Source of the DNA: a candidate division WOR-3 bacterium | GTDB taxonomy: Bacteria > Hydrothermota > Tepidihabitantia > Tepidihabitantales > Tepidihabitantaceae | Assembly (NCBI GenBank): GCA_965648905.1 | Contig: CBFGIT010000009.1 | Coordinates: 32,001 to 96,000 of the forward strand | Reading direction: 5' to 3' | DNA: 64,000 nucleotides | Shown: positions 1-64,000 of the stretch, piece by piece | Layout of the letters: each line of letters starts with the position of its first letter | How positions within the stretch are numbered: position 1 is the first letter of the stretch | Notes under the pieces: generated by a model | Told to the model about the DNA's origin: nothing | The model's database searches: none | Seen by the model: only the letters and a program-made list of their open reading frames with translations | Translations under genes and position numbers: made by a program

Positions 1-228
1 ATTTCCGAGGCGGACCCGGCTGTCTCGGCGCGGCTTCGACGCTCCTCGGTCGTCAGCCGGGCGTTGTGCTGGACGGAACGAACGCCTGGGACGCTGATGG
101 ACCTGACTGGGCGTATCGTACTCGCGCTTAATCCGGGAGGAAACGACCTGTCTCGCCTCGCGCCGGGTGTCTACATGACAAGAGCGCCAGGCAGCGGGGA
201 AGTGGGGAGGGTCGTCAAAGTCGAATAG
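1..228 (+). CDS. 3' end of a secreted protein with C-terminal FlgD/T9SS-like sorting domain (partial)
   Basis: Frame 1 reads ...LMDLTGRIVLALNPGGNDLSRLAPGVYMTRAPGSGEVGRVVKVE*, closely matching the C-terminus of the 2003..3274 protein (NDLRALAPGVY...KVVKTK). Confidence 0.8.
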   Translation: MSEADPAVSARLRRSSVVSRALCWTERTPGTLMDLTGRIVLALNPGGNDLSRLAPGVYMTRAPGSGEVGRVVKVE

Positions 229-282
229 CGCGGCGGTCCGATAGCTCGGTCTGCCGCAGAACTTGGCACTAAGGAGGCCAAG

Positions 283-534
283 ATGGATAGGGTTATCACA
301 AGAGCACTGCTCGTGATGCTGCTGGTCGCGGCGTCCGCAGCAGGCTACCAGTGGGCCAGTCGCTACGACGGGCACGGGCACGGGCCGGACACAACAGTCG
401 GTCTCGTTCTCAAGAACGGTCTGCTCCACGCGGCGGGCACGAGCGTCAACTCCGACCACTCGCGGGGCTTCCAGGTCCTGAAGCTCGGCCCCGCGGCCGA
501 GGGACACGAAGCGTCAGCCGCCAATCGGGCGTAA
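283..534 (+). pseudogene. Small secreted protein or truncated SBBP-type beta-propeller remnant (signal peptide plus about one blade)
   Basis: Strong RBS TAAGGAGG before the ATG; signal peptide; QWASRYDGHGHGPD...AGTSVN...FQVLKL resembles the WxxRYxG...D...VTG...KY blades of 3323..7252. Confidence 0.5.
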
Positions 535-618
535 CTTGCCGAAGCTCAAAGGGTTAAGTGACATCAAGGCCGAGCTTGACACGGGGTGAGTTCTGACCAC
601 GATGTTATTGAGGACAAC

Positions 619-1957
619 GTGAAGAACTGCCTCCTCCGTGCAGCGCTGCTCGCCGGTGCTCTGGCGGGCGCGGGGCCAAGTAGTGCGCAGTTTTTGGAGG
701 CAGTCCTACCGTGCGGCGACTCGCCGATAGACATCGTCTGGAGTCCGGGCGTGAACAAGATATTCTGCGCCAACTCCCAGGACGCGAGTATTACGGTCAT
801 AGACGGCGACTCGAACTTCGTTCGCAGCACCATTTTCGTCGGCGATTACCCGTCCTTCCTATGTCTCAACGGAGATGGAACGAAGCTCTACTGCGCGCGT
901 GGCGAGGAAAACACGCTCACGGTAATAGATGCTGTCGCAGAGACTGTTCTAAAGCAGGTTAGCATCCCCAACTATCCGGGACCGATGTGCTTCAACACGA
1001 CGATGAACAAGCTGTACGTCGCATGTAACGACGACCCGGTCTATCGCATCGCGGTGCTCGACGCCAGTGCGGACACGGTGCTGCGCTACATACCCGTGCG
1101 AGGAGTGGGCCGGCTGCTCTGGCATCCTGCGACGAACCGGGTCTTCACGTGTGGGGCAGACACCATCAGGGTGATAGACTGCGTCACGGACCAGATTATT
1201 GTGAGGATGCGGGGGGGGGACGACTTGGTGCTACAATCCGGTGAACGGACTGGCCTACCTGGCTGCGAGATATGACGTCTATGTTCTGTCGCCAACCGGA
1301 GACTCGGTTGTTGCCATGATAGCTGGTTGGGCCGGCGACATGACCGCGGTCCCCTTTCCGAACAAGCTCTACCTGTCCGGTGTGCCTGGCACGACCATTG
1401 TGGACTGCGGTCGTCACGTGGTGGTTGACACGCTACCGCTAATCTGGGGCACATTGCTCTGCGACACCGCCGGAGCAAAGGTGTATTGCGTGGACATCAG
1501 CCCGGGGGTCGCGCACGTCATCGACGCGCGCGCCGATACCCTCGGGAAGACGATCGCCTTGGGCAGGTCACCCGAGGCCATGTGCATCAACTACTCCCGT
1601 AATCGGGTGTACGTTGCCGATTTCATGGACAACACGGTGTCGGTCATCAGGGACACGAGCACCGGCATAGCTGAGGTACGTTCGGTAATGCCGGAGCGCT
1701 CCGAGCTGCTTGAGGCGCGACCCAATCCATTCAGATACGCTACTATTGTCCGCAGCCTGCAACGAGCAAGCGCCGACGCGCCCCTGCGCATCTACGCGCA
1801 GACCGGTGCGCTCGTGCGCACGCTCGCAGGCCGCGGTGCCTGGCATTGGGACGGCCGAGACGACCACGGCCGTCCGGTCCCGGCCGGGGTGTACGTGCTT
1901 CGTTGCCCAGGGAAGGCCGGGGCCACACTGGTCGTAAAGACCGAACGAGGCTATTGA
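619..1957 (+). pseudogene. YncE/YVTN-type beta-propeller protein with FlgD/T9SS-like CTD, split by a frameshift at a G9 tract
   Basis: ORFs 586..1275 and 1241..1957 align in succession to paralog 2003..3274; frame switch at G-run 1211-1219 (RMRGG|GTTWCYNPVN vs paralog RLPGGGTKWCYNPAN); GTG start 619 after GAGGA. Confidence 0.8.
1211..1219 (+). repeat. Poly-G (G9) homopolymer at the frameshift site
   Basis: Sequence atgc-ggggggggg-acgact; G8 or G11 would restore the frame. Confidence 0.9.
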
Positions 1958-2002
1958 CTTGAGTCCGGTCTGGACTGGCCTTGTAGCAGCAAGGACAGCG
2001 CC

Positions 2003-3274
2003 GTGAAGCTACGTTTCAGCGCAGTCGTTCTCGCCTGCGGCCTGATGTGGATGGGCGCAGGTCAGGCTCAGTATCTTGAGGCTATCGTGCCTTGCGGGGT
2101 CTCGCCGCTAGAGGTCATCTGGGTCCCGACGGTGAACAAGGTGTACGTCGCCAACTCGCAAGACGCGAGCATTACCGTCATCTCAGGTTCCAGCAATGAG
2201 GTCATCGCCACGATACCGGTGGCCGACTATACTGGCGGGTTCGCGTGGAATCCCAACGGCAACAAGCTCTACGCCATGTCGGGCGAGGGCGGGCTGCTTC
2301 AGGTTATAGACTGCACCAGCGACCAGGTCATTCGCACCCTGCCCCTCATGGGCTACCCGGCAAACCCGGTCGTGAACATATCAATGAACAAGCTCTATGT
2401 CGCGAGCTTGGATGACCCGATCTACCGTATACTAGTGCTGGACGCTGATCCCGACACCGTGCTGCGTACTATCGCAGTGCTGGGAGTCGGCCCGCTCCTG
2501 TGGAACCCAGCGACGAATCGTGTATTCTCGAGTGGCGCTGATTCGATAAGAGTCATCGACTGCGCAACCGACGTGATATCATCGCGCCTCCCGGGCGGCG
2601 GAACCAAGTGGTGCTACAACCCCGCGAACGACTTGGTCTATTTGGCCGGAGCTCACTCAGTCGCTGCGATATCACCCGATGGGGATTCAGTGATTGCCAC
2701 GATTCCCGGCTTCGCCAACTACATCGCAGCCATCCCCTACCCCAACAAGCTCTACATCGGCGGTGCGGGAGGGGGGACGCGGGTCGTGGACTGCGGCGGA
2801 TCGCACGTCGTCACCGATACGATTCACGGGATAGCCGGTCCGATGCTCTGCGAGACGGTGCGGGGTAGGGTGTACTTCGCGGGTTCGGCCGCCTCGGTAG
2901 TAGACGCGCGGGCCGACACGCTCATTAAGACGATTCCGCTGGGCCGGTCGCCCGAGGTCCCGTGCTGGAATCGGACCAACAGCCGAGTCTATATCCCCGA
3001 TTTCATGGATAACGTTGTCTACGTCATCCGAGACACGAGTACCGCCGTTGGCGAGCCCCCCGGCGACGCGGCGCTGAGCCGATGGCCGGGGGCGACGGTG
3101 ACTCGATGCGCGTTCTTCTGGCCTCGACACGAGAGGGGAGCATTGCTGGATATGTGCGGCCGCGTGGTCGCACGACTAAGACCGGGGCACAACGACCTTC
3201 GTGCTCTGGCACCCGGCGTCTACGCAGCGGTAGTAGATGGCAGGTCCAGAATGAAGGTGGTCAAGACAAAGTAG
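2003..3274 (+). CDS. YncE/YVTN-type beta-propeller secreted protein with T9SS-like CTD
   Basis: Signal peptide; repeated NKVYVAN/NKLY/NRVF...TVI motifs; C-terminal LLDMCGRVV...LAPGVY...KVVK. Confidence 0.85.
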   Translation: MKLRFSAVVLACGLMWMGAGQAQYLEAIVPCGVSPLEVIWVPTVNKVYVANSQDASITVISGSSNEVIATIPVADYTGGFAWNPNGNKLYAMSGEGGLLQVIDCTSDQVIRTLPLMGYPANPVVNISMNKLYVASLDDPIYRILVLDADPDTVLRTIAVLGVGPLLWNPATNRVFSSGADSIRVIDCATDVISSRLPGGGTKWCYNPANDLVYLAGAHSVAAISPDGDSVIATIPGFANYIAAIPYPNKLYIGGAGGGTRVVDCGGSHVVTDTIHGIAGPMLCETVRGRVYFAGSAASVVDARADTLIKTIPLGRSPEVPCWNRTNSRVYIPDFMDNVVYVIRDTSTAVGEPPGDAALSRWPGATVTRCAFFWPRHERGALLDMCGRVVARLRPGHNDLRALAPGVYAAVVDGRSRMKVVKTK

Positions 3275-3322
3275 CACAGAACTGCCTGCCACCGGAGGGC
3301 GGCGGGCAACAAGGAGGCTGAT

Positions 3323-6300
3323 ATGGGCAGAGCAGTTACACTGCTGATGCTCGCCGTCGCGCTGGCGACGGCAACAGGCTGGGTGAAGACGTACAATGGC
3401 GGCTATGGCGCAGACCTGGCCAACGCCATTGTGCTCACTCCAGCCGGGGTTCCCTACGTCACCGGTTCCATCACCGGCAGCGATTGGTCCGACGACCTGG
3501 TCACGGTTCGGTACAACCCGACCACGGGCGAATCGACCCTGGCCATCTGGTACTACCGGTCCGGGTTCAGCGAATTCGCCGACGAAGGCAAGGCCGTTGC
3601 AGTCGGCACCGGGGATACCGTCTTCGTCACAGGCCTCTCGACGGACAGTATCATCGAGGGCGACACGGAAGACGCAGACACATTCTACTTCGCAGGTGTC
3701 ACGACCCTGAAGTACAACAGCAACCTTAACCTGCAGGCATCTGATCGTATCGTCCCGTACAGCGACGAAGATGAAGAGCCGTCGCCCTCTGGCCGGGCGG
3801 TCGCGACTCGCGGCAACCGCGCCTACGTGGCAGCCGAGGGGTACTGGAGCTACAACCGGGCCGAGGACGTGCTTGCAGTGCGCTATGGCCCTTCCGGCCG
3901 GGATACTGCGTGGTGCAACGGCGCCGTGGGCGGCAGCGATGCCGGCAACGCCGTCGCCGTCGACGCGGACGGCAACTGCTTCATCGCCGGCAGCGTCCGC
4001 ATGGTCGCGGCCCACGGGCTGGACTTCATCGTCCTGAAGTACAAGTATGACTCGACGTTCGACCGCGAGTGGGTCGCCTACTACAATTGGGCCGACAGCG
4101 CAGACGAAGCTCGGGCGCTCGCGCTCGGAGCCGGCGGCCGAGTGTTCGCGACCGGTCCCAGCAAAGGCCTGGGCACGGGCTACGACTATGCGACCGTCTG
4201 CTTCACCAGCGACGGCGTACAGAGCTGGGCCAGGCGCTATGCGACCGACAGCGCAGACGTGCCGGTAGCGATGGCCGTTAGCCCGCAGGGCTATCTGTAC
4301 GTCACTGGCACCAGCAAGTCGGCCAGCACCGGCAACGACTTTCTGACCATCCGCTACAACCCGGCGGACGGAAGCGAAGTCTGGGTGCGGCGGTTCGACG
4401 CAAACGGCGGCAGCGACGAGGCCGCAGCAATTGCCGTAGACTTCGAGGGCAGTGTCTACGTCGCCGGCTATGCCACCCGCTCGGGTACAGGACAGGACTT
4501 TTGCATCGTGAAGTACACACAGAGTGGAGCTCTCGACACCACCTGGTATTGGAACGATGCGTCCAACGGCACAGACGTGGCTACGAGTATCGCCGTAGAC
4601 TCGGCCCGGAACGTCTACGTGACCGGGTATGGCCAGGGAACGAACGGCTTTGACATCGTGACCATGCGCATCGAACAGCCGGTGTACACAGACGTTGGCA
4701 TTGAGGGGATTATCTCTCCTGGTGATACCGAAGACTATGGGGAACTCGTGGTTCCATCCGCGACTGTGTTCGCAGACGACTCCACCAATCTGGATGACTC
4801 AGTTTGGGTCGTCATGCGAATCGGGACTTTCTACTCCAGCACTCGGAGAGCGAAGCCGGCCGCGGGCCAATCGGTGACCGTGGTCTTTGACACTTGGCCG
4901 GTCCAACAGCCGGGCTACCACTATGCGGTCTGCTCGCTGGACTTCGACGATGACAACGAAGCCAACAACCGGGCCGAGAAGCTCGTGACAGTGCCGCCAG
5001 GCTGGAAAGAAGTCGCGCACATGCCCGCAGGGCCACAATCCCCGCCGAAGCTAATCAAGGCCGGCGGTTGGCTCACCTACAATGCTGGGGATAGCCTGCT
5101 CTACGGAGCAAAGGGCAACAAGACCAACGAATTCTATGCATACGTCCCCAATCTGAACAAGTGGAGCTCTGAAGACACCCTTGCCGCGCTGGAGACGATA
5201 CCGCACGGAGCCGAGGGCAAGCTGCCCTCGAAGGGAGCGGCCGCCTGCTCCGACGGCGACGGCCACATCTATGCGACCAAGGGCAACAACACGCAGGGTT
5301 TCTGGTGCTATCACGTCGCCGAGGATTCTTGGGAGCAACTCGAGAACGTCCCTCTGGGCACGAGCGGCAAGAAGGTCAAAGGCGGCACCGACGTGGCGTT
5401 TGTGTCCAGGGGCGACACCGATTTCGTCTACCTGCTCAAGGGGTACAAGAACGAGTTCTACCGCTACAACGTGCCGAACGACACATGGCAGACCCTGACG
5501 TCGGCACCGGCGGGCAGCCCCAAGTACGACAAGGGCTCGTGGCTGGTCTTTGACGGCGACAGCCTGCTCTACTGCCACCAGGCCAAATACCACGCGTACC
5601 ATCGCTACAACCTCAATTCTCAATCCTGGGGTTCGGCTCTGACCGGGATGCCCACCATCAACCGCTTCGGCAGGAAGAAGAAGTCCAAGGACGGTGGCAG
5701 CGCCGCCTGGCTCGGCAACTCCATCTACTCGCTGAAGGGCGGCAACACCCAGGAGTTCTGGAAGTACGTTCCGGCCTCCGATTCCTGGGCGGAACTCGAC
5801 ACGCTGCCGCAGTTCGGTTACTCGCAGCAGAAGAAGAGGGTGAAGGACGGTGGCGACATCACCACCGACGGCGCGGTGCTCTACGCCCTCAAGGGTAACA
5901 AGACGCTGGAACTCTGGCGGTACGTGCCGAGCGGTTCAGGCACGCCGCCGGGGACGGAGAACTCAACTCCGCCCGGCGAGTACGAACTCCAACTGGCCGA
6001 GTGCGAAAACGCAAGCTGGCCTTGCTTCAGCCAGGATGGGCTATGGGCTGCCTGGGTCGCCCCTGGGTCGAACGGCCACGACCAGCTCTTCCGCGTGCCG
6101 AGCGACGCAAGCAGCAGCGCCGAGGAGCTTACATCGTTCTCCGACGGCGATGCCACCGGCCCCATCGGCTACTCCAGCGACGACACCAAGATCGCCATCG
6201 TGTTCGAAGCGGACAACGGCGGGTCCAAGGTGATGACCGTGCCCAGCGGGGGCGGACAGCCGACGACTCTCGTTTCGGACAAGGGTGACATCGAAGACTT

Positions 6301-7252
6301 GGCCTGGTTCCCGGGAAACGCCCTCGTCTTCAGCCTCACTGACACCAGCGACTTCACCCAGCTCTGGAGCTACAACCTGACCACGAGCAGCCTGATGAGG
6401 TTGACGAGCAGTTGTTTCGACCACCACGAACCGCATCCGGTCACCGACACGCTCCTTGTGTTTCGGCTGGATTGCGAGCCGGCGCAGGTTGCCAAGCTGT
6501 ACGCTCGGCCCGACACCAATCCGCTTGGCGGAACCGGCAACTTCGCCTATGTCTGGTGCGAGACGTGCCTGACGCAGTCGGCATACGAGCACGCCGTGCC
6601 CTGTCCTACTTCGACCGGGTCGGTGCTCTACGAAGTGGAGACCGAAGGCTACACTGCGATTGGGCAGGTCAGCATCGACGGAACCGGCGAGCAGACCATT
6701 CTGTCTGACCCGAGCTACGACCTTGTGATGCCGACCGTTGAGCCGATGGGCGATACTGCGTTCTGCATCCGGCTCTCGGGCCAGGCCAGCGCGGTCTGCG
6801 TGTTCGAGCCGGGCGGCAGCGGGTATGAACTCCTGACCGACGACAAGGCTGAGCGGGAAACGCCAAGCGCCCGGGCTGAACCGAGCTATCCCAGCAGCGC
6901 GGTCTACATGCGGGAAGACGGCATCTACCGCACGCGCGGCCAGGGCGAGGGCGGAGCACAGGGCAGCGGCCTGGGCGTCTTTGCCCTGGACCGCATCGCG
7001 CCCAATCCTAGCCGGGGTCGAGTAGGCATTTCCTGGCAGGTCCCGAGACTGGCCCAGGTATCGCTCAAGCTCTTTGACCCCACCGGCAGACTGGTCAGGA
7101 CCTTGGAGAGCGGCGAGCGGAAGCCGGGTCGGTACGTCGCGGTCTGGGACGGGACTGATGCCAAGGGCCGCAGCGTGGCAACCGGACTCTACTTTGCACG
7201 GCTCCGTGCCGCAGGTCAGCAGTTGACAAGGAAGCTGGTACTGCAGCACTAG
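3323..7252 (+). CDS. Large secreted multidomain protein: SBBP propeller, CARDB, Kelch-like propeller, TolB/PD40-like propeller, FlgD-Ig CTD
   Basis: RBS AAGGAGG; AIAVD..GxVYVTG repeats; DDNEANNRAEK CARDB end; YxLKG.K..EFY.Y repeats; PNPSRG...WDGTDAKGRSVATGLYF. Confidence 0.85.
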   Translation: MGRAVTLLMLAVALATATGWVKTYNGGYGADLANAIVLTPAGVPYVTGSITGSDWSDDLVTVRYNPTTGESTLAIWYYRSGFSEFADEGKAVAVGTGDTVFVTGLSTDSIIEGDTEDADTFYFAGVTTLKYNSNLNLQASDRIVPYSDEDEEPSPSGRAVATRGNRAYVAAEGYWSYNRAEDVLAVRYGPSGRDTAWCNGAVGGSDAGNAVAVDADGNCFIAGSVRMVAAHGLDFIVLKYKYDSTFDREWVAYYNWADSADEARALALGAGGRVFATGPSKGLGTGYDYATVCFTSDGVQSWARRYATDSADVPVAMAVSPQGYLYVTGTSKSASTGNDFLTIRYNPADGSEVWVRRFDANGGSDEAAAIAVDFEGSVYVAGYATRSGTGQDFCIVKYTQSGALDTTWYWNDASNGTDVATSIAVDSARNVYVTGYGQGTNGFDIVTMRIEQPVYTDVGIEGIISPGDTEDYGELVVPSATVFADDSTNLDDSVWVVMRIGTFYSSTRRAKPAAGQSVTVVFDTWPVQQPGYHYAVCSLDFDDDNEANNRAEKLVTVPPGWKEVAHMPAGPQSPPKLIKAGGWLTYNAGDSLLYGAKGNKTNEFYAYVPNLNKWSSEDTLAALETIPHGAEGKLPSKGAAACSDGDGHIYATKGNNTQGFWCYHVAEDSWEQLENVPLGTSGKKVKGGTDVAFVSRGDTDFVYLLKGYKNEFYRYNVPNDTWQTLTSAPAGSPKYDKGSWLVFDGDSLLYCHQAKYHAYHRYNLNSQSWGSALTGMPTINRFGRKKKSKDGGSAAWLGNSIYSLKGGNTQEFWKYVPASDSWAELDTLPQFGYSQQKKRVKDGGDITTDGAVLYALKGNKTLELWRYVPSGSGTPPGTENSTPPGEYELQLAECENASWPCFSQDGLWAAWVAPGSNGHDQLFRVPSDASSSAEELTSFSDGDATGPIGYSSDDTKIAIVFEADNGGSKVMTVPSGGGQPTTLVSDKGDIEDLAWFPGNALVFSLTDTSDFTQLWSYNLTTSSLMRLTSSCFDHHEPHPVTDTLLVFRLDCEPAQVAKLYARPDTNPLGGTGNFAYVWCETCLTQSAYEHAVPCPTSTGSVLYEVETEGYTAIGQVSIDGTGEQTILSDPSYDLVMPTVEPMGDTAFCIRLSGQASAVCVFEPGGSGYELLTDDKAERETPSARAEPSYPSSAVYMREDGIYRTRGQGEGGAQGSGLGVFALDRIAPNPSRGRVGISWQVPRLAQVSLKLFDPTGRLVRTLESGERKPGRYVAVWDGTDAKGRSVATGLYFARLRAAGQQLTRKLVLQH

Positions 7253-7300
7253 ACAGGGCCTGCCGGCTTGCCCCGGCTGAGGAAACGGGCTGCTGCTGGC

Positions 7301-8482
7301 TCAGATTAGGGATTCGAGCCGGTCTGCGAGCCAGGCGGCCTGGACTCGACGGTTGAATCGGTTCTGACTGGTCAGAGCGAACTGACCGGGTCGGTTGACC
7401 ATTTCGTCAATCGCGGCGAGGAGGCAAGCCGGGTCAAGACCACAGGCAGTGCCGGCACAGGCCTGCATGACCAGTTCTTCAGCTTCGGTCGCGCCTTCTC
7501 CCCAGACAATGATCGGCCGACCAGCACCGAAATACTCGTAGAGCTTGAGCCCGACCGGTTGGTGCGGTTTGCCGATGTAGACAAGGAGAGATGCGCCTTT
7601 CATCAGGCTGCAGGCCTGCTCGTGCGGGACCGGGCCGAGCATCTCTACCTGGGGGTCGTTAGCGAAAGCCTGCCGGGTCGCTGGGTCAACGCGGCCAGCA
7701 AGGTACAACTTCGCATCGGGCCGAGCGCGCAGGGCCTGGACCAGCGCGGCAACTTCGGCCTGGTTCTGCCAAAGGTTGCCGACATGAACAATGCTCGTGC
7801 CATCGAGCCGTGCAGCCGGAACCTCGAATTCGGTCGGGTCGAATCCATTGTCAAGTACCTCGGCCCGCGGTGAGACCGCGCGCGCTGTGCCTTGGTTGAC
7901 CGCAAGGACAGCGTCGGCGTGCTCAACCAGGTAGCGGCGCAGCCGGCGCAAGGCAGCCCGCTGGTGCCGAGGCGGCAAAGCAAACCCGGTTGGCCAGGGG
8001 TCGCGGAAGTCGAGCACGAGCGGAACATGGGCATGGGCCTTGAGCCGCACGCCGAGGAGCAGCGAGGTGAACGGCGGGGAAGTGGCGAAGATAGCGGCCG
8101 GCTTCTCCGCGTCGATGATGTGTCGGCCTGCAACCGAACCGAATGGCAGCCAGCCTACCTTGGAGTCGGGAAACAGGAGGTAGTTAAGCAACCGTGCACC
8201 AGTGCTGAATCCGGTTCCCAGCACCGGCCGCAGCCGGCGAGTCTTGGAGCGCAGGACATTGAGCAGCCGGTTCGGGTCGATGGTCTCGGTACGAAACACC
8301 TTTGACCGGCTCAGGTCGTTCATTAGAGCCGGGTCATAGTGGTAGTAGGCAACCGGCTTGACTGTCAGGATAAGCGGTTGCCAGCCGAACTCGGGCAGGA
8401 ACTTGCAGAGCTTGGTGACCCGCATGACACCGCTCATGCCCAGGGGCGGGGCATAGTAGGCGATGACGAGAAGGCGGCGCAT
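7301..8482 (-). CDS. Glycosyltransferase family 4 (GT-B)
   Basis: AYYAPPLGMSGVMRVTK, IFATSPPFT, LDFRDPW, NGFDP, KLYEYFGAGRPI motifs. Confidence 0.85.
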   Translation of the reverse strand: MRRLLVIAYYAPPLGMSGVMRVTKLCKFLPEFGWQPLILTVKPVAYYHYDPALMNDLSRSKVFRTETIDPNRLLNVLRSKTRRLRPVLGTGFSTGARLLNYLLFPDSKVGWLPFGSVAGRHIIDAEKPAAIFATSPPFTSLLLGVRLKAHAHVPLVLDFRDPWPTGFALPPRHQRAALRRLRRYLVEHADAVLAVNQGTARAVSPRAEVLDNGFDPTEFEVPAARLDGTSIVHVGNLWQNQAEVAALVQALRARPDAKLYLAGRVDPATRQAFANDPQVEMLGPVPHEQACSLMKGASLLVYIGKPHQPVGLKLYEYFGAGRPIIVWGEGATEAEELVMQACAGTACGLDPACLLAAIDEMVNRPGQFALTSQNRFNRRVQAAWLADRLESLI

Positions 8483-8487
8483 CAGAA

Positions 8488-8522
8488 GAAGCTCGAAGGC
8501 CGAAGCCCGAAGGACGAATCAA
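8488..8522. repeat. Heptamer tandem array (nnnCGAA)x4; left arm of an imperfect inverted repeat around the four-helix-bundle gene
   Basis: gctcgaa ggccgaa gcccgaa ggacgaa; reverse complement of 9007..9041 matches 25/32 and extends to gaatcaa. Confidence 0.7.
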
Positions 8523-8542
8523 TGCCCGGGCAAGCTCGAAGG

Positions 8543-8923
8543 TCAGTGAGCATCACGTTCGCTGCTCTTCTTGTCGAGGGTGCGGAGTGCGGCTCCGAAG
8601 ATGAGGTTCAACTCCTTGGCCTCCTGCCAGAGGTTTCGTGCGCCCGCCCTCTGGTCCGGCACCGCGACCGTGATGATGCGCAGCCAGTACATGCACTCCC
8701 GTGCCTCCTTGCGGCAGATTCCCAGCTTGTGCCTGAAGTCGCGCGGAGATTCTGCGTCGTTCGCTTCGCAGTAGTTGGCGCCAACGCTGGTGCCTGCACG
8801 CACCAGTTGAGCGATCAGCGGAGCATTGACAGGCGATGATGGCAAAGCTCGGCAGAAGCGCACGACCGCAACCGCGAAACGCGACGTGCGTTCTTCGAGG
8901 TCGAACTTCTGGGTCTTGTCCAC
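8543..8923 (-). CDS. Four helix bundle protein (TIGR02436 / 23S rRNA-IVS protein / bAvd-like family)
   Basis: DLEERT..FA, QLVRAGTSVGANYCEA, SPRDFRHKLGICRKEARE..YWL, EAKELNLIF motifs. Confidence 0.9.
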   Translation of the reverse strand: MDKTQKFDLEERTSRFAVAVVRFCRALPSSPVNAPLIAQLVRAGTSVGANYCEANDAESPRDFRHKLGICRKEARECMYWLRIITVAVPDQRAGARNLWQEAKELNLIFGAALRTLDKKSSERDAH

Positions 8924-8962
8924 TAGAATTGCTGGTCGATTCTAGTCATCGCCAGAGCGGAA

Positions 8963-11059
8963 TCAAGCGCCTGGGCAAAGTGGCCGGCCGGCAACGTCAT
9001 CCGTGCTTGATTCGGAATTCGAGCTTCGACCTTCGTGCTTGCGGGACAGGTGCTTCGCAATCTGTCCGGTCACTTCTTCGGCCGGTAGCTCGACCGGCTC
9101 CAGTCCCTTCAAGAATTCGAGCAGGCCGCTGATGTCGAGCGTGAGCATGTGGTCCTCGACTTGTAGCTCCGGCGGCAGAGAGCGAAAGAAAGCGCCCGAG
9201 CCGAGGTTGTCTTCGAGCCGGAGCAGGCTCGAGCTGATGACGTCACGAATGGCCGAGACCTCGGGAACCAGGAACGACTTGAGCCGACGCCGGATTGACG
9301 GGTCAGAGAAGACAAAGACCTTGCCGTCCATGTCACTTGCCGCGATACCCTGTTCGGCAAATGCCTCGGACAGGATGAAGCCGCAGGTTCCGCCCAATAG
9401 ATGCACGAGATGCGTGAACTCGGCGTCGCAGAAATAGGGGAACTGATTCGGCCCTAGGTCAGGGAACAGCCGGGCCTTGAGCACCGGAGCAAGACGGTAG
9501 GAATAGCCGCCGGTGCCCGTGCCTTCAAAAACCTTGGTGTTGGACGAAACGGCGGCAAGCGGCCGTACCAGGAGCCGCTTCTCCTTCTCGCGGTACTCGA
9601 CCAGCTCCCAGGACCGGCCCGCGAGTACGAAGTGATGGAACACAAAGAAGACCGTGCCGATGTGCTGGCCGGTCTCGACCTCGGTGACTTCGAAATTGCC
9701 AAAGGTCTTGTCCTGAATATTGGAGTGTATCTTCCCGGATTCAACCGTGCGCTCCAGACGAGGCCCGGTGAAGTAGATGCCGGAGCGCTGGGATTGGACC
9801 TCACCTGAGTCAATCATCTGCCGGAAAGTACGGTCAATCGGCTCGTCACTGCCGTACAAGGACCTCAGGATGCGACGGACCGAATCGAGCGTTGTGCCGA
9901 TGCGACGGCGCTGAAACAGGTAAGAACCGACCTGCTGGGGAATCACTGCGAGCGACGGCGTGTAGCGCTTTTCGTAGAGCTTTCCGGCCCGGGCGCACTC
10001 AAAGAACGTCTCAAAGAGCATCTTCTCCCAAAGGTCCTGATACAGCCCGATGACGTGGAGATAGGACTGACGCCGCCGGTTGCCGCGGCCGATGCGCTGA
10101 AGCAGCGACGAGACGTTGAACGGCGGCCGGACCAGCACGACCGCATCAATGTCGCCGATGTCGATGCCCAGCTCAAGCGTCGAGGTGCAGCAGAGCAGAC
10201 CGGTTCTTTCCCGGTTCATCCTCGCCTCAACGTTTTCCCTGACTTCCTTGGTCAGGCTGGCGTGATGAACCCAGACCCGGCCTGCGAACGGCGGCCGGTC
10301 GAGCAGTTTGGCCGATGCCTCGGCCGCAGAACGGGCATTGAAAAAGCAGAGCACCTTGCGGCTCTCGCGGCGGGCGAGTTCCGCCACCACATCGGCGTAC
10401 CAAGTGTCATTCATGAACACGAGGGTCTCGTCAATCTCGCGCTGTGCCGAGACCTTGACCACAACCGAATCAGGGAAGTAGCGCTCGCCGATACTGAGGT
10501 CATCGATGGTGGCCGAAAGGGCATAGTAGTGCAGATTCGGGTTCATGAGCCGCAGCCGTTCGAGCAGCACGCGCAACTGGTCTCCGCGCGGCGTATTGTC
10601 CAGCAGATGCAGCTCGTCGAGGATGACGGCGGACAGCTCCTTGAAGATGCGCGTGTGGCGGCAGAGCAGCGAATCGAACGACTCCGGGGTAGTGATGAGC
10701 ACAAACGGCAGGCGCGACTCGTCGATGGCCGGATGGTCCCCGGTCTTGCGGGCGAGTCGCAGCTCAAGCTGCTCAAGCGGCTCGCCCAGGCGCCGGTACA
10801 GGTCATTCACCAGTGCCCGGGTTGGCGAGACATAGAGAATCGAGAACCTTTCCCGCTTGTCGGGCAGGAGCCGCTCAATTGCCGGGGCAACTACGGCTTC
10901 GGTCTTGCCCGAAGCCGCCGGCGAGATGACCACAAGGTTATCGCCGGCAAGGATGCGCGGAATGGTCTCGGTCTGAACTTCGGTCAGTCGGCCGAACCGG
11001 GAGAAGAACGGCGTCCATGTGCGGCGCAGCGCCGCCTTCAGCTCGCGGCTGTCAATCAC
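8963..11059 (-). CDS. Lhr-like SF2 DEAD/DEAH helicase (BrxHI/SngC-like)
   Basis: Q-motif LTEVQ; SPAASGKTE; PTRAL; TTPES; DELH; SAT; TSTLELGIDIG; QRIGRGNRR. Confidence 0.9.
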   Translation of the reverse strand: MIDSRELKAALRRTWTPFFSRFGRLTEVQTETIPRILAGDNLVVISPAASGKTEAVVAPAIERLLPDKRERFSILYVSPTRALVNDLYRRLGEPLEQLELRLARKTGDHPAIDESRLPFVLITTPESFDSLLCRHTRIFKELSAVILDELHLLDNTPRGDQLRVLLERLRLMNPNLHYYALSATIDDLSIGERYFPDSVVVKVSAQREIDETLVFMNDTWYADVVAELARRESRKVLCFFNARSAAEASAKLLDRPPFAGRVWVHHASLTKEVRENVEARMNRERTGLLCCTSTLELGIDIGDIDAVVLVRPPFNVSSLLQRIGRGNRRRQSYLHVIGLYQDLWEKMLFETFFECARAGKLYEKRYTPSLAVIPQQVGSYLFQRRRIGTTLDSVRRILRSLYGSDEPIDRTFRQMIDSGEVQSQRSGIYFTGPRLERTVESGKIHSNIQDKTFGNFEVTEVETGQHIGTVFFVFHHFVLAGRSWELVEYREKEKRLLVRPLAAVSSNTKVFEGTGTGGYSYRLAPVLKARLFPDLGPNQFPYFCDAEFTHLVHLLGGTCGFILSEAFAEQGIAASDMDGKVFVFSDPSIRRRLKSFLVPEVSAIRDVISSSLLRLEDNLGSGAFFRSLPPELQVEDHMLTLDISGLLEFLKGLEPVELPAEEVTGQIAKHLSRKHEGRSSNSESSTDDVAGRPLCPGA
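9007..9041. repeat. Heptamer tandem array (TTCGnnn)x4; right arm of the inverted repeat, inside the helicase 3' tail
   Basis: ttcggaa ttcgagc ttcgacc ttcgtgc. Confidence 0.7.
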
Positions 11060-11067
11060 GGTCCTGC

Positions 11068-12426
11068 TCAGGAGCCGACCGCGCGGGCAGGCAGCGTCCC
11101 GGCAGCGCGCAGGCGGGCCACGTCGAGCGCTTCGACCGAGAACTTGATGAACGCTCTGACCCCTTCGATGTTCCGACGCGTGGCCTCCCGCAGCACCTTC
11201 TTCTGCTCCAGCTCGGTCAGTTCAAATCCGGGATAGGCCCGAGCATAGATCATCACCATCGTCGAGAAGGCGTCAATCAACGCCTGGTCCGACAACGGGT
11301 CAAGCTCGATGCGATGGCGGACACGGTTCGCCAGCTTGATGTAAGCGTAGTCGTACGGACTCGGTGTGGTGGCAAAGACCAGCAGCAGGGCCGGGTCGCG
11401 GTAGATGTAGGGGACCGGCCGTACCTTGTTGTGGATCATCCGGTCGCTCACCCGTTTCAGGTCCCGGTCGTTCTGGGACATCCGCACCAGTCCGTCCATG
11501 AAGTTGACGCTCTTGGTCAGGTAGATGACGTCCCAGAGCCGGGTCACGGTCTCGGCCTCGTCAATCAGGAGCACAAGCCCCTTCATGCCGAGCTGACGGC
11601 ACATCCAGCTTATCCCCGAGATGATATTGCAGTAGAAGTCGGCCGCGGTCGAGAAGTCGTAGAGCGCCGGGATGCGCTGGCCGCCCTTCACCCGGTACGG
11701 CCCCTGCAGCTCGGTCGCATACTCCTTGGTACTCTCGCCCTCAATCCACTGCCAGAGCACCTCGCTCTGAACCTGGGCCGGGTCAATCCGTTTGAGCTTG
11801 GCCAGAACCGGACCGAAAAAGACGTGGTCGCTCATGTCCAGCTCGGTCGCCTTGAGCAGCAGGTCACGGAACCCGTGTTCACGGTCCTCGCTGATATAAC
11901 GGAGGTTGTGAACGAGTTCCCGATAGACCCTCTTGGGTCGGTGAGGTGTGACCTCAAGCGGGTCAAACTGAACCAGACTCGTGGCCATGCCTCGGGCCAG
12001 GGCGCGATGATGAAAGTACTCAAGCAGGTGGGTCTTGCCCGTGCCGTACTCGCCCTCGGCCATGTAGACGTCACCCCTGCCCTTGGTGAGCTCACGCAGT
12101 GCAGCCTCAATGGTCTCGACCTGCTGCTCGCGGCCGAAAGTGAACGACTCGACGTCCTGATGCGGCACGATGCCGAGCCGGAACGCCTCAATCATCCGAC
12201 GCGCCTGTATCCGGTCAATCGCGGCAAATCCGGGCTTGCCGCCCGAAGGCATCAGGTCGTCAATGCGCGCCAGCAGCCGAACCCGCTGGGTTGGAAGCCA
12301 GAGCCGCAGCCCGGTCTGAAACTGAACCAACAGCTCGGTGCCGCGCCAGCGGGTATCGAGAATCTCGCCCTCGCCGAACACCGGATGGGATACGAGACGA
12401 GGACGGTGCTGGTCAGAACTCTTCAC
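11068..12426 (-). CDS. DUF2791/BrxD-like P-loop ATPase with N-terminal Tudor-like (PcrA/UvrD-CTD-like) domain
   Basis: IEAFRLGIVP...FTFGRE; Walker A GEYGTGKTH; Walker B LVLLIDEAE; N-terminal VSHPVFGEGEIL....LLVQFQTG. Confidence 0.8.
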   Translation of the reverse strand: MKSSDQHRPRLVSHPVFGEGEILDTRWRGTELLVQFQTGLRLWLPTQRVRLLARIDDLMPSGGKPGFAAIDRIQARRMIEAFRLGIVPHQDVESFTFGREQQVETIEAALRELTKGRGDVYMAEGEYGTGKTHLLEYFHHRALARGMATSLVQFDPLEVTPHRPKRVYRELVHNLRYISEDREHGFRDLLLKATELDMSDHVFFGPVLAKLKRIDPAQVQSEVLWQWIEGESTKEYATELQGPYRVKGGQRIPALYDFSTAADFYCNIISGISWMCRQLGMKGLVLLIDEAETVTRLWDVIYLTKSVNFMDGLVRMSQNDRDLKRVSDRMIHNKVRPVPYIYRDPALLLVFATTPSPYDYAYIKLANRVRHRIELDPLSDQALIDAFSTMVMIYARAYPGFELTELEQKKVLREATRRNIEGVRAFIKFSVEALDVARLRAAGTLPARAVGS

Positions 12427-13684
12427 TCTCGACCTCGGCCTTCTGCGCCTGCTCCAGCTTCTGGGTCGTCACGCGCAGGAGCTTCTCTGCCTCCTTGCGA
12501 CCGAACTCGAGCGCAGGGTTGGCTCGGAGCTGATGCAGCGCCTCAACCGCGGCGACAACAAACAGGCGGCGATAGCCGACGTCGAACGCGAAAGCCGAAA
12601 CCGCAAGCTGGGCGAGCTCCCGGATGGCTGCCTCGCTCCGGGCCGGCACCAGGGTGACTTCATAAGCGGCCTGGAACAACTCGGTCAGTCGGCTGCCCAG
12701 TTGTCTTAGCAGCTCGACCGGCTCGATACCAAGGTCTTCAAGGTTGATTCGCACGCCGACCGGGTTGGTTTCAGACAGGGCGCTGCGCAGCCGCTGCTTC
12801 AGAGCTTCGTACACCCCGCTCGAACCCTCGAGCAGCAGATTCTCATCGGGGACGGCGTAAAAGAACATCGCACCGGGCAGGCGTGAGTTGCCGCATTCGT
12901 CCACGAGTTGACGCAGATTGTCGAGTGCCCGACGCTTGTCGCGCGACGAGGCGATCGACATGCCGCGCTCAGCCTCATCGAAGAGCAGGACCAGCCCGGA
13001 ATAGCCGATGCCGTGCACCCACTGAATCAGTGAACGAAGCATCCGGAACGCGGTCGCCTTGTCAATTCGCTCTGATATCCGATGCTGGGCGCGGATGTCC
13101 TTGGATACGTCCTCACCCTTCAACCACTGGCAGACCTCGCTGAATCCGGCTCCGTCCTCGGCCAAGAGGCACGAGAACGCGCCCCGCACCGCGTTGACAA
13201 AGCTCGTGCTCTCGGTCGTCGGCAGAGTCTCAAGGTAGCGGTGCAGGTTCTCAACCCGGTCATGCCGGCCACGCTGTTCTGCGACCCACTTCTTCACCAG
13301 TGACTCGATGCCCTTGTCCCAGACCGCGGACGGCTGGTCCGTGGCAACCGGCGCGGTGACATTGGCTGCAATGCCCTTGTACACGAGTTCGAGCTTGTCG
13401 AACGGGCATTCGGTCGGATTCAGGCTGACATAGGCCACGCAGTAGTTGTGCCGAAACGCCAGGTTGCGCACCGAGTAGAGGAAATGGGTCTTGCCGCCGC
13501 CATAGTTGCCGGTAATCAGCTTGAAGCTTGAGAGGTTCGACTTCAGGATGCCGTCAAGGTACTCCTCCTCGATGACCTTCAAGTAAGTGTCAAGCCCGAC
13601 CGTGAACGCCTCGATGCCAAACTCGGGCGGAGTCCCGGTCGAACCCAGCTTGTTCACGATCGCCTTGGCAAGCTGCTTATCCAT
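12413..13684 (-). CDS. DUF2791/BrxD-like P-loop ATPase
   Basis: GTPPEFG..FTVG; Walker A GNYGGGKTH; PFDKLELVY; GYSGLVLLFDEAE; YEALKQRL; ATG 13684 overlaps the upstream stop (ATGGATAA). Confidence 0.85.
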   Translation of the reverse strand: MDKQLAKAIVNKLGSTGTPPEFGIEAFTVGLDTYLKVIEEEYLDGILKSNLSSFKLITGNYGGGKTHFLYSVRNLAFRHNYCVAYVSLNPTECPFDKLELVYKGIAANVTAPVATDQPSAVWDKGIESLVKKWVAEQRGRHDRVENLHRYLETLPTTESTSFVNAVRGAFSCLLAEDGAGFSEVCQWLKGEDVSKDIRAQHRISERIDKATAFRMLRSLIQWVHGIGYSGLVLLFDEAERGMSIASSRDKRRALDNLRQLVDECGNSRLPGAMFFYAVPDENLLLEGSSGVYEALKQRLRSALSETNPVGVRINLEDLGIEPVELLRQLGSRLTELFQAAYEVTLVPARSEAAIRELAQLAVSAFAFDVGYRRLFVVAAVEALHQLRANPALEFGRKEAEKLLRVTTQKLEQAQKAEVESEEF

Positions 13685-14561
13685 CGGTGCGGGTCGCGGC
13701 TGACTGCTGTTGGCTGACGGCTGACGTGAACGAAACGTATGAGTAATGCGTGCCTTCCCCTTCTTCGTTGTCCGGCACCCACAGCGCCCTTGCCTTCTCA
13801 GTGGTCGCGTCGAAATTCGCGACATGCAGCTTCATCCGGTCCTCACCGGTCTGGAAGTGCCCGGCCTGTCGCAGCCGGAACAGGTCAAAGCTGAATCGCA
13901 CCCGGGGATACTCGACGAACTTGTCCTGCACCGGGTTGAGCCGAAAAGCCGGTGGCTGAATCAGCATCGTGATTTCAGCCAGCAGGTCAAGCAGAAAGAC
14001 ACGCGTACCCGGGACCAGGTTGTTGAATGCCACGACCCGCCGGTATGCCGAGTGCATCAGCTCGGCAAGCCGGGCCGGCTCGACCGACTTGTCCTTGAGC
14101 GCGTCCTGGTAAGCTCGGAGCGTACGCGCCAGTTCAGCCGGGACCAGCTTGAGTCCGGACTTCAGCTTCTCGACCTCCGGACCCCAGAACACGGTTGCGG
14201 TCCCGGCATCGAAGTCAGTGCGCAGCGTGAAACACCCGATTCTGAGCATCGGCAACTGACCCCGAACCGTAAGCCCCGAACCGTCGAGACCGGCCACGAG
14301 TTTCCGGCCGAACTCAAACCTGAACTCATCGCGGCTCTTCTCCACGGCTGCAGACTCTTCCTTCAGCCAATCCAGCACTCGGTTCCTTGCCTCGGACTCA
14401 GGGAACGCCTGCACCAGTCGACCGATCTCCTCCACGGCCTTGGCACGGACGCTGGCGTTACTGACCGGGTCGGAGAGCAGCGGACGATAGGCGCTGAGCC
14501 GCTTGACCAGCTTCTCGGCCTGGCGCGAGAGGCTCTCGAGCAATTCGACAAGCCCTTCCAT
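13677..14561 (-). CDS. Hypothetical protein (294 aa), first gene of the ATPase-ATPase-helicase operon
   Basis: Long ORF overlapping the next gene by 8 nt; helical N-terminus; C-terminal YPRVRFSFDLFRL...ATTEKARALWVP; no family recognised. Confidence 0.8.
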   Translation of the reverse strand: MEGLVELLESLSRQAEKLVKRLSAYRPLLSDPVSNASVRAKAVEEIGRLVQAFPESEARNRVLDWLKEESAAVEKSRDEFRFEFGRKLVAGLDGSGLTVRGQLPMLRIGCFTLRTDFDAGTATVFWGPEVEKLKSGLKLVPAELARTLRAYQDALKDKSVEPARLAELMHSAYRRVVAFNNLVPGTRVFLLDLLAEITMLIQPPAFRLNPVQDKFVEYPRVRFSFDLFRLRQAGHFQTGEDRMKLHVANFDATTEKARALWVPDNEEGEGTHYSYVSFTSAVSQQQSAATRTDG

Positions 14562-14569
14562 AATCAATG

Positions 14570-14597
14570 AGTATAAGCGTGAGGAGATAGAAGTCAA
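14570..14597 (-). promoter_or_regulatory. Sigma70-type promoter for the 4-gene operon
   Basis: TTGACT-16nt-TATACT, 8 nt before ATG 14561, no SD. Confidence 0.65.
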
Positions 14598-14704
14598 TCA
14601 GGCTGGAACCGACCATGACCCGGCTCGGGTTCAGGCGCTACGAATGAACTAGGCAGGTACTGGTCTGCGAGCACCCGACCAAGCCGGGCCGGTGATGTGC
14701 GAAA

Positions 14705-15103
14705 CTACCGGTTCGGCGCAGAGGTCAGGGCGCGGTGGACTGCGGCCATCAGACACCGGCTGCTTCCGGTCGCACCGGTAACAACCTCCACGTCCGGACT
14801 CTGGGCTGCGACGATGCGGGCCAGGACTTCTTTGGCTTCATAGCCGGGCCCGGCATGCTGGTCGAGCACCTCAACCGACGTGATGCGGCCGCCGGCGACC
14901 GACACTCTCACCTTGGCCGATACCAGAAAATCGCCGAACATTCCGGTGTATGTTCCATCGGCGAGCTTCGACACATCAACGCCCGCCTTGGGCGCACTGA
15001 GCATGACTCTCCGCATTCGGTTGAATCTCACGACGAACCATCCGGCAAAGCCGAGGACGATAACGATAAGCACCAACAGGACAACAAGCAGTCTCTTCTT
15101 CAC
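14705..15103 (-). CDS. Membrane-anchored FMN-binding (flavinylation) domain protein
   Basis: N-terminal TM helix; DGTYTG; V.VAGGRITSVEV; AQSPDVEVVTGATGSS flavinylation-like motif. Confidence 0.85.
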   Translation of the reverse strand: MKKRLLVVLLVLIVIVLGFAGWFVVRFNRMRRVMLSAPKAGVDVSKLADGTYTGMFGDFLVSAKVRVSVAGGRITSVEVLDQHAGPGYEAKEVLARIVAAQSPDVEVVTGATGSSRCLMAAVHRALTSAPNR

Positions 15104-15202
15104 GACGCAGTCTATCGAGTGCCAGGACGTGGGTCAAGCCGACGGTGTTCGTGACCTGGTACTGACTGGTGGAACCGTTCGAGGAGAAACCAGCCGGTCG
15201 GG

Positions 15203-16360
15203 CTACACCAGCCTGATACGGTGTCGCGCCAGTGCTCGGCCTTTCCAAGTAGTCTGGCCCAAGACCGTCAGCACGATTGAGCGCAGGCCAATGTAGGCGC
15301 ATACAAGAATCGTCAACGGATAGAGCAGGGCCAGGCGTCTGGGCAGGCTGTACTTGAGTGCAAGAAGCAGCCAGAGCAGCCCGGCAAGGAGCACAGTCGC
15401 AATCGCGGCTGCGAATTGACCATCGTACTGTGCCAGCGCGATACTTGCGCCAACTGCCAAGAGCGGGTGCCAGGTGATTAGCAGCATCCAGAACCAGACA
15501 AACAAGGCGGGCAAGAGCCGGTACCCGAACAAGGCAAAGAAGTTCTTGCTGAACCCCTCGATTGCCTCGCTGAAACCAGAGTACATTCGTGCCGACACCT
15601 CGCCCGACGCGTCGAGCAGACGCCAGCGCAGGCCGTGCCGCTTTACCCGGCGGCACAGGGCCAGGTCTTCGGTCGCGTCGTCCCGCACCGCAGCGTGGCC
15701 GCCGATGTGGTCGTAGGCCGCGCGCCGGAAGAGCATGAACTTGCCGTTGGCCGCAGAAAGAAAGCTCGACCTACGCAGTAGATAGGCAATGCCGAGCGGC
15801 AGGATGGTGCCGATGCTCCAGACCAGGAACGGAACCGTCATTTGTTCGCCCAGTGTGAGCACCTGGTTACGCGTGACCGCGGTGAGGAAATCGGCCCGGG
15901 TGGCTCCAAACGCGTCTACGGCATGCCGCAGGGCTTCAGGGGAGAACACCGTATCTGCGTCGGTGAAGAGCAGTAGCTCGCCGGTCGCGGCATCGGCAAG
16001 CTGCTGGCAGGCCCAGCTCTTGCCGACCCATCCTTCGGGCAGGGGCTGGCCCGAAAGCACACGCAGGCGTGCGTCAGCCATGCGAGTGAGAATCGCAGCA
16101 GTGTTGTCGGTCGAGCCATCATCGAGCACAAGCAGTTCGAAGTTTTCGTAGTCCTGCGCCAAGAGCGAGGAGATACAGGCTTCGATATGCTCTGCCTCGT
16201 TTCGTACTGGCACCAGTACTGAGACGCGGGGATGGTATTGCGATGGGCCAAAGGCGGAGAGCCGTTTCATCAGCAGCGCATTGGTCACTGCTATTACGGC
16301 CTGCACCCCGACAAAGATAAGGACGCGGTAGGAGTCAATGAACACAGTCCAGCCGTTCAC
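15203..16360 (-). CDS. Glycosyltransferase family 2 with TM helices (CrtQ/HpnB-like lipid glycosyltransferase)
   Basis: VSVLVPVRNE, DDGSTD, LPEGWVGKSWAC, FTDAD, EDLAL, RMY motifs. Confidence 0.85.
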   Translation of the reverse strand: MNGWTVFIDSYRVLIFVGVQAVIAVTNALLMKRLSAFGPSQYHPRVSVLVPVRNEAEHIEACISSLLAQDYENFELLVLDDGSTDNTAAILTRMADARLRVLSGQPLPEGWVGKSWACQQLADAATGELLLFTDADTVFSPEALRHAVDAFGATRADFLTAVTRNQVLTLGEQMTVPFLVWSIGTILPLGIAYLLRRSSFLSAANGKFMLFRRAAYDHIGGHAAVRDDATEDLALCRRVKRHGLRWRLLDASGEVSARMYSGFSEAIEGFSKNFFALFGYRLLPALFVWFWMLLITWHPLLAVGASIALAQYDGQFAAAIATVLLAGLLWLLLALKYSLPRRLALLYPLTILVCAYIGLRSIVLTVLGQTTWKGRALARHRIRLV

Positions 16361-16361
16361 G

Positions 16362-16925
16362 CTAGCGGGGCCTCAGTTTCCGACCATGGGTCCAGGCGAG
16401 CACGAGGATATTGAGCAGGCACAGGACAACGGCCGGCGACTGGCGCAGCCGCAGCACGACATAAGCGAACAGCGCTGTCATTCCGAGAATCACGACCCAG
16501 GCGTCGTTTCTGATACGCAGCAGGAACTTCCCGACCAAGAATGCCGCACCGAGCAGGCAGGGCGCTTCCCAGAGCGTGATACCAGACCATACGCCAAAGG
16601 TCACGGCAATCGCCTTGCCCCCACGGAACTCAAGGAACGGTGAGAAGGCATGACCCAGCACCGGTGCAATGGCAACCGGTACCAAGGCCCAACTGCTGAC
16701 TTGGAGAAACCAGACCGCACAGGCGACCGGGACCGCACCTTTGAGAAAGTCGAACAGGAGCGCCGGGATGCCGATTGCTGGTCCGGCTGCCTTGAACGCG
16801 TTGACTGCACCGGGATTGCCGTCACCAACCTGCTGTATGTCCTTGCCGGCCAGGCGCGCAAGCCAGCAGGAGAACGGCAGTGCGCCGGAAACAAAGGACA
16901 CGAGAGTCAGGCCAGCCACGGTCAT
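16362..16925 (-). CDS. plsY: PlsY-family acyltransferase
   Basis: GALPFS, DIQQVGDGNPGAVN, DFLKG, GHAFSPFLEFRGGKAIA motifs. Confidence 0.8.
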   Translation of the reverse strand: MTVAGLTLVSFVSGALPFSCWLARLAGKDIQQVGDGNPGAVNAFKAAGPAIGIPALLFDFLKGAVPVACAVWFLQVSSWALVPVAIAPVLGHAFSPFLEFRGGKAIAVTFGVWSGITLWEAPCLLGAAFLVGKFLLRIRNDAWVVILGMTALFAYVVLRLRQSPAVVLCLLNILVLAWTHGRKLRPR

Positions 16926-17659
16926 GGTGGCAGCACAATCCTCTCTCGAAAAAGGGAATCGTCAAACCCGGAGTTCAACCTGTAGTTGGAGTACCGGTCT
17001 TCGATTTCGATGTGACGGTCGAGCATAGTGAGGATGACCTTGAACCTCAGGTCCAGCATCATCCTGAATCGCACCGGCAGCCAGACGTTCTGCACACGTT
17101 CGTAGTCCAGGGTCATGCCAATGTCGCGGACAACAAAGGGCACCCGGGCCGGTGCGAACTGCATGCCGACAATGTCGAAGCTGTCCTTGAGCACAAGCGC
17201 CCGGCCGCGCACATGGCGGCTGGACTTCTGCCGCGGCTCAAAACCCAGTACCCAAACCGGCATGTCGGGAAACGAGTCGGTTCCCAGAAGAGAGTACCGA
17301 TACTCGTCCTTGGTCTCAAGCATCAGGGGCATCCGTGTGTTGCCTGCCACCAGTCCCTTTGACCTGAGATCGTTCACCTCGCGCTCCAGTTGCCGGCCGA
17401 GAAGCTTGTGTCCATCAACTTTCACAGAAAGAATGTCGTGGCGCTGCCGTTCATAGCCTTTCATCGAGACGCGACGGAGGCAGTTCACCTGCCGCGAGCG
17501 GCCCTGCCGCAGGTCGGTCTCAGTGTAGCGGTAGTCAGCGTTATAGCTTATATCCCGGATGCGCTCGCTGAGCACCTGCTGACGGCAAGACACGGCCTGG
17601 CTGACCGATTCAGCAGTGACCGGCAACTGACCGCGGACCGCGCCGGCTAATAGCAACAT
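16922..17659 (-). CDS. Hypothetical exported beta-rich protein
   Basis: 245-aa ORF overlapping the plsY start (ATGA); FEPR...GRALV..DSFDIV and VWLP...YSNYRLN patterns. Confidence 0.65.
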   Translation of the reverse strand: MLLLAGAVRGQLPVTAESVSQAVSCRQQVLSERIRDISYNADYRYTETDLRQGRSRQVNCLRRVSMKGYERQRHDILSVKVDGHKLLGRQLEREVNDLRSKGLVAGNTRMPLMLETKDEYRYSLLGTDSFPDMPVWVLGFEPRQKSSRHVRGRALVLKDSFDIVGMQFAPARVPFVVRDIGMTLDYERVQNVWLPVRFRMMLDLRFKVILTMLDRHIEIEDRYSNYRLNSGFDDSLFRERIVLPP

Positions 17660-17753
17660 GCTGAGCAGTCTGCGTGGTGTGTAGAACGTACTCCACTATG
17701 CACCAGGAAACTCCAGATGTCAACTGGGCCGTGATAGATGACGCAGAAGACGT

Positions 17754-17775
17754 CATGATAGTAATTACTATCATG
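17754..17775. repeat. Perfect 22-bp palindrome CATGATAGTAATTACTATCATG, head of a dispersed non-coding element
   Basis: Self-reverse-complementary; a 19/22 copy lies at 54387..54408. Confidence 0.75.
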
Positions 17776-18163
17776 GGCGATGTGGGACGGCAGCGTGCTA
17801 ACTAACAATCAGTCAGTAAGTTATGCGGCTGGGACTTCGTCTACCTCCCCGGTCTCCCAAGCCGTATTGTCAGCCATGTTTCAATGAGCATGTGGCAGAG
17901 TGTTGCCCGGCGTAGCTCTGCATCTCTGTTGCGTGGCCGCACCTCAGGTCTAACCCTGAGCAGTGCCGCACGTAGTTTCACACGCAGCAGCTCCAGCCCA
18001 AACTAGAGCAGAAGCCTATGCTGTTCTGCCCGCAGTTGGGCGTGCACTCAGGTGTCCGTCTGCGTTGGCGGCAAACACGGCTGTTGTGGCGGTGCTGGTT
18101 GCGGCAAGGGCTGTCGCGATGTCGGCAGCGAAGGTCATGCGAAGTGACAGCAGCCGCACGCGC

Positions 18164-18191
18164 TTGACTCACCTTGCTCGATTCCTATACT
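18164..18191 (+). promoter_or_regulatory. Sigma70-type promoter for accD (likely leaderless)
   Basis: TTGACT-16nt-TATACT, 6 nt before GTG 18198. Confidence 0.65.
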
Positions 18192-18197
18192 AGCTCC

Positions 18198-19016
18198 GTG
18201 CCTGCTCCCACTCGGCCGGTTGGCTCGTCCCAGACGCCGGACGGCATGTGGCTGCGCTGCAACGGCTGCGGCGAGATTCTTTATCGCAAGACCCTCGAGT
18301 CGAACTCGTTTGTCTGTAACCGCTGTAACTACCACTTCCGAATCACGCCCGAGCGCTACATCAAGATACTGCTCGACAACGGCCAGTTGGGCGAGCTTGA
18401 CTCTGACCTCGCGCCGGCTGACCCGCTTGGTTTCCCGGACTATCCCAAGAAGCTGAAAGAGGCCCGGGAGAAACTCGGCCGTCCAGACGGGTTTGTCTAC
18501 GGCCGCGGTACGATTGGCGGCTGTCCGGTCGTTTTCGGTGCGATGGACTTCAACTTTATCGGCGGCAGCATGGGCTCGGTCGTGGGCGAGAAGGTGGCGC
18601 GCGCCATCCGCCTGGCCCGCACCGAGCGAAGGCCTCTGGTGATTGTCGCCACCTCGGGCGGTGCCCGCATGCACGAAGGTATCTTCTCACTCATGCAGAT
18701 GGCCAAGACCTCAGCCGAGCTCGGCCTATTGCGCCAGGCCCGGGTTCCTTTTATCTCTTTGCCGGTTGACCCGTGTACCGGCGGCGTATCGGCATCGTTT
18801 GCCATGCTCGGGGATATCAACATATCAGAACCGGGCGCACTCATCGGCTTTGCCGGACGCAGGACCATCGAGGGCACGATCGGCGAGAAGCTGCCTGAGG
18901 GGTTCCAGACCGCGGAGTTCTGCCTGAAGCACGGTGTGCTCGACCTGGTTGTCCACCGGCGCGACCTGCGCGACGCGATTATCAGGCTGCTCGCGCTGCT
19001 CTGGCCCTGGTCCTGA
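18198..19016 (+). CDS. accD: Acetyl-CoA carboxylase carboxyltransferase beta subunit
   Basis: Zinc finger W.RCNGC...CNRC; MDFNFIGGSMGSVVGEK; SGGARMHEG; GGVSASFA; GFAGRR; FQTAEF. Confidence 0.95.
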   Translation: MPAPTRPVGSSQTPDGMWLRCNGCGEILYRKTLESNSFVCNRCNYHFRITPERYIKILLDNGQLGELDSDLAPADPLGFPDYPKKLKEAREKLGRPDGFVYGRGTIGGCPVVFGAMDFNFIGGSMGSVVGEKVARAIRLARTERRPLVIVATSGGARMHEGIFSLMQMAKTSAELGLLRQARVPFISLPVDPCTGGVSASFAMLGDINISEPGALIGFAGRRTIEGTIGEKLPEGFQTAEFCLKHGVLDLVVHRRDLRDAIIRLLALLWPWS

Positions 19017-19028
19017 CCGCATCCTGCC

Positions 19029-20092
<1,064 letters not shown>

Positions 20093-20096
<4 letters not shown>

Positions 20097-20382
20097 GCGT
20101 GCCGAAGAACGCCAGCCCGCGGCCTCAGCCGAAGTTCTACCTGTAGTGAACGACCAGCCCCGCAATATCATCCTGACCGGGCAGAATTCCCTGCGTGCCG
20201 ACGCCGCGAATTCGCTGGTTGCCCGGCCGGGCCGGTGTCTGTGCGTGTCGGCTGAAGACTTCGAAACCTGTCAGCGTCTGCTCAGCGCCTTCGAGCGGCT
20301 GGCCGAAGCCCAACGACCACAGCCGCGGCCGAGGCGGACCGGCCGCGTCATCCGGGTGAGAGCCGACGAGCGGCCAGCCTAG
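20093..20382 (+). CDS. Small hypothetical protein, possibly frameshifted near 20143 (or starting at GTG 20146)
   Basis: ATG overlaps the ABC gene stop and reads MSVPKNASPRPQPKFYL*; adding one base would join it to VVNDQPRNIILTG...ERPA*, which ends 1 nt before the next gene. Confidence 0.4.
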
Positions 20383-20383
20383 C

Positions 20384-20770
20384 ATGGAAGAACGCGTCAT
20401 TCAAGTATTCTGCGACATCTGCTCGCGCGGCGTGCTGGTCTGGCGCGAGTCGATGTACAAGTGCCCGGACTGCGGCAAGCAGGTCTGTTCGACCTGCTTT
20501 GACAGCGCTCATCGTCAGTGCATGGACTGCAGCCGCCCGAAGCGCGAGGCCGAGGAACTGAATCGCATCCTGGTTCGTCAGGCTGCTGAAGAGCAGGAAC
20601 GGGAAGCAGAGCGAATTCGTCGGGCCAATCGGCTCTGGATCGGCATCCTATCGGTTGTTGCCCTGGTTGCGGCCGCCAGTATCGTCACTTACTTCCTGCT
20701 GACCAGCAACTTTCGCCTGAGCGTGCCCGATATCGTGCCGAAGAAGTCGGCTGAGGTCGAGGCCCCCTAG
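20384..20770 (+). CDS. Cys-rich zinc-ribbon protein with C-terminal TM helix
   Basis: CDIC, CPDC, CSTC, CMDC motifs; coiled linker; hydrophobic LWIGILSVVALVAAASIVTYFLL. Confidence 0.7.
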   Translation: MEERVIQVFCDICSRGVLVWRESMYKCPDCGKQVCSTCFDSAHRQCMDCSRPKREAEELNRILVRQAAEEQEREAERIRRANRLWIGILSVVALVAAASIVTYFLLTSNFRLSVPDIVPKKSAEVEAP

Positions 20771-21258
20771 GACCCGAAACCCGCGCGCCCGCCGACCCGG
20801 ACAAGAAACGTCAGGTACGAGCCGAACGCGGTCATCAGCACCTGTATTGCCGGGCCGGTGAACACCATGAGCATGAGCCAGCCCACCAGGCTCCAGCGGG
20901 TATCGTAGAGATTGAGCGGCAGGCCCAGGCTGCCTGGATTGACGCGCGGATTGAGTAGAATCGGCACGAGCCTAGCCCAGATTATGGCCATCAGGACCAT
21001 GGTCACAGCCGAGGTCAGGAACGCATAGCGCAGCGCCCGTTTCATTGCGCCCTGGACACTGGGAGCAAAGAACTCGGCCCGGCGGGCAGAAAACCACCCA
21101 ACCCCGAACCCGAACACGATGCAGAAGACCGGTGTGCCCAACCCGAGCCCGGCAAGCAGCAGGTCCATAACGATGTAGGCAATGAACGCACCGGCCCAGT
21201 GCTGGCCGAACGTCTTTGCCAAGCTGACCGTGGGCGGGTACGGACGTATCATCCGCAT
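20767..21258 (-). CDS. Hypothetical membrane protein
   Basis: About 4 hydrophobic segments; promoter-like TTGCGC-17nt-TAGTAT 6 nt upstream. Confidence 0.7.
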   Translation of the reverse strand: MRMIRPYPPTVSLAKTFGQHWAGAFIAYIVMDLLLAGLGLGTPVFCIVFGFGVGWFSARRAEFFAPSVQGAMKRALRYAFLTSAVTMVLMAIIWARLVPILLNPRVNPGSLGLPLNLYDTRWSLVGWLMLMVFTGPAIQVLMTAFGSYLTFLVRVGGRAGFGS

Positions 21259-21354
21259 ACCCAGATACTAGCCGGGCCAGCCCGGCTGCGCAACAAACTC
21301 CTGACCTGGTGCCGGTCCGGTCGAATCGCGCGCGAAGACTAGAAGGGCGACTGA

Positions 21355-22668
21355 CTAATGCGCTACGACCACCTTCTGTTTAAGCACACCTTCTTTGGTC
21401 TGGGCACGCAGGACGTACGTCCCGGCTGCCAGACCGGCCAGTCTTACCTCACCGGAAACCAGGCCACTCCACACGGTCTTGCCCAGAACATCGAATACTT
21501 CCACCCGTGCCTCGTTGCTGCCCGAGAGCCGGACACGGAACGTGCCGCGGTTCAGGCTGGGCGCGACCGCGAGCTGCGCTGACCGGACCTTCTGTTCGGC
21601 GACTCCGACCGGACTGAGATAGTACTCGCTGACCCGCAGGCAATTGGTGTCAGAATTCTGGCGACCGCCAAACACCCAGATGCCAGGCACGCCTGTACCG
21701 CCAGCCTCAGCCGGAATGTAGACGCCGGCGTGGTTGCGCCGCCGCTGGTTCAGTTGTGGGAACTGGGCCCACGAGTCGCGTGCCACGTCGTAGATGTAGC
21801 AGTGGGCCGACTCACTCGACCAGGTTCCCCGGCCCGCGATGATCACCTTGCCGGCGAACTCGCCCGGGTAGTCGCTGTCAAACCCAAACCCGCGCGACTC
21901 GCCGTTCGCCCCAGGCATACTGGCAACCGTGGTCCAGCCTGCGGCAGTATCCGCCAGGTTCAGGCGGAAACACTGGGCCTTGGCGGTAAGGGCGCTCGCC
22001 GAATATGTGTCGCCACCGCAGGCAAACAGGAACGAATCAACGATAGCAAGGATGGGATAGGCACGAGCCAGCGGCATGTCCGCCAGTCTGGACCAGCGTG
22101 AGCCGGCTGGAGCCAGTGGGTCAAAGCTCCAGACTTCCCGGGTCGTGACGCTTGAGACCTGGCTGAATCCGCCCATTGCGAATATCAGGTTCCGGAAAAC
22201 GATTGAGGACTGCGCCACGGTAATCTGACCGCCAGAGCGGCCGGGAAACGGGTCGGTCGGCAGCGTTATCGCAGTATTGCTTATCGGATAGTAGACCTGA
22301 AGCGAGTCGGTGTAGTTAGGCGATATGTCGTACCGGCCGCCAACGACGTAGAGCCCGAATGTATCGCCGACCGGCAGGTTGTGGTCGTCCTCAAGCAGAC
22401 AGACATCGTAGTTAGACACGGCCCGAGCCATCGTAACGCCGACGTCGGCATACGTGCCGGTCGCGGGCGTGTAGCTGTAGATGTTGCCGAGGGTTGTTGA
22501 ATTACCGATGCGGCCGCCGAGGAAATAGACCTTGGCGGTCGGTGGAAAGTACTCCCCGTCAAAACGGGTGTAGCCGAACGGGGACTGGGGACCGGTCACC
22601 CATGCCTGTCCGGCCGCGATGCCGACCAGCAAGAAAATGCTGGCCAGCGCGAACACGGTGCTGCGCAC
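21355..22668 (-). CDS. Secreted Kelch-repeat protein with T9SS-like CTD
   Basis: RBS AAGGAGG; YFLGGR, YVVGGR, FAMGG, FACGG, WVFGGR Kelch motifs; VFDVLGK...LAAGTYVLR. Confidence 0.85.
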   Translation of the reverse strand: MRSTVFALASIFLLVGIAAGQAWVTGPQSPFGYTRFDGEYFPPTAKVYFLGGRIGNSTTLGNIYSYTPATGTYADVGVTMARAVSNYDVCLLEDDHNLPVGDTFGLYVVGGRYDISPNYTDSLQVYYPISNTAITLPTDPFPGRSGGQITVAQSSIVFRNLIFAMGGFSQVSSVTTREVWSFDPLAPAGSRWSRLADMPLARAYPILAIVDSFLFACGGDTYSASALTAKAQCFRLNLADTAAGWTTVASMPGANGESRGFGFDSDYPGEFAGKVIIAGRGTWSSESAHCYIYDVARDSWAQFPQLNQRRRNHAGVYIPAEAGGTGVPGIWVFGGRQNSDTNCLRVSEYYLSPVGVAEQKVRSAQLAVAPSLNRGTFRVRLSGSNEARVEVFDVLGKTVWSGLVSGEVRLAGLAAGTYVLRAQTKEGVLKQKVVVAH

Positions 22669-22842
22669 GTCATCCTCCTTGGTTGTTTCTGCCCGCACAG
22701 TACAGTTCGCGGGCCGGCGCGGTTGACCAAGAGTCGGGCCCGAGAAAGCCCTGTGCGCGGCATCTAGTTCTACCCGGCGCAGGCCAGTTTGTCAAGCCAA
22801 AAAAAGTACGACCCGGACGTGCGGGTCTTACGAACGGTCTAT

Positions 22843-25800
22843 CTAAGGATGAAGGGTGTCGGCGTTCTGAGTTCTGAGTTCGACGATAACCTTACTCGCC
22901 CGGCCGCCCTGCTCTGCCCTGAAGAAGTAGACGCCCGGGTTCAGCCTGTCGCCCGCGGTCATCACCCTCCGACCCATGACGTCAAAGACTGCGGTCCTGA
23001 CCGGCGGAACCGAAGTCCGCGTGAATACGGCGGACAGGCCTGATGGCTCCGCTCTGGTCAGATTCCGCTCTGGGACTGCATCAGAACCGGGATTCCCGGG
23101 CCTGATACTCTTGTTCGCAAGACCGCCCGCGTCAAAGCACCAGAACTCGCTGCTGCCCCCACCCTTCAACGCATACACCCGGTTGCCGAGACAGGCAAGC
23201 GAACCGCCGTCGTGGACTCGCTTTCGGCTGTTGCTTGCCGGAATGTCCTCAAGCTGAATCCATGTATCGCGAGCAACCTCATAGCGCCAGAACTCACTGG
23301 TTCGACCGCCCTTGAACGCGTAGATTCCACCGGTGGCGTCCGCGGCCAGCGCTGCACCCTTGCGGCAGCGCGTCAGCCGTCCGCCACTGCCTGACAGGAG
23401 TAGCGGATGGCGCGCCAGCCACGAGTCGCCGCCTGCGACGTACTCATAGAACTCATCGGTTCCGCCCTTGATGCAGAACATCCTGCTGCCCGAGGCAGCA
23501 AGACCAGTGCCGTGTCGCGCCTTGCGGTCCCAGGGCCCGGGTGGCAGGAACCGACGCGCATGCCATTGCTTGGTGACAATCTCATAGACCAGGAAGTCGA
23601 GCGTACCGCTTGCCTTGACCATGTAGACCCTGTCGCCCTTGCGGTCGGGCCAGAAGACTAGCCCGGTGCCGTGCCTGGGCTTCGGCGTATGCTCAGGAAG
23701 CGACACCATCTCCTGCCAGGAATCTCCGGCAATATCGTAGCAGTAAAACTCACGAGTCTTGCTCCCTTTCAGCGCATACACCCGGTTGACTCCATCCCAG
23801 CAGAGCGCCGACCCACCCCAGACGCGACGACGCGAGGGCCCGCGCGGCATGTCCGCGCATCGGTGCCAGGACGAATCAGCCGGGCCGTAACTGAACCACT
23901 CGGCCGAGCCGCCTCCCTTCAACGCCATCACCCGGTCCGCAACCGAAACCAGCCGTGCTCCGGCTCGCGGTTTTCGCCCCTGTTCGCCGGCCGGCACCGG
24001 AGCAAGCTCAATCCAGCGTCGGCTTGCGAGCGATTCGACCGTCACAACCAGACTAAGAGTGTCATTGGTCGGATTTTCATCATCAACCAGGAACGCCCGC
24101 GCACCCAGCAGAAACATCCCTGCCGCGGCATTCCACTGGCGCAGCGTCACGACAGTGCTGCACATCGGTTCAAGCGCCGGCGCGAGCACGGAATCAGCGT
24201 ACACAACGGTCGAGTCCGAACGTCTGACCACGACCCTGACCGGAATCTGTGCCGCCTCCTCACCCAGATTCGCGACCCGCACCTGTGGACTTACCCAGCC
24301 CGCCTGAATCACGCTGCGCGGAGACACGATTGCCCGGACTGCGGCGTCAGTCCGGGATACGACAAACGATGCACGCGCCGTGTCGTTCTCGTGGCGCATG
24401 TCACCGGCGAGCACAACCCAGCACTGCTCATCATACCTGCCGCCTACCGCCTCCCACACACGGAACGTAACTGACCTGGTCTGCCCGGGCTCAAGCTCAA
24501 CCTCCTCGGAGTCAACGTATACCCTGGCGTCGCATCCGCTCATGGAGACCTCAAACCACACCCAAGCACTGTCCTTCACATTGCCAGGATTCGCCACTTC
24601 TGCGAGCGGCTCAATCCTGCCCCGACCGATAACCTCCAGCGGTGCCAGTATCCTTGTCACCGCACCATCGCACACGCTGACAAACACCGACTCCCGCTGG
24701 CAGTCATTCCCCGGATTCCGGTCGCCCTCAACCAGAGTCGAACACGACACAGACTGGACACCACGCACAAGCAAGGTGCAGCAGGCAAACACAACCGCGA
24801 CGCTCTCCCCCGAGGCTAACATCGGGACCTCAACCGTATCATCGTAGAACGTACCGACTCTGAATCGGACTCGGAAGGTCTCAGGTCCGCTGCCCAGATT
24901 CACAGCCATCGCGCACGGCAGACCGACACTACCCGAATCCAGGACCCCGGTCGGCCAGCCGATAGACACTACCCCAACATCGGTACGGACCACGCGAAAA
25001 CTCCGGCGCCGCGCGTTGTTCTCAAGATGCATGTCGCCTTCGAGCACAAGCGAGCAGCAGGAGCTAAACCGACCAACTGTCGTGGGCCACGGCCGGAAAC
25101 CAAGCACCGTATCCTGTCCGGGCCCTAGCTCCGTGCGCAGCGAATCAAAGTAGACCCGTGACTCACCTGCAATCCAGAACTGCGCCTCCACACGGGCCGG
25201 AACATTGCCACGATTCCGCACCTGAGCACTGGGCCGGACTGAATCTGTCCGCACAACCGAGTCCGGTTCCAGAATCGAATCAACGCACACGTCGGCAAGA
25301 CGCACGAACGCACTGCCGACCCAGACGTCGTTGCGAACGTTCATATCCTCGGCGGTGTAGACAGAGCATCTGACTGCGTTCCAGCCCGGCGGTCCGGCAG
25401 ACCACGGTGCGAACTGGAGCAGAGTGTCATGGCCCGGCTCAAGTCCTAGGACCCGCAGTGAGTCGCAATAGTCCGCAACACGCAGCCAGACATCAACGTT
25501 TGCAGTCCGACTGCCGTGGTTCTGGATAGCAGCCTCGGGGATGACAACGAATCCGGAATCCAAAGTGTCTCGCGGAGCCACAATTGACTCAGCCGCCACG
25601 TCTATCCAGTACAACTCGAACGACGACGATGCAGTATCGTCCTCAGGATGCATGTCACCCGGGCAGGCGACCGAACATCGCGCCTTGTAGCAGCCGGGAG
25701 CACCAAGCCAGGCCCTGAATGTCACGGTCACGCTCGATTCCGGGAGCAGCGACACAAAGATGCTGTCCCGGTACACGGTCGCTGAGTCAGACTCGATGGT

Positions 25801-27372
25801 CAGGGTCGCCTTTGTCGTGCATCGAGCATTCCCCCTATTGCTTAGCACAACCCTCGGCCTTACCGTATCCCAGAGCATCAAGCCGGACGGTTCGAGAATA
25901 GTGTCAACAGCAGCGTCCCGTATGCAGACCAAGAAAGAATCCCTCAGCACATCGTTTTCCGGCCACTCGTCCTGAGCCACGCTGGTCGAACACGAGACAG
26001 CGTGCCAGCCCGGCTCGCAGGCAATCCAGGGGTCAAAGCGAACCTCGGTCTGCTGACTCGGCTCGAGCTCAGCCAGTATTCGCGTCTGCACGGCACTGTC
26101 AATCCTCAACTGCACAACCACATCGTGCTCAGTCCACATACCGCAGTTCGCCACTCGGACGACTGGTTCAATTACCGAGCCCGAATCAATCGAACCCGCC
26201 GGTTGCACGATTCTGATCACGCCGACATCGTGCAGTCGTTCGTAGCGACGGAGACGGACCGCAGGATGTTGGCCGTAGGGGTCTTCAGTCCATGCCACCT
26301 GCACCCTGCCCGAACCAGAAGACACTGAGACGCGCCCCTTGTCCCGAGTGCCCACCGAGACCATCGTCTCCGGCTTCCAGATGTTGCCCCGAACTCGACA
26401 GCGGTAGAACAACTGGCGTTGCTGCGACACCGGTTCGTCCCCAGCCCACGCCACGTGAACGTCACCGGCTTCGTCCACAGCGACAGCCGGAGATACCCGC
26501 GGGCGGTAACGCGGTGCGACGCGGGTGGTCTCACCCCAGCCTGCCTCAGTCAACTCGCGGTGAAGAACCCACTGCCCGGATGACGACAACCCACCTACCC
26601 AGACAACGTTAAAAGAACCATTCGGCCCCGATGCCACGCATGGGCTGCTGCACTCGGTGCGGTTGTACACGGTGTCAACGCGTTGCCAGATGCCGAGTCT
26701 TCGCGTCCGCGCCAGTATGCACGACGACGGGATTGACTGCTGCCACACGACCATCACGTCCCCGTCCGGACTTGCGGCAACAGCCGGCCGAGTCAGGTTG
26801 CCATCAGCTTGAGCGAACGACGTATCGTTCAGCCACCTCGCGCCGTCATGCTGGATGTAGCGTACCTGATGGAATGATTGCGGTTGGTACTGCCACACAA
26901 GGTGCACCAAGCCAGCCCGGTCAACCGACATCGAAAGAAGACTCTCCGCGGATACACCGCGGAGACTGTCAACTTCAAACCACAGACCCGAACTCGGACT
27001 CCGGCGGCACAGCTTCAACATGCGGGGTGTCTTGAGAAACCGCGCAACAAGCAGTTCGCCGCCTGAATCCAGAGCAAGCACGGGGTCCATCGTGCCGCGC
27101 GGGTCGGGAAAGAGCACCGTGTCCTCGGACCACTGCCTGGTCACTGCGTCGAAGCGTGAATACCACAACTGGGCAACGCCATCGACGCTGCCCCGCCAGA
27201 CGACGTGAATGTTACCGGCAGCGTCCGCCACTACCGCACGGGCGTTGTTCTCGCAGGTGAGGTCGTGGTCATTCGGTCGGTTGGTAACAGTATCAATCGG
27301 CAGCCAGCCAGCCGCAACCGGCCGGGCCCATGCCAGCAACAGCACCACCAAGAGAAGGAGGAAAGGTCGCAC
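22843..27372 (-). CDS. Large secreted protein: N-terminal propeller, about 7 CARDB repeats, Kelch-like propeller, T9SS-like CTD
   Basis: GGAGGAG RBS then GTG 27372; HVVW/HLVW/HVAW blades; repeated D..V..I..P...N.G...D....ND CARDB units; VFDVMGRRV...PGVYF. Confidence 0.85.
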   Translation of the reverse strand: MRPFLLLLVVLLLAWARPVAAGWLPIDTVTNRPNDHDLTCENNARAVVADAAGNIHVVWRGSVDGVAQLWYSRFDAVTRQWSEDTVLFPDPRGTMDPVLALDSGGELLVARFLKTPRMLKLCRRSPSSGLWFEVDSLRGVSAESLLSMSVDRAGLVHLVWQYQPQSFHQVRYIQHDGARWLNDTSFAQADGNLTRPAVAASPDGDVMVVWQQSIPSSCILARTRRLGIWQRVDTVYNRTECSSPCVASGPNGSFNVVWVGGLSSSGQWVLHRELTEAGWGETTRVAPRYRPRVSPAVAVDEAGDVHVAWAGDEPVSQQRQLFYRCRVRGNIWKPETMVSVGTRDKGRVSVSSGSGRVQVAWTEDPYGQHPAVRLRRYERLHDVGVIRIVQPAGSIDSGSVIEPVVRVANCGMWTEHDVVVQLRIDSAVQTRILAELEPSQQTEVRFDPWIACEPGWHAVSCSTSVAQDEWPENDVLRDSFLVCIRDAAVDTILEPSGLMLWDTVRPRVVLSNRGNARCTTKATLTIESDSATVYRDSIFVSLLPESSVTVTFRAWLGAPGCYKARCSVACPGDMHPEDDTASSSFELYWIDVAAESIVAPRDTLDSGFVVIPEAAIQNHGSRTANVDVWLRVADYCDSLRVLGLEPGHDTLLQFAPWSAGPPGWNAVRCSVYTAEDMNVRNDVWVGSAFVRLADVCVDSILEPDSVVRTDSVRPSAQVRNRGNVPARVEAQFWIAGESRVYFDSLRTELGPGQDTVLGFRPWPTTVGRFSSCCSLVLEGDMHLENNARRRSFRVVRTDVGVVSIGWPTGVLDSGSVGLPCAMAVNLGSGPETFRVRFRVGTFYDDTVEVPMLASGESVAVVFACCTLLVRGVQSVSCSTLVEGDRNPGNDCQRESVFVSVCDGAVTRILAPLEVIGRGRIEPLAEVANPGNVKDSAWVWFEVSMSGCDARVYVDSEEVELEPGQTRSVTFRVWEAVGGRYDEQCWVVLAGDMRHENDTARASFVVSRTDAAVRAIVSPRSVIQAGWVSPQVRVANLGEEAAQIPVRVVVRRSDSTVVYADSVLAPALEPMCSTVVTLRQWNAAAGMFLLGARAFLVDDENPTNDTLSLVVTVESLASRRWIELAPVPAGEQGRKPRAGARLVSVADRVMALKGGGSAEWFSYGPADSSWHRCADMPRGPSRRRVWGGSALCWDGVNRVYALKGSKTREFYCYDIAGDSWQEMVSLPEHTPKPRHGTGLVFWPDRKGDRVYMVKASGTLDFLVYEIVTKQWHARRFLPPGPWDRKARHGTGLAASGSRMFCIKGGTDEFYEYVAGGDSWLARHPLLLSGSGGRLTRCRKGAALAADATGGIYAFKGGRTSEFWRYEVARDTWIQLEDIPASNSRKRVHDGGSLACLGNRVYALKGGGSSEFWCFDAGGLANKSIRPGNPGSDAVPERNLTRAEPSGLSAVFTRTSVPPVRTAVFDVMGRRVMTAGDRLNPGVYFFRAEQGGRASKVIVELRTQNADTLHP

Positions 27373-27636
27373 GGCATGTGACTCCTCCGTCCTCAGGTCT
27401 GCGGCCACATGGTCCGGCCGAGGCGGCTCCATCCGTCGCAGTCCTGTTGACTGGTTTGTGACGGCGCTGACTCCGGACACAGCAGCATGATGACGCAATA
27501 CGCCGCTGGTGTCAAGGGAAGAATCGGACGGCATCGCTGCCAGCCAACGCAACCGACGCTGACCGCAAGAAGAGAGCCGACCCGGACTCGGCCGGGTCGG
27601 CCCTTGACATGCTCTCACAAGAGAGCTGGAGCGCGG

Positions 27637-28614
27637 CTATTCGACCTTCAATACCTTCAGAGTCTCCTGACCGTGGAGACCGACGATTCGACAGATGTAA
27701 GTGCCCGGCCCGACCTGACGCCCAGTCCGGTCGTGACCGTCCCAGACCGGCCGTCCCGGAGCAAGCTCGCGAATCAGACGCCCGTCAGCGGTGTAGACTG
27801 AAACGGCTCGGACCGGTCCGAGCGTTGTCGCAGGCAGGAATAGAACCCGGTCTGAGAACAGGCTGGGAAACACACTGGATGCTGTTCGAGTCCCCTCCGG
27901 CAGTGCGATGACGCCCGCGTCTTCGACCGCGGGCAGGTCGCGCACCGAGACCGCCCACATCGGCGCAAACCAGTCGCTCGTATCCTCGGCCTCGATGCGG
28001 CAGGTCCAGGTGTAACCAATGCCCGGCTCAAGCTCGATCGGCGTGCGCCAGGTCGGAAGGTCGGACCGACCATCTGCAACCAGCGTCTTGCCGTCCCAGA
28101 CCTGGAAGTGGCAAGTGGCCCGGAGCGAGGTTGGCGCGACCACGAAGACCGGCCTCCGGTTCGCTAGTACTGCGCCGTTGGCTGGCAGCTTCGGGTCTGG
28201 CGGATTGATTGCTGAACCAACCGTGAAGTACCAGTCCGGGCTGAACCACGGACTCCACCCGTTCTGGTTCCATGCCCGGCAGGACCAGTGGTAGACATGG
28301 CCGCGCTGCAAAGCCCGGCCGGCCGCGGCCACGCTCCACATCGGAACGAGGCTGTACCCCTCGGCCGCAACGCTGGCCTCCTCCATGACCCGGAACTGAT
28401 ACCAGTGACCCGGCTCGCCTGTGTCCACGACAAGTGTCGGGAAAAACGTCAGCACGGTATCACCGTCAAGGGGCGACAGCGGAGTCGGCGGATGCACGGC
28501 CTGACCCGTCGCGTCCAGACTCGGGTCGACGCCAGCCCCCGGCGCAAGAGCCGCCGGACCAGCAACTGGAATGAACCCGATGACGCCGAAACCGACAAGC
28601 AGAGCTTGTAACAT
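27637..28614 (-). CDS. Secreted protein with two Ig/Fn3-like repeats and FlgD CTD
   Basis: Duplicated P..P..G.V....P..VV...YxW.CR...WF.P.W units; WDGHDRTGRQVGPGTYI. Confidence 0.75.
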   Translation of the reverse strand: MLQALLVGFGVIGFIPVAGPAALAPGAGVDPSLDATGQAVHPPTPLSPLDGDTVLTFFPTLVVDTGEPGHWYQFRVMEEASVAAEGYSLVPMWSVAAAGRALQRGHVYHWSCRAWNQNGWSPWFSPDWYFTVGSAINPPDPKLPANGAVLANRRPVFVVAPTSLRATCHFQVWDGKTLVADGRSDLPTWRTPIELEPGIGYTWTCRIEAEDTSDWFAPMWAVSVRDLPAVEDAGVIALPEGTRTASSVFPSLFSDRVLFLPATTLGPVRAVSVYTADGRLIRELAPGRPVWDGHDRTGRQVGPGTYICRIVGLHGQETLKVLKVE

Positions 28615-29141
28615 GGTAACCCCTTATTGACTCGGAATCTTTCCCCCGGCTCCACCACCCCCAAAATGTCGGGCCATCAGGCGCTCGCGTGCAGCTTCCT
28701 GGGTCAGGATTGCAGGTTAGTAGTCTTGAGCAACCTGATAGCCCAAACCCGACAATACGGAAATTGTATATAGTTGGTGCGTGGCCACCCAGACCACGCG
28801 CACCCCTGCCTTGCTGTTGCAGAGACTGTGCCAAGGCACGACCCGCGCCTCCCCATCGGCTAACCAACGCACACTGCGCACCTTGCCCGGCAGATAGCTC
28901 GCTCTCAACCGAGCCATAGCCCTGACCGCGAGCAACCAACTTCCGGTCGTCATCAGGCTAACCCGCTGAGCCAGGTTGGCTTGTACCCGTGCGACAGACG
29001 CCCGCACCGGACGCGCAAGTCGAAGTCATGACTCACGTATTCGAGACTGAGACGCTGGGCAGCGTCAGGTGGGAGGCGAATGACCGTCGTCCTGCCAAGC
29101 CTCTGGAGAGACAACTCCCGGTTCAGGACGCAACTTTCCAC

Positions 29142-29184
29142 TTGACCGACTCGTCTAATAGGCTATAATGACTGACCGGTCAGT
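29142..29184 (+). promoter_or_regulatory. Sigma70 promoter with overlapping TetR-type operator
   Basis: TTGACC-16nt-TATAAT, followed by the perfect 14-bp palindrome ACTGACCGGTCAGT (29171-29184). Confidence 0.75.
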
Positions 29185-29204
29185 ATATTCACTATCTTAA
29201 CATT

Positions 29205-29837
29205 GTGAAAGCCAAGTCAGAAGAGAAGCGTCGGGCCCTGCTTGAGGCGGCGTTCGCCGAGGTCTCGGAACACGGCTACTTCGAGACCACGGTCGACGAC
29301 ATCGCCCGGCGGGCCGGTGTGGCCAAGGGCACGCTGTACCTGTACTTCCGAGACAAGCCCGACATCTACATCGGCCTCGTGGGCTGGCTGTTGGAACAGG
29401 CGCTGGCCGTGCTCCGTACGACCGCGGCCCGCCCGATTCCAGCGCGGCAGAAGCTGGTCGAGGTCTTCGAGTCCTGGAGTCATACCGTGCTCTCGCAGCC
29501 GGCTGTCTCCGGACTGCTTTCGGTCGACAGCCTCGAAGCCACATCGCGCATGAAGGAACGGGTCATGCACGATGTCGTCCCACGCGTCCAGGAGATGGTG
29601 GATGAAATCGCAAAGATTATCGAGCAGGGAATGAGAGACGGTGAGTTCCGCCGGGTCGACGCACGGCTGGCCGCACTCACTTACCTGAGCGGGTTTCGTT
29701 CGACGATGTTTGTTGTTGCGCATCAGTGGCCGGTTCAGAACCCGGCCCGGAAGGCGCAGGAGCTTTTCTTTGAGGGTATTCTGGCCCGCTCCGGGACAGA
29801 ACGCCCGGTCGGTTCACGCAAGAAGGAGACACAGTAA
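29205..29837 (+). CDS. TetR/AcrR family transcriptional regulator
   Basis: GYFETTVDDIARRAGVAKGTLYLYFRDK HTH. Confidence 0.95.
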   Translation: MKAKSEEKRRALLEAAFAEVSEHGYFETTVDDIARRAGVAKGTLYLYFRDKPDIYIGLVGWLLEQALAVLRTTAARPIPARQKLVEVFESWSHTVLSQPAVSGLLSVDSLEATSRMKERVMHDVVPRVQEMVDEIAKIIEQGMRDGEFRRVDARLAALTYLSGFRSTMFVVAHQWPVQNPARKAQELFFEGILARSGTERPVGSRKKETQ

Positions 29838-31213
29838 TGAGGTTTGCTCCAGAGGTCGCGATGGTGCTGCTGCTGGCCGCGGTTGGCCGCGCCGATACGC
29901 TGCACCTGAATGCTGACCGTGCGGTTGAGCTCGCCCTGACCAACAACCGTACCTTACAACTGGCCCGGGAGAAAGTGGTCGAAGCCGCGGCCGGCCGTGA
30001 CGCCGCGTTCGGCTCATTCCTGCCCCAGGTCTCGGCCACCGGCACCTACACGCGGCTGGGCAATGTCAGCGAGTTTGCCATGGGGTCGCCGGTGATGGGT
30101 AAGTTCCCCATCCCGGTTCGCGACCTTCAAGGCAACATTATCGGGTTCACCGATTCCATCCCGATGATTTCGGGCTACCGATTCGATACGATGCAGTTGG
30201 GCAGCGCGAACAACTACGCTTTGACCGGCACGGTTCAACAGACAGTTTTCACCTGGGGCAAGCTGATCAACGCCTATCGCATTGCCGGACTAAGCCTTGA
30301 CATGCAGAAGGCGGCCGCTGCCCAGGCGCAGGCCCAGGTGCGCGTGGACGCAACCCAGGCATTTTACCAGGCCCTGCTTGCCCGCAAGACCGCAGCGGTG
30401 ATGACCGACGCCTGCCGCCAGCTTGAACGGCATGTCGGCCAGGTACAGGCACTCTACGACAACGGCCTGGCCGCAAGGCTCGACGTGATGAAGGCGACGC
30501 TCGGGTTGCAGCAGATGAAGGCCCAGCTTTCTCAGATTGAGAACGGCGCCGAGCTCGCCCTAGCTGCGCTGCTGAACGTCCTAGGCGTGCCGACCGAGAC
30601 CCCGGTCGTGCTCGACGAGGACTTGCCGGCTGAGACAACGTTGGTTGAGCTGGCACCAGTGGTCGATTCGGCACTGGCACAACGACCAGAGCTTGCCCAG
30701 TTGCGCGACGCGGTACGGATGGCCGACCTTGCCGAGCGCATCGCCCGCACCGCCAACCTGCCGAACGTCTTCGTTCAGGCCAACGGCAGCTACCGCAAGC
30801 CGGTGGGATTCAGCGACGAATGGGGAAAGGACTGGAACGCGACCGTCGGAGTCTCAATGCCGCTGTTCACCGGTGGAGCCAATCTGAGCAAGCTGAAGCA
30901 GGCCCAGTCACGGAGACGGCAGGCCCAGGTTGGGTTGGCTCTGGCCGAAGAAGGAATCAGACTCGAAGTCCAGGCACAGGTCGCGGCACTGAACCAGGAA
31001 GCAAAGAACATCAGCTATCAGGCCAGGAACGTCGAAGTTGCCGACGAAGCCCTGAAGCTGGCCGAGACCCGCTATCAGAACGGCTTACTCACGAATCTTG
31101 AGTACATGGACACGCAGTTGGCTCTGACCCAGGCGCGGGTCTCGTACCTGAGCGCGCTGGCCAACTACCAGATTGCCAAAGCCAGACTGCGCAAGGCTAG
31201 CGGAGCGAACTGA
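29837..31213 (+). CDS. TolC family outer membrane efflux protein
   Basis: AVELALTNN, FLPQVS, VFTWGK, RPEL, RYQNGL motifs. Confidence 0.9.
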   Translation: MRFAPEVAMVLLLAAVGRADTLHLNADRAVELALTNNRTLQLAREKVVEAAAGRDAAFGSFLPQVSATGTYTRLGNVSEFAMGSPVMGKFPIPVRDLQGNIIGFTDSIPMISGYRFDTMQLGSANNYALTGTVQQTVFTWGKLINAYRIAGLSLDMQKAAAAQAQAQVRVDATQAFYQALLARKTAAVMTDACRQLERHVGQVQALYDNGLAARLDVMKATLGLQQMKAQLSQIENGAELALAALLNVLGVPTETPVVLDEDLPAETTLVELAPVVDSALAQRPELAQLRDAVRMADLAERIARTANLPNVFVQANGSYRKPVGFSDEWGKDWNATVGVSMPLFTGGANLSKLKQAQSRRRQAQVGLALAEEGIRLEVQAQVAALNQEAKNISYQARNVEVADEALKLAETRYQNGLLTNLEYMDTQLALTQARVSYLSALANYQIAKARLRKASGAN

Positions 31214-31220
31214 GGAAGAA

Positions 31221-32135
31221 ATGAACTACGATAAGAGAACATCGGAGACGAACACAGCTACTTTCAGCAGACTGACAGTCCTGGTAGCGTTGTTGGCGGT
31301 CGTTGCCGGTTGCGGGCCGCGGCGGGAAGCACGCGCCCGGTCGCTGCAGACCGTTGCCTACGAGACTGTGAAGCAACAGACCATGACCCGGACGGTCAAA
31401 CTTCTCGGCACGGTCCAGGGCGAACAGCAGGCAACCGCCTTGTCGAAGATTGCCGGTCGAGTGACCGAAGTGGTCAAGCCCGAGGGGTCGTACGTGAATG
31501 AGGGCGAGCCGATTGCCTTTGTAGTAAACGATGTCCCGGGCATGGACTACAAGCCTGGGCCGGTGACTGCGCCGGTGTCAGGTTATGTTGGTAAGGTGTA
31601 CGTTGAACCGGGCCAGTCGGTCGGACCGGGCGTACCGGTCGCAACTGTCGCCAGTTACACTGACCGGGTGCGCGTCAGAGTGAACGCGAGTGACCAGGAC
31701 CTGCGGTTCATCCGTCCGGGTGCACGGGGTGAAGTGAGCGTCGCCGCTTTCCCGGACACACTCTTCATCGGTACGGTAAGCAGGATTACGCCGGTCCTCG
31801 ACCAGGTCTCCCGCACCGCAACGGTCGAGCTGAGCGTCGACAACCGTCGCCGGCAACTGCTGCCGGGCATGGCGTGTGCAGTTCGGCTGGTACTGGAGCA
31901 ACGCGACTCGGCTCTCGTCGTTCCCCTGACCGCCCTGTTCACCAACGGCCTTTCCAAGATCGCGGTACTCGATGGGAACAGAGCTCGGTTCCGGGAGATT
32001 CGGGTCGGTCTGGTCGGCGACCGCTCGGCCGAGGTCATCTCCGGCGTTGCGCCGGGCGAGAAGGTAATTACCACCGGCAAGGAGCGCATCAAGGACGGCG
32101 ATGAAGTGAAGCCGGTGGAGTCGGACAAACAATGA
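31221..32135 (+). CDS. RND efflux membrane fusion (periplasmic adaptor) lipoprotein
   Basis: Lipobox VVAGC; APVSG; ITPVLDQVSRT; LLPGM; V.VG...EVISG..GEKV. Confidence 0.9.
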   Translation: MNYDKRTSETNTATFSRLTVLVALLAVVAGCGPRREARARSLQTVAYETVKQQTMTRTVKLLGTVQGEQQATALSKIAGRVTEVVKPEGSYVNEGEPIAFVVNDVPGMDYKPGPVTAPVSGYVGKVYVEPGQSVGPGVPVATVASYTDRVRVRVNASDQDLRFIRPGARGEVSVAAFPDTLFIGTVSRITPVLDQVSRTATVELSVDNRRRQLLPGMACAVRLVLEQRDSALVVPLTALFTNGLSKIAVLDGNRARFREIRVGLVGDRSAEVISGVAPGEKVITTGKERIKDGDEVKPVESDKQ

Positions 32136-35100
32136 AGCTCACCGATTCCGCGATTCGCCGGCCGGTAACGACTGCGATGGTCGTGCTCGCCTTGGTCGTA
32201 TTCGGCATCATCAGCGTCACCCGGATGCAGGTAGACTTCTACCCTGACGTCACCTTCCCGATGGTAGTTGTGGCCACGCTCTATCCCGGGGCCGGGCCGC
32301 TCGAGGTCGAATCCGAAGTCACCGACCCGATGGAAGAAAGGCTGGGCACGATTGCCGGCTTGACCGACATCACCTCCCGTTCGACCGAGAACGTCTCGGC
32401 CATCACCCTGATGTTCGACTGGGGCACGAACCTCGACGCGGCCGCGTCCGATATCCGCGACCGGCTCGACATGGTCCAGGCCTCTCTGCCGGAAGGAGCG
32501 CAGAAACCGTTTGTCTTCAAGTTCGACCCTTCGATGATGCCGGTGCTGAACATGGCGCTGTCGGGCAGCATCGACGAGGCAGAGCTGGCCGACATCGCCG
32601 AGGATGTTGCCCAGCAGCTCCAGCGTGTACCCGGAGTTGCTGCGGCCAATTTCGGCGGCCAGTTGACCAAACAGGTACACATCGAACTTGACCTGCGCGA
32701 GCTGGCAGCAAGCGGCGTCACCACCGAGCAGCTCGCCGGAGCACTCAAGGCCCAGAACCTCAACTTCCCGATCGGCTCGGTCTCTACCGAAGAGCAACGG
32801 TTCCTTATCCGTCTGGTCGGTCAGTACGACGACCTCGATGGCATCCGCAACACTGTGGTCGGCGCCCGCCGGGATGGTACGCCGGTGCTTGTCCGCCAGA
32901 TCGCCGACGTCCGATGGGCACCAATGGAGCGCACGGCGATGGTCCGGATGGACGGCGCGAACGCCATCTACCTCTGGATTCAGCGCCGGCCCGATGCCAA
33001 TACGATTCAGGTCTCCGACGCCTTGCAAAAGGAGATTGAACGCATTCGGCAGAACCTGCCGCCGGCGGTCGACCTGAAGGTTTTCTGGGACAGTGCCCAG
33101 CCGGTAAGGAACTCGGTCAAGAGCGTCGCCACCAACCTTGTCCTGGGCGGCATCCTCGCCTCGCTCGTGCTGTTTCTTTTCCTGCGCCGGTTCCGGGCCA
33201 CGATGTTCGTCGCGTTCGCGATTCCGGTCTCGGTCTTCTTTGCTCTGCTCGGCATGTACCTCTCCGGGTTCACTCTCAACGTTCTATCCATGGCCGGACT
33301 GGCGATTGCGGTCGGCATGGTTGTCGACAACGGCATCGTGGTGTTTGAGAATATCTTCCGTCGTCGCGAGCACGGCGAAGAACCCTTCAGCGCGGCCAGC
33401 CAGGGGACGACGACGGTTGCGATGGCGATTACTGCTTCCACCCTGACGACGATCGCGGTCTTTCTACCCCTGTTGATGCTGCGCGGTATCCTCCAGGTCT
33501 TTTTCAAAGAGCTGGCCTTTGCCATTATCTTCGCGCTTCTGGCTTCGCTCGGCATCGCGCTCACCCTTATCCCGATGCTTGCCAGCCGATTCCTGAAGAT
33601 GCCTGCGCCCGGCTCCCAGGAAAAGGGTCTGCGCGGGTGGAGCGAGCGTCTCTACAAGAACATCGAGAACAGCTACAGCCGCCTTATCGGCTGGGCCATC
33701 TGCCGCCGCAAACTCATCATCGTGGCGACGGTCCTGGTGCTTATCGCCAGCCTCGGCCTAATCCCGATTCTCGGCACTGAGTTCATGCCTAAACAGTTCA
33801 CTCAGTTCTCAGAAATCCAGGCCGAGATGCCGGTTGGGACCAGCCTGGAGAAAACGAACGAAGCGCTTGCGCGGATTGAGCGGTATGTCGTCGACAAGTG
33901 GGGAGGTGAGCTGAACGCGGTCCTCGTCCAGGTCGGGGGTGGTTCGAGCGTGTTCTCGGCGATTTTCGGCGGCGCGCGCGCGAGCAGCGGTGAGGTCAGT
34001 ATGGTGGTGAAGCGCGGGTCAAAGTATTCAGCCCTTGAAATCGAGAACGACATCCGGCAGTTCGCCAGCTCGATTCCGGGGATGAGAATCCGGTCTCGCA
34101 CCGAACCCGGGGTTGCCCGGGTGATGGGCGGCGGCGCTGCGCTCCAGGTCGAGATCATCGGCCACGACATCGAAGTCGCCGACTCGCTCACCCGCCTGGT
34201 CATCGCTGCGGTCGAGACTCTACCCGGGGTGGTCGACGTCAAAGCAAGCCGGGAAGAAGGCGACCCGGAAATCCAGTTACTCGTGGATCGGGAGAAAGCT
34301 GCGCTCTACGGCCTGACGCCCTACCAGGTCGGCAGCGCACTCCGAACCCAACTGGAAGGCAACGTTGCCACCCGCTACCGGCTGGGCGGCAGGGAGTATG
34401 ACATCATCGTCCGGCTCAGAAAAGACCAGCGCACCGAGGTCAGTGACATCCTCGCGACGTCAGTTAACAGCCCTACCGGCCCGGTGCTGCTCAAGAACTT
34501 AGTCGTCACGCGGCCGGGAACTAGCCCGCTGACCATCGAGCACAAGAACACCGAGCGCATCGTCAAGGTCGAAGGCAATGTCATCGGCCAGGCCGCGGGT
34601 CGGGTCGGCGGGCTTGCCAAACAGGCCGTATCGAAAATCGTTTCGCCGCCCGGGTTCACCATCAAGGTTGCCGGCTCGTTCGAAGACATGATGAAGTCAT
34701 TCCGTGACCTGGGCTTTGCTGCGCTGCTTGCCATTCTGCTCGTGTTCATGGTCATGGCCGCGCAGTTCGAGAGCTTCCGCGACCCGTTCGTTATCCTGTT
34801 CACGATTCCCTTTGCGCTCATCGGCGTAGTCTGGGCCCTGGCCCTTACCGGCACAACGCTCTCAATCGTCTCTGGTGTTGGCGTGCTCGTCCTGGTCGGC
34901 GTCGTCGTGAACAACGGGATTGTCTATGTCGACTATGTCAACCAGTTGCGGCGCAACCAGGGCATGGGGCTCGAAGAAGCGGTGTGCGAAGGCGGCCGAG
35001 TCCGGCTCCGGCCGATTCTGATGACCGCGTTCACGACGATTTTCGGGTTGCTGCCCCTGGCCTTGCAGATTGGCGAAGGCTCGGAGTTCTGGTCGCCGCT

Positions 35101-35233
35101 GGGCCGGGCCGTTATCGGTGGCATGGTCGTGTCGACATTCCTGACCCTGATCTTCATCCCGGTGCTCTACACCTCGTTCGAAAGAGGTGCTGAGCGCCGC
35201 CGCCAGGCCCGGGCTGGCCGAACCGTCGAATAG
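32132..35233 (+). CDS. RND efflux permease (AcrB/AcrD/AcrF family)
   Basis: AIRRPV; YPGAGPLEVE; GMVVDNGIVV; GVVVNNGI; RLRPILMT. Confidence 0.95.
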   Translation: MKLTDSAIRRPVTTAMVVLALVVFGIISVTRMQVDFYPDVTFPMVVVATLYPGAGPLEVESEVTDPMEERLGTIAGLTDITSRSTENVSAITLMFDWGTNLDAAASDIRDRLDMVQASLPEGAQKPFVFKFDPSMMPVLNMALSGSIDEAELADIAEDVAQQLQRVPGVAAANFGGQLTKQVHIELDLRELAASGVTTEQLAGALKAQNLNFPIGSVSTEEQRFLIRLVGQYDDLDGIRNTVVGARRDGTPVLVRQIADVRWAPMERTAMVRMDGANAIYLWIQRRPDANTIQVSDALQKEIERIRQNLPPAVDLKVFWDSAQPVRNSVKSVATNLVLGGILASLVLFLFLRRFRATMFVAFAIPVSVFFALLGMYLSGFTLNVLSMAGLAIAVGMVVDNGIVVFENIFRRREHGEEPFSAASQGTTTVAMAITASTLTTIAVFLPLLMLRGILQVFFKELAFAIIFALLASLGIALTLIPMLASRFLKMPAPGSQEKGLRGWSERLYKNIENSYSRLIGWAICRRKLIIVATVLVLIASLGLIPILGTEFMPKQFTQFSEIQAEMPVGTSLEKTNEALARIERYVVDKWGGELNAVLVQVGGGSSVFSAIFGGARASSGEVSMVVKRGSKYSALEIENDIRQFASSIPGMRIRSRTEPGVARVMGGGAALQVEIIGHDIEVADSLTRLVIAAVETLPGVVDVKASREEGDPEIQLLVDREKAALYGLTPYQVGSALRTQLEGNVATRYRLGGREYDIIVRLRKDQRTEVSDILATSVNSPTGPVLLKNLVVTRPGTSPLTIEHKNTERIVKVEGNVIGQAAGRVGGLAKQAVSKIVSPPGFTIKVAGSFEDMMKSFRDLGFAALLAILLVFMVMAAQFESFRDPFVILFTIPFALIGVVWALALTGTTLSIVSGVGVLVLVGVVVNNGIVYVDYVNQLRRNQGMGLEEAVCEGGRVRLRPILMTAFTTIFGLLPLALQIGEGSEFWSPLGRAVIGGMVVSTFLTLIFIPVLYTSFERGAERRRQARAGRTVE

Positions 35234-35249
35234 ATTCTGCTGCCTCCTC

Positions 35250-35284
35250 GCCGCCGGGGCAGGTGCTCTGCCCGCCCCGGCGGC
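35250..35284. terminator. GC hairpin between convergent genes (possible terminator)
   Basis: GCCGCCGGGGC...GCCCCGGCGGC 11-bp stem; U-tract weak. Confidence 0.45.
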
Positions 35285-35295
35285 TGCCTTTCTCG

Positions 35296-37002
35296 CTAGG
35301 CGTACGCCGGCAGCGTCAGCCTGACCCAGTCGTCGTCATGATACCCGAACAGGCTCGTCATCGTCTGGTCGGTCAGATTGCAGAGCGTGACGCTGCCCTC
35401 GACCACCGGGTTATCACCGTAGTATGCCTTGTGCTTACCCTTCGGTGACAGGAAGTTTATCAGTTCCCGCGCCTTAGTTTCGTCGATGCTGCCGTAGGCA
35501 GCAAGGCACTGGCTGACAAGTTCGTCGTAGCGCCAGAGGATATCAGCCATCTTAGTTGTGCCGACGATATTGGTCCATTCCCTCATCGCGCAGAGTCGCA
35601 TCTCGGGCACAAGCGCGTGGTTGCCGACAACAACAAGGTCCGGCCTGGCTTCGCGCTGCGGGGCAAAGAAGTAGCTCTGGTTCGGCCCGCTCTTCCAGTC
35701 CGGGTTCAGATACCCGCGCTCGCCGAACTGGGCCGGGTCATACGTGTACCCCATCTTCTGAAACAGACGCTGGTTGTACTGCTGATACTCGACCGGGTAC
35801 TGCCAGTCGGTTCCGCGCACGAACAGGCCACGGCGCGAGGGCTGGAAAGGCCCGGTCGGCAAGAGCGGCCTGAGCCAGGCCGGTGGGTAAGAAAGGTAGT
35901 CCAGGTTGTCGGTCGTCATGCCGCTTTCGACAATCATCGCCCGATTGTCCTTGCCGTCAGCCAGCGGGTAAATCCATGACGCACCGCGCTGAGCCGCGAC
36001 CATTGCATCAACCGCCTTGTCGGCGCCGTGGCCGGCCCCGGCTGCATGGCGCACCATCAGAAGCGAATTGAGCCCGGGCCGGAGCGGGTTGCAGTTGGCT
36101 GACGGCAGCATGTCCACACCGATGCCGACACCGGCGCGGTTCATGGCGGTCACGCTGCCGACAAACCCGGGCGCGGTCTGACTGACCAGCGGCAAAGCCG
36201 GTCGGCCGTCGTCCAGGGTGTAGCTCGGGTTGTAGACCACCAGACCGGCCGTGTCCTGGAACACTCCGGCCGCAGGAAACTGGAAGTCGCGCCCGAAGTA
36301 GCATTTCCGGTCTCGGGTCGCGTTGCCGAACGCGGCGAAAGCATTACACGCCAGGGGCACGCGAAAGAACTCCGGCTTCAAACTGGGCAAGAACGACTTG
36401 GCCAGAGGAATCAACCATTTGTACTTTGCCAGAAACGCGAACTTGCCGCCGAGCCGGTCGAGAATCGGCTCAATCCGCTCGTGCAGCCCGAGTCCGGTGT
36501 AGATTGCCGCGACCAGTGCATCCACGCCGACGTTCAGAGTCAAGAGGTTCTCATAGGTCACGGTCGTATTCGGGTCTTGCGCCTTGCACCCGGCCACCAG
36601 TCCGAGCATCTCCTGCTTCAGCGGCTCAGGAATGTCGTTCGGGTGAGCAGCGTACACACCCTGGCACCAGACCTTGACGATGTAGAGAAGAATCTGGAAC
36701 GCGAGCTGCCGGCTCAGGCCGGCAAGTTCCGGCGCGATGAACGCCGGAATGACATTGTTGACGTAGTCGACCGTCATCCGTCGCACATCCTTCTCGGCCA
36801 ACAGCCCGAGCAGGTAGCCCATCTGGTATCCGCTGCCTTCGACATAGTACGCCCGCTTCGGGACGCCGGTTCGGCTGTTCCGCGCGGTCCGGTGCTCGGC
36901 AAGCATCCCCCGCATGTTCTGAAAGGTCACGGCCTGTTTGACCTCAAAGCCATCAGCGGCAAAGGCCTGGGTCAGTTGCGCCGTGGTCTTGACATTCATC
37001 AT
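35296..37002 (-). CDS. C45-family Ntn-hydrolase (autoproteolytic acyltransferase/peptidase)
   Basis: GSGYQMGYLLG; EMLGLVAG; catalytic A-C-NAFAAFG..T...YFGRDFQF; PGFVG..AMN..GV. Confidence 0.8.
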   Translation of the reverse strand: MMNVKTTAQLTQAFAADGFEVKQAVTFQNMRGMLAEHRTARNSRTGVPKRAYYVEGSGYQMGYLLGLLAEKDVRRMTVDYVNNVIPAFIAPELAGLSRQLAFQILLYIVKVWCQGVYAAHPNDIPEPLKQEMLGLVAGCKAQDPNTTVTYENLLTLNVGVDALVAAIYTGLGLHERIEPILDRLGGKFAFLAKYKWLIPLAKSFLPSLKPEFFRVPLACNAFAAFGNATRDRKCYFGRDFQFPAAGVFQDTAGLVVYNPSYTLDDGRPALPLVSQTAPGFVGSVTAMNRAGVGIGVDMLPSANCNPLRPGLNSLLMVRHAAGAGHGADKAVDAMVAAQRGASWIYPLADGKDNRAMIVESGMTTDNLDYLSYPPAWLRPLLPTGPFQPSRRGLFVRGTDWQYPVEYQQYNQRLFQKMGYTYDPAQFGERGYLNPDWKSGPNQSYFFAPQREARPDLVVVGNHALVPEMRLCAMREWTNIVGTTKMADILWRYDELVSQCLAAYGSIDETKARELINFLSPKGKHKAYYGDNPVVEGSVTLCNLTDQTMTSLFGYHDDDWVRLTLPAYA

Positions 37003-37028
37003 TCCTCCCTAAGACTGGTTTTCACGGA

Positions 37029-39209
37029 CTATCTGATTCTGACGATTCTCGTGCAGCGCTCCTGCCCGCGGGCGAGCGTGAGCCGCACAAAGTAAACACC
37101 CGGCCCAAGGCGCGAAACGTCGTTCTCACCCGACGCAAGCGTCAGCACCCGACGGCCGGAAATGTCAAGCAGAACGCCCTTCGCCTCCCGCCCTTCGCCG
37201 CTCGCATCGAGCAAGAGCACGTTACGCACGATGCCCGGCCCGATTGCCGGAGTGGGAGCAATCTCGGTTCCGGATTGGGCGAGACCGGTCACAAACTGCC
37301 AGCCAAAGCACGCGCTGTTCGTGGTTCCGGCAACAAGGAACGGGCCGCCCCGCTCGGCAAACCCGACCAGCGTAACCGAACGGCCCTCAAGACCAGAGTT
37401 CATACTGGTCCAGCTTGCGCCCCGGTCGCGCGAAATCATGACCCCAAAGTCACCACCGGTAACAACCGTGTCCTCTCCGCCCGGATAGAAAACGACCGAC
37501 CTGCTGCCTGAAGTTCCGGTCAGAACTGTCCAGCTCGTGCCGCCATTGGTCGTAAGAAAGATACCGGCTCCAGTCGCGGCCAGGACCCGGTCCGGGTCGA
37601 GCGGGTGAACCGCAAGGCTCTGGACCGTGCCGCCCGGCGACCCGGCAGTGCGATTCCACGTTGCACCGAAGTCGGTCGAGCGATACACCGCGCCCGCATT
37701 CGAAACCTCGCCCCCGGCATAGATTATGCTCCGCTCGGACGGCGCAACTGCCAGAGAGTAGCAGTATCCTGACGCCGTACCGGAGAGAACGTGTCTGGTC
37801 CAGGTTGCGCCCGAGTTGCGCGAACGCGACACCACGAACGACCAGTTGGTCTGGGTAATCGGCCCTTTGCCCCCGGTCAGGATGATATGCGCTGAATCCG
37901 GATGGACGATGCAGCAGCCGCCATCGTCGTAGTAAGAGTCTTTCTGTTCCCAGACGGCCCCGCCGTCTGTGCTCAAAAAGAGCTCGGCTGAACCTCAGCC
38001 GCGGCCCTCAAGCGCCCAGACCATATCCTCAGAAGGCCCGCGTGCCAGCCCGATGCCGCAGATATTGCCGCAGGAAAGAAAGTAGGAACAACTCTGCCAG
38101 CTCGCGCCGGCGTCGAGCGTCCGATACACTCCTGCCCCTTCAGCCGCAACATAGACCCGGGTTCGGTCCCAGTCTGCCACGCTCATTGCCGCAATCGCCG
38201 CGGTCCGGATGCCGGAGCTGGCCTGGGCCCAGTGCTGACCGCAGTCGGTCGAGAACATCATCCCGGACGCAGTCGCACACCAGACCCCGTTGTCAAGTCC
38301 CCGGTCGGCAACAATCGCACCCAGACGTGCCGAAGGCTGAACCGGTGCAGTCGTCTGCCAGGTCAAACCGGTGTCGGTCGAATAGTAGCAGACCGGCTCA
38401 GCCTCATAGCCATAGGCATACGCCTTGGCCGGGTCAGCCGGACTGAAGTCAACGCTCATCACCGACTGGGCCGTGCCGGCTCGGTGCCATGACTCACCGG
38501 CATCGGTCGAGCGAAACAGACCATAGATGCCGCAGCAGAGCAGCACCCGCGAATCGGCGCAGTTGGCCGCGATGCCGAACAACAAGTCGTCCGGTGACAG
38601 ACCGTTCGACCGCTCGTGCCAGGTCTGTCCGGCATCAGTCGAACGGAAAACCGTGCCGTAATCGCCGGCAAGATAGATTACCCCCGAGTCAAGCGGACTC
38701 GGTGCGATACCGTAGATGCTGCCGGTATCATCCTTGACCAGCCGGCCCGACCAGGTCGCGCCGTGGTCGGTTGAGACAGCAAACCAGGGCCGGCTCATAG
38801 TGTCGTAGTACATCCCGGCCGCGTACGCGCGGCCCGGCACAAACTGGTCCCACGCCGCAGCCGACGCATAGAACGGCAGACCGACCTGACGCCAGCTCGC
38901 GCCATGGTCGGTTGAACGCTGAATGAAAGTATTGCCGGTCGGTCCGAGAATCGTGTTCGGCAGAAAAGGGTCAATAACCAGACTCATTGCCCCATCGCGG
39001 CTCAGAAAGCCGGCCAGCGACCAGTTTGTACCGTGGTCGGTCGTGCGATAGACCCCGAACGAGTCAGTTGAGTTAACCAGACAATAGAGCGTATCTGGTC
39101 GAACCGGGTCCAGACCCAGGGCGGAAACATAACCGCCGTCCGGGCCGATTGGCTGCCATTCGGCACGAACCACGGTGAAAAGGACCAGCAGCAGAACGAC
39201 TCTCTTCAT
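37029..39209 (-). CDS. Secreted BNR/Asp-box (VPS10-like) beta-propeller with T9SS-like CTD and in-frame UGA at codon 405 (candidate selenoprotein, 726 aa)
   Basis: ORFs 37995..39290 and 37029..37976 share one frame: ALEGRG-TGA-GSAELFLSTDGGAVW; many S/TxDxGxxW Asp-boxes; RBS AAGGAG before ATG 39209. Confidence 0.75.
37951..37969 (-). promoter_or_regulatory. Candidate bacterial SECIS hairpin
   Basis: CAGACGGC-GGG-GCCGTCTG perfect 8-bp stem; G-containing loop begins 33 nt after the UGA. Confidence 0.5.
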
Positions 39210-39266
39210 CTTTGCTCCTTTGAGGACACAACAGTCTACTGTCAAGTATCCGGTGATGTCAAACCG

Positions 39267-39527
39267 TGTGGCGCGCTGCGCGCAGGTCAAAAGTCAAACT
39301 GCAAAGTGCAAAGGTCAAAGTGTCGGACAGCCCGACATTCTGACTTCTGCATTCTGCAATCTGCCTTCTGCCTTCGCGCCGTCAGGCGCGGCAAATCCCT
39401 TTTTCATCAGGACGAGGACTGTGGCGCGCTGCGCGCGCAGGTCAAAGGTCAAGTCGTCGGACAGCCCGACATTCTGACTTCTGCATTCTGCAATCTGCCT
39501 TCTGCCTTCGCGCCGTCAGGCGCGGCA
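39267..39527. repeat. Two tandem copies of a ~110-125-bp structured element built of heptamer arrays
   Basis: 72 identical nt at 39322-39393 and 39456-39527; (nnnCAAA)n arm, GTCGG-ACAGC-CCGAC hairpin, (TTCTGnn)n arm, CGCGCC-GTCA-GGCGCG hairpin. Confidence 0.85.
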
Positions 39528-40065
39528 GAATCACTCCTGTCGTGGTCACGACTCCGGCAGCGGGCACAGCCGTCGCACGTCTTCACTCACCACTGCCGAC
39601 GCAAACACTGCCGGACGCGGCTTCGGCTCCGGCCTTGTGCGCGGGAACCAGCCTGCCCCAAGGCCAGCCTTGGCGCCCGCAACTGCAACCGGCAGGACCG
39701 ATGTTACCCATCGTGCAACCACACACGCAACCACAACCGGCATCGCACCTTACTCCAGCTTCGACCCGGCAACTGCCGGCACAGCCGGCTTCTCGCCTGA
39801 CTTTGGGTTCGGCAAGGGGAGCCACTCCCCCACTCGCCCCCAGAGCCACCCGAAAGACCCGGCGCGAAACTAGAAACTAAGCTCCAAGCCTCGCAAATGC
39901 GAAACTTATCTCCATAGGCCGTTCTCACGCAAGACATGGCCCGAGTCCACGTCGGCCTGACTCCGTTCCGCCTGCGGTCTACCCTCTCGCCTCTGCCTTG
40001 CGCGCCCTGCGCGCCGCCCTGGCGTCTCGATGGTCCATCCTCGTGCCGCTCCGCCTCAGGAACTT

Positions 40066-40208
40066 CGTGCTCTTGGTGAGCTTGGTGGTTAGGTTCCGGA
40101 CAATAGAGTCGAAATGCCCGGACCGCCCCACGCTTTGATCTTCAACTTCTGCACTTTGACCTTTGCCCTTTTCCCACTTCCCGTGCTCTTGGTGAGCTTG
40201 GTGGTTAG
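40066..40208. repeat. 27-bp direct repeat CGTGCTCTTGGTGAGCTTGGTGGTTAG (40066-40092, 40182-40208) enclosing a heptamer array
   Basis: Identical copies; ctttgat/ttctgca/ctttgac/ctttgcc array lies between them. Confidence 0.8.
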
Positions 40209-40273
40209 ACCTCGGACTCTCAGAGTCTTCAGGTGATGCTTGACGAAAGACGCAGAACAGCGAAGATTAGTCT

Positions 40274-41629
40274 ATCGTCAGGTCTCGACTTCTCTTCTTG
40301 TTCGCCCTGGTCGCACTGACCAGGGCCGGGTTTCTTGCTCCGCCGTATCTTCAGAATCTCACCGACAGCTCGGTGGTTGTGCGCTGGGTAACCGCGAGCG
40401 CAGAGTCAGGCCGGGTCGATTACGGACTGACGAGCGGCTATGGTCTGAGCGTGGCTCAGCCAGGGCCGTCTCTCGACCACGAGCTTGAACTGCCCGGGCT
40501 CGAACCGGACACGGTCTACCATTACCGTGTGCGGTCCGGGCCGGATTCAACTTCGGATGCTCTGTTCCCGAGTGCGGTGCGTGACCGGCCGGGTTTCCGC
40601 CTGCTGGTCTGTGGCGACACGCACGGTGACAGTGCCGCGAACCAGGCGGTGGTCAACCGGATGGAGCAGGTCGAACCCCGCCCCGGCCTGTTCATTCACA
40701 CCGGCGATGTCAGCGCGGCCGGACAGGCGGCTCAGCTCTGCGCGTTCTTCAGACAGGAACGGAACATCCTGAACCGGACATGTCTTTTCCCGGCAATCGG
40801 CAACCACGATGCCGACAGCATGAACAACTGGTACCGTTTCTTTGCCCTGCCGGGCAACGAGCGCTACTACTCCTTTCGTTGCGGGAGTGTCTCTTGCTAC
40901 ATGCTGAATTCCTACGAGTCGGTCGGCCCGGGCACAAGTCAGTACGAATGGCTGCTCGCCGGGCTCAGGCAGGACAGTGCCAATCCGTCAGTCCGGCACA
41001 TCATGGTCGTGCTGCACACGCCGCCCTATACGACCAACACGAGCTACTCAGGCAACGCCGAGGTCCGGCAGTACCTCTGTCCGCTGTTTGAGCGGTTCCG
41101 GGTTGCCGTCGTCTTCTGCGGTCATGTTCATGCCTACGAGCACAGCCTTGTGAACGGCGTGCACTACATCACGACCGGCGGCGGCGGTGCGTCGCTCTCG
41201 CGGAACTGGAACTCGGCCCAGCCTTACACCGTGTTTCGCGAGGCGAGCTACGGATTCGTGCTCGTGGACGTGTACGGCGACACCTTGCGCACGCGCGGGG
41301 TCAGGCTCGACGGAACCGAATACGACCCGCTGGTGATTGTCGCCGGCACGGTCGGAACAACCGAGGACTGTCCGACGTTCCGCACCGGCAGTCAACTGCG
41401 GCCAACCGGCCGGGCCGGAGTCAGGTTCAGCCTGAAAGAACCCGGGCTGGTCCGTGCCGCGCTGTTCGACGTCTCAGGCCGGAAGCGTGCTTCGACCCCG
41501 GCCCGGATGCTCGGCCCGGGTGAGCATGTGCTCACTTGGGACACAGCCCGGCTTGCGGCCGGAGTCTACGTCTGTCTGATTCAGGCCGGAGAGGAGTCCC
41601 TGACGGTGCGGCTCGCCATCGCCCGCTGA
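40274..41629 (+). CDS. Secreted metallophosphoesterase (purple acid phosphatase-like, Fn3 N-domain, T9SS-like CTD); start uncertain (ATC 40274 or TTG 40298)
   Basis: PYLQN; GDTH, HTGD, GNHD, HTPPY, GHVHAYE metallophosphoesterase motifs; FDVSGR...LAAGVY. Confidence 0.85.
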   Translation: MVRSRLLFLFALVALTRAGFLAPPYLQNLTDSSVVVRWVTASAESGRVDYGLTSGYGLSVAQPGPSLDHELELPGLEPDTVYHYRVRSGPDSTSDALFPSAVRDRPGFRLLVCGDTHGDSAANQAVVNRMEQVEPRPGLFIHTGDVSAAGQAAQLCAFFRQERNILNRTCLFPAIGNHDADSMNNWYRFFALPGNERYYSFRCGSVSCYMLNSYESVGPGTSQYEWLLAGLRQDSANPSVRHIMVVLHTPPYTTNTSYSGNAEVRQYLCPLFERFRVAVVFCGHVHAYEHSLVNGVHYITTGGGGASLSRNWNSAQPYTVFREASYGFVLVDVYGDTLRTRGVRLDGTEYDPLVIVAGTVGTTEDCPTFRTGSQLRPTGRAGVRFSLKEPGLVRAALFDVSGRKRASTPARMLGPGEHVLTWDTARLAAGVYVCLIQAGEESLTVRLAIAR

Positions 41630-41899
41630 CCAGCGGGGTTCGAGTCCAAGAGCCGGCGCCACGCCGACCAGCCGAAACCGTTCCGAATTCAAGAAAGAAG
41701 GCCGCGATGCGACACACGGCCGGGTGTTGCTAGTATGCAGGTCAACTTGGCGCCTTGGGTCCGGCACCCGGGGCGCCGCTGTCGACCCGGCAGAACGTAA
41801 TACGCTCGCGGCTGGGGGGACAGCGCCGAATGCGCAAGGCACGGCGAGGGAAACTGCCGGAAACAAAGTTCTCTGAGACCGACAGAGAGGAGTGGCCGC

Positions 41900-44800
41900 A
41901 TGAACAGGACCGTAATTCTGCTAGTGGGTTTGACGACTGCGCTCTTCGCGCAGGTTGACACGACGCGCGTGGACACTGCGTGGGTCAGAAGCTGGCCCCG
42001 GAGCGGCAACGACAATGACTATCTGGTGGACATGGTGCTAGATTCGTCCGGCACCGTCTACGCCACTGGTCACCACTATGACAACTCCCAGATTGTCACC
42101 TTGAGCTACAACTCCGCGGGCACGCGGCGATGGGTGCAGACCTTCGACAGTATGCCCACCGGAGAGGATATCGCCAACGCGATAGCTATTGACCGTCGGA
42201 CCGGCAGCGTATACGTCACCGGCAAGACCTACAGTCCTGTCCATACCAGTAAGGATCTTCTGCTGGTCAAATACAGCAACGACGGCGTGCGGCAGTGGGC
42301 GGTGCTGCATGACAACATCACAGGCGACGATGAGGGCTACGACGTCGAGGTCGACCAGTCTGGGTACATCTACATCGCCGGTGGCCTGGGCTGCAACAGA
42401 CCAGACCTGGAGTGGAGGATGGATGGCGGGGTCGTGAAGTACGACTCGATGGGGAATTTGGTTTGGGCTCGACACCACGAAGCACCGTTTGCCGGCTTCT
42501 TCTACGGGCTTGTGCTCGACGCGAACTCGAACATCTACGTCTGCGGTATCGCCACACAACGCGGTTATCAAGAAGTACAACGCCAACGGTGACTCGCTCT
42601 GGTGCCAGGTCTACGATGGTGGGTACGGTGACGACTTGTTCAACAACATCAAGTTCGACCGGGCCGGCAACCTGCTCGTCACCGGTGCCAGCGTGGGCAG
42701 TGGGTCGGGCTTCGATATCGTGACCGCGAAGTACGACACTGCGGGCAACCGACTATGGCTCACGCGCTGGAACGGGTCGGCAAGCACCGAGGATTGGCCC
42801 TACGGTATGGCGGTGGACTCGGACAACAACGTCATCGTCGCCGGCTACTACAACAACGGGGCAGGCTGGGTGATACTGAAGTACGACTCCGGCGGCACAC
42901 GCAAGTGGGACCGGTACCCATCAAGCAATACGGCTCGGGCCGTTGCGGTTGACCTCGCTGGCAACATCTATGCGACCGGGTCCACCTGGCGCCCCTACTA
43001 CGGCTGGGAGGTACTGACTCTGAAATACACGGCTTCGGGCGTACCGGTCTGGCGTCACACCTACAACGCGGCTGGCAATGGCGGCGACGGCGGTAGGGCG
43101 ATTGCGGTGGACAACTCAGGCTTCGTCTACGTTGCCGGAGTAGACGTACCGGACAACCGCGCTGACTGCGTAGTCCTGAAGTACGTGCAGAAGACCGACG
43201 TCGAGCTGAAGCGACTGCTTGCGCCGCTGGGACGCATCGCGCCCGGAACGGTCGTGACGCCTGCCTGTTCGGTGAGTAACAACGGCGGTTCGGCCGTGAC
43301 CTATCAGGTGCGGATGCGGATAGGCTCGTCTTATGACCAGACCGTGACCGTAACGGCGCAGCCGCCGATTTCAACCCGGCGGGTGACGTTCCCGAACTGG
43401 ACCGCAAACCCGCCCGGGAGCTGGGCAGTAAGCTGCAGCACGGTGCTCGCTGCGGACTACAACCACGCCAATGATAAGGCCACCGGCCGCGTTGCGGTGG
43501 CCAGCGGGTCCGGCCCGGCAGTGACCGAGGTTTGGCCGGACAATGGCGGCAACAATGGCTCGATACAGGTCGGCATCGCGGGCGAGAACTTCGACCCGGA
43601 CACTCGGGGCTGCGTTGAAGTACGCCTGCGCAAGTCTGGGGTTCCGGACCTCTCGTTTGTCGCGGCCGTGGTCAACAGCCGCTATGCCGTTGGCACACTG
43701 AACCTGCGCGATGCCGAGACCGGGCTCTATGACCTGGTGCTGCGGGATGGAACCGGCGATTCAACTGTCGCCAACAGCGCGTTCTTGGTTCAGTCGGTGA
43801 GACGCAGCGCGGTCTGTCAGGTCGTCGGGCAGCCCACAATACGTCGGGGCCGGGTGGTGACCTACCGCCTGACGTTTGTAAACGCTGGGAACGTGGACTA
43901 CGAAGACCCGTGCATGTTGCTGATATGCCCGGCGTTTCTCCATATCCTAGCGCTGACCGACGAAGCGGGCAACAACATATCATGGGACCGCCTGAATATC
44001 GGCAACAACCTCGCCAATGGCCTTGCGAACTATCCGCAGTTCTGGCAGGGCGCAGACTCCGGACTCTGCACGCTGGCCCTGAAGCCGCCGGTGCTGACGC
44101 GGGGCAAGCTGCTGCGCGGGTGCAAGGTGATAGTCGACATGACAGTCGAGGCGGTGTTCGACGGCATCGGCTGGATTGGGTTCCGCGCGCTGGTGCGCGA
44201 GGCAGCAGCGCCGCCCAGCCCGGACGGCGGCACTACCGTGCTGCACGCCCTGCATCACCGGGCGTTCGGCAACGAACCGTGGTGCCCGCGCTCGAATGAC
44301 TCGCTCGACGTGCTCTGGCGTCAGGCCTATGACGGCGCGGTCTGGATGATGGGTGATTCCACTTCGGTCATGATGCCGCCGAACCGCGGTGGCCGCGAGC
44401 CGGTCTCCGTACCACTCCGGCCGGCTTCGGACTTCATGGGTCAGTTCTACAGCCGACTGATGCAACCCGACTCCGGTCGTTTCCGGGGCTTCTTCAACGC
44501 CCATACCGGCGGCCGCGCTCTGCCCGGCAGGCCAGACCCGGTGACAGGAACCCGGCGGCAGGTCGAAGGCAATGGACTGCCCGCAATGGTGCCGCACTGG
44601 CCCATGACCAGCGCGTTCTACAACCTCGGACACCAGATGGTGCAGATTGCCAAAGAGCACTGCGACACGCTGCCCAACCCCGAGCTCGACCTGGGCGAGG
44701 TCGTGCTGCTGCAGGACCCGCCCGGCGCAATCGAGCACATCGCCGTGGTCAGTTCGTGGGACCCCAACGACAAGTACGGTGCATCGGGCAGCGACACGCT

Positions 44801-47381
44801 GCGGCACTATGTGCCCGTGACCGAACGGCTGGACTACACGATTCACTTCGAGAACCTCGACTCGGCAACCGCGCCGGCCGAGACAGTGGTGGTAACAGAC
44901 CAGATAGATTCGGACCTCAACTGGGAAACGCTCGTGCTCGACTCGGTGAGCCATCCGTTGGTCTGCCACGCGGTCGCGGACTCAAACACCAACACCATCA
45001 CGTGGCACTTCGACGACATCAATCTACCGCCGAACCGCAACCCACCTGAAGGCGAAGGCTGGGTCAAGTTCCATATCTGGCCCAAGTCGTGGCGCGCGTC
45101 CGGCACCGAGGTGAAGAACGCGGCGACCATAGTGTTTGACAATAACGCGCCGATGACGACCGACACGGTCTTGAACACGCTCGATGCCGGCTGGCCTTCG
45201 AGTTCGGTGCGGCCGATGCCCGACACCACCGCCAGCGCCCAAGTAACCGTCCGCTGGAACGGCAGCGACGAGGCCCAGGGTTCGGGCATCGGGTACTACA
45301 ACGTCTACGCCCGAACCGGCAGTACGCCCTGGCGCCTGGTCTTCGGCCCGACGCGGGACACAATGGGCCAGTTCACTGCCGAGAACGAAACCCGCTACTA
45401 CTTCTACTCGGTCGCGGTTGACCGGGTCGGCCATGTCGAGGCCGCCCCAAGCCTGCCCGACGACTCAACGTTTGTCATCGGCATCGCCCCACCGGTCCTC
45501 ATCACGCCGCCGGACACGCTCTATGCGCCGGGCGGGGTGCTTGCCGACTCTACGCCCCAGTTTGTCTGGACATCGACCGCGGGCAATGACGGCACCTATA
45601 CGCTCCAGTACTCCGCAGACAGCGCCTTTGTCTCCGGCGTGGTGACACGCTCCGGTCTTGCTGCGACAACCTACACTGTGCCGGATACATCTGCCCTGCG
45701 CGATACGACCTGGTTCTGGCGGGTAGAGGCAGTGGGCCCGCGCGGTGCGCACAGCGGCTATGCTGCCCCGCGGCGGTTCCGCGTCGACGTCCGGCCTCCG
45801 GCTGCGCCGCGACTGCTCTTACCCTCGGACGGCGCGGTCATTGACTCCACTTTCACATTCTACTGGTCCGCGATTCGGGGCGAAGCGGTCGACTACCTGC
45901 TCTGCTTCAGTGCCGACAGCATCTTCGACCCGAACATCAGCCACGGCGTCCGCACCGGCGACACCAGCTATCGGGTGCCGGACTGGGTCGCGTTCAACGA
46001 TACAACCTACTACTGGGTCGTCCGCGCCCGGGACCGCGGCGGCAACTACAGCCCGCTTCAGGTACGTCCGTTCCGCTTCACCGTGGACCGCCAGCCGGCG
46101 ATATCCGGCGTGGCACGGTACTATGCCGGCACGAATCCGCCAGTGCCGAACGCGAAGCTGGTCATGACCGGCGCACGCAATGACACCGTACTCAGCGATG
46201 TGCGGGGCAGCTACGCTTTCACCGGTCTCACGCGCGGCCAGAACTACTCGACGCGGCCCGAACGGGTCAGCCCGTCGCGCGAGCCCGCGGTCTCCTCGTT
46301 CGATGCGGCCATGGCCCTGCAGCACTCGGTGCGGCGCGACACGCTTGACTCGCTCCAGTTCCGCGCTGCGGACGTAAGCGGCGACAGCACGGTCTCGTCC
46401 TTTGACGCCGGGCTGATACTGCAGTACGCGGTCAGCCGCATCCGCCACTTCCCGGTCGGACGCCGGCCCGGGCTTGATACGGTCGACTGGGCGTTCCGCC
46501 CGCCGCTGCGCAGCTACAGCTCGCTGCCCGGACACCAGATCGGCCAGGACTTCCGCTCGATTCTGTACGGCGACCCGTCCGGCAACTGGCCCGCGGCCGA
46601 GTTCTTCTGCGCATGGGAGGACCCGTCCGCGGACAAACGCTTCTTCAGCGCCAACCTGCCCGACGAACAGACGGTGAGCCTGCCGGCCGGCGCAGTCAAC
46701 GCACCCCCGGCCCTCAACGCCCAGGATGACGTCGATGCGCGAGGTGAAGTCGTGTTCCCGGTTGTTGTACCGGACGCACGCGGCGCGGTGTCGGCCGACA
46801 TGCTGGTCCGCTACGATGCCGAGGCGCTGACTCTCACCGGTGTGCGTACGACCAAAGCAACAACCGGCTTCCTCGTTGCCGCGGTAGAGCAGAACGGCCT
46901 TGTCCGAGTAGGCATGGCCGGAACGTCTCCGCTCCGTGGTGAAGTGCCGCTCGTCGAGCTCCACTTCGCCGCACGCATCGTGGAGAACGAATACAACCGG
47001 GCGTCTCGCCCGACCGAGGTCATCTGGCTCGTTCTCGACGAAGGCCGACTGCCCGAGAGCGAATCCGAAGGCGCGATGGGTGGCAGGAGTCGGCTGCCGG
47101 CCGCCTTCTTCCTGAGTCAGCCGGTTCCCAATCCGTTCCAGCACGGCGCACGCATCAACTTCGGCCTGCCCCGCTCAGCACGGGTGCAACTGGCGGTCTT
47201 TGATGCGGTCGGCCGTCAGGTTCGTACGCTCGCCTCAGGCCCGCGTGCAGCCGGCTATCACACGGTAACATGGGATGGCCGGGACCAGCGCGGCCGACAA
47301 CTTGCCAACGGCGTCTACTTCGTGCGCCTGACCGCAGATAAACAGCGGTTCGGACGCCGCGTAACCCTGCTGCACCAGTAA
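41900..47381 (+). pseudogene. Very large secreted protein (~1826 aa if restored): SBBP propeller, CARDB, IPT-like, DPNDK domain, Fn3, dockerin, cohesin, FlgD CTD; frameshift near 42555
   Basis: ORF 41900..42592 blades continue in ORF 42489..47381 (IYVCGIAT|HNAVIKKYNANGD); SWDPNDKYG; ADVSGDSTVSSFDAGLILQY dockerin; WDGRDQRGRQLANGVYF. Confidence 0.8.
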
Positions 47382-47394
47382 GAAAGGAACCGCC

Positions 47395-48138
47395 ATGCAA
47401 ATGACAACACAGGCCACCACGGACAAGAAGGCCGGGCTCGCGATGCTCGCTCTGCTGCTCGCCATCGGGTTCGCTCAGGCAGTGCAGGTCTGGATTCCGG
47501 ACTCGGTGCCCGGCGCTTCCGGCGACACGGTCGCCGTGCCCCTGCTCGTGTCCGGCTACCAGGGGATGAACGTCATCTCCGCGGACATCACCGTGCTGTT
47601 CGGCGACAACGTGTTGACCGCCACCGGCTCCTACCGACTGGGCAACGCGACCAGCGGCTGGATGGTAGCTACCAACCCGTTCCCTTGCAGCCTGCTCGTG
47701 GGCATGGCCAGCGCCGACCCGCTGGCCTCAGGTGATACGCTCATCTTCCTCGACTTCGCGGTCGACGCGGCCGACACAACAACCATCACCCTGCTGCGCT
47801 GCCGGCTCAACGAAGGACAGGTGCCGTGCACGACCCGGGCCGGCAGGTTCTTCGGATATGTGCCGGGTGTCGAAGAAGCGCACCGCCGGCAGGTCGCGGC
47901 CGAGTTCGCACTCGCCCCTAACCCGGCGCACGGAGCGGTCTGCCTGCGCGCTGCCCAGACCGGTCGCATCGAAATCACCGACGCGGCCGGGAACCTGGTA
48001 CGGCAGTTCACGAGTCAACCTGCGGTCACGTGGGACGGCTGCGACGAATCGGGCCGGCCCGTGCCCGACGGCATATACTTCTGCACCCTGCAGAGCGGCA
48101 GAGTATCAACCTGCCGCAAGCTCGTCTTGGCACGATAG
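47395..48138 (+). CDS. Secreted cohesin-domain protein with FlgD CTD
   Basis: Signal peptide; GDTVAVPL...ISADITVLF...VGMASADPL..GDTLIFLDF; WDGCDESGRPVPDGIYF. Confidence 0.75.
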   Translation: MQMTTQATTDKKAGLAMLALLLAIGFAQAVQVWIPDSVPGASGDTVAVPLLVSGYQGMNVISADITVLFGDNVLTATGSYRLGNATSGWMVATNPFPCSLLVGMASADPLASGDTLIFLDFAVDAADTTTITLLRCRLNEGQVPCTTRAGRFFGYVPGVEEAHRRQVAAEFALAPNPAHGAVCLRAAQTGRIEITDAAGNLVRQFTSQPAVTWDGCDESGRPVPDGIYFCTLQSGRVSTCRKLVLAR

Positions 48139-48239
48139 CGCAACGCTGCAACTGGGGCCTGCCGGCGACAGATGCGCCCGGCAGGCCCCAGGCTTTGTCA
48201 GGAGAAGCACCTGCCGGAAGTGAAGACCCTGTTCGCCGG

Positions 48240-48268
48240 TTGCATTCGGTCAGGCGCGTTTCTATACT
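48240..48268 (+). promoter_or_regulatory. Sigma70-type promoter for rtcB (likely leaderless)
   Basis: TTGCAT-17nt-TATACT, 5 nt before ATG 48274. Confidence 0.6.
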
Positions 48269-48273
48269 GATTC

Positions 48274-49746
48274 ATGCCCAACTGGAACGGACCGCTGGAG
48301 AAGCTGGACGACAACCGGCTGAGAATTCCGAAGAGCTACCACCCGAAGATGCGGGTGGACGGAATCATCTATGCTGACGCGAACCTGATTGACGACATCA
48401 AGGCTGACCAAGCACCGGAGCAGGTCGCAAACGTCGCAACCCTGCCCGGCATCGTCGGCCATTCCATGGCCATGCCTGATATCCACTGGGGCTACGGGTT
48501 TCCCATTGGCGGCGTGGCCGCATTCACCGTCTCTGAAGGCGTAGTCTCACCCGGCGGCGTAGGCTATGACATCAACTGCGGCGTGCGCCTGCTGCGTACC
48601 AAGCTTGGACGTGAGGATTTGAAACCGCAGCTACTCGAACGTCTGGTCCGCGCCATCTACGACAACGTGCCTTCAGGCGTTGGCTCCAAGGGCAAGATTC
48701 GCATCTCCCAGTCCGAGGTGGCTCAGGTGCTGACCCGTGGTGCACGCTGGGCTGTTGACTCAGGCTACGGCACTGAAGAGGACCTTGAGTACACCGAGGA
48801 ACACGGCCAGATGGCCGGCGCTGACCTGGCCGGTGTGTCCGAGCGGGCGTTGGAGCGCGGTATGCCGCAACTCGGCACGCTCGGCGCGGGCAACCATTTT
48901 CTTGAAATCCAGGAAGTGGCCGAGGTGTTCGACCCCAAGGCAGCCGAGACCCTAGGTATCAGCCTGGGCCAGATTACCGTGATGATTCACACCGGCTCGC
49001 GCGGACTCGGGTATCAGATATGCGACGACAACGTCAAAGTACTCGGCGCAGTATCGAAGAAGTACGGCATCGAGCTGGTGGACCGGCAGCTTGCCTGTGC
49101 GCCGATTGAGTCGCCCGAAGGCCGGAGGTACTTCGGGGCCATGGTCTGCGCGGCCAATTACGCTTGGGCAAACCGGCAGGCGATTGCCCACTGGGTGCGC
49201 GAGGCATTCAGTCAGGTGCTCGGGCTGTCGATGGAGCAACTCGGCATGGGCCAGGTCTACGACGTCGCGCACAACATCGCCAAGTTCGAGCAGCACACCG
49301 TGCTCAAGACGAACGGCGAGAGGCGAACGGCGAATCTCTGCGTGCACCGTAAGGGTGCGACCCGCGCGTTCGGCCCGGGCGACCCAACAATCCCCGCGCG
49401 CTACCGGCATCTTGGCCAGCCGGTGCTGATTCCCGGCGACATGGGCACAAGCTCGTATCTCCTGCTCGGCACGGCCCAGGCTGAGCAGGAGACATTCGGC
49501 TCAGCCTGTCACGGCGCGGGCCGGGTCTGGTCACGCACCCGGGCGCTGAAAGAGACCGAACGCCGCAACGTCGCAACTGAACTGCGTTCCAAGGGCATCA
49601 TGGTTATGGCAGCAAGCCGCGAGGTTCTGCGCGAAGAAGTGCCGGACGCGTACAAGGACGTGGACAAGGTCGTCGACGTCTGCCATCGTGCCGGCATCGC
49701 GAGAAAGGTAGCGAGGATGAGGCCGCTCGGGGTGGTTAAAGGATGA
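48274..49746 (+). CDS. rtcB: RNA-splicing/repair ligase RtcB
   Basis: MPDIHWGYGFPIG; GVGYDINCG; GTLGAGNHFLE; HTGSRG; HNIA; HRKGAT; HGAGR. Confidence 0.95.
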   Translation: MPNWNGPLEKLDDNRLRIPKSYHPKMRVDGIIYADANLIDDIKADQAPEQVANVATLPGIVGHSMAMPDIHWGYGFPIGGVAAFTVSEGVVSPGGVGYDINCGVRLLRTKLGREDLKPQLLERLVRAIYDNVPSGVGSKGKIRISQSEVAQVLTRGARWAVDSGYGTEEDLEYTEEHGQMAGADLAGVSERALERGMPQLGTLGAGNHFLEIQEVAEVFDPKAAETLGISLGQITVMIHTGSRGLGYQICDDNVKVLGAVSKKYGIELVDRQLACAPIESPEGRRYFGAMVCAANYAWANRQAIAHWVREAFSQVLGLSMEQLGMGQVYDVAHNIAKFEQHTVLKTNGERRTANLCVHRKGATRAFGPGDPTIPARYRHLGQPVLIPGDMGTSSYLLLGTAQAEQETFGSACHGAGRVWSRTRALKETERRNVATELRSKGIMVMAASREVLREEVPDAYKDVDKVVDVCHRAGIARKVARMRPLGVVKG

Positions 49747-49790
49747 GCCGCGCCCGGGGCGCAGAATGATGAATCCTCGGATTGTTTGCC

Positions 49791-51695
49791 ATGACCTTCG
49801 CCGATAGGGTAGCGGCCGCGCCCGAGTCACCCGGCGTCTACCTGCTCAAGGACGCGCGCGGCCGCGTGCTATATGTCGGCAAAGCGCGCGTCCTGCGCGA
49901 GCGACTGAAGAGCTACATCCAGCCCCAGGATGACCCACGCCTGCGCGCGCTCGTGAGCCGGGTCAAGGACCTGGAGACAATCGTCACGCGCACCGAAGTC
50001 GAGGCGCTGATTCTTGAAGAGAATCTGGTCAAGTTCAAGAAGCCGCGGTATAACGTGCGGATGCGGGACGACAAGAAGTACCCCTACTTGAAGATAACCA
50101 CGGCCGAGCCGTTTCCCCGTATCTTCGTGACCCGAAATCTGAAACAGGACGGCTCGGTCTTTTTCGGGCCGTACACTTCGGCCCGCGAGCTGCGCAAGGC
50201 GCTGCGGGCGGTGAAGCGCATCTTCAGGCTGAGAACCTGCAAACGCGAACTGCCTGATGCTCGGCTTGGGACACGATCCGAAACGTCGGACGTTTCGGTC
50301 ATGTCCCGCGCGGCCCGGCCATGCCTCAACTTCGAGCTGAACCGCTGCACCGGGCCATGTGCTGGCCGGCTCACTCAGGAGCAGTACGGCGAGCAGGTCA
50401 AGTATGTGATTGCGTTTCTTTCCGGCCGCTCTGACGAGCTGACCGAGCAGGTCGAGCAGCGGATGTGGGCCGCCTCCAAAGCGCAGGAGTTCGAGGTCGC
50501 GGCGTGCCTGCGCGACCAGCTCATGGCCTTGCGCGAAATCCGCAAGGACCAGCAGGCCGTGCTTCAGGACAAGACCAGCCGGGACGTCATCGGCCTGGCC
50601 CGGGGCGACAAGGCTGCGGTTGCCGTCCTGTTCCGCGTCCGCGAGGGCAAGATTGTCGCCCGCGAGGAGTATCCGCTCACTGCCGGCAGAGACGTGCCTG
50701 ATGCCGAGGTACTTTCGACCGTGGTCCGGTCGGTGCACACGCATACGCACGACATCCCTGAGGAGATTGTCCTGCCCGCTGTCATCGATGACGCGGACGT
50801 GCTCGAGGCGCTGTTTGCCGAACGCCGGGGCAGGAAGGTAGTTATCCGCGTACCCGAGCGCGGGGAAAAGGTGCGGCTCGTCGAGCTGGCTCGTGCCAAT
50901 GCCGAGAAGGCGCTTGTCGAACTTGCGCCTGAGGAGAAGGTGCCGCAGGCCAACCGCGAACTGGCCAAGATTCTCGGGCTTGCTACTGTGCCGAGGCTGA
51001 TTGAAGGTGTGGACATCTCAAACACACAGGGCACGAACGCGGTCGGCTCTATCGTCGTGTTCCGCGACGACCGGCCCACCAGGCAGCAGTACCGGCTGTT
51101 CAAGATTCGCGGCGCGAGACCACGCCGCGAAAACGGGGACTGTACCGGATTGCGGCCGCGTCCTCGCGGCCGGGGACTGTCCCCGTTTTCGTCAAGTCCG
51201 GACGATTGCGCGATGATTGAAGAAGTGCTCATGCGGCGCGTGCGCGGTCTGCTGGAGAAGAATCGGCCTCTGCCTGACCTCGTACTTGTCGACGGAGGCA
51301 AAGGCCAGCTCTCCTCTGCAGTCAAGGCCTACGGCCGGTTTGATGCCGACATCCCGATTCTTGGGCTGGCCAAGCGCACTGACACGCTCTACTACGTTGA
51401 CGGCCGCGAGATAGCCATCCCTGCTACGTCGCCGGCGCTCAAGCTCCTGAAGCGCATCCGCGACGAGTCGCACCGCTTCGCCATCACCTTTCACCGCAAG
51501 CTGCGCGGCAAGAAGATGGTTGAATCCGAACTTGACACGATTCCCGGACTCGGGCCCGTGCGCAGGAAAGCGCTCATCCAGCACTTCGGTTCGCTTGACA
51601 AGGTACGCCTTGCCTCAGCCGCAGAGATTGCCCGGGTCAAAGGCTTTGGCCCGGCCCTGGCCGATAAGGTATTTCGCGGGTTGCACCCCGGATAA
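49791..51695 (+). CDS. uvrC: Excinuclease ABC subunit C, with two in-frame palindromic insertions
   Basis: GIY-YIG (PGVY..YVGKA..LRERL), PRYN..DDKKYPY, DISN, DGGKGQ, RDESHRFA, C-terminal HhH. Confidence 0.95.
   Translation: MTFADRVAAAPESPGVYLLKDARGRVLYVGKARVLRERLKSYIQPQDDPRLRALVSRVKDLETIVTRTEVEALILEENLVKFKKPRYNVRMRDDKKYPYLKITTAEPFPRIFVTRNLKQDGSVFFGPYTSARELRKALRAVKRIFRLRTCKRELPDARLGTRSETSDVSVMSRAARPCLNFELNRCTGPCAGRLTQEQYGEQVKYVIAFLSGRSDELTEQVEQRMWAASKAQEFEVAACLRDQLMALREIRKDQQAVLQDKTSRDVIGLARGDKAAVAVLFRVREGKIVAREEYPLTAGRDVPDAEVLSTVVRSVHTHTHDIPEEIVLPAVIDDADVLEALFAERRGRKVVIRVPERGEKVRLVELARANAEKALVELAPEEKVPQANRELAKILGLATVPRLIEGVDISNTQGTNAVGSIVVFRDDRPTRQQYRLFKIRGARPRRENGDCTGLRPRPRGRGLSPFSSSPDDCAMIEEVLMRRVRGLLEKNRPLPDLVLVDGGKGQLSSAVKAYGRFDADIPILGLAKRTDTLYYVDGREIAIPATSPALKLLKRIRDESHRFAITFHRKLRGKKMVESELDTIPGLGPVRRKALIQHFGSLDKVRLASAAEIARVKGFGPALADKVFRGLHPG
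50268..50307. repeat. 40-bp palindromic element within uvrC
   Basis: GGGACA..CCGAAACGT-CGG-ACGTTTCGG..TGTCCC. Confidence 0.75.
51128..51191. repeat. 64-bp REP-like palindromic element within uvrC
   Basis: 13-bp perfect IR CGAAAACGGGGAC/GTCCCCGTTTTCG enclosing CGGCCGCG-TCCT-CGCGGCCG. Confidence 0.8.
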
Positions 51696-51731
51696 CCTTG
51701 ACTTGTGGGCCTCGTGTGGTTAAATCGAGTT

Positions 51732-52073
51732 ATGACTGCCGCAAAGAAGCTTGACCGCGCCGCAATCGAACCGGTGCTGACCGAGTTTCGCCGCCGCGCC
51801 GAGGAGATGTACGGAACACGGCTCAGAGGCATAGTGCTGTACGGTTCGTGGTCGAGAGACGAGGCGCGTCCTGATTCCGACATCGACCTTGCGGTTATCC
51901 TTTCCGGGCCGGTCTCACCAGGGGTTGAGATCGACCGTATGCTTGACCTGACCGTAGAACTGGACCTTAAGTACGGAGTACTGCTCTCCGTCTATCCGGT
52001 TTCCGACAGCGATTACAATACCCGGCGAAGCCCGCTTCTGCTCAACCTGAAGCGCGAGGGTTTGCCGACATGA
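51732..52073 (+). CDS. Minimal nucleotidyltransferase (MNT) antitoxin-like protein
   Basis: LYGSWSRDEARPDSDIDL (GS..D.D) motif. Confidence 0.9.
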   Translation: MTAAKKLDRAAIEPVLTEFRRRAEEMYGTRLRGIVLYGSWSRDEARPDSDIDLAVILSGPVSPGVEIDRMLDLTVELDLKYGVLLSVYPVSDSDYNTRRSPLLLNLKREGLPT

Positions 52074-52456
52074 GCGAAGTCGCGTCCCTGATTGAGCGAG
52101 CGCGAAAGTACCTCTCAAGCGCCGAGACTCTCCTCGGCGTTCAGGACTTCGAGTCGAGCGTTTCCCGGACCTACTACGCCATGTTCTACGTTGCTGAGGC
52201 GCTGCTACTGACCAAAGGGCTGTCGTTCTCATCACACCAAGGTGTGCTGACTGCGTTCGGCCGGGAGTTCGTGAAGACGGGACTGCTGCCGGGCGAGCTG
52301 GGGCGAGAGCTGAAGCGAGCTTTCTCCAAGCGGCAACTGGGTGACTACGAGTACACCTTTGTCGTCTCGCGGGCAGACGCCGAGCAGCTTCTTGAGGCCG
52401 GCCGCAAGTTCGTGGCGATTGCCGCCGACTACCTTAGACGGAACAACTTCCTGTAG
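52070..52456 (+). CDS. HEPN domain protein (UPF0332-like)
   Basis: SRTYYAMFY, SSHQGV, RQLGDY motifs; ATGA overlap with the MNT gene. Confidence 0.9.
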   Translation: MSEVASLIERARKYLSSAETLLGVQDFESSVSRTYYAMFYVAEALLLTKGLSFSSHQGVLTAFGREFVKTGLLPGELGRELKRAFSKRQLGDYEYTFVVSRADAEQLLEAGRKFVAIAADYLRRNNFL

Positions 52457-52667
52457 GGAGGCTCGACCAACTCTGGTCTGATGGCGGCCGGGAAGTGTGC
52501 CTTGTTTCATTTGGTATTTCGGCGAATTCATTCATAGAGCGGCAGAACCGACCGGCCAGACTGGCAGTCCGGATTTGGTCGGAATGCTCTGGCTGCGGCG
52601 CGGGTAGGTGTTCTTTGACAGAGCCGGAAATCAGGCTAACTTCAGAGGCAACATCAAAGGAGCAACC

Positions 52668-53882
52668 ATGAGAAAGCACTTGTCGCAGGTCGTTCTAGCG
52701 TCTGTGATACTTGCCGGCTGGGTCGTGGCCTCGGCCCAGCAACAGCCGGTGATGAAGTCGGAACTGGTGTCGGCTCAGAACCGGTTTGGCCTGAACCTTC
52801 TGTCCCGACTCACCGAGGCCGACTACGGCAAGAACGTCTTCATCTCGCCTGTGAGTGTCGCGATGTGCCTTTCCATGGTCTACAACGGTGCGTCGGGCAA
52901 GACCCAGACCGACATGGCCCGCGCGCTTGAGCTTTCCGGCATAAGCCTGGGAACGCTCAACCAGACCAGTGCAGCACTGATGCAGGACCTGCTCGCCGCC
53001 GACCCCAAAGTCAAGCTGCAGATTGCCAATTCGCTCTGGGCAAGGAAGGGTATCGAGTTTCAGAAGCCGTTCCTGAGCGCGAACCAGCAGTACTTCAAGG
53101 CGAAAGCGACAACCCTCGACTTTGCTTCACCAGATGCGGCCAGGACCATCAACACCTGGGTCAGCGACAATACCAAAGGTCTTATCCGCTCGATTGTCGA
53201 CCGCATCGACCCTCTGGATATCCTGTTTCTTATCAACGCCATCTACTTCAAAGGCACCTGGACCGAGCAGTTCGACAAGGCCCTGACCTATGAGCGGGAC
53301 TTCCACCGACTGGACGGCTCCACGGTGAAGCGTTGGATGATGAACCAGGACGGCAAGTACAACTACCTTGCTGCTGAAGGGTTTCAGGCAGTCAGCCTGC
53401 CTTATGGCTCAGGACGGCTGAGCATGTACCTGTTCGTGCCGGAGAAGAAAGACGGCCTGCCCCAACTGCTTGAGCAGTTGACTGCCTCGAACTGGGAAAA
53501 GTGGCTTTCTGGGTTCTATCGGATGAGCGGCGATGTGGTTCTGCCGCGCTTCAAGCTCGAATACGAGGCGTCGCTGAATCAGGCGCTCAAGGCACTGGGT
53601 ATGGCCGATGCGTTCAACCCGAGTCAGGCCGACTTCTCGAAGATGGTGAAGCCGCCGATTCAGGCCTACATCAGCGAAGTGAAGCACAAGACGTTCGTCG
53701 AGGTCAACGAAGAAGGCACTGAGGCGGCGGCTGTGACCTCGACCCGAGTTGCCATGACCGCCATGCCCCCACGGCAGGAGAGGTTCTCGCTCGTCGCGGA
53801 CCGGCCTTTCCTCTGTGCCATCAGAGACAACACCACTGGCGCGATTCTTTTCATCGGCGCTATCTACGACCCGGAGCAGTAG
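52668..53882 (+). CDS. Secreted serpin (serine protease inhibitor)
   Basis: NVFISPVS; NAIYFKGTW; LPRFK; hinge EVNEEGTEAAAVT; DRPFL..IR...ILFIG. Confidence 0.95.
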   Translation: MRKHLSQVVLASVILAGWVVASAQQQPVMKSELVSAQNRFGLNLLSRLTEADYGKNVFISPVSVAMCLSMVYNGASGKTQTDMARALELSGISLGTLNQTSAALMQDLLAADPKVKLQIANSLWARKGIEFQKPFLSANQQYFKAKATTLDFASPDAARTINTWVSDNTKGLIRSIVDRIDPLDILFLINAIYFKGTWTEQFDKALTYERDFHRLDGSTVKRWMMNQDGKYNYLAAEGFQAVSLPYGSGRLSMYLFVPEKKDGLPQLLEQLTASNWEKWLSGFYRMSGDVVLPRFKLEYEASLNQALKALGMADAFNPSQADFSKMVKPPIQAYISEVKHKTFVEVNEEGTEAAAVTSTRVAMTAMPPRQERFSLVADRPFLCAIRDNTTGAILFIGAIYDPEQ

Positions 53883-53909
53883 GCCGGTACTGCGGCGCGG
53901 CTGCGCGCG

Positions 53910-54014
53910 TCAGCAGCGCGCCAGCAGCCCGGCCCGGCGCAGAATCTCGGCATTCATCCGGTACGAATCAGCGTGCCGTGTGTGTCCAAACCAGGCGGCT
54001 GGAGACGCGCGCAC
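53910..54014 (-). pseudogene. C-terminal remnant of a DGR-type reverse transcriptase
   Basis: Translates VRASPAAWFGHTRHADSYRMNAEILRRAGLLARC*, matching the S..xW.GH..HADS/T C-terminal motif of DGR RTs; lies directly after the TR fragment. Confidence 0.65.
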
Positions 54015-54029
54015 CTAGCTGTCAGGACA

Positions 54030-54089
54030 TGGTTCGTTCCTGTTCCGATTGGCGCAGCGCAGGTTCCTGGGGTTGTTGTTCCGGGAACC
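54030..54089 (-). mobile_element. Truncated DGR template repeat (TR)
   Basis: AAC-rich (GSRNNNPRNLRCANRNRNEP); versus VR 54600-54659, 13 of 19 TR adenines differ but only 4 of 41 non-A positions. Confidence 0.8.
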
Positions 54090-54386
54090 GCGGCGCAGAC
54101 ACCGGCCGACGCCACTGTTCGATTGGCTGTCCTGACTGCTGCTTGCACGACTGTTTGAGTTTCGGCGCACGACATCGCACGCGGCACGACTCGAAACAAG
54201 ACTCCGGGTGGTTCGTGAACAGACACGTGCGACACCATGTCAAGCAAGGCCACATGGCACGCCTGCTCAACATCATCCCCAAGTGGGCGTCCGACTACTG
54301 CCTGGGAAGCCGGGGAGTCTTGCCGCCATCGTTATTTCTATCGCTTTGACCTGCCGTCACTTAGTTCGATTTCAGCGTATCTGGAG

Positions 54387-54408
54387 CGTGATAGTTATTA
54401 CTGTCATG
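54387..54408. repeat. Second copy of the 22-bp palindrome element
   Basis: CGTGATAGTTATTACTGTCATG, 19/22 identical to 17754..17775. Confidence 0.65.
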
Positions 54409-54479
54409 GGCCCAGTCACCGACCAAAAGCTGCAGGCTGGCGGCTGTCGGCTGCAGGCTGCCCGCCGTTTTTGCGGCCG

Positions 54480-54500
54480 AGCGGCGGCTTCGCCGCCGCT
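54480..54500 (-). other. GC hairpin with GAA triloop downstream of the VR (DGR target hairpin or terminator)
   Basis: AGCGGCGGC-GAA-GCCGCCGCT on the minus strand, about 50 nt after the target stop. Confidence 0.5.
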
Positions 54501-54510
54501 AGAGGAAGAC

Positions 54511-54550
54511 CAGATACTCAGATTTCCAGATTACCAGATTCACAGATAAG
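54511..54550. repeat. Octamer tandem array (CAGATnnn)x5
   Basis: cagatact cagatttc cagattac cagattca cagataag. Confidence 0.8.
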
Positions 54551-54551
54551 A

Positions 54552-55670
54552 CTACTGACGCAAGGAACAACGGAAGCCCAGACCGCCGTCCCGGTACGAA
54601 GGGCCGCCCCCGGCCCGATTAGCGCAGCGCAGGTACCTGGCACCGTAGTACCAGGAACCGCCACGGTTGACGCGGAACGAGCCAGACGACGGCCCTTCCG
54701 GGTTGTTGCTCGGGCTTGTGCTGTAGTAGTTCTCGCCATACCAGTCATTGCACCACTCCCAGACATTGCCTGCCATGTCCAGACAGCCATAGGGCGAAGC
54801 ACCGGCAGGATACGTGCCAACCGGCGCAGTGTACAGATAGCCGTCATCATAGCCACTGATAACCGTCCAGTTCGGAAACTGCCGTTTTGCCGCTTCGTCG
54901 ACAAAGTTGCCGTTGCGGCTGGAACCGGGCGCGCTGTTGCCCCAAGGATACTGCCGAGCGTCAGTGCCACGGGCTGCTTTCTCCCATTCGGCCTCGGTCG
55001 GCAGCCGCTTGCCCGCCCAGTCACAGTAGGCCTTGGCATCGTTCCACGACACGAGCACAACCGGGTGGTTTCTCGTGGCGTAACTGTAGTAAGTGCGCCA
55101 GCTCACTCCTTTCTTGTCTATCCACTTTGATGAATCCTTGTCGCAGACATAGCCTGAGCCGAGCCGCTCAGCATCAGTCTGGTGGCCGGTCGCCTTCACA
55201 AACCGCTCGAACTGCTCGTTCGTCACCTCGTACTTGTCGATGTAGTACTCGCTCAAGTAGACCTTGTGTTGCGGCCGCTCGTCGTTATCGCCCTCGCCCT
55301 CCGGACTGCCCATCCAGAATTCACCGGCCGGGATTCGTATCATCATCGACGAGTCTCTGAGCCAGAGGATTTCGTCATAGCCCTGGGCGTTGCGGCCCCG
55401 CGAGACATACTTTGCCCCGGCCAGAGCTGCTGGCTGTGAGCTCGTGGCTGTTGGCGCCTTGGGTTTGGGCTTGGGCTTCTCGACCGGCTTGAGCCGGACC
55501 GGGCCGCCCGCGGAGTCCTCGCACTCGGCGCAGAAGTTCTGGTCGTCGTCGTACTCCCTGCCGCACTTCGGACACTTCTTCGCGCCAAGGAACACGAGGG
55601 CAAGAGCGAAGAGGAGAATGACGAACGCCAACCGCTGCCCGGCCGTCAAGATAACTCTTTGCCTCGGCAT
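54552..55670 (-). CDS. FGE-sulfatase (SUMF1/C-type-lectin fold) protein, membrane-anchored with zinc ribbon; DGR target gene (VR ~54560-54690)
   Basis: IPAGEFWMGS, EVTNEQF, HPVVLVSWNDA, RLPTEAEWEKAARG, DMAGNVWEW, RGGSW..GFRC; N-terminal TM and CPKC..CAEC. Confidence 0.92.
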   Translation of the reverse strand: MPRQRVILTAGQRLAFVILLFALALVFLGAKKCPKCGREYDDDQNFCAECEDSAGGPVRLKPVEKPKPKPKAPTATSSQPAALAGAKYVSRGRNAQGYDEILWLRDSSMMIRIPAGEFWMGSPEGEGDNDERPQHKVYLSEYYIDKYEVTNEQFERFVKATGHQTDAERLGSGYVCDKDSSKWIDKKGVSWRTYYSYATRNHPVVLVSWNDAKAYCDWAGKRLPTEAEWEKAARGTDARQYPWGNSAPGSSRNGNFVDEAAKRQFPNWTVISGYDDGYLYTAPVGTYPAGASPYGCLDMAGNVWEWCNDWYGENYYSTSPSNNPEGPSSGSFRVNRGGSWYYGARYLRCANRAGGGPSYRDGGLGFRCSLRQ

Positions 55671-55785
55671 GCACCAAATCTAGCTGGCGGGCGGGATTTG
55701 TCAATACACTTAGGCAGCTTCGTCTTGCGGACAGAAATCATACGGGGCAGCGCAGATGCGCTGCCCCGTAGAGTGAACGTCACAA

Positions 55786-58680
55786 TTAGTCGGACAGAAC
55801 CACTTTGCCCCAGGCCTCGGCTCCGGCTGAGCGAACCCGGTAGAAGTAGATACCGGGCGCAACACTCCGGCCTGAGCCGTCACGGCCATCCCAGGGGAAA
55901 CTGGCCTGTGCCGAAACCTGCCGTGCCGAAGCCAGCTCGCGCACTGCCCGACCGTTGTTGTCAAAGACCTTCAGGTCAACATTGCCCGGCTGCGCCAGCC
56001 TGACCGAGAGCACTGTGCCGCGCGTGAACGGGTTGGGCCACGCGCTGACAATGATTCGGCTGTTCTCGCTTCGGGGCGCGGGTCGGCTCTCCTCGATGCC
56101 GACACCGTAGTTGAACCCGACGACCTTGAAGATGCGGTTGTTGCCGCCGGTCTGGTCCTCCATGATCGATATCCAGTAGGAACCGTCGCGCGGGTCGTAT
56201 TCGATGCCGCGCACGTTCCAGGAGCTGTTGGAGAACTTGAACCGGTTACGCAGGGTGAAGCTGACCCGGTCAATCTCAAGCATTCCGATTGAGTCAATCG
56301 CGGTGCCGCCGGTGTTGAACCACGTGAAGATGTTCAGCACCGAAGGTGTGTTGACCGGGCAGCGGTCGTCAAGCGCGAGGCAGCGTGAGCCGTAGTAGCC
56401 GCTGACCGGGTGGATTATGGTATCCAGAATCGCGCCGGTCGTATCGTAGACAAAGACGCGCTGCTGGGTCTGACCCGACAGGCGCCGGTCGGTGAGGTAG
56501 ATGAGATGCTCGTCGTCGTGCTCGACGATGCCGCAAGGGTAATCGGCCTGCGGCACGTTGAACTGACGCACGACCGAGCCGGTCGGTGTTATCTTGTAGA
56601 CCCGCTTGCTTGAGTTCGCCACCACCCAGAAAGTATTGTCATACGCGCAGTAGTCGAGGTCGGTACAGGAGTCCTCAGGCAAGGTCACCGTGCCCTGCGG
56701 GGTCAGCAGGCTGTCGGACGAGTACTTGTAGATGGTCGGCTGCATGAAGTACATCGCATAGAGCAGGTTGTCGTTCGTGTTGTACGCCATGCCATAAAGA
56801 CCCCAGTCGGTCGGCATGTTCGAACAGACCCGCGGACCCCAGATAATCTCGCCGGGCTGGGGCGGGGGCGTACCGACGCGCAGCGCAATCGGCAGCCGGG
56901 CAGTGTAGTCGGCGCTGTCGCCGGTGACAACCAGAGTACAGGAGATGACCGTACCCGGTGGAATCGTGCCGCCAGCCCGGACCTCAAGCCGGTCCAGCGT
57001 GTTTGTCGCCTCACCGCCTGAGGCGATGTTGCCCCAGGTACCGGTCGAGTCGGTCACGGTCAGGCGTGCATCGGTTGAACGGAATACGCCGGTGACGTTG
57101 TTGCATGCCGAGCCGCCTGAGTTGCGCAGGGTCATCTGCAGCCGGGCAACTTCACCCGGGTCAACCTGGCCGTTGTTGTTGCCGCCGGGCGGCGAGTCGA
57201 GGACCGTGGTCGCCCGGAGAATCAGCATCGGCCCGCCCGAGCCGGTCACGTAGTTCACCGCCGCAAGCGCATCAATCCGGCCCGCGCCGTAGTCGTTGTC
57301 CTTGCCCGACGGCCCACGGTCAACCGCGGTAATCTCAAGGATTGAGTCAACCACTGCCGGGGTCAGGGCCGGGTTCTTAGACAGCATCAAGCAGACCGCA
57401 CCGGCAACGTGCGGGGTTGCCATCGAGGTTCCGGACATGGTCGTGTAGCCGCCGGTTCGCGCACAAGACTTAATGTTATCACCCGGTGCTGAGACATCAG
57501 GCCGGGTCAAGCCGGGTGGATAAGGATAGTCGTTATACGGCGGGACGTTCGCCCAAGTAACTGGTCCGCGGCTCGAAAACGACGCATAGTTGTCGCTCGC
57601 ATCGGTCGCACCGATCGACATAATGCCGGACAGGGTGCCGGTACCTGTGTTCTGGGGATTCCACCATGGCGGCGGCACGTTGCCCGGACACCGGCATGAG
57701 TTCGGCGGCGACAACGAACGCTCGTTGCCCGCGGCGACAATCTGGCACAGACCCGCAGCATTGACGTTGTCTGCGGTCTGACGCCAGGTTGCCTGGTGCG
57801 GGTTCCAGGAAATCTGCCAGCCGAGCGACATCGTGTACAGGTCAGCACCGTTTGCCGGCGAAAGCGGCGGCGCAACACAGAACTGCATCGCCTGCCAGCA
57901 CTGGCTCTCAGCCACTGAGTCCGCAGTCGTCCGCACCCGGCAAACCATGATCTGGGCGTCGGGCGCAACACCACACTGGCTGCCCGATGTCCCGTCGCTT
58001 GCCACGCTGCCGGCTGTGTGCGTACCATGGCCCTGGGCGTCGTTCGGGTCGTTGTTGTTGTTCTCGAAGTTCCACCCGTGGTTCGGATAGTTCGGGTCGG
58101 TCCACATGTGGTCGGCCAGGTCAGGATGGGTGTAGTTGCAGCCGGTGTCAATGTGGCCGCAGATGATTCCCTGGCCGGTGTAGCCCTGAGACCAGACCGC
58201 GGGCGCGTTCACCCGCTCCACACCCCAGGCAATTTCGTCCTGTCCGTCGGTCGGCTCTTCCGGTTCCAATAGGTCGGGCGCATATGCCAGGTCGTAGTTG
58301 ACGTAGTTCACCTCGGCCCGTTGAGAAAGAGCCTCGATGACCTCTGGTGTCGCCTCGCAGTAGACCGCATTGATAATCCAGAGCGGCCGCACGTCCGCAA
58401 CCGTTCCCTGTGCCTGCTCCGCCTCAAGCCAGGCAAGCAGCGCCTGCTGTTGCCCGGCCGAGAAGTCCTGCAGGATACGCGCCACTTCGACCCGGCGTTG
58501 AGCACGGGGCATGCCGTCAACCAGTTGGTTGAGCAGTCCGGCATCAAACTGCTCTTTCAATACAACGTGCACCGGCAAACGGGCGCCGGTCTGCGCCGTT
58601 GCCATGTGCCGCTCAAGCTCGGGCGTGATGGTCGCAAAACCCGCCGCCACGAGCAGCAGTAAGAGCATCAGTCTCTTCAC
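55786..58680 (-). CDS. Secreted S8 (subtilisin-like) serine peptidase with C-terminal propeller and FlgD CTD
   Basis: Catalytic triad motifs HIDTG, GHGTHTAG, SGTSMATPHVAG; WDGRDGSGRSVAPGIYF. Confidence 0.92.
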   Translation of the reverse strand: MKRLMLLLLLVAAGFATITPELERHMATAQTGARLPVHVVLKEQFDAGLLNQLVDGMPRAQRRVEVARILQDFSAGQQQALLAWLEAEQAQGTVADVRPLWIINAVYCEATPEVIEALSQRAEVNYVNYDLAYAPDLLEPEEPTDGQDEIAWGVERVNAPAVWSQGYTGQGIICGHIDTGCNYTHPDLADHMWTDPNYPNHGWNFENNNNDPNDAQGHGTHTAGSVASDGTSGSQCGVAPDAQIMVCRVRTTADSVAESQCWQAMQFCVAPPLSPANGADLYTMSLGWQISWNPHQATWRQTADNVNAAGLCQIVAAGNERSLSPPNSCRCPGNVPPPWWNPQNTGTGTLSGIMSIGATDASDNYASFSSRGPVTWANVPPYNDYPYPPGLTRPDVSAPGDNIKSCARTGGYTTMSGTSMATPHVAGAVCLMLSKNPALTPAVVDSILEITAVDRGPSGKDNDYGAGRIDALAAVNYVTGSGGPMLILRATTVLDSPPGGNNNGQVDPGEVARLQMTLRNSGGSACNNVTGVFRSTDARLTVTDSTGTWGNIASGGEATNTLDRLEVRAGGTIPPGTVISCTLVVTGDSADYTARLPIALRVGTPPPQPGEIIWGPRVCSNMPTDWGLYGMAYNTNDNLLYAMYFMQPTIYKYSSDSLLTPQGTVTLPEDSCTDLDYCAYDNTFWVVANSSKRVYKITPTGSVVRQFNVPQADYPCGIVEHDDEHLIYLTDRRLSGQTQQRVFVYDTTGAILDTIIHPVSGYYGSRCLALDDRCPVNTPSVLNIFTWFNTGGTAIDSIGMLEIDRVSFTLRNRFKFSNSSWNVRGIEYDPRDGSYWISIMEDQTGGNNRIFKVVGFNYGVGIEESRPAPRSENSRIIVSAWPNPFTRGTVLSVRLAQPGNVDLKVFDNNGRAVRELASARQVSAQASFPWDGRDGSGRSVAPGIYFYRVRSAGAEAWGKVVLSD

Positions 58681-58829
58681 TATGGTCCTCCATCAGGCTT
58701 TCTCACGGCTGGCATCCGGGCCAACGTCCGCCCGCGGCCGTCGTCCAGCCGGGTAGCTCGACAACGATTGTAGCCATACCGGGCCTCTAGTCAAACCGGC
58801 GCGCCGGTTGCTCGGCGCGCGCCTGCCGG

Positions 58830-59678
58830 TCAGGTCGCTTCGAAGTCGAGCGCGATGTCCACGGCCGGCGCTGAGTGGGTGACGGCCCCGACCGAAATGA
58901 AGTCAACGCCGGTCTCGGCAATCCTTCTGACCCGCTCCAGCGTCACGCCACCGGAAGCCTCGGTCCGGGCACGACCTCGACAGAGCTGAACTGCCCGCCG
59001 CAACTGAGCAAGGCTCATATTGTCCAGCAGCAGCCGTCTCGCACCAGCAGCAAGAGCTTCCTTCACCTGGTCGATGTTCGTGACTTCAACCTCAACTTCC
59101 AGCCTGGAACGGCGACACGCGGCCAGCGCCGAGCTGACCGAACCGGCAACGGCGATGTGATTGTCTTTGATGAGCACCATGTCGTAGAGCCCCATTCGGT
59201 GATTGCCGCCACCGCCGCACCGAACCGCGTACTTCTCAAGCGCGCGCCAGCCTGGCGTTGTCTTGCGGGTATCGAGGATGACCGCACCGGTTCCAAGTAC
59301 CGCTCGGACGTAGCGGTGCGTCAGAGTCGCGATGCCGGACAGACGCTGGACGAAGTTGAGCGCGGTCCGCTCCGCGGACAGGAGCGAGCGGGCGCGGCCC
59401 CGAACCTCGGCCAGCACGGTGCCCGGCCCAAACACCGTGCCGTCCTTGAGCCGACGACAAAACCGGACCGATGGGTCAATTGCTGAGAAGACCTGGCGAC
59501 AGATGTCCATGCCGCAGAGCACACCCGGCTCCCGGGCCACGATGCGCGCCCGCGCGCTCCGCTGGGCCGGCACGACCAATCGGGAAGTGACGTCACCCGG
59601 GCCCAGGTCCTCAGCCAGCGCGCTCTGGATCAGGCGTCGGACAGCTCTGCTGGCTGGCGGCCGACCGCCGACAGTCAT
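58830..59678 (-). CDS. nadC: Nicotinate-nucleotide pyrophosphorylase (quinolinate phosphoribosyltransferase)
   Basis: EDLGPGDVT; DTRKTTPG; HRMGLYD..LIKDNH; LLDN; EASGG. Confidence 0.95.
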   Translation of the reverse strand: MTVGGRPPASRAVRRLIQSALAEDLGPGDVTSRLVVPAQRSARARIVAREPGVLCGMDICRQVFSAIDPSVRFCRRLKDGTVFGPGTVLAEVRGRARSLLSAERTALNFVQRLSGIATLTHRYVRAVLGTGAVILDTRKTTPGWRALEKYAVRCGGGGNHRMGLYDMVLIKDNHIAVAGSVSSALAACRRSRLEVEVEVTNIDQVKEALAAGARRLLLDNMSLAQLRRAVQLCRGRARTEASGGVTLERVRRIAETGVDFISVGAVTHSAPAVDIALDFEAT

Positions 59679-59684
59679 GCGGCT

Positions 59685-60104
59685 TTAGGCAGGTTTGGCT
59701 TCTGGAGCGGCAGGCTCGGGCGGAGACGTGGCAGCCGGTTGCTTGGGGCCGAGCAGTTCGTTGATCTTGGCCTGAAGCACTTCTGGCTCAAACGGCTTGG
59801 TGACATAAGCATCGGCGCCCATGTCCACGCCTCGGCGCATGTCATCGGGTGACGAACGGGCACTGAAGATGATTATCGGAATCTCGGCCATGCCGCTCGA
59901 CTTGAGCAGCCGGCAGACCGTGTAGCCGTCCATTTTCGGTATCATCAGGTCAAGGATAATAAGTTCCGGATGAAACGCCCGCGCCTTGGCCACCGCGGTG
60001 AACCCGTCTGCCGCAGTCTCAATCTTGTGCCCCCATTGCTCGAGCCGGCCCGAAACCAGCTCGCGCAGGTTGGCTTCGTCCTCAACCAGCAGAATCCTGG
60101 CCAT
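59685..60104 (-). CDS. Single-domain response regulator (receiver)
   Basis: ILLVEDE; ILDLMIPKMDG; SAR; YVTKPF. Confidence 0.95.
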   Translation of the reverse strand: MARILLVEDEANLRELVSGRLEQWGHKIETAADGFTAVAKARAFHPELIILDLMIPKMDGYTVCRLLKSSGMAEIPIIIFSARSSPDDMRRGVDMGADAYVTKPFEPEVLQAKINELLGPKQPAATSPPEPAAPEAKPA

Positions 60105-60109
60105 CGACT

Positions 60110-61570
60110 CTACAGGTTCTCCTTGATTGGCAGGATGAAACTGAAGCTGGCACCCTCACCCAGTTTGCTGTGCGCCCAGACCCGACCATGGTGCAGCTCA
60201 ACAATCGAGCGGACAATCGCCAGGCCGAGCCCGATGCCCGGGCCGTGCGGGTCCACCCGCTCGAACTTGCCGAATATCCGGTCGAGGAACTCGGCGGGAA
60301 TGCCCGGGCCCGAGTCGGATATCGTGACCTGAACGTAGCCGGTGTTGGTCAGCGTGCCGCTGTGGGCAAGGAGGGGCGAAGTGGGGTCAACGAAACTGAT
60401 GTCCACCTTGATTGTGCCGCCGACCGGCGAGTACTTGATCGCGTTGTCCAGCAGATTGTTGAACACCCGCAGCAGCCGGTCGCGGTCGCCGAGTATCGGC
60501 GGCATGCGCGGCGGGATCGTGCGTTCGATGCTCAGATTGCGCTTGTTGATGAGCAGCGACATGCTCTCGATCGCGGTCGAGAGCAGCTCGGCCAGGTCGA
60601 CGCCGTCGAGCCGGAGCACGGTCTTGCCTGCCTCCATGCGTGAGACCTCAATCAGATTATCAATCATCCGGTTGAGTCGGTCAATCTCCTCGCGGGCAAT
60701 GGTCAGGTATCGGCGCTGCCGCTCCTCAAGCCGCATCGCCGCGGTCTCGGACAGAAGCGACATCGCTTCCTTGATGGCGGCCAAGGGCGTCCTCAGGTCA
60801 TGCGACAGCATCGCGATGAAATCGGTTCGGGCACGCTCGGCCTGCTTCAGGGCCGATACGTCGCGCAGGAAACAAAGCAGAATCGGCTTGCCGTCGGACT
60901 TGATCGGTACAATCCGCAGCTCACACTCAATCTCGTGTCCGGTGCGGTTGACCAGCCGCACCTCGTGGTGAACCGGCATCAGCACGCTGCCCGGTTCGGC
61001 AACGATCTGAGCAACGTTCTTTCGGTCTCGGGCCGATATCAGTCGGTCCAAGCCGAGCCGTGCAACCTGGGACGAGGAGTAACCGGCCAGCTCCTCAAAA
61101 CGACGGTTGACGTAGACGATACGACCATTCTCAACAATGCAGATGCCGTCCACCGAGTTCTCCATCACCTCTCGACTGGTCGCATCGGCCACGTTTGTAC
61201 TGGTACGCGTGCCCACGGCCCGGATTGCGGTCCCGACGAACCAGGCAGAGTCTCCGGTCTTACGGCGGGCAATGGCAACGCTGACCGGGACATGCTCGTT
61301 GTTTCGGTTGACAATGAAGGAATCGCCCAAGCCGCGCATCTCGGCATCGAACTTCGTACGGGTCAGTCGGGCAACCTCGCCCGCAGGAAACAGCTCACGC
61401 CAGCTCTTGCCGACGAGAATGTCGGCACTCTCAAAGCCGGCAAGCCGGGCGAGCGCCCGGTTGGCAAAGACAATCCGGCCGTTTCCGTCTGCGACCCAGA
61501 TACCCTCCTGGAGGTCGTTCAAGAACTCGCGACCGCCAGTGAGCGCATCAAGGTTCAATTTTTCAGGCAC
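60110..61570 (-). CDS. Cytoplasmic PAS-PAS sensor histidine kinase
   Basis: Two PAS domains; SHDLRTPL; NLLDNAIKYS; DSGPGI; GIGLGL. Confidence 0.93.
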   Translation of the reverse strand: MPEKLNLDALTGGREFLNDLQEGIWVADGNGRIVFANRALARLAGFESADILVGKSWRELFPAGEVARLTRTKFDAEMRGLGDSFIVNRNNEHVPVSVAIARRKTGDSAWFVGTAIRAVGTRTSTNVADATSREVMENSVDGICIVENGRIVYVNRRFEELAGYSSSQVARLGLDRLISARDRKNVAQIVAEPGSVLMPVHHEVRLVNRTGHEIECELRIVPIKSDGKPILLCFLRDVSALKQAERARTDFIAMLSHDLRTPLAAIKEAMSLLSETAAMRLEERQRRYLTIAREEIDRLNRMIDNLIEVSRMEAGKTVLRLDGVDLAELLSTAIESMSLLINKRNLSIERTIPPRMPPILGDRDRLLRVFNNLLDNAIKYSPVGGTIKVDISFVDPTSPLLAHSGTLTNTGYVQVTISDSGPGIPAEFLDRIFGKFERVDPHGPGIGLGLAIVRSIVELHHGRVWAHSKLGEGASFSFILPIKENL

Positions 61571-61754
61571 TTATGCGTCTCCTGGTAGCTTTCATGAGTT
61601 TTGAGCGCGACCCAATGGTATCGCGCTGTCCTGTAACTCGAGGACAGAGAGACTGCCACGAACATCACAGTTTACCGCGCTCAGACGGCAAGTCAACCAC
61701 GAGTGTTGCCCGTACTCATAACGACTGAGTTCCCAGGTCAGCGCCTTGGATTGT

Positions 61755-61783
61755 TTGACGGAACCCGGCTCGGCGCTTAGAAT
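61755..61783 (+). promoter_or_regulatory. Sigma70-type promoter for the V-ATPase D - vanZ - hisS unit
   Basis: TTGACG-17nt-TAGAAT, 8 nt before ATG 61792, no SD. Confidence 0.6.
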
Positions 61784-61791
61784 CACCCTCC

Positions 61792-62418
61792 ATGAAGCTC
61801 GACGTCGGCGCGACGCGCATGAACCTGATGCGGCTGAAGAAGCGGCTCCTCTTGGCTCGCCGTGGGCACAAGCTGCTCAAGGACAAGCAGGAAGAACTGA
61901 TGCGCCAGATTCTCGCTCTGATTGAAGAAACCCGGACTCATCGTGCCCGGGTCGAACAGGAGATGCGGCGTATCCTCGGACGTTTTGCCGTGGCCCGCAG
62001 CGCGTTCCCAACCGAGTACCTGGACGAGGCCGTGATGCTGCCGTCAAAGCGGGTGTCAGTCACGGTAACAACCCGCAATATCATGAACGTCAAGGTGCCG
62101 GTGTTTCACAAAGAGGTATCAGGCCGGACCCGCTGCTACGGCATGGCGACGACCTCCAGCGAACTCGACTTCGCCCTGCTTGCGCTCGATGACCTGCTCG
62201 ACCCGCTCCTGACCCTTGCTGAACAGGAAAAGGCGCTCGAGCTCCTGGCTGACGAAATGGAGAAAACTCGGCGCCGGGTGAACGCCTTGGAGTTCGTCCT
62301 CATCCCGAGCATCGAAGAGACGGTCAAGTTCATCAACCTCAAACTGGCCGAGACCGAGCGCGGCGAGCTGACCCGGCTGATGCGGGTCAAGGAAATCATC
62401 CGGGGGGAAGAGAGATGA
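61792..62418 (+). CDS. ntpD: V/A-type ATP synthase subunit D
   Basis: TRMNLMRLKKRL..ARRGHKLLKDK; NIMNVKVP; EKTRRRVNALE..LIP. Confidence 0.92.
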   Translation: MKLDVGATRMNLMRLKKRLLLARRGHKLLKDKQEELMRQILALIEETRTHRARVEQEMRRILGRFAVARSAFPTEYLDEAVMLPSKRVSVTVTTRNIMNVKVPVFHKEVSGRTRCYGMATTSSELDFALLALDDLLDPLLTLAEQEKALELLADEMEKTRRRVNALEFVLIPSIEETVKFINLKLAETERGELTRLMRVKEIIRGEER

Positions 62419-62756
62419 GAAAGCCGCGTCACGGCCGGGCCTGGGTGTTTCTGGTCTGCTGGATACTGCTCACCTCGGTCGTGCTGACGATTCCGGTTCG
62501 GCGCCAGCCACGCATTGTCGAACGGGGCTATGACAAAGTCGTCCACACCGCGCTCTTCACGGTCATGGGCATTGCCGCGCAGGCCGCCGCACCTTGGGTA
62601 TCGCTGCTCGTCACGACACCGGTTGCCGTCGGCCTGGAGCTCGTTCAGCAGCGCCTTCCCTATCGCACCTACAGCGTCGTTGACCTGCTGGCCAACCTGA
62701 CCGGCATCCTGCTTGGTCTTGGGGCATTCGAGCTTTCGACCCGCCTGATGACATGA
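62415..62756 (+). CDS. VanZ family membrane protein
   Basis: DKVVH..LF; ELVQ..LPYR..S..DLLAN..G. Confidence 0.85.
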   Translation: MRKPRHGRAWVFLVCWILLTSVVLTIPVRRQPRIVERGYDKVVHTALFTVMGIAAQAAAPWVSLLVTTPVAVGLELVQQRLPYRTYSVVDLLANLTGILLGLGAFELSTRLMT

Positions 62757-64000
62757 ACGAAACCGACCCCGGCCCGCGTGGCCGACAGTCCCGGCCCAAA
62801 GGAACCAACGACCTGCTCCCGCCTGAGTCCGGTCGCTTGCGTCAGGTCGAAGCGACTTTCCGCGCGCTGGTCGAGTCGTTCGGATTTGACGAGGTAATCA
62901 CGCCGGTGTTCGAGCATACCGAGGTTTTTGTCAAATCCGCGGGCGCGGTCTCAGACATCGTCACCAAAGAGATGTACCGCTTCACCGACCGGTCCGAACG
63001 GGACCTAACCCTGCGGCCTGAGGGCACACCGGGTGTGGTTCGGGCCGTGCTCGAAAACCGATTCCGAATTCCCTGCCGGCTCTACTACGTCGGCCCGTTC
63101 TTCCGCTACAGCCGGCCGCAGAAAGGCCGCTACCGCGAGTTCCGCCAGGTCGGCATCGAGGCCTTGGGCGAGGCCGCATCTGAGACCGATGCCGAGGTCA
63201 TCTTCATCGGTGCCGAGTTCTTTCGGCGGGTGGGCATTGCCGACTGTACGGTCCAACTCAACACCATCGGCTGCCGCACCTGTCGGCCCGAGTTCCGGAC
63301 TCTGCTGGTCGAGTTCCTCGCTGCCAAGCAGGACCGGCTCTGCGCCGAGTGCCAGACCCGGGCCGACATCAATCCCCTCCGGGTCTTCGACTGCAAGAAC
63401 GAAAGCTGTCAGGCCGTGCTCGCCCTTGCCCCGAAGCCGCGCGAACACGTCTGCACCCGGTGTGCCGGCCATTTCATCGGCGTGCAACAGGGTCTGGAGC
63501 GCCGCGGCCTTGCCTTCAAGCTCAATGACCGGCTGGTGCGCGGGCTTGACTACTACAACCGAACCACGTTTGAATATACCTCGACCGCGCTCGGTGCGCA
63601 GGACAGCCTTGGCGGCGGCGGCCGCTACGACTATCTGGTCGCCGAGTTCGGCGGCCCGGACACAGCCGCGGTCGGATTTGCGCTCGGCCTGGAGCGCACC
63701 ATGCTCGCCCTGCCGCCGGCCGAAGACCGGCCGCGTCGCGCGCTGGTCTTCATTGTCTGGCTCGGTGCGACTGAGTTTCCGGCCGCGCTCAAGGTCGCGA
63801 GTGACCTGCGCGCCGCGGGCATTGCCGCCCAGATTGACTACAGCGGGCGCCGCGCCAAGGCTCAGTTCAAGGCGGCAGACGCAGCCGGTGCCGCGGCCTG
63901 CGTCATAATCGGCCCGGACGAACTGGCAAAAGGAGTCTGCGCAGTCAAGAACCTTGCCGACGGCGCCCAGACCGAAGTCCCGGCCGACCGTCTTATTGAC
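62753..64000 (+). CDS. hisS: Histidine--tRNA ligase (runs off the window end)
   Basis: ATG 62753 reads ...PKGTNDLLP...ITPVFEHTEVF...DIVTKEMYRFTD...LTLRPEGT, FRYSRPQKGRYREF, LVRGLDYY, GGGRYD. Confidence 0.95.
   Translation, partial: MNETDPGPRGRQSRPKGTNDLLPPESGRLRQVEATFRALVESFGFDEVITPVFEHTEVFVKSAGAVSDIVTKEMYRFTDRSERDLTLRPEGTPGVVRAVLENRFRIPCRLYYVGPFFRYSRPQKGRYREFRQVGIEALGEAASETDAEVIFIGAEFFRRVGIADCTVQLNTIGCRTCRPEFRTLLVEFLAAKQDRLCAECQTRADINPLRVFDCKNESCQAVLALAPKPREHVCTRCAGHFIGVQQGLERRGLAFKLNDRLVRGLDYYNRTTFEYTSTALGAQDSLGGGGRYDYLVAEFGGPDTAAVGFALGLERTMLALPPAEDRPRRALVFIVWLGATEFPAALKVASDLRAAGIAAQIDYSGRRAKAQFKAADAAGAAACVIIGPDELAKGVCAVKNLADGAQTEVPADRLID

Follow-up and report, generated by a model that had tools for sequence, protein, structure and literature searches.

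The locus at positions 8963 to 14561 of the window (the whole stretch of 64,000 nucleotides that was analysed) is a member of a widespread four-gene cassette without a name, in which the genes always discussed here as A, B, C and D follow one another in that order. Protein A is confidently folded and could be linked to no known family. The two BrxD-like ATPases B and C are paralogs of each other, and D is an SF2 helicase. Three observations are new: a Tudor domain on C, a core-like inheritance of the cassette in the WOR-3 phylum, and a UvrD that mostly lacks its Tudor tail in cassette-bearing WOR-3 genomes. We put at about even the chance that the cassette encodes a genome-surveillance machine in which the ATPase pair loads or activates the helicase, and that this machine has been fixed as a core function in WOR-3.

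Gene content and organization

The four ORFs are co-oriented on the minus strand (14561..8963), and the features of the locus are as follows.

13677..14561, minus strand: gene A, 294 aa, counted from ATG
12413..13684, minus strand: gene B, 423 aa, full-length BrxD-like ORC/Cdc6-type AAA+ ATPase
11068..12426, minus strand: gene C, 452 aa, N-terminal Tudor domain, then a divergent BrxD-like AAA+ ATPase
12238..12405, minus strand: Tudor domain of C, like the UvrD/PcrA C-terminal domain, predicted by profile search
8963..11059, minus strand: gene D, 698 aa, SF2 DExH helicase of the BrxHI/SngC/Lhr-core kind (DEAD + Helicase_C)
14570..14597, minus strand: promoter-like site TTGACT-16-TATACT, sigma-70 consensus match, 10/12

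Genes A and B overlap by 8 nt (13677-13684), B and C overlap by 14 nt (12413-12426), and C and D are separated by 8 nt (11060-11067), as the original prediction had stated. Homologs of approximately 280 aa align with A from residue 1. The ATPase and helicase motifs claimed earlier are present in the translations: Walker A GNYGGGKT and Walker B FDEAE in B, GEYGTGKT and IDEAE in C, and SGKT, DELH, SAT and QRIGRGNRR in D. The ATPase motifs of B and C are invariant in alignments of 17 sequences.

Both ATPases exceed the gathering threshold (22.2 bits) of Pfam PF10923 (BrxC_BrxD, DUF2791), B with 165.1 bits (3.3e-48, profile positions 3-407 of 414) and C with 95.1 bits in two stretches (5.7e-27), and they are the only PF10923 proteins of the genome. 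With the PADLOC models, B and C score 1.9e-42 and 1.2e-27 against BrxD, and 4.4e-20 and 1.4e-11 against SngB. The claimed duplication into two divergent partners is borne out by two paralogous BrxD-like proteins with intact Walker motifs, which probably work as a hetero-oligomer. B is the slowest-evolving of the four genes (mean column identity 64%), and its C-terminal ...EEF tail is specific to WOR-3.

The helicase D matches the PADLOC models BrxHI (3.2e-68) and SngC (2.1e-65). Its best NCBIfam matches are the ligase-associated DEXH helicase and Lhr-type models, all below the curated cut-offs (TIGR04121, 202.8 against 850 bits; PRK13767, 161.6 against 849; PRK09751, 98.3 against 1496). The C-terminal half (about residues 336-698) has no family match, and its phyletic profile is that of A and B. 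Domain searches detected no nuclease or toxin domain in A-D.

Comparison with Shango, BREX type 2 and other systems

To our knowledge, every characterised relative of B, C and D comes from an anti-phage system, either Shango or BREX type 2, and the pair of a BrxD/SngB ATPase and a BrxHI/SngC helicase is used by two validated anti-phage systems. The proposed kinship to both is upheld by the PADLOC scores above, and the locus is a version of this pair without TerB or any BREX core gene. As in Shango, a non-enzymatic first gene precedes a DUF2791/BrxD-kind ATPase and an Lhr-like helicase, and the SngB/SngC models match B, C and D side by side, although the BrxD/BrxHI models score higher. Shango, however, has three genes with one ATPase and begins with the TerB-domain protein SngA, whereas the cassette has two paralogous ATPases, one of them with a Tudor domain, and A contains no detected TerB or TerB-N domain. 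A genome-wide search with PF05099 (TerB) gave no match. The definition of Shango comes from defence hotspots and includes a phage phenotype that was measured (10.1101/2022.11.11.516204), whereas in WOR-3 the cassette is passed on vertically, like core genes. One plasmid carries a Shango-like module in which a single ATPase and a helicase accompany a TerB-N protein.

The likeness to BREX type 2 lies in the tight linkage of ATPase and helicase, with BrxD as the best family for B and C and BrxHI for D. Descriptions of BrxD present it as one ATPase that stands alone and has no additional domains. BREX type 2 has a core of PglZ, PglX and BrxC/PglY (PglW), while none of PglZ, PglX, BrxC and PglW is found at the locus. 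The only PglZ-domain ORF of the genome lies on another contig (C35) and no PF10923 protein exists beyond B and C, in agreement with the earlier claim that no BREX core gene is nearby. No BREX core gene was found among the WOR-3 neighbours, nor among 87 genes that flank the cassette at 15 other loci, a search that covered the core families other than PglX and PglW. Moreover, B and C (143.9 and 93.9 bits) fall far below the 350-bit cut-off of the NCBIfam BrxD equivalog NF033438, and B is only 24-27% identical to annotated plasmid-borne BrxD. In PMC12839542, BrxD is classed as an ORC/Cdc6-type AAA+ ATPase, BrxHI as Ski2-like, and BrxHI is proposed to be loaded or activated by BrxD.

Two further comparisons are looser. 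D shares its DExH SF2 core with the Lhr/Lhr-core DNA repair helicases, but besides falling far under their cut-offs it has no detected DEAD_assoc domain and its C-terminal half belongs to no family. With ORC/Cdc6-Cdt1-MCM there is a functional analogy only, in that AAA+ ATPases of the ORC/Cdc6 clade are encoded together with a helicase and an accessory protein that is winged-helix-like; the helicase in that system is a hexameric AAA+ ring, whereas D is a monomeric-type SF2 enzyme, and the resemblance of A falls short of structural significance.

Protein A

Protein A matches nothing in Pfam, PADLOC or NCBIfam, as the original prediction of an unknown protein had it. Its family has 1037 representatives at E<=1e-3, whose named members include Cloacimonadota and Asgard archaea. 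Two AF2 models (pLDDT 92.0, pTM 0.82; and 92.7, 0.87) contain an N-terminal three-helix bundle (residues 1-92), a five-stranded beta unit (residues 99-138) followed by two long helices, and a C-terminal part (about 159-284) that resembles a winged helix. The VIA matches of the C-terminal part of A are mostly winged-helix domains, among them those of ORC1/Cdc6 and Cdt1, and the best has Z 5.9 and rmsd 3.2 A over 79 residues, below the tool's noise level. Foldseek returned nothing at E<=0.001. Some relatives of A carry a SAP/Rho_N-type insert.

A relationship of A to TerB or SngA was not detected. When 33 members of the A family were scanned at E<=1, TerB families were not among the best 25 of the 41 families matched, and hhalign of the A profile with the TerB-N protein of the Shango-like plasmid module gave a probability of 0.05%. 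The suggestion that A is a sensor or adaptor of the ATPase finds weak backing on the side of binding, from one co-fold of A with B: ipSAE was 0.39, 0.51 and 0.51 against 0.00 for the best control (verdict 'weak support'), on a scale where 116 of 157 solved complexes attain the mark, as do 2 of 215 mismatches, and where scores passing the mark yet <=0.60 comprise just 18 of the 157 solved complexes and both passing mismatches. At least 90% of contacts agreed between runs, with a partner pLDDT of at least 85.

The Tudor domain of C and the tail of UvrD

Judging from profile comparison, the N-terminus of C is homologous to solved UvrD C-terminal Tudor domains, which are the best four matches of our Tudor profile (A4) among PDB sequences (7egt_B, E=0.0022; 4c2t_A, 0.083; 7egs_B, 0.14; 6yi2_A, 0.16). 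Its motif, V-x-H-P-x-F-G-E-G ... F ... G-L-x-L-W, fits the motif common to UvrD/PcrA, V-x-H-x-x-[FWY]-G-x-G ... F ... G; there, however, the domain is C-terminal on an SF1 helicase, whereas in C it is N-terminal on an AAA+ ATPase. The original prediction had missed this domain. The Pfam family PF21196 (PcrA/UvrD Tudor) is blind to it, with no match to the N-terminus of C even at E<=10 and, over 201 WOR-3-phylum genomes, no C ortholog recognised except one 461-aa ORF in G181.

The His and aromatic positions mutated in PcrA (H681, W684) are invariant in C, but the column equivalent to PcrA K712 is variable (R/K/E/C/F/V/S). PMC5397179 gives K712 as the lysine that PcrA needs to bind RNAP, and it places Tudor domains in factors linked to RNAP and to RNA. 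Of 56 C ORFs from metagenome loci, 54 have the domain (E<0.01), and so do all cassette genomes among the 201 except G090 (family f23); it is also missing from the f27 copy L027. Because it is kept in archaeal-type copies too, RNAP is not necessarily its partner. A duplicated ATPase with a Tudor docking domain offers a testable candidate partner, be it RNA polymerase, UvrB or another protein.

In cassette-bearing WOR-3 genomes UvrD mostly lacks the Tudor tail, which is kept in many cassette-free genomes. PF21196 matches 47 of the 201 genomes, 46 of which have no cassette. Weak A4 matches were found in UvrD ORFs of 680-745 aa in the cassette-free families f14 (4/4), f19 (19/20) and f30 (3/3). 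All five UvrD ORFs fetched from cassette-free genomes end in a V-x-H-P-x-F-G tail, and the four of these that were scanned have UvrD helicase domains. On the cassette side, the UvrD of G000 (679 aa) has no Tudor tail, and the main UvrD frames of four other genomes reach only 618-647 aa. There are exceptions, f29 having both tail and cassette, and f8, f9 and f13 neither. As the anticorrelation is drawn from related genomes, it represents few independent events.

Distribution of the cassette

WOR-3 is a phylum in which the cassette genes behave as core-like. Of the 201 genomes, 71 have A, 72 have B and 68 have the C-terminal half that is specific to D, and the same families have them all or none: f1 (17-18/18), f2 (3-4/4), f3 (3/3), f4 (8/8), f6 (11/11), f7 (6/6), f23 (7-8/8) and f29 (4-5/5) carry the genes, f8 (0/7), f17 (0/14) and f19 (0/20) do not, and the patchy families are f12 (1/3), f24 (1/4) and f27 (1/6). 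Each genome has one strong copy, and G183 has in addition a second, divergent B-C-D copy. Identity of A follows kinship (83% within a genus, about 50-60% within a family, about 30-40% beyond), and the clades f1, f6, f7 and f29 reappear in the trees of all three genes A, B and C. These trees require 2-3 label changes, where 2 is the minimum; shuffled labels require 7.6-10, and none of 200 shuffles equals the real trees. Among 20 WOR-3 loci fetched, A-B-C are adjacent in 16 and all four genes in 10; G061, G008, G060 and G070 have A alone, with B-C and D on other contigs. The neighbours are housekeeping genes (BamA, TsaD, Dtd, YicC, CoaBC, SAICAR synthase, reverse gyrase, Asp/Lys-tRNA synthetase), and a downstream glycosyltransferase is syntenic in five of the 20 loci. 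Genes that are single-copy, all-or-none, congruent with taxonomy, flanked by housekeeping genes and co-retained when unlinked suggest a core function rather than mobile defence, and a defence-island setting does not hold in WOR-3. The cassette may thus guard the genome more generally.

Outside WOR-3, 80 metagenome loci were compared: A-B-C-D is complete in 44, cut in register by contig ends in 33 and irregular in three. Recurrence of the order in so many unrelated loci places the arrangement far beyond chance. The two paralogous ATPases occur in all 44 complete loci, as in 16 of the 20 WOR-3 loci. The G+C content of these cassette loci ranges from 27 to 69%, with Cloacimonadota and Asgard archaea among the names, and this diversity of carriers implies horizontal transfer. 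In 15 long metagenome loci, some copies lie beside HmaA (7e-222) and HmaC/DUF499 (1e-116), and other neighbours include PDC-S01/S27/S09 candidates, SIR2_2, toxin-antitoxin-type genes, PIN, HepT and a phage portal gene. An association with defence genes is thus seen for part of the non-WOR-3 copies and not for the WOR-3 loci, and a defence role for the cassette family is possible. Searches found no relatives of A or B in IMG/VR contigs, and none of A in PLSDB plasmids.

Proposed function and alternatives

In the genome-surveillance machine that we favour, the ORC/Cdc6-type ATPases B and C would form the hetero-oligomer, and A would be a novel adaptor docking on B, probably nucleic-acid-binding in view of its winged-helix-like part and the SAP/Rho_N insert of some relatives. 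The Tudor domain of C would tether the assembly to a partner protein; RNA polymerase and UvrB are the precedents for a UvrD-type Tudor domain. The 3'-5' helicase D, of Lhr/Ski2-like type, would be loaded or activated by A-B-C on abnormal DNA or RNA:DNA structures. In WOR-3 the role would be constitutive genome surveillance or maintenance, for instance at stalled transcription or damaged DNA, and the cassette may take over the Tudor-mediated link lacking from UvrD in these genomes. We count in favour of this reading the core-like inheritance, the constraint on B, the Tudor domain, the UvrD pattern, the B-A co-fold, the lack of detected nuclease and toxin domains and the published loader proposal for BrxD. 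Against it we count the anti-phage relatives, the horizontal spread and defence neighbours outside WOR-3, the patchy families, the second copy in G183, the UvrD exceptions, the variable K712 column and the winged-helix likeness of A, which is below significance (Z 5.9). If the role in WOR-3 is genome maintenance, one machine would be common to a defence-type module and a repair pathway, and this would help to explain how Shango and BREX type 2 work.

The strongest competitor, plausible at well under even chances, is an anti-phage or anti-plasmid system, a third relative of Shango and the BREX type 2 BrxD-BrxHI pair that became fixed in WOR-3; A would stand in for the TerB sensor, and invading DNA would be detected or unwound by the two ATPases together with the helicase. 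The kinship with SngB/SngC and BrxD/BrxHI, an operon tightly conserved over distant taxa including archaea, the defence or mobile neighbours of part of the non-WOR-3 loci, the G183 copy and the patchy families f12, f24 and f27 are all consistent with it. The mode of inheritance in WOR-3 argues the other way, as do the slow evolution of B, the lack of a detected effector domain in A-D and of viral (A, B) and plasmid (A) relatives in IMG/VR and PLSDB; nor would a pure defence role predict the UvrD Tudor pattern.

A bolder version of genome maintenance seems unlikely, though worth stating: an ancient SF2 helicase loader on the ORC/Cdc6 plan, with two AAA+ subunits and A as a Cdt1-like winged-helix adaptor, common to Asgard archaea and bacteria, which in WOR-3 would perform core transcription-coupled genome maintenance after capturing the Tudor docking role of UvrD. 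It would constitute a new housekeeping repair route, derived from or ancestral to the Shango/BREX helper modules. We regard as distinctly improbable a dedicated loader like ORC/Cdc6-Cdt1-MCM, in which the AAA+ pair and A in the Cdt1 role load D onto particular DNA structures so as to restart replication or rescue forks, with no tie to transcription. It would agree with the ORC/Cdc6 class and loader proposal of BrxD, the mostly winged-helix VIA matches and the core-like distribution, but those matches do not rise above noise (rmsd 3-4.5 A, about 80 residues), the Tudor domain is left unexplained, and we know of no need for loaders among SF2 Lhr-type helicases. Finally, a machine directed at RNA rather than DNA, for example in RNA surveillance or degradation support, is very improbable, since the Ski2-like class of BrxHI, the Rho_N/SAP-type inserts and the RNA-linked Tudor factors face closest helicase families (Lhr-core, BrxHI, SngC) that act on, or are assigned to, DNA, and neighbours in WOR-3 and metagenome loci among which there are no RNA-binding or RNase genes.

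A candidate promoter

The claim that the operon has its own promoter stands in so far as a candidate site, TTGACT-16-TATACT, precedes A; the call is a match to a sigma-70-like consensus only, which may not be that of WOR-3. Five such sites lie in the scanned region, where shuffling gives 1.1 +/- 1.3. The ATG of A follows 8 nt after the end of the -10 hexamer, so that a transcript from this site would possibly be leaderless or nearly so.

Organization of the cassette

The four genes studied here form a conserved cassette that is related to Shango (SngA, a TerB protein; the SngB ATPase; the SngC helicase) and to the BrxD-BrxHI helper pair of BREX type 2, yet is distinct from both. All four lie on the minus strand of the window, in the order A to D:

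13677..14561, minus strand: gene A, first protein, 294 aa
12413..13684, minus strand: gene B, BrxD-like ATPase, 423 aa
11068..12426, minus strand: gene C, BrxD-like ATPase, 452 aa
8963..11059, minus strand: gene D, helicase, 698 aa

The spacings of the original prediction were borne out, with overlaps of 8 nt between A and B and 14 nt between B and C, and a gap of 8 nt between C and D. The ATG start of A is supported by homologs of ~280 aa, which align from its residue 1. A sigma-70-like TTGACT-16-TATACT (consensus match only) ends 8 nt ahead of this ATG, and no Shine-Dalgarno-like stretch is visible before A (14570-14561, minus strand). Taken together, the nearness of the -10-like hexamer and the lack of a visible Shine-Dalgarno suggest that the operon mRNA may be leaderless.

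PF10923 (BrxC_BrxD) matches both B (3.3e-48) and C (5.7e-27), and D contains DEAD and Helicase_C domains. The best PADLOC models were BrxD (1.9e-42 for B, 1.2e-27 for C) and SngB (4.4e-20 and 1.4e-11) for the ATPases, and BrxHI (3.2e-68) and SngC (2.1e-65) for D. Every NCBIfam match of the cassette proteins lies far under its curated cut-off: BrxD scores 143.9 bits with B and 93.9 bits with C against a cut-off of 350, and the Lhr-type models score 98-203 bits with D against 849-1496. Protein A has no match in Pfam, PADLOC or NCBIfam, and neither the C-terminal half of D nor the N-terminus of C has one in Pfam. Both ATPases have the Walker A and B motifs, and D has the DELH box, as described and legible directly in the sequence; the Walker motifs of B and C are invariant in alignments of 17 sequences. 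Judged by sequence, B and C are paralogous ATPases, both with intact catalytic motifs and one with a UvrD-type Tudor domain.

The C-terminus of B (12413-12424, minus strand) has an acidic-aromatic ending, E-x-EEF, in 15 of the 17 WOR-3 orthologs; the other two end in EEL and EEY. Since the EEF ending is WOR-3-specific (of 59 complete B ORFs from outside, just 1 has it), it was rejected as a general docking motif, and it may be a lineage-specific docking peptide.

Protein A

The first protein of the cassette is novel. It had been held not to be a TerB protein, and this stands: family scans and profile comparison detected no homology to TerB or TerB-N, and the profile of A is unlike the TerB-N protein of a Paenibacillus plasmid, so that A was rejected as a TerB, TerB-N or SngA homolog. 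A search of the genome for TerB_N gave no match, but neither did any of its controls, and it carries no weight here. In the confident AlphaFold2 models of A (full length, pLDDT 92.0, pTM 0.82; residues 94-294, pLDDT 92.7, pTM 0.87), a three-helix bundle is followed by a five-stranded beta unit, then by two long helices and an alpha/beta part. Foldseek found no PDB match at E<=0.001 for the whole model or its C-terminal part, and the sequence profile of A gave only coiled-coil noise against the PDB. With VIA, nearly all of the best matches to the alpha/beta part were winged-helix domains (Polycomblike, ORC1/Cdc6, TubR, KAT6A, Cdt1), at Z 4.3-5.9, under the noise level of the tool; in a wide VIA search with the whole model, matches were confined to the N-terminal helix bundle, at Z of ~8, which is the noise level for helices.

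Co-folding of B with A gave ipSAE values of 0.39, 0.51 and 0.51 versus 0.00 for three controls, for a verdict of "weak support". Of 157 solved complexes 116 pass the mark, as do 2 of 215 mismatches; passes at 0.60 or under comprise only 18 of the 157 complexes and both of these mismatches. Contacts agreed between runs to at least 90%, with partner pLDDT of at least 85.

A Tudor domain in the second ATPase

The original prediction rightly described C as an ATPase and overlooked its N-terminal Tudor domain. Some 70 residues precede the ATPase, with the motif V-S-H-P-V-F-G-E-G ... F ... G-L-x-L-W-L-P, which is kept in 16 of 17 aligned orthologs. When a profile of this domain (A4) was compared with all PDB sequences, the best four matches were all the UvrD C-terminal Tudor domain (7egt_B, E=0.0022; 4c2t_A, residues 700-729, 0.083; 7egs_B, 0.14; 6yi2_A, 0.16), followed by further Tudor domains at about E 0.7. 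Pfam PF21196 does not recognise C, which indicates that the domain is a divergent branch of the UvrD-type Tudor. Over the 201 sampled WOR-3-phylum genomes, the profile strongly matches every C ortholog except one (G090, family f23). It also weakly matches ORFs of 680-745 aa in cassette-free genomes; all five of those fetched end in a V-x-H-P-x-F-G-x-G tail, and the four scanned are UvrD/PcrA helicases (PF00580 and PF13361).

The PcrA Tudor domain is reported to bind RNAP beta and UvrB, each through a "helicase interaction motif" (PMC8318588), with H681, W684, K712 and L714 required for binding (PMC5397179). The His and the aromatic residue are invariant in C, whereas the column aligned with K712 is variable. 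The Tudor-bearing second ATPase points to a concrete partner for testing.

The genome of the window has no other match to the Tudor profile, even at E<=10, and its main UvrD-like helicase (679 aa) is without a Tudor tail; the main frames with UvrD_C span only 618-647 aa in four other genomes that have the cassette. PF21196 matches 47 of the 201 genomes, of which 46 are without the cassette (f16 8/8, f17 14/14 and others); the sole match in a cassette genome is a C-sized ORF of 461 aa (G181). The Tudor profile adds UvrD-sized matches in f14 (4/4), f19 (19/20) and f30 (3/3). Exceptions to this pattern are two genomes of f29 (G166 and G160), which have both, and families f8, f9 and f13, which have neither. 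Because the genomes are kin, the pattern represents few independent events. The cassette as a simple swap for Mfd or UvrD was rejected, since Mfd scores above cut-off in the genome of the window, which also has a RecG-like gene, UvrB and UvrD-like helicases.

Distribution and inheritance in WOR-3

The source organism is assigned to WOR-3 on the names of close homologs (candidate division WOR-3). Inheritance of the cassette within WOR-3 is core-like and vertical, and its genes are co-retained even when unlinked. Searches of the same 201 genomes gave nearly identical profiles: A occurs in 71 genomes, B in 72, and the C-terminal half of D, which is specific to the family, in 68. Whole families have the cassette (f1 17-18/18, f2 3-4/4, f3 3/3, f4 8/8, f6 11/11, f7 6/6, f23 7-8/8, f29 4-5/5) or lack it (f8 0/7, f13 0/6, f16 0/8, f17 0/14, f19 0/20), the only mixed ones being f12 (1/3), f24 (1/4) and f27 (1/6). 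Each cassette genome has one strong copy, except G183, the only one of 72 with a clear additional copy: besides a regular cassette on contig C3, it has a divergent B-C-D copy on a short contig (C72:275-3961), in which B is 46% identical, the Tudor domain is present and the C-terminal half of D is 33% identical.

Identity to the window declines with kinship, for A from 83% within the genus to ~50-60% within the family and 28-41% beyond; the values for B are 90%, 69-80% and 40-68%. Trees built by quick maximum likelihood for A (21 rows, leaving out those with P identifiers, our labels for A-family proteins), B (17) and C (17) share the starred clades f1, f6, f7, f6+f7 and f29. Order and class labels change 2-3 times on the trees (minimum 2) versus 7.6-10 in shuffles, and 0 of 200 shuffles were as good. 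In the sole f27 genome with the cassette (L027, G048), D is short (527 aa), C has 385 aa, aligns from residue 70 and has no detectable Tudor domain, and the branches are very long in each of the three trees; this version looks divergent and acquired separately.

Twenty WOR-3 loci from ~12 families were fetched. A, B and C are adjacent in 16 of them and D is next in 10, while a contig end cuts one further locus. A is solitary among housekeeping genes in four genomes (G061, G008, G060, G070) and D is located elsewhere in five (G051, G155, G066, G160, G058). In all of these the absent partners sit on other contigs or at a distance, and the four genes are therefore co-retained without linkage. Ordinary cellular families account for 17 of the 19 neighbours scanned (BamA, TsaD, D-Tyr-tRNA deacylase, YicC, CoaBC, SAICAR synthase, reverse gyrase, Asp/Lys-tRNA synthetases, glycosyltransferases, lytic transglycosylase, subtilase); the other two are ORFs without a match. 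Synteny extends to a downstream glycosyltransferase in 5 of the 20 loci. Reverse gyrase lies two genes downstream of A-B-C in one f2 genome (L017:1067-4414, G051), which suggests a thermophilic lineage among the cassette-bearing families.

The cassette beyond WOR-3

Outside WOR-3 the cassette shows horizontal spread and occasional defence neighbours. At E<=1e-3 the profile of A matches 1037 representatives (50% clusters), of which 341 reach E<=1e-30; low-ranking clusters bear the names Candidatus Cloacimonadota, Promethearchaeota and Helarchaeota. The relatives of A in the protein atlas are only unnamed clusters of ~280 aa, whose taxon labels are unreliable. Archaeal-type forms of A (~360 aa) contain a Rho_N/SAP-type insert (PF07498, 25.4-25.8 bits, cut-off 24.9); in the longer relatives P0209, P0394, P0213, P0262 and P0237 (354-469 aa, some Asgard-named) this helix-extended-helix insert lies within the N-terminal helical part.

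Scanning metagenomes with the archaeal-type forms gave 80 loci, of 27-69% GC. The conserved order A-B-C-D that had been expected is indeed kept: besides the 10 WOR-3 loci with all four genes adjacent, HMMs of A-D found it complete in 44 of the 80. Another 33 are in register up to the contig edge (A only, 8; A-B, 13; A-B-C, 12) and three are irregular, with a B fragment in L077 and L127 and a fused C-D frame in L140. The latter (L140:9965-11965) is a single frame of 666 aa with the Tudor domain and front of C followed by D (HMM scores C 202, D 472); it is a C-D fusion or deletion that exists in nature, or else an artefact of assembly. Of 56 C ORFs in the metagenome loci, 54 carry the Tudor domain, and D is shorter in these loci (median 530 aa).

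The neighbours outside WOR-3 (87 ORFs from 15 long loci) are of mixed content. Defence or mobile genes include HmaA (7e-222), HmaC/DUF499 (1e-116), the candidates PDC-S01, PDC-S27 and PDC-S09, SIR2_2, PIN, HepT and a phage portal gene; housekeeping genes include thermosome and GrpE, GidA, phosphotransacetylase, an oligopeptide ABC transporter and GAR synthetase. Defence neighbours, for which the original prediction wished homologs to be tested, are seen at some loci elsewhere (HmaA, HmaC/DUF499) and not in WOR-3, where none of the 19 scanned neighbours belongs to a known defence family. No relatives of A or B were found in IMG/VR by the patterns used (from alignments A7 and A6), nor was A in PLSDB plasmids. 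Annotated plasmid BrxD shares only 24-27% identity with B, and the Shango-type locus of the Paenibacillus plasmid differs in having the classical layout of TerB-N protein, one ATPase and helicase.

Possible role

What is known are modules built on the BrxD/SngB-BrxHI/SngC pair; what stands out here is the Tudor-bearing second ATPase and the core-like behaviour across a phylum. In the literature available to us on DUF2791, PF10923, BrxD, SngB, BrxHI and Shango the four-gene cassette is undescribed; the supplements of PMC12839542 might list such loci.

We propose that B and C would form a hetero-oligomer of the ORC/Cdc6 kind, with A as a putative nucleic-acid-binding adaptor seated on B. The Tudor domain of C could tether the assembly to a partner, and the assembly would load or activate helicase D, a step modelled on the published BrxD-BrxHI proposal (PMC12839542). 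For this lineage we favour constitutive genome surveillance or maintenance, to which we give an even chance. A fixed anti-phage system is possible at a somewhat lower probability. A helicase loader independent of transcription is improbable, and an RNA-directed role highly so. The core-like behaviour across the phylum raises the question of whether this machine is common to defence-type modules and repair pathways.

Other genes in the window and its genome

In the window, the cassette is surrounded by genes for an FMN-binding protein, a GT2 glycosyltransferase, PlsY and large secreted proteins. Three very large ORFs are:

3323-7252, plus strand: very large ORF, 1309 aa
21355-22698, minus strand: very large ORF, 447 aa
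22843-27618, minus strand: very large ORF, 1591 aa

On reading, all three have repeated beta-propeller-like segments and alike C-terminal ends, which resemble the secretion-sorting tails of surface proteins.

Elsewhere in this genome, contig C10 (L059:14-3474) has an ATPase ORF of 449 aa followed, with a 4-nt overlap, by a UvrD-like helicase ORF of 704 aa (PF00580, 72.6 bits), which looks like a Gabija-type pair (OLD-family ATPase and UvrD-like helicase). The only PglZ-domain ORF of the genome (C35:9852-10418, minus strand; 554-aa frame, 62.8 bits) may code for a PorX-like regulator instead of belonging to BREX, and lies ~8 kb from UvrB-like matches on the same contig.
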